Source: an uncultured Deinococcales bacterium
GTDB lineage: Bacteria; Deinococcota; Deinococci; Deinococcales; JAAFIG01
Reading direction: 5' to 3'
Assembly (NCBI GenBank): GCA_964244895.1
Contig: CAXTKV010000154.1
Span: 1-13,159 of the forward strand
Length of the DNA: 13,159 bases
Positions 1 to 13,159 of this stretch are shown in pieces. The translations under genes were made by a program, and so were the position numbers. Position 1 is the first letter of the stretch; every line of letters starts with the position of its first letter. A model generated the notes under the pieces. It saw only the letters and a program-made list of their open reading frames with translations. It did no database searches and was not told the DNA's origin.

Positions 1-94
1 TGCGCCCGAGACAGCGCGATACACGAGCAGAACTCGAGCAGCCACCCTCGCCACTCGAGCCCACTCTGAGTTCTGCCCCTGAGTTGTGAGCGCT

Positions 95-1063
95 TTACGT
101 GAACAAGCTCGAGACGCTCTCGCCCGTGTGGATGCGTTGAATGGCTTCCGCAAAAAGCGGTGCGACCGACAAGACCTTCAGCTTCGGCGTGGCATCGAGC
201 TTTTTCTTCGAGACGTGAACGCTGTTCGTAGAGACGCATTCCACGATGTCCAACGCGTTGATGCGTTCGACCGCAGGCCCGACGTACACGCCGTGAGAGC
301 ACGCCACGTAGACCTCGCTGGCGCCTTCCTCGCGCACCATGTTGACGGCCTCGACCAACGTGCCCGCCGTGGAAATCTCGTCGTCCACGATCAGCGCGAT
401 CTTGCCCTTGACCTCACCGATCAAGCCCCTGGATTCGACCTTCGTGTCCGAGATGCGGCGCTTGTCGATGAAGGCCAAGCCCGCGTCCAGACGCCTGGAC
501 ATGCTCGACGCGCGTTTGATGTCGCCCGCGTCGGTGGCGACCACGACGACATCCTCCATGTTTTCAAAGATCGTGAAGAAATGGTTGGCGGTCACGACTT
601 CGCTGGAGAGGTGATCCATCGGAATCTTGAAGAATCCGTGCACCTGCGGCGAGTGCAGCGTCATCGTCAGAATCCGATCCGCGCCCGCCGTCTGAATCAA
701 GTCCGCGATCAAACGCGCCGCGATACTGATGCGCGGTTCGTCCTTTTTGTCGGAGCGCGCGTACGAAAAATACGGAATCACGACCGTCACCCGCGCCGCG
801 CTCGCGCCCTTGGCGGCATCCACCATCAACAAGAGTTCCAGAAGCGCATCCGAGACGTTTAAATTCGTGTCCTCGTTGGTGGACAACGACTGCACCAAAA
901 ACACGTCCGATTCGCGCAAGGATTCCTTGAAACGCGCGATGAAATTGTCGTTCGAGAGCCGCTGCGTTTCCGAACGACCCAAAGGAATGCCGATCTGATC
1001 GCAGATTTCTTGTGCCAGACCAGGGTTCGACATGCCGGTAAAGACCTTCAAGGAGCGTTCCAT
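95..1063 (-). CDS. prs: Ribose-phosphate pyrophosphokinase (PRPP synthetase)
   Basis: 322 aa with typical motifs [31 protein letters not shown] and PRPP-binding [19 protein letters not shown] (+ strand cctcc 1070-1074) upstream. Confidence 0.97.
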
Positions 1064-1208
1064 TCACTGCCTCCGAGACGCACGTGTTTTCGCTCGAGCG
1101 ACCACCTTCGGGTTCTTCTCGGGCGCGCCCAGCATAACCTCGCGCGTCCCGAGCCTCAAGGCGTGAAACCCGAAGTTTCAGGAACCGCGATGGGGACGGA
1201 AAAGAACC

Positions 1209-1363
1209 AGCCACAAGCCGCAAGCCTCGAGCCTCAAGCGAGATCAATGGCTGCACCGTGATCCGACTCCACCTTGAGCTTCGCTGGTGCGAGACCGCTG
1301 GGTTTCCCTTGAGGCTTGCGGCCTGCAACTCGAAGTTTGCGGCTCATCGCTCGAGGCTCACAG
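1209..1363. repeat. Two oppositely oriented degenerate heptamer arrays
   Basis: AGCCACA-AGCCGCA-AGCCTCG-AGCCTCA at 1209-1236 and CTTGAGG-CTTGCGG-CCTGCAA-CTCGAAG-TTTGCGG-CTCATCG-CTCGAGG at 1308-1356. Confidence 0.6.
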
Positions 1364-2656
1364 CCCTCCCGCTCGTACCGCCCGAGCCCGCGTCAGCATG
1401 ACCGCGAACAACGGCCAACTGCCGACGATCAGCCCGACCCAACCGACCGCAGAAAAACCGAGCGCGTTGATCACCAGCCCGCCGCCGAACGCACCCGCCG
1501 CGCCCGACAACCACGAGAGCATGTCCGCCAGCCCCTGCGTGCGCGCCCGCTCGTTCGGGCGCAGGTGATCGGCCAGCAGCGCGGACCCCGCCACGTTGCA
1601 AAAATTCCAGCCCAAACCCAGCATGAACAGCGCCAACCCGAGTTCCAGCACGCCGACCGTCAGCACCGCCAGCAGACCCGCCAGCATCAGTTGCAGCGCG
1701 CCCAGCATGGCCACGCTGCGCCGCCCCAACCGATCCACCAGTTGCCCGGTCAACCACGAAAACCCGAACATCCCGAAAATATGCACCGTGATCACGCCCG
1801 AGATCGTCGGTAAGCCCTGACCGAGGTGCTTGAGGTGGACGGGCGTCAAGACCATCAGCATCGTCATCACGCCCTGCGCGACCACCAGGCAGACCAGCGC
1901 CAGTTGCAACTCCGGCAGGCGCAACAGTTCCTTGACCGAACGCGCGGATGGAACAATCTGGCTCGAGACGGATGAACTCGAGGTTGGCGAATCGGGTGCG
2001 AGGTGCGCCGCTTTCGGCCTGAACAGCGTAACGATCAACACGAAACCCAAGAACAAGAAGGCCGACGCCATCAACCAGCCCAGCTTTTCGGCCTGCACGT
2101 TGTACGACTTCGCCAGCGATTGCAGCGTCGGCGAGAAGGCCGTCGCCAGCAGTGAACCCAGCACGGAACCCGAGACGATCGTGCCGATCACGCGACCGCG
2201 AACGCTGGCCGGAACCATCTCCGCCGCCGCATAACGCGCCTGGTTGACGGTTCCGTTGCACCAGCCGATCAGTGCGCCACCGATCAAAAAGCCCACGAAA
2301 TTCCCCGAGAGCGCCATCCACGCGCCCAACAGCGCGCCCGCCGCGCCCACGCCATAGCCCAGCGCTAACCCGACCCGCCGCCCACGAGAAGCCATGATCC
2401 GACCCGAGACGAACGCCGCCAACGCCGATGCGCAGGCGTTCAACGCGCTCGGCAAACCCGAAAGCCTGTCAGATCCCGTCAGGTACAGCACGATCACCGA
2501 CGCCAGCGATGTACTCGAGACGATGCTGCCGTTGGTCAGCGCCTGACACGCGAACAGCACGATCAGGTTTCGCCTCGCGCCGCCCGACGCATCGCGCCAC
2601 ACTGAAGACAACGTGATTGAAGGCGACGGGACACCAGACGTGGATTGAAGGCTCAC
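1358..2656 (-). CDS. MFS transporter
   Basis: 432 aa, about 12 hydrophobic segments, motif A-like GRIMASRGRR and GQLVDRLGRR; GTG start preceded by TAGGCT-N6. Confidence 0.92.
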   Translation of the reverse strand: MSLQSTSGVPSPSITLSSVWRDASGGARRNLIVLFACQALTNGSIVSSTSLASVIVLYLTGSDRLSGLPSALNACASALAAFVSGRIMASRGRRVGLALGYGVGAAGALLGAWMALSGNFVGFLIGGALIGWCNGTVNQARYAAAEMVPASVRGRVIGTIVSGSVLGSLLATAFSPTLQSLAKSYNVQAEKLGWLMASAFLFLGFVLIVTLFRPKAAHLAPDSPTSSSSVSSQIVPSARSVKELLRLPELQLALVCLVVAQGVMTMLMVLTPVHLKHLGQGLPTISGVITVHIFGMFGFSWLTGQLVDRLGRRSVAMLGALQLMLAGLLAVLTVGVLELGLALFMLGLGWNFCNVAGSALLADHLRPNERARTQGLADMLSWLSGAAGAFGGGLVINALGFSAVGWVGLIVGSWPLFAVMLTRARAVRAGGL

Positions 2657-2723
2657 AGCTCCAGCCTACCGTCCTGATGATCTCGCGCGTCAAAGCCGAG
2701 ACGAAGCTCGAGAACAGCGTGTT

Positions 2724-2793
2724 GCGCCGGTCGTTCCTGGCGCACGAAGACGTACCGCGCCGGTCGTTCCCGGCGCACGAAGACGTACCGCGC
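2724..2793. repeat. 33-bp tandem direct duplication
   Basis: gcgccggtcgttcc(t/c)ggcgcacgaagacgtacc twice (2724-2756, 2757-2789), one mismatch, followed by gcgc. Confidence 0.9.
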
Positions 2794-2830
2794 ACACCCT
2801 GGAAAAAGCGTCCTAGACGGTCTTTTCAGG

Positions 2831-3541
2831 TCACCAGGTCACCAGGTCGTCCGTCAGGTGCGAAAGGCGGTTCATGTAGGCCACGCGAACGTGCTCGAGT
2901 TCGTGTTCGTGCACATCAAACCGCGTCAACCCCGTGTTGTTCATCACGAACCAGTACGGCCCAAGTTCAGGCAATTCCAGTACCGTCGCCATCAGAAACG
3001 CAAAGAAAGCGCCGTGAGACACGACCGCCACCCGATCACTCGTGCCGCCGTGACGCGCTCGCAACTCCGCCCAGGCGCGCCGCGCGCGAGGCATGTACGC
3101 CTCCTCGGTCTCGTGGGGCCGCGACCACCAGCCGCCATTCGCGCCCCAGCCGCCGGGCAAGCGCACGCCCGGAAACCGCTCCGCGAAATACGAGCGATCC
3201 TTGCCCGGCCCGCCCTCGCGCTCACCGGCATCGTTGGCGTTCCAGATGCCACCGACCTCGTGCCAGTCGTCCCAGACCATCACCTCAAGATTGGCCGCCC
3301 GACTCACCTCGAGCGCCGTGTTGACCGCCCGCACCATCGGGGAAGCGTACAGGTGCGTCAACTTGAACCCGTCCGGCTCGAGCGGGTCCGCGTTGGCCCC
3401 GATGAACTGGCCAAGCAAAGCCGCCTGCCGCTCCCCGACCGGGGTCAGTTCCGGGTCGTCGCTGCGTCCCACGTCCGAAGCCGTGGTGTCGTATAGGGCG
3501 TTGTTCGCAGATTGCGCGTGGCGAATGAAGTAAAGACGCAT
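2831..3541 (-). CDS. Histidine phosphatase (phosphoglycerate mutase-like) family protein
   Basis: Starts MRLYFIRHAQS (RHG-like motif), with LTPVGERQA, YASPMVRAVNTA, VVSHG and NTGLTRFD; ATG at 3541 preferred over 3586, preceded by TACTGT-N5. Confidence 0.9.
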   Translation of the reverse strand: MRLYFIRHAQSANNALYDTTASDVGRSDDPELTPVGERQAALLGQFIGANADPLEPDGFKLTHLYASPMVRAVNTALEVSRAANLEVMVWDDWHEVGGIWNANDAGEREGGPGKDRSYFAERFPGVRLPGGWGANGGWWSRPHETEEAYMPRARRAWAELRARHGGTSDRVAVVSHGAFFAFLMATVLELPELGPYWFVMNNTGLTRFDVHEHELEHVRVAYMNRLSHLTDDLVTW

Positions 3542-3637
3542 GGCGAACAGTATTTCATGGGCTCGAGAACACTGTCCCAGACGCAAACCAAAGAATGCGT
3601 GCTGGACGGTGTTTTTGCGCGCCGCATCCGTATCAGA

Positions 3638-3666
3638 TTGACGCGAGTCACGAGAACCACTACCAT
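3638..3666 (+). promoter_or_regulatory. Putative sigma70-type promoter for the Zn-ribbon gene leader
   Basis: TTGACG (3638-3643), 17-nt spacer, TACCAT (3661-3666). Confidence 0.6.
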
Positions 3667-3863
3667 TCGTGAGCGTTTTAACCCCAACAGCGCGGTTTCC
3701 GAACCTTCAGCCACTTCGGAATTGACACCCTCGCGCGGCTGCACGGATTGCCCGAGCCACACAACACGCATCAGGCTCGAGCGCCACCGGATTCGTTGAT
3801 CGGTGGTTCGTTTTCGTTTCCCTCGAGATCGCAGCCGTCTCGTCCAACACGGCTGCCACACGG

Positions 3864-4133
3864 ATGTACAGATGCCAGATTTGCAACACCATCGTTTCCG
3901 CCAACACGCCCGCCAACCGCGTCGTGCTCGAGTCTCGAGCGAGGCAGTACCCGAAAAGAAAAGATGTGTTCCTCAAGCCGGATCCCAACAAGAAAGGGTC
4001 AAGACGAAAGCCAAAGAAGCCCGAGTACACCGATGATCCCGGCGGCGTGGGTTTTGAAACCGTGCGCGAGGTGATCGCGTGTGCTGCGTGTACTGCGGTG
4101 GCTCGAGGCGCTCAAACAACTCGAACTGGCTGA
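3864..4133 (+). CDS. Small basic putative zinc-ribbon protein
   Basis: 89 aa with N-terminal CQIC and C-terminal CAAC flanking a K/R-rich segment; fills the gap between genes and is followed by a hairpin. Confidence 0.75.
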   Translation: MYRCQICNTIVSANTPANRVVLESRARQYPKRKDVFLKPDPNKKGSRRKPKKPEYTDDPGGVGFETVREVIACAACTAVARGAQTTRTG

Positions 4134-4143
4134 GGATCATACG

Positions 4144-4172
4144 GGACGGTTCTCCCGAGTGGAGAACCGTCC
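4144..4172. terminator. Hairpin between convergent genes (REP-like)
   Basis: ggacggttctcc-cgagt-ggagaaccgtcc perfect 12-bp stem; no clear U-tract. Confidence 0.5.
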
Positions 4173-4182
4173 TCGACAATGT

Positions 4183-5457
4183 TCACGGCGTCAAACGGTT
4201 GCGGTCGCGCGGGAACGCCCTGGCGTAACGCACGTTCTGAATGCCCAGAATCTTGGCGGTCAAGCGTTCCGCCCCGATCGCCAGCCCGCCGTGGGGCGGC
4301 ATGCCGTGCTTGAAGACTTCCAGGTACGCGCCGAAACCTTCGGGTTTGACGTTTTTGGCGGCCATCCGCTCGAGCAGCATGTCGTAGTCGTGAACGCGTT
4401 GCCCGCCGGAAGTAATCTCGATGCCCCGGAACAGCAGGTCGAAGCTGCGCGTCAGGCCGTCATCGGTGGGGTACGCGTAGAACGGTCTGGCGTCCTGCGG
4501 ATAGCGCGTGACGAACACGAAATCCGTGCCCTCGGTCTCCAGGTAATACCGGGAAAGGAGGCGTTCGCCTTCGGGGTCAATGTCCTTGCCGCCGACGCTG
4601 TAGCCGTATTTTTCTTTGATCAGTGCCCTCGCCTCCAAAAGCGGGATGCGCGGGATGCGGTCGGGCGCGGCGGGTGGTTCGATCTCGAGGAGCGCGAATT
4701 CCGGGGCGCAATCGGTGGTGATTTGCCGCATCATCTGCGCCAGGACGCGGGTTTCGGTTTCCATCACGTCCTCTTCGGAATCGATAAATCCCATCTCCAA
4801 ATCCAGGCTCATGTATTCGTTCAGGTGGCGGCTGGTGGCGTGCTCTTCGGCCCGGTAGACGGGTGCGCATTCAAACACGCGCTCGAACACGCCGACCATG
4901 ATCTGCTTGTAAACCTGCGGGCTTTGCGCCAAATACGCTTTTTTCTCGAAATAATCGACCGTAAAAAGGTTCGCGCCGCCTTCAGCACCCGCGCTGACAA
5001 TCTTGGGCGTGAAGATTTCGGTGAAATCTTCACTGATGAGCGCCTGGCGGAAGCCCTGGATCAGGCTGGCCTGGACGCGCAGCACGGCGCGTTCGCGCAG
5101 GCCGCGAAGGGAAACGTAGCGGTAGTCCAGCAGCGTTTCCGGGTTGGCTTTCCATTCTTCCTTGCTGACCTCGACGGGCGCGGGGTGGGTGGCGCGGGTG
5201 ATGATCTCGAGGTGTGATCCCTGGACTTCAATGCCGCCGGGTGCGCGAGGGTTCTCGACCACTTTTCCGGTGACGGACACGCTCGATTCCAGGATCGGCA
5301 CGTCGATGCTTTTTGAGAGGACGCACTGCGCGGTTCCGGTGCGGTCGCGCAGCACCAGGAATTGAATTCCGCCGAGGTCGCGACGGAAGTGAACCCAGCC
5401 TTTGAGGGTGACTTCCTGGTTGACGTGGTTTTTGAGTTGGGAGGTCAGGACGCGCAT
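4183..5457 (-). CDS. aspS: Non-discriminating aspartyl-tRNA(Asp/Asn) synthetase, short archaeal-type (AspRS2)
   Basis: 424 aa lacking the large bacterial insertion domain; OB-fold GWVHFRRDLGGIQF, AYLAQSPQVYKQ, motif 2 YRAEEHATSRHLNEY, motif 3 GMPPHGGLAIGAERL; WVH His and APGG Pro typical of ND enzymes; SD AGGAGA. Confidence 0.96.
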   Translation of the reverse strand: MRVLTSQLKNHVNQEVTLKGWVHFRRDLGGIQFLVLRDRTGTAQCVLSKSIDVPILESSVSVTGKVVENPRAPGGIEVQGSHLEIITRATHPAPVEVSKEEWKANPETLLDYRYVSLRGLRERAVLRVQASLIQGFRQALISEDFTEIFTPKIVSAGAEGGANLFTVDYFEKKAYLAQSPQVYKQIMVGVFERVFECAPVYRAEEHATSRHLNEYMSLDLEMGFIDSEEDVMETETRVLAQMMRQITTDCAPEFALLEIEPPAAPDRIPRIPLLEARALIKEKYGYSVGGKDIDPEGERLLSRYYLETEGTDFVFVTRYPQDARPFYAYPTDDGLTRSFDLLFRGIEITSGGQRVHDYDMLLERMAAKNVKPEGFGAYLEVFKHGMPPHGGLAIGAERLTAKILGIQNVRYARAFPRDRNRLTP

Positions 5458-5508
5458 GGTGGTTCTCCTGGTTTTGGAAGTCTGGAGTCTGGGTTGGGTT
5501 CAGCCAAA

Positions 5509-5533
5509 GCCCCGCGAGGAAGGCTCGCGGGGC
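5509..5533 (-). other. GC-rich hairpin in aspS leader
   Basis: gccccgcgag-gaagg-ctcgcggggc perfect 10-bp stem followed on - strand by only TTT. Confidence 0.7.
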
Positions 5534-5535
5534 GG

Positions 5536-5610
5536 TCAATCTCGAGAATCCAGGGTGATCCTGGCGCGGGTCGCGCGCACCGTGATGCTCTGGGCTCGAG
5601 TTGAACGCAT
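5536..5610 (-). CDS. Putative 24-aa second uORF (MRSTRAQSITVRATRARITLDSRD)
   Basis: GAGGAGG SD 5 nt before ATG at 5610; TGA at 5538-5536. Confidence 0.4.
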   Translation of the reverse strand: MRSTRAQSITVRATRARITLDSRD

Positions 5611-5625
5611 GGCTGCCTCCTCACG

Positions 5626-5653
5626 AAAAAACCCCGGACGTGTGGTCCGGGGT
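5626..5653 (-). terminator. Intrinsic attenuator terminator upstream of aspS
   Basis: - strand ACCCCGGAC-CACAC-GTCCGGGG-TTTTTT. Confidence 0.88.
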
Positions 5654-5680
5654 GTTGGTTCAAGACCGACGCCCCGACGA

Positions 5681-5740
5681 TCAATTGTCGTCGGTGTTGC
5701 CGAGGTCGGGGCGGTTTGGGTCGTTTGGGCGCGCGAACAT
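5681..5740 (-). CDS. Asn/Asp-rich attenuation leader peptide MFARPNDPNRPDLGNTDDN
   Basis: atg ttc gcg cgc cca aac gac cca aac cgc ccc gac ctc ggc aac acc gac gac aat tga; 4 Asn + 4 Asp of 19 codons; TATACT 6 nt before ATG. Confidence 0.85.
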   Translation of the reverse strand: MFARPNDPNRPDLGNTDDN

Positions 5741-5746
5741 CTCGGG

Positions 5747-5776
5747 AGTATACGCGGGGCGTTTCGGGCCGGTCAA
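5747..5776 (-). promoter_or_regulatory. aspS leader promoter (leaderless start at leader peptide ATG)
   Basis: - strand TTGACC (5776-5771), 18-nt spacer, TATACT (5752-5747), CCCGAG, ATG. Confidence 0.8.
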
Positions 5777-5865
5777 GGCGAGGGCGCGTCTGAGCGCGTT
5801 CCGTCAGCAACGGGGTTCTCGAGATCGAAAGAACATCGTCTGGGACGGTGTTCCTGGTGGGTCTG

Positions 5866-5895
5866 TTGACGCCTCCTCGCCATCCGCCGTATTCT
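5866..5895 (+). promoter_or_regulatory. Putative promoter of dinB cluster
   Basis: TTGACG (5866-5871), 18-nt spacer, TATTCT (5890-5895). Confidence 0.65.
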
Positions 5896-5910
5896 GCCTG
5901 AAACAGAATA
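5890..5910. promoter_or_regulatory. Palindromic operator, RDRM (DdrO box)-like
   Basis: TATTCTG-N7-CAGAATA; 17-bp core TTCTGCCTGAAACAGAA (5892-5908) overlapping the -10 box and predicted TSS. Confidence 0.65.
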
Positions 5911-5922
5911 ACGGGGGCAAAG

Positions 5923-6378
5923 ATGAGCGGATCAGAAATCGGGGCGATCTTCAACCGCAACCTGGACAGGCTAGAGCGGAACCTGGATGGGCTCGATGGA
6001 ACGGATTTTCTGGTGCGCGTCTCCGAGGACGGCTCGCACCTGAACTGGTTGCTCGGGCACGTGCTGCACGCCAGGGTCTGCCTGATCCGCGACCTGGGCG
6101 GCTTCGCGCACCCGGACGAAAGGCTGCTCGAGACGGCCTACGCGAAGGGCACGCGCGCCTCGAACGCCGAAACCTTCCCGACCCGAATTCTGCGCGATGC
6201 GCTCAGAGACAACCAGACCGCGCTCGAGGAGACGCTTTCCGCGACCGACCTGACCCAATCCGGCCCGCGTTCGGGCACGCTGGAGGATCGGGCGGCGTTG
6301 ATGGCCTGGCACGAGACGTACCACGTCGGGCAATCCGGCGTGCTGAGACGGCTGGCGGGCAAACCGGGCGCAATCTAA
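5923..6378 (+). CDS. DinB/YfiT family protein
   Basis: 151 aa helical protein with HLNWLLGHV and WHETYHVGQ metal-binding motifs. Confidence 0.88.
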   Translation: MSGSEIGAIFNRNLDRLERNLDGLDGTDFLVRVSEDGSHLNWLLGHVLHARVCLIRDLGGFAHPDERLLETAYAKGTRASNAETFPTRILRDALRDNQTALEETLSATDLTQSGPRSGTLEDRAALMAWHETYHVGQSGVLRRLAGKPGAI

Positions 6379-6402
6379 GTTCCACGATTTCTGGAGGTAC
6401 GT

Positions 6403-6870
6403 ATGAACAAATTGATCGCTCAAAAAAATACCTTGATCGACCTGACGCACAACCTGCGCACCGAAATCCTGAACGCGATATCGGACGCGGATCTGGACAA
6501 GACGCTCGGCGGCGCGACCCTGAGCTTGCGCGCGCTGCTGCTCGAGCAGGCGGGGTTTCAACGCGCGTACACGGAATTGTTCAGAACCTTCGCGCTGAAA
6601 TTCGAGCCGCCGGTTCCGGATCAAACCATCGCGCTCGAGGCGATCAAAACAATGTTCAGCGCGCTGGATGCCGACATGATCGCGGCGCTCGGGGCGTTAT
6701 CGAACGAAGACCTGGCGCAAAAAGTGGATCGGAGCAACTACAAGATTCCGCTCGAGGTGACGTTTTACACCTACCGCGAATCCGTATTCATCTTCGCGGC
6801 CAAAGCCAGCGTGTACTTGCGCGCTCTGGGATACGCCTTGCCTCCGCAGGTCGCCGGTTTTATCGCGTGA
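6403..6870 (+). CDS. DinB-like helical protein lacking His ligands
   Basis: 155 aa, SD GGAGG; DinB-like layout (ISDADLDKTLGG..SLRALL, LSNEDL, YLRALG..P) without the His triad. Confidence 0.75.
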   Translation: MNKLIAQKNTLIDLTHNLRTEILNAISDADLDKTLGGATLSLRALLLEQAGFQRAYTELFRTFALKFEPPVPDQTIALEAIKTMFSALDADMIAALGALSNEDLAQKVDRSNYKIPLEVTFYTYRESVFIFAAKASVYLRALGYALPPQVAGFIA

Positions 6871-6923
6871 AGACCGTCCAGGACGGTCTTCTTTGATCTC
6901 GAGAAAACGCGTCCTGGACGGTC
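6869..6923. repeat. REP-like palindromic intergenic repeat
   Basis: gaagaccgtcc-a-ggacggtcttc followed by tttgatctcgagaaaacgcgtcctggacggtct; near-identical inverted copy at about 9427-9481. Confidence 0.85.
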
Positions 6924-6938
6924 TACGGAAGGAACGAC

Positions 6939-7439
6939 ATGACACCGAACACGCAGGAAGCCACGAAACTCGCCTGGGCATCCAATCAGAGCGTCAACGA
7001 CGTGCTTCTGGATCACCTGACCGATCCCGAAATGATGAGGGCAAAAACGCCCGGTGGTGGCTACACGGTCGCGCAGCACCTGGCGCACATGGTCGAGGTG
7101 CTGGTGAGCTGGACAAGCCAGTTCGAGCCTTCTGTCCTGAGCTTGCCCGAGCTGTACTCGGATTGGAATGAGGCTGCCCCGCAGGATTTCACCGCAGAGA
7201 CGGATGTGGACCGCGTGCGCGACGTGATGGCGCAGGCGCACCGGGCGGCCTGGGCAGCAGCGCAGGCCGCGACTTCGACCGGAAGCCTGCCGCACGCCAG
7301 CATCCCGCAGTACCTGATCCACATGATGATCCACGACGCGCACCACCGGGGCCAGATCGTGCTGGCGCTCAAGACGAACGGCTTCCCGCTGCCGGACGAC
7401 GGCGCGCTCTGGGCTCCGCTGCGCGACGCGCGACCCTGA
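6939..7439 (+). CDS. DinB/YfiT family protein
   Basis: 166 aa with TVAQHLAHM and IHDAHHRGQ motifs; SD AAGGA. Confidence 0.9.
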   Translation: MTPNTQEATKLAWASNQSVNDVLLDHLTDPEMMRAKTPGGGYTVAQHLAHMVEVLVSWTSQFEPSVLSLPELYSDWNEAAPQDFTAETDVDRVRDVMAQAHRAAWAAAQAATSTGSLPHASIPQYLIHMMIHDAHHRGQIVLALKTNGFPLPDDGALWAPLRDARP

Positions 7440-7556
7440 GAACGCGCTCGTGCCGGATCTTCTCCGAACTGCGCGGTGGTATCGATTTCGTACGACAACG
7501 CTCGCTCTTCCACCCACTGGAATGAGGACGCTGATGAGCAGCGATACGGAGTACCC

Positions 7557-8126
7557 ATGCGTAAGGTGATCGTGACTGAGTTCTTGACCCTCGACGGCGT
7601 GTACGAAGATTCCATTCCGTGGCATAGGGGCTACAACCCTGATGACGGCCAGTTCAAGTACGACGAACTTTTTGAGAGCGACGCCCTCTTGCTGGGCCGC
7701 GTGACCTACGAGGGCTTCGCCAGGTATTGGCCGACCGCGACCGACACCGGAGCGTTTGGCGAACGGATGAACAACCTACCTAAGTTCGTCGCCACGACCA
7801 CCCTCAAATCCCTCGAGTGGAACGCCACGATCCTCGATGGGGACGTGGTTGGGGCGGTGGAGGCGCTGAAGCGGCAAGAGGGTCAGAACATCCTCACCTA
7901 CGGCAGCGGCAATTTTGTCCAGACGCTTTTGCGGCACGGCCTGGTGGACGAACTTCGCCTGATGGTCTACCCGCTCGTCCTCGGGAGCGGCAAACGATTG
8001 TTCTCGGGTCAGGACAGGCTGCCGCTGAAACTCGCCGCGTCGAGAGACCTCGGCGCGGGCGTGATGCTCTTGACCTACGAGCCCGCGACCGACGCCCAAC
8101 CCGAGCACATTGCAGTCCCGAGGTGA
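7557..8126 (+). CDS. Dihydrofolate reductase-like / RibD C-terminal domain protein
   Basis: Starts MRKVIVTEFLTLDG (ATG 7557 after GGAG); LLLGRVTYE, GSGNFVQTLL, GLVDELRLMVYPLVLGSGKRLF. Confidence 0.92.
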   Translation: MRKVIVTEFLTLDGVYEDSIPWHRGYNPDDGQFKYDELFESDALLLGRVTYEGFARYWPTATDTGAFGERMNNLPKFVATTTLKSLEWNATILDGDVVGAVEALKRQEGQNILTYGSGNFVQTLLRHGLVDELRLMVYPLVLGSGKRLFSGQDRLPLKLAASRDLGAGVMLLTYEPATDAQPEHIAVPR

Positions 8127-8205
8127 TCGTCGCCAGCGCGGCCCCTGAGAACGCGCTCGAGCGGAAGCGGTATGGTTTCAAGGTGCGCTCGAGGCCAGTG
8201 ATTTC

Positions 8206-9408
8206 ATGACGGACGCACCCTCGGGGGTCGCGGTGCAAGCACCGTTCTCGTTGCCGCGAGCCGTGGGCGCGTTGATGCTCTCGAGGTTCGCGCAGGACTC
8301 GGCCAGCCGCGCACCGCTGCCATTCCTGGGCGTGATCGCGGCGGCTTACGGTCAGGATGTCGGCGCGGTCGGTTGGTTGTCGATCGCGCTGGTGCTGGCC
8401 GGGCTGGTCTCGCCGTTGACCAGCATCCTCGGTCACCGTTTCGGCGCGCGCCGGATGCTGTTCTGGCCGCCGTTGGTATTCGTGATCGCCTGCGCGCTGC
8501 TGCCGTTCGCGCCCAGCTTCGCTGGCGTGATCGTTTTGTTCATCGCCATCAGCGTCACCAAGGCCATGTTCGACCCGCAGCTCCAGACGTTCATCGCGGA
8601 GCGCGTGCCCTACGAGCGGCGCGGCACGGTCATCGGGGTGCTGGAACTCTCGTGGGCGCTGTCGTTCATCATCGGTGCGCCGGTCTTCGGGCTGCTGGTG
8701 GATCGGGTCTCGTGGTCGGCTCCGTTCGCGCTGATGGGCGGGATCGCGTTGTTGGGCATGGTGGCCGTCTGGTTTTACGTGCGACCCGCCATGAGCGGCC
8801 CGGATCTGAACGCCTCGTTCTCGCTCGAGCCGTGGCGCAAGGTTTGGGCTCACCCTCGAGCCAGGTCGTTCTGGGCGTTCACGCTGGGGATCATGGTCGC
8901 GGCCCAGATGCCTTTTCTGGTGTACCCATCGTGGATGAAGGCGCATTTTCAGCTCTCCAATGGGCAGTTGGGGCTCGTCTCGACCGTCATCGGCTTCGCG
9001 GACGTGCTGGCGGAAATCCTGGTGATCGCGTTTCTGGATCGAATCGGGAAACGCCGCGCGGTGCTGATCGCGGGGGCTTTCTACACGCTGGCCTTCGGCC
9101 TGTTCTGGGGTTTGAGCGCCAGCTTGCCCGGCATGATGCTCGCGCTTTTTTGCATTTACCTCGCCTTCGAGTTCACGCTGGTCGCGTCCTTGCCGATCGC
9201 GTCTGAAACCGTGCCGGAATCGAGAACCGCGATGATGGGTTGGAACACAGCCTCGACTGCGGCGGGACGGATCATCGGTTCTTTGATCGCCCTGCCGTTG
9301 TTCGGGACGGATCGGTTGTGGTTGGTGTCGCTGGTCGGCTGCGCTGCGGTCGGCTCGAGCCTGGTTTTTATCGCCATATCCACGCACCACAGCTCGAGCG
9401 CCCCGTAA
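8206..9408 (+). CDS. MFS transporter
   Basis: 400 aa, about 12 TM segments, LGHRFGARR and LDRIGKRR motif A copies, VPYERRG. Confidence 0.92.
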   Translation: MTDAPSGVAVQAPFSLPRAVGALMLSRFAQDSASRAPLPFLGVIAAAYGQDVGAVGWLSIALVLAGLVSPLTSILGHRFGARRMLFWPPLVFVIACALLPFAPSFAGVIVLFIAISVTKAMFDPQLQTFIAERVPYERRGTVIGVLELSWALSFIIGAPVFGLLVDRVSWSAPFALMGGIALLGMVAVWFYVRPAMSGPDLNASFSLEPWRKVWAHPRARSFWAFTLGIMVAAQMPFLVYPSWMKAHFQLSNGQLGLVSTVIGFADVLAEILVIAFLDRIGKRRAVLIAGAFYTLAFGLFWGLSASLPGMMLALFCIYLAFEFTLVASLPIASETVPESRTAMMGWNTASTAAGRIIGSLIALPLFGTDRLWLVSLVGCAAVGSSLVFIAISTHHSSSAP

Positions 9409-9413
9409 CATCT

Positions 9414-9482
9414 TTTGATCTCGAGAACACCGTCCAGCACGCGTTTTCTCGAGATCAAAGAACACCGTCTGGGACGGTCTTC
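9414..9482. repeat. REP-like palindromic intergenic repeat (inverted copy)
   Basis: tttgatctcgagaa...ttctcgagatcaaa inverted repeat plus accgtc-tgg-gacggt hairpin. Confidence 0.85.
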
Positions 9483-9551
9483 GCGTTTTTGACCCCTTGG
9501 CTCCGGCTCGGGCCACGCCCGCGCGCGGCCTGCACGGTTTAGGATGGGCGC

Positions 9552-10343
9552 ATGAACCTGCTTCTCGGATTGCTCGCCATCGTCGGAATCGGACTGGTCG
9601 CTGCATACAACACGCAATACCTGAACGCCAAGAACCTGACCGAAGAAGAACGCCGCAAACGCCGTCGCGGTGTGCCGCCGTTGATCGGGTTCGGCGCGCT
9701 GCTGGCCTTCCTGGGCGTGGCGTTGGGCGCCGGGCTGGGCCTGAACGGGCCAGCCGACGTGCAAGCCAGAGGCTTCGGATTGAACTTCGCCCCGGCGGAA
9801 GTCGCGGCGGTCGCGGAAGCACCCCAGGCGCTGAGCTTCACGTACCCGACGGACGGCGAGCGACTGGACGCCCAGGATTTCCTCTTAGAGGGTCGCGGCG
9901 CACCCGGTCAGGAACTCGAGATCTTCCAGGACGGCGTCAGTATCGGCAAGGTCACGGTCGGCGAGGACGGAAGCTGGAGCTGGCCCATTTCCAGGCCCAA
10001 ACCCGGCGATTACGCCTTCGAGGTCAGACCCGTCGGTTCAACCGAAGGCATCAAGCTGGCCGTCAACGTCGGCGCAAACCGCGCGGATGCCAGCAACGCC
10101 AAATGCCCGTGCGCGCTGCGCGTCACCACAAACCGCCCGTTCGCCACGATCCAGCTCTTCAGGGACAATCAGCCCGTCGCCAGCGGCACCGGGCCGGTAA
10201 TGGTCTTCAGGAACCTGGAAAAAGCCAGCTACGCGATTCAGGTCGTGGCGCAAAAATACAAGTCCTACCAGAGCAAGCCCGCGCAGTTCAGCACGCCGAA
10301 AAACAAGAACATCAGCGTGTATCTCGATCCTGCACCCCAGTAA
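9552..10343 (+). CDS. Hypothetical membrane-anchored protein with Ig-like beta domains
   Basis: Two N-terminal hydrophobic helices around RRKRRR, then G.G.PG..LEIF.DG..IG.VTVGEDGSWSW bacterial Ig-like pattern; TAGGAT-N6-ATG start. Confidence 0.8.
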   Translation: MNLLLGLLAIVGIGLVAAYNTQYLNAKNLTEEERRKRRRGVPPLIGFGALLAFLGVALGAGLGLNGPADVQARGFGLNFAPAEVAAVAEAPQALSFTYPTDGERLDAQDFLLEGRGAPGQELEIFQDGVSIGKVTVGEDGSWSWPISRPKPGDYAFEVRPVGSTEGIKLAVNVGANRADASNAKCPCALRVTTNRPFATIQLFRDNQPVASGTGPVMVFRNLEKASYAIQVVAQKYKSYQSKPAQFSTPKNKNISVYLDPAPQ

Positions 10344-10360
10344 ACGCGGATTCGCGCCAG

Positions 10361-10400
10361 AACGGTGTCCTCGAGATTAGAGGACACCGTTTCTTAGGTT
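10361..10400 (+). terminator. Putative terminator / REP-like hairpin
   Basis: aacggtgtcctc-gagatta-gaggacaccgtt 12-bp stem then T-rich tract, 17 nt after the stop codon. Confidence 0.55.
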
Positions 10401-10610
10401 TCACGCCAAAGAACACCGCCCAACACGCCTCGAGATCGGGCCTCCAGCGCGAGAACGATCCAAGATCGACCGAACCCTCGAGATCCCCTTCAGGAATGCA
10501 AGTGTTGCGTCCTGGGCCGTCCCGATGGTCTCGTGGCCGTTGTTTCTCATGCTCTTCACCGGGTACAATCCCCGAACTCGGCAACCAGAACGGTCACGGG
10601 GGTCATTCGG

Positions 10611-11132
10611 GTGGAACCCATCGAACTTCAATTCGCGCTCAACAGCGACGATCTGCTGCGCGGCACGCGCGCCTTCTTCCTGAAAAGTTTGCGGTTTCGC
10701 ATCGCGCTGGTCGGGCTGGCCCTGCTGACGCTGGCCGCCTGGATCACCGCCCTTCAGGTCGGTCGGTTGGGCGTCAACCTGGCGTTGGCGGTGACGGTCA
10801 TCACGGTCTTCCTGGTCGCGTACCGCGCGATTCTGCTGCCGTGGACGCTTTCAAAAGAAATGGCGCTGGACGAACGCGTCAGCGCCGAAAGCACCTGGGT
10901 CTTCAAACCGGATCGAATCACGATCACCAACCAGTTCAGTGAAATGCACCTCGACTGGGCGAATTTCTCGCGCATCCTGGAGACGGACACGCACTATCTG
11001 TTCGTGTACGCCAACGATGCCAACCTGTTCCAGCTCGTGCCGAAACGCGCCATTCCGCCGCAGCTCGAGATGCCGTTTCGGAGGCTGGTGGCTCGCCGCA
11101 CACCGCGCAACCTGGTGGTTCAACCCGCCTGA
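10611..11132 (+). CDS. YcxB-like membrane protein
   Basis: Two TM segments then C-terminal W..F.RILETDTHYLF....FQLVPKRA pattern; start uncertain, GTG 10611 preferred. Confidence 0.75.
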   Translation: MEPIELQFALNSDDLLRGTRAFFLKSLRFRIALVGLALLTLAAWITALQVGRLGVNLALAVTVITVFLVAYRAILLPWTLSKEMALDERVSAESTWVFKPDRITITNQFSEMHLDWANFSRILETDTHYLFVYANDANLFQLVPKRAIPPQLEMPFRRLVARRTPRNLVVQPA

Positions 11133-11150
11133 TCGTGCTGCACGCACTTC

Positions 11151-11180
11151 AAGAGCACCGTCCTGGACGGTGCTCTTTTT
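11151..11180 (+). terminator. Terminator-like REP palindrome
   Basis: aagagcaccgtcc-t-ggacggtgctctt followed by T-run, 18 nt after the stop codon. Confidence 0.7.
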
Positions 11181-11419
11181 CTCGAGCCCTGCGGGTTGCG
11201 GTTCACCGGCTTCCTCTCCCCTACAGATCAGCGCTGTCAGCATGAACGCGGTGAGACAAGAGCACTTTCTCGCACGACATTGGGCGCCCAAGCAACGGTG
11301 AGAGATTCTTCGTCGTGCCTCCTCAGAATGATAGGGGGTTGAGGCTCGAGCCTGGATGGTCGCGGTGCGCGCCCGCCATCCTCAAGCCTTTCGGCGTGCG
11401 GGCGTAGAATGCGCCCGTC

Positions 11420-12436
11420 ATGAACTACAAAAACCTCGGAAAATCCGGTCTGCGCATCTCCGAAATCGCTCTGGGCACGATGCAGTTCGGCTGGACGGCG
11501 GACGAAGTTGCCTCGCACGCGATCATGGATCGGTACGCGGAACTCGGCGGAACGTTGATCGACACCGCCGACATTTACAGCATGTGGGCCGCCAACAACC
11601 CCGGCGGCGTCAGCGAGGAATTCATCGGGCACTGGATCAAAGCCCGCAACAACCGCGAAAGCATCGTGATCGCCACCAAAGTGCGCGGCCCGATGGGCGC
11701 GAACGGTTCTGAGGGCTCCAAGCATCCCCTTCAACGCGAGGGCCTCTCGAGACAGTGGATTCTAAAAGCCTGCGAGGATTCGCTGCGGCGCTTGCAGGTC
11801 GATCACATCGACCTCTACCAGGTGCACTGGGTGGACTCGAACGTACCCATCGAGGAAACCCTGTCCGCGCTGACCGACCTGGTGCGCAAGGGCTACGTGC
11901 GCTACATCGGCTGCTCGAATTTCAGCGCCTGGCGCTTGATGCAGGCGCTCTGGGCATCAGACAAACACAATCTCGAAGCCTTCGTCTCGATCCAGCCCGA
12001 GTACAGCCTGGTCGCGCCGACGCGCGCGACTTTCGAGCGGGAACTCTCGAAAGTCTGCCTGACCTACGGCATCGGCGTGATCCCGTACAGCCCCCTGGCG
12101 GCGGGGTTCCTGACCGGCAAGTACCGGCGCGGCCAACCCTTGCCGGACAGCGTGCGCGCGGGCGGCATCGAGTCCAGCCGCATGAACGAACAGAACTGGC
12201 AGCTCGTGGACAAGCTCGTGGATATCGCCGGTCGGCACGGCACGACTGCGACCCGCGTGACGTTGGCCTGGATGCTGGCCCAACCGTTCATGAGCGCGCC
12301 GATCGTCGGTGCGAACACCATCGCTCAGCTCGAGGATTCGATGGGCGCGTCCGATCTGAAATTATCGAGTGACGAGATCGCGGAGATTTCAAAAGTCTCC
12401 GATTGGGAACGCGCCCGCACCGACAACGAGAATTAA
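11420..12436 (+). CDS. Aldo/keto reductase
   Basis: 338 aa; [66 protein letters not shown] 9 nt before ATG. Confidence 0.97.
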
Positions 12437-12480
12437 GGGTCTCGTAGCAGTATCGTTCTGCGGTTTCACGGAATTACCAC

Positions 12481-12517
12481 AAAAAAGCAGGGATGAAGTG
12501 CAAGCACTTCATCCCTG
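12481..12517 (-). terminator. Intrinsic terminator
   Basis: - strand cagggatgaagtg-cttg-cacttcatccctg 13-bp stem then CTTTTTT. Confidence 0.85.
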
Positions 12518-12526
12518 TAGTCTCGA

Positions 12527-12790
12527 TCAGTCTTGCGGCCTGCGAAGCACCATGAGCGCGGAATCCAGCGCCCGCAGGCTCTGGTTCTCGAGGATGTCCT
12601 CGAGGATTGAAGCGGTCGCCTCTCCCCCGTCGAGGATGCGGATCACCATGCCCGACCAGACCATCGGTTCCAGGTCTCTGGGGGCGAGAAATGAAAGGGC
12701 CGTCAGCACTTTCGCTCTTTTGCCCCGCTTCCGAGCATCCCGGAACGCCGCGATGAGCGTCTGTACCAGATTTTGAGATTCAGGTTCCAT
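12527..12790 (-). CDS. Hypothetical protein (about 87 aa; start uncertain)
   Basis: MEPESQNLVQTLIAAFRDARKRGKRAK...; amphipathic protein-like composition; followed directly by a - strand terminator. Confidence 0.55.
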   Translation of the reverse strand: MEPESQNLVQTLIAAFRDARKRGKRAKVLTALSFLAPRDLEPMVWSGMVIRILDGGEATASILEDILENQSLRALDSALMVLRRPQD

Positions 12791-12975
12791 ATCAAATATC
12801 CAAAACGACTGGCGCATCACCATCCGATATTCCTCGAGACCCACAAAAGCGGGTTCGCAAGCCGAAGGCTGTCAAGGAACACGGCAGCGAAGCCACCAGC
12901 GCCAAAATAGCCCGCTGGATTGCCCGAGATGTGCAATACCGCACACGAGCCTTCAGCCTTCGATTCGAAGCCGAG

Positions 12976-13021
12976 AACACCATCTGGTACGCGAATTTAC
13001 GTATGCGTACCAGACGGTGTT
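12976..13021. repeat. 17-bp inverted repeat of REP-like family
   Basis: aacaccatctggtacgc-N12-gcgtaccagacggtgtt, one mismatch. Confidence 0.75.
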
Positions 13022-13051
13022 TCTCGGGCACGATTGATCTAGACTCGACTC

Positions 13052-13159
13052 ATGGCGCTCGAAGACGACTGGCGATTGATGGGGCAGGGACGTTACCTCA
13101 AAGGCGTGAGCCTCGAATGGAAGGAATGGCACCAGACTCGAGCCCACTGGGATCACGAC
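13052..13159 (+). CDS. Hypothetical protein, runs off the window end
   Basis: MALEDDWRLMGQGRYLKGVSLEWKEWHQTRAHWDHD open to the window end; TAGACT-N6-ATG leaderless signature. Confidence 0.7.
   Translation, partial: MALEDDWRLMGQGRYLKGVSLEWKEWHQTRAHWDHD

Follow-up and report, generated by a model that had tools for sequence, protein, structure and literature searches.

What controls expression of aspS2, an aspartyl-tRNA synthetase gene, is the question raised by the window analysed here, i.e., the whole 13,159-nt stretch of contig CAXTKV010000154.1 from an uncultured Deinococcales bacterium. An earlier note, made from the letters alone, had proposed that a leaderless leader peptide rich in Asn and Asp codons attenuates the transcription of a non-discriminating AspRS gene. 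The results presented below favor a ribosome-controlled transcription attenuator before aspS2, a reading to which a probability of about 0.7 is assigned on the basis of sequence comparison and folding models. The features are listed in Table 1.

Table 1. Predicted elements of the aspS2 locus in the window, with the other leader-peptide candidates of the genome in the last row.
Feature	Position	Strand	Basis or remark
-35-like hexamer TTGACC	5776-5771	-	sequence; TTGAC retained in most relatives
-10-like hexamer TATACT	5752-5747	-	sequence; 18-nt spacer to TTGACC
Predicted transcription start	5740 (A of ATG)	-	6 nt past TATACT
Leaderless leader ORF 1	5740-5681	-	19 codons, 8 Asn/Asp; reads MFARPNDPNRPDLGNTDDN, then stop
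Region 1, protector strand	5713-5687	-	predicted; short form 5694-5688, long form 5713-5705
Region 2, antiterminator strand	5680-5660	-	G run 5675-5672; predicted partners region 1, 3 or 5
Terminator 1 hairpin (regions 3:4)	5653-5631	-	-17.3 kcal/mol, folding
U6 tract of terminator 1	5631-5626	-	sequence
Shine-Dalgarno-like GAGGAGG of short ORF 2	5622-5616	-	sequence
Short ORF 2	5610-5536	-	24 codons, ends Arg-Asp-stop; RNA predicted as long hairpin
Region 5 (ORF 2 end and hairpin B 5' arm)	5545-5528	-	complementary to region 2
Hairpin B plus short U tail	5533-5504	-	stem 5533-5509, about -21 kcal/mol; candidate second terminator or pause
Shine-Dalgarno-like AGGAG of aspS2	5469-5465	-	sequence
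aspS2, archaeal-type aspartate--tRNA(Asn) ligase, 424 aa	5457-4183	-	profile matches
Six further leader candidates	C107:10203 (+), C17:25651 (+), C11:15672 (-), C11:9564 (-), C30:13251 (-), C204:1132 (-)		

The aspS2 protein scores 568 bits against NF003483 (cut-off 353) and 400 bits against TIGR00458 (cut-off 368), and it falls below the bacterial aspS and asnS cut-offs while exceeding the curated aspS_nondisc cut-offs. These values agree with the enzyme type assigned in the earlier note, and the product is, as judged from its sequence, a non-discriminating-type AspRS. The genome also encodes a bacterial-type aspS1 (split across two contig ends), asnS and gatB. Neither AsnA nor AsnB was found in the genome, which is 91% complete; the sole weak Asn_synthase match was discarded, as it is a NAD synthase domain that scores far better as NAD synthase. 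According to PMC4206432, a second AspRS acts with GatCAB in D. radiodurans and T. thermophilus to make Asn on the tRNA, and charging of tRNA(Asn) with Asp was shown for the enzymes of both organisms. With aspS1, asnS and gatB present and AsnA and AsnB not found, the aspS2 product likely carries out the first step of Asn synthesis, and aspS2 plus GatCAB appears to be the sole route to Asn in this genome. Inspection by eye of the 260 nt upstream of each of aspS1, asnS and gatB revealed no evident Asn/Asp-rich leader. As for the neighborhood, an 89-aa ORF with two CxxC motifs and no NCBIfam or Pfam match lies downstream of aspS2 (3864-4133, plus strand), and three adjacent DinB-superfamily genes (5923-7439, plus strand) are divergent from it.

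All elements of the proposed promoter (TTGACC-N18-TATACT-N6-ATG, minus strand) and the 19-codon ORF were recovered, as were both protector pairings, the ten-pair antiterminator and the terminator followed by U6. The promoter (5776-5747, minus strand) is the top promoter match of the window, with 10/12 positions, and the window holds 3 such matches against 2.2 expected from shuffles. When short ORFs were drawn from the 167 promoter-like sites followed by ATG or GTG in the whole genome, 51 were obtained, and the Asn plus Asp fraction of ORF 1 (0.42) is the maximum among them (mean 0.053).

Folding of the RNA gives -11.0 kcal/mol for the short protector (5694-5688 with 5680-5674) and -19.7 kcal/mol for the long one (5713-5705 with 5678-5670). 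The antiterminator (5676-5648) has 10 pairs at -13.7 kcal/mol and overlaps the 5' arm of terminator 1. Since terminator 1 is stabler than the antiterminator, read-through would need kinetic trapping. Equilibrium folding of the free state, i.e., with no ribosome, yields antiterminator values from 0.02 to 1.00 across loci, and 0.45 in the window; as this ribosome-free model often keeps the antiterminator, the protector helix is not universal. The window presents no Rfam match at the gathering score, and six sub-threshold matches over the leader region were taken as chance. A T-box match (RF00230) is likewise absent at the aspS2 leader, in line with the suggestion that the leader is used instead of a T-box. 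The genome's two T-box-like matches are below the cut-off and lie elsewhere, preceding ORFs whose translations read as glyQS-like and valS-like.

Conservation was assessed on 159 distinct upstream regions, each with at least 200 nt of upstream DNA and a protein at least 55.5% identical to that of the window. The leader ORF was picked by promoter score alone, which yielded a candidate in 151 of the 159 loci; the eight loci with no promoter-like ORF were dropped, along with L192 and L201, where the promoter is weak and no hairpin exists. A promoter-like site, a short ORF and a hairpin thus precede 149 of the 159 Deinococcota aspS2 genes, and 10 lack the element, counts that overstate independence because the loci share ancestry. 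Every one of the 149 leaders holds Asn or Asp codons (131 both, 15 Asn only and 3 Asp only), and all present the same G-run, C-run, G-run layout. Going by their record titles, the loci with a leader come from this family, Deinococcus, Trueperaceae, Thermus, Meiothermus and other Thermaceae. The spacing from the -10 element to the ATG is 6-11 nt in all 149 (5-12 were allowed in the scan), and at least four T occur within the nine nt after the terminator hairpin in 135. The same promoter-based scan returned no Asn/Asp leaders at aspS2-like loci outside Deinococcota. At L174, L175 and L183, the element-free aspS2 genes are located directly behind another ORF.

The 14 leaders with no U tract include nine named Thermus. 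In the Thermus-type loci (L029, L031, L033, L184, L189, L196, L226, L230-L232, L236 and L276), the hairpin is very stable, at -22 to -26 kcal/mol, but lacks a U tract, and a Shine-Dalgarno sequence follows about 10 nt later; these leaders may act through a different output.

For further comparison, 80% clusters provided 36 representatives, with L023 excluded from the G-run tests. Their leaders are composed of 10.8% Asn and 13.4% Asp, against 1.7% and 4.6% in their own aspS2 genes. The frame richest in RAY is the ATG frame in all 35 testable representatives, the G run starts in phases distributed 19/6/10, the stop codon lies from -8 to +11 nt relative to the G run, and the last Asn/Asp codon lies 3-26 nt before it. 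That the RAY frame is fixed despite varying ORF length and G-run phase argues for a constraint on codons, not on RNA alone. The G run precedes the C run in 35 of the 36 representative leaders. The covarying stems anticipated across the phylum were recovered only in part: the inner stem of terminator 1 covaries strongly (35 representative loci; 0/5000 shuffles at three positions), whereas covariation of the antiterminator is weak, as outside its near-invariant G:C core one of six flanking positions clearly beats the shuffles (5/5000), the remaining ones being matched in 174-2918.

In order to relate codons to structure, each transcript was folded at equilibrium up to the terminator loop while the bases under the ribosome were held unpaired. 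The footprint is an assumed value, set to a mask of 10 nt; masks of 8 and 12 nt gave the same pattern with a shift of about one codon. In the window, the 5' arm of the terminator is captured with a probability of about 0.7-0.9 when the A site is at codons 12-18, and this value falls to about 0.3 with the A site on Asn19 or on the stop codon. Among the 36 representatives, the five final permissive codons are Asn or Asp in 50-69% of cases and the three codons behind them in 6-19%, and the stop-codon position is non-permissive in 35. In these models, the regulatory codons are therefore placed such that a stalled ribosome would free the antiterminator and a ribosome at the stop codon would block it, a statement about geometry and not about function.

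The mechanism proposed is as follows. Translation of ORF 1 would begin at the 5'-terminal base of the transcript. On reaching the stop codon, a ribosome would cover the G run and, after its release, region 1 would capture the same run, with terminator 1 forming in either situation. A ribosome held at codons 12-18 (Asp12, Asn15, Asp17, Asp18) would instead leave the G run exposed, which would then pair with the C run at the expense of the terminator, and a stall at Asn/Asp codons would thereby result in read-through into aspS2. The stalling-driven read-through of the original proposal gains support from the 149 of 159 loci in which upstream ORFs bearing Asn/Asp codons are conserved with the same layout, and the aspS2 leader is very probably a working attenuator, as far as comparison and modeling indicate.

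Which shortage is sensed is a separate matter. Since aspS2 plus GatCAB seems to offer no less than the sole way to Asn, what the leader mainly responds to in physiological terms is probably a low level of Asn-tRNA, and low Asp-tRNA would be a secondary input; as the likely first step of Asn synthesis, aspS2 would have Asn-tRNA as its natural signal. The dual sensing put forward in the earlier note is kept in this graded form, since 15 of the 149 leaders contain Asn without Asp and 3 the reverse, the Asp codons also contribute to the protector helix, and a second, bacterial-type AspRS exists. An alternative is a leader that senses Asn-tRNA only and whose Asp codons (GAC GAC/GAT) are retained because they pair, as the protector helix, with the sequence behind the stop codon. 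The 15 Asn-only leaders speak for it. A bacterial-type aspS1 is above the cut-off in 38 of 41 genomes, which implies aspS2 is not required for Asp-tRNA(Asp), the Asp codons are paired in 7-8 of the 8 family loci, and an Asp preceding another Asp is GAC in 25 of 28 cases. Nevertheless, such a leader is distinctly unlikely: the three Asp-only leaders occur in genomes that retain aspS1 and asnS, Asp codons stand in frame at the last permissive positions (window included), and a shortage of Asp-tRNA would stall the ribosome at Asp codons whatever reason kept them. The idea that Asp-only leaders are tied to genomes without aspS1 or asnS was rejected, as all three have both. Highly improbable is a leader that reports general ribosome speed or the queuosine modification of tRNAs rather than Asn/Asp supply. 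Queuosine is common to the tRNAs for Asn, Asp, His and Tyr, and U-ending codons are indeed enriched (AAT is 44/68 in leaders and 53/252 in aspS2). However, from aspS2 to leaders, His is not enriched (2.8% to 2.5%) and Tyr is depleted (3.6% to 0.3%), and the genome's other leaders carry codons matching their own downstream pathway.

Terminator 1 and aspS2 are separated by a gap of 174 nt, in which a second module (5622-5504, minus strand), absent from the earlier note, was found. It comprises ORF 2, whose product has no Pfam match, and hairpin B, which starts 2 nt after the ORF 2 stop in the window. Seven of the 14 family relatives for which upstream DNA is available carry the module (L005-L010 and L289, from genera g2, g3 and g4), and it is missing from the other seven, six of them g5 genomes and one of g3. 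The terminator is followed by at least 75 nt in 44 loci, and within that set the module is confined to the window and these seven relatives. In seven of the eight loci with the module, spanning three genera, ORF 2 has 20, 22 or 24 codons and ends in GAT TGA. In L005, a repeat unit of about 36 nt is inserted in the loop of hairpin B with the stem intact, and related units occur in tandem upstream of the promoter in L006 and L007. Hairpin B was also considered as a repeat, which was rejected given its single copy in the genome.

The freed region 2 would, according to the folding, also capture the 5' arm of hairpin B about 140 nt downstream. The resulting 2:5 helix has 17 bp and one bulge in the window, with -28.5 kcal/mol against -18.3 for the 2:3 helix. 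In the eight related sequences, 92% of the cells of the 2:5 helix pair, with three double-sided changes (10/500 shuffles), and 96% of those of hairpin B, with two (11/500 shuffles); with so few, related sequences, these figures are no more than suggestive. When the ribosome mask is applied, the 2:5 helix turns off at the same codon as the 2:3 helix in all eight loci, which follows from their shared region 2. Full-length hairpin B is, at equilibrium, the prevailing structure in most loci, also when a stalled ribosome is imposed. Pairings of CTCGAG within the ORF 2 hairpin were discounted, since it is the commonest 6-mer of the genome. A relay through the 3' arm of terminator 1, which would capture hairpin B once freed, was discarded in favor of region 2, its probability being close to 0 in seven of the eight loci, with a single state in L009 as the exception.

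It is possible, on the folding evidence, that hairpin B is a second terminator under the control of region 2. One leader peptide would then act on two serial terminators through one antiterminator strand, and this arrangement could operate as a dwell-time filter, although that is somewhat unlikely: after read-through at terminator 1, region 2 would have to stay free until some 140 nt later, and only a long stall at Asn/Asp codons would yield aspS2 mRNA. There is a nearly even chance that hairpin B does not terminate at all and is a tolerated insertion or a stem that serves in pausing, processing or mRNA stabilization. The U tail of hairpin B is weak (CTTTGG, 3 U, in the window and 3-5 U in relatives), the hairpin is not among the results of the terminator scan of the window, and half of the 14 family relatives lack the module. 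Moreover, outside its 6-bp core, the 2:5 pairing does no better than shuffles in L010 (1426/2000) and L009 (533/2000), and in most rows swapped partners do at least as well as the cognate ones. Against a non-terminating stem, the match of 14-17 bp with region 2 exceeds that of shuffled flanks in the window (3/2000) and in genus g4 (2-29/2000), i.e., it is beyond chance in two of four genera, a match as good is seen at only 47 of 4875 genomic GCCCCG sites, and RNAalifold picked the 2:5 helix in the consensus unprompted.

Hairpin B could also terminate under the control of ORF 2 translation, with aspS2 being made only when translation generally runs. Only 1-2 nt separate the ORF 2 stop from the stem, so that a ribosome trailing behind would prevent hairpin formation. 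A Shine-Dalgarno sequence, an ATG and an open frame ending in GAT TGA at the stem are found in seven of the eight loci. Control by ORF 2 translation is unlikely, however, as L009 retains hairpin B but has lost the ORF 2 frame, the ORF 2 peptide is poorly conserved, the pairing with region 2 also accounts for GATTGA, and short ORFs led by Shine-Dalgarno sequences occur without a second hairpin behind the genome's ilvB and leuA leaders.

The core aspS2 attenuator is not new, a counterpart having been proposed in D. deserti in 2014 (PMC4007540). Table S9 of de Groot et al. 2014, who reported 14 putative leaderless leader peptides in D. deserti, lists Deide_10019 before the gene for 'Aspartyl-tRNA synthetase, non-discriminating', with its start at the A of the ATG (PMC4007540). 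This answers whether an orthologous leader had been described in Deinococcus, which had been left open: as in the window, a leaderless short ORF rich in Asn/Asp directly precedes the same gene, and the entry is listed as putative only, with no structure model or functional test found there (PMC4007540). The leader of D. hohokamensis (L157) differs from Deide_10019 by one residue. In D. deserti, 117 reads fall on the leader (45 nt) and 118 on the gene (1290 nt) (PMC4007540), an excess on the leader that could partly reflect 5' library bias. Deide_10019 starts 133 nt before aspS, in comparison with 283 nt in the window, which leaves no room for a second module. A second D. deserti start is mapped at -93, behind a GATAAT motif within the Asp-Asn leader codons (PMC4007540). 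In the representative leaders, Asn after Asp is encoded by AAT in 22 of 25 cases (GAYAAT), against 17 of 32 after other residues; the GAYAAT site of the window leader is at 5689-5684 (minus strand), with no -35 match evident there. An internal bypass promoter, without the leader, inside the Asp-Asn codons of the aspS2 leader is possible. Searches of the open-access literature and preprints found no functional test of the aspS2 leader, and the open-access literature yielded no counterpart of a leader module with two terminators or a second hairpin.

The his, thr, ilv and pheST leaders are classical leader-peptide attenuators, and those of thr and ilv respond to two amino acids. In comparison with the classical systems, the window presents leaderless initiation, a tRNA-dependent biosynthetic target, and two predicted downstream partners of the antiterminator. 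It shares with the E. coli trp attenuator the regulatory codons and the protector, antiterminator and terminator with a U tract (PMC4007540). Leaders for two amino acids are also listed in D. deserti Table S9, before ilvB and asd (PMC4007540). The Salmonella mgtCBR leader (mgtM, mgtP) resembles the window in having two short ORFs and two structure modules, and there each ORF senses its own signal with additive effects (PMC3641672). In contrast, ORF 2 of the window has no run of regulatory codons, and its hairpin B is predicted to depend on the strand of ORF 1. Saad et al. reportedly described, in 2012 and 2013, a T-box that controls tRNA-dependent Asn synthesis in Clostridium acetobutylicum. 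There, as in the window, tRNA charging would control the ND-AspRS and GatCAB route, but a T-box binds the tRNA directly, and none was found at the window leader.

The genome contains six further leaderless leader-peptide candidates, whose codons match each downstream gene: Lys-Lys before homocitrate synthase, a Pro-rich leader before proS, and others before ilvB, leuA, leuS and asd. The Lys and Pro leaders are not among the 14 of D. deserti Table S9 (PMC4007540). On contig C11, the ilvB and leuA leaders are followed, past the terminator and ahead of the first enzyme gene, by Shine-Dalgarno-led ORFs of 45 and 17 codons. The hexamer CTCGAG has 21,883 copies genome-wide (54 in the window), in comparison with 426-568 for three palindromes of the same composition, and it is like a highly iterated palindrome. 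An intergenic, REP-like palindrome, ACCGTCC-NN-GACGGT, usually followed by CTCGAG, has 800 genome matches with both strands counted; its copies in the window are at 5849 (minus strand), 6873, 9464 and 11157, and one is 70 nt upstream of the aspS2 promoter.

The additions made here are the phylum-wide register analysis, the natural Asn-only and Asp-only variants, and the lineage-specific second module. The core element likely provides feedback control of tRNA-dependent asparagine synthesis throughout the Deinococcus-Thermus phylum, and the naturally occurring Asn-only, Asp-only and mixed leaders offer a set of variants suited to the question of which charged tRNA it senses. If the reading of hairpin B as a second terminator under region 2 control is true, the attenuator would gauge the duration of a stall and not merely its occurrence, and would offer a reusable design for low-leak RNA switches.
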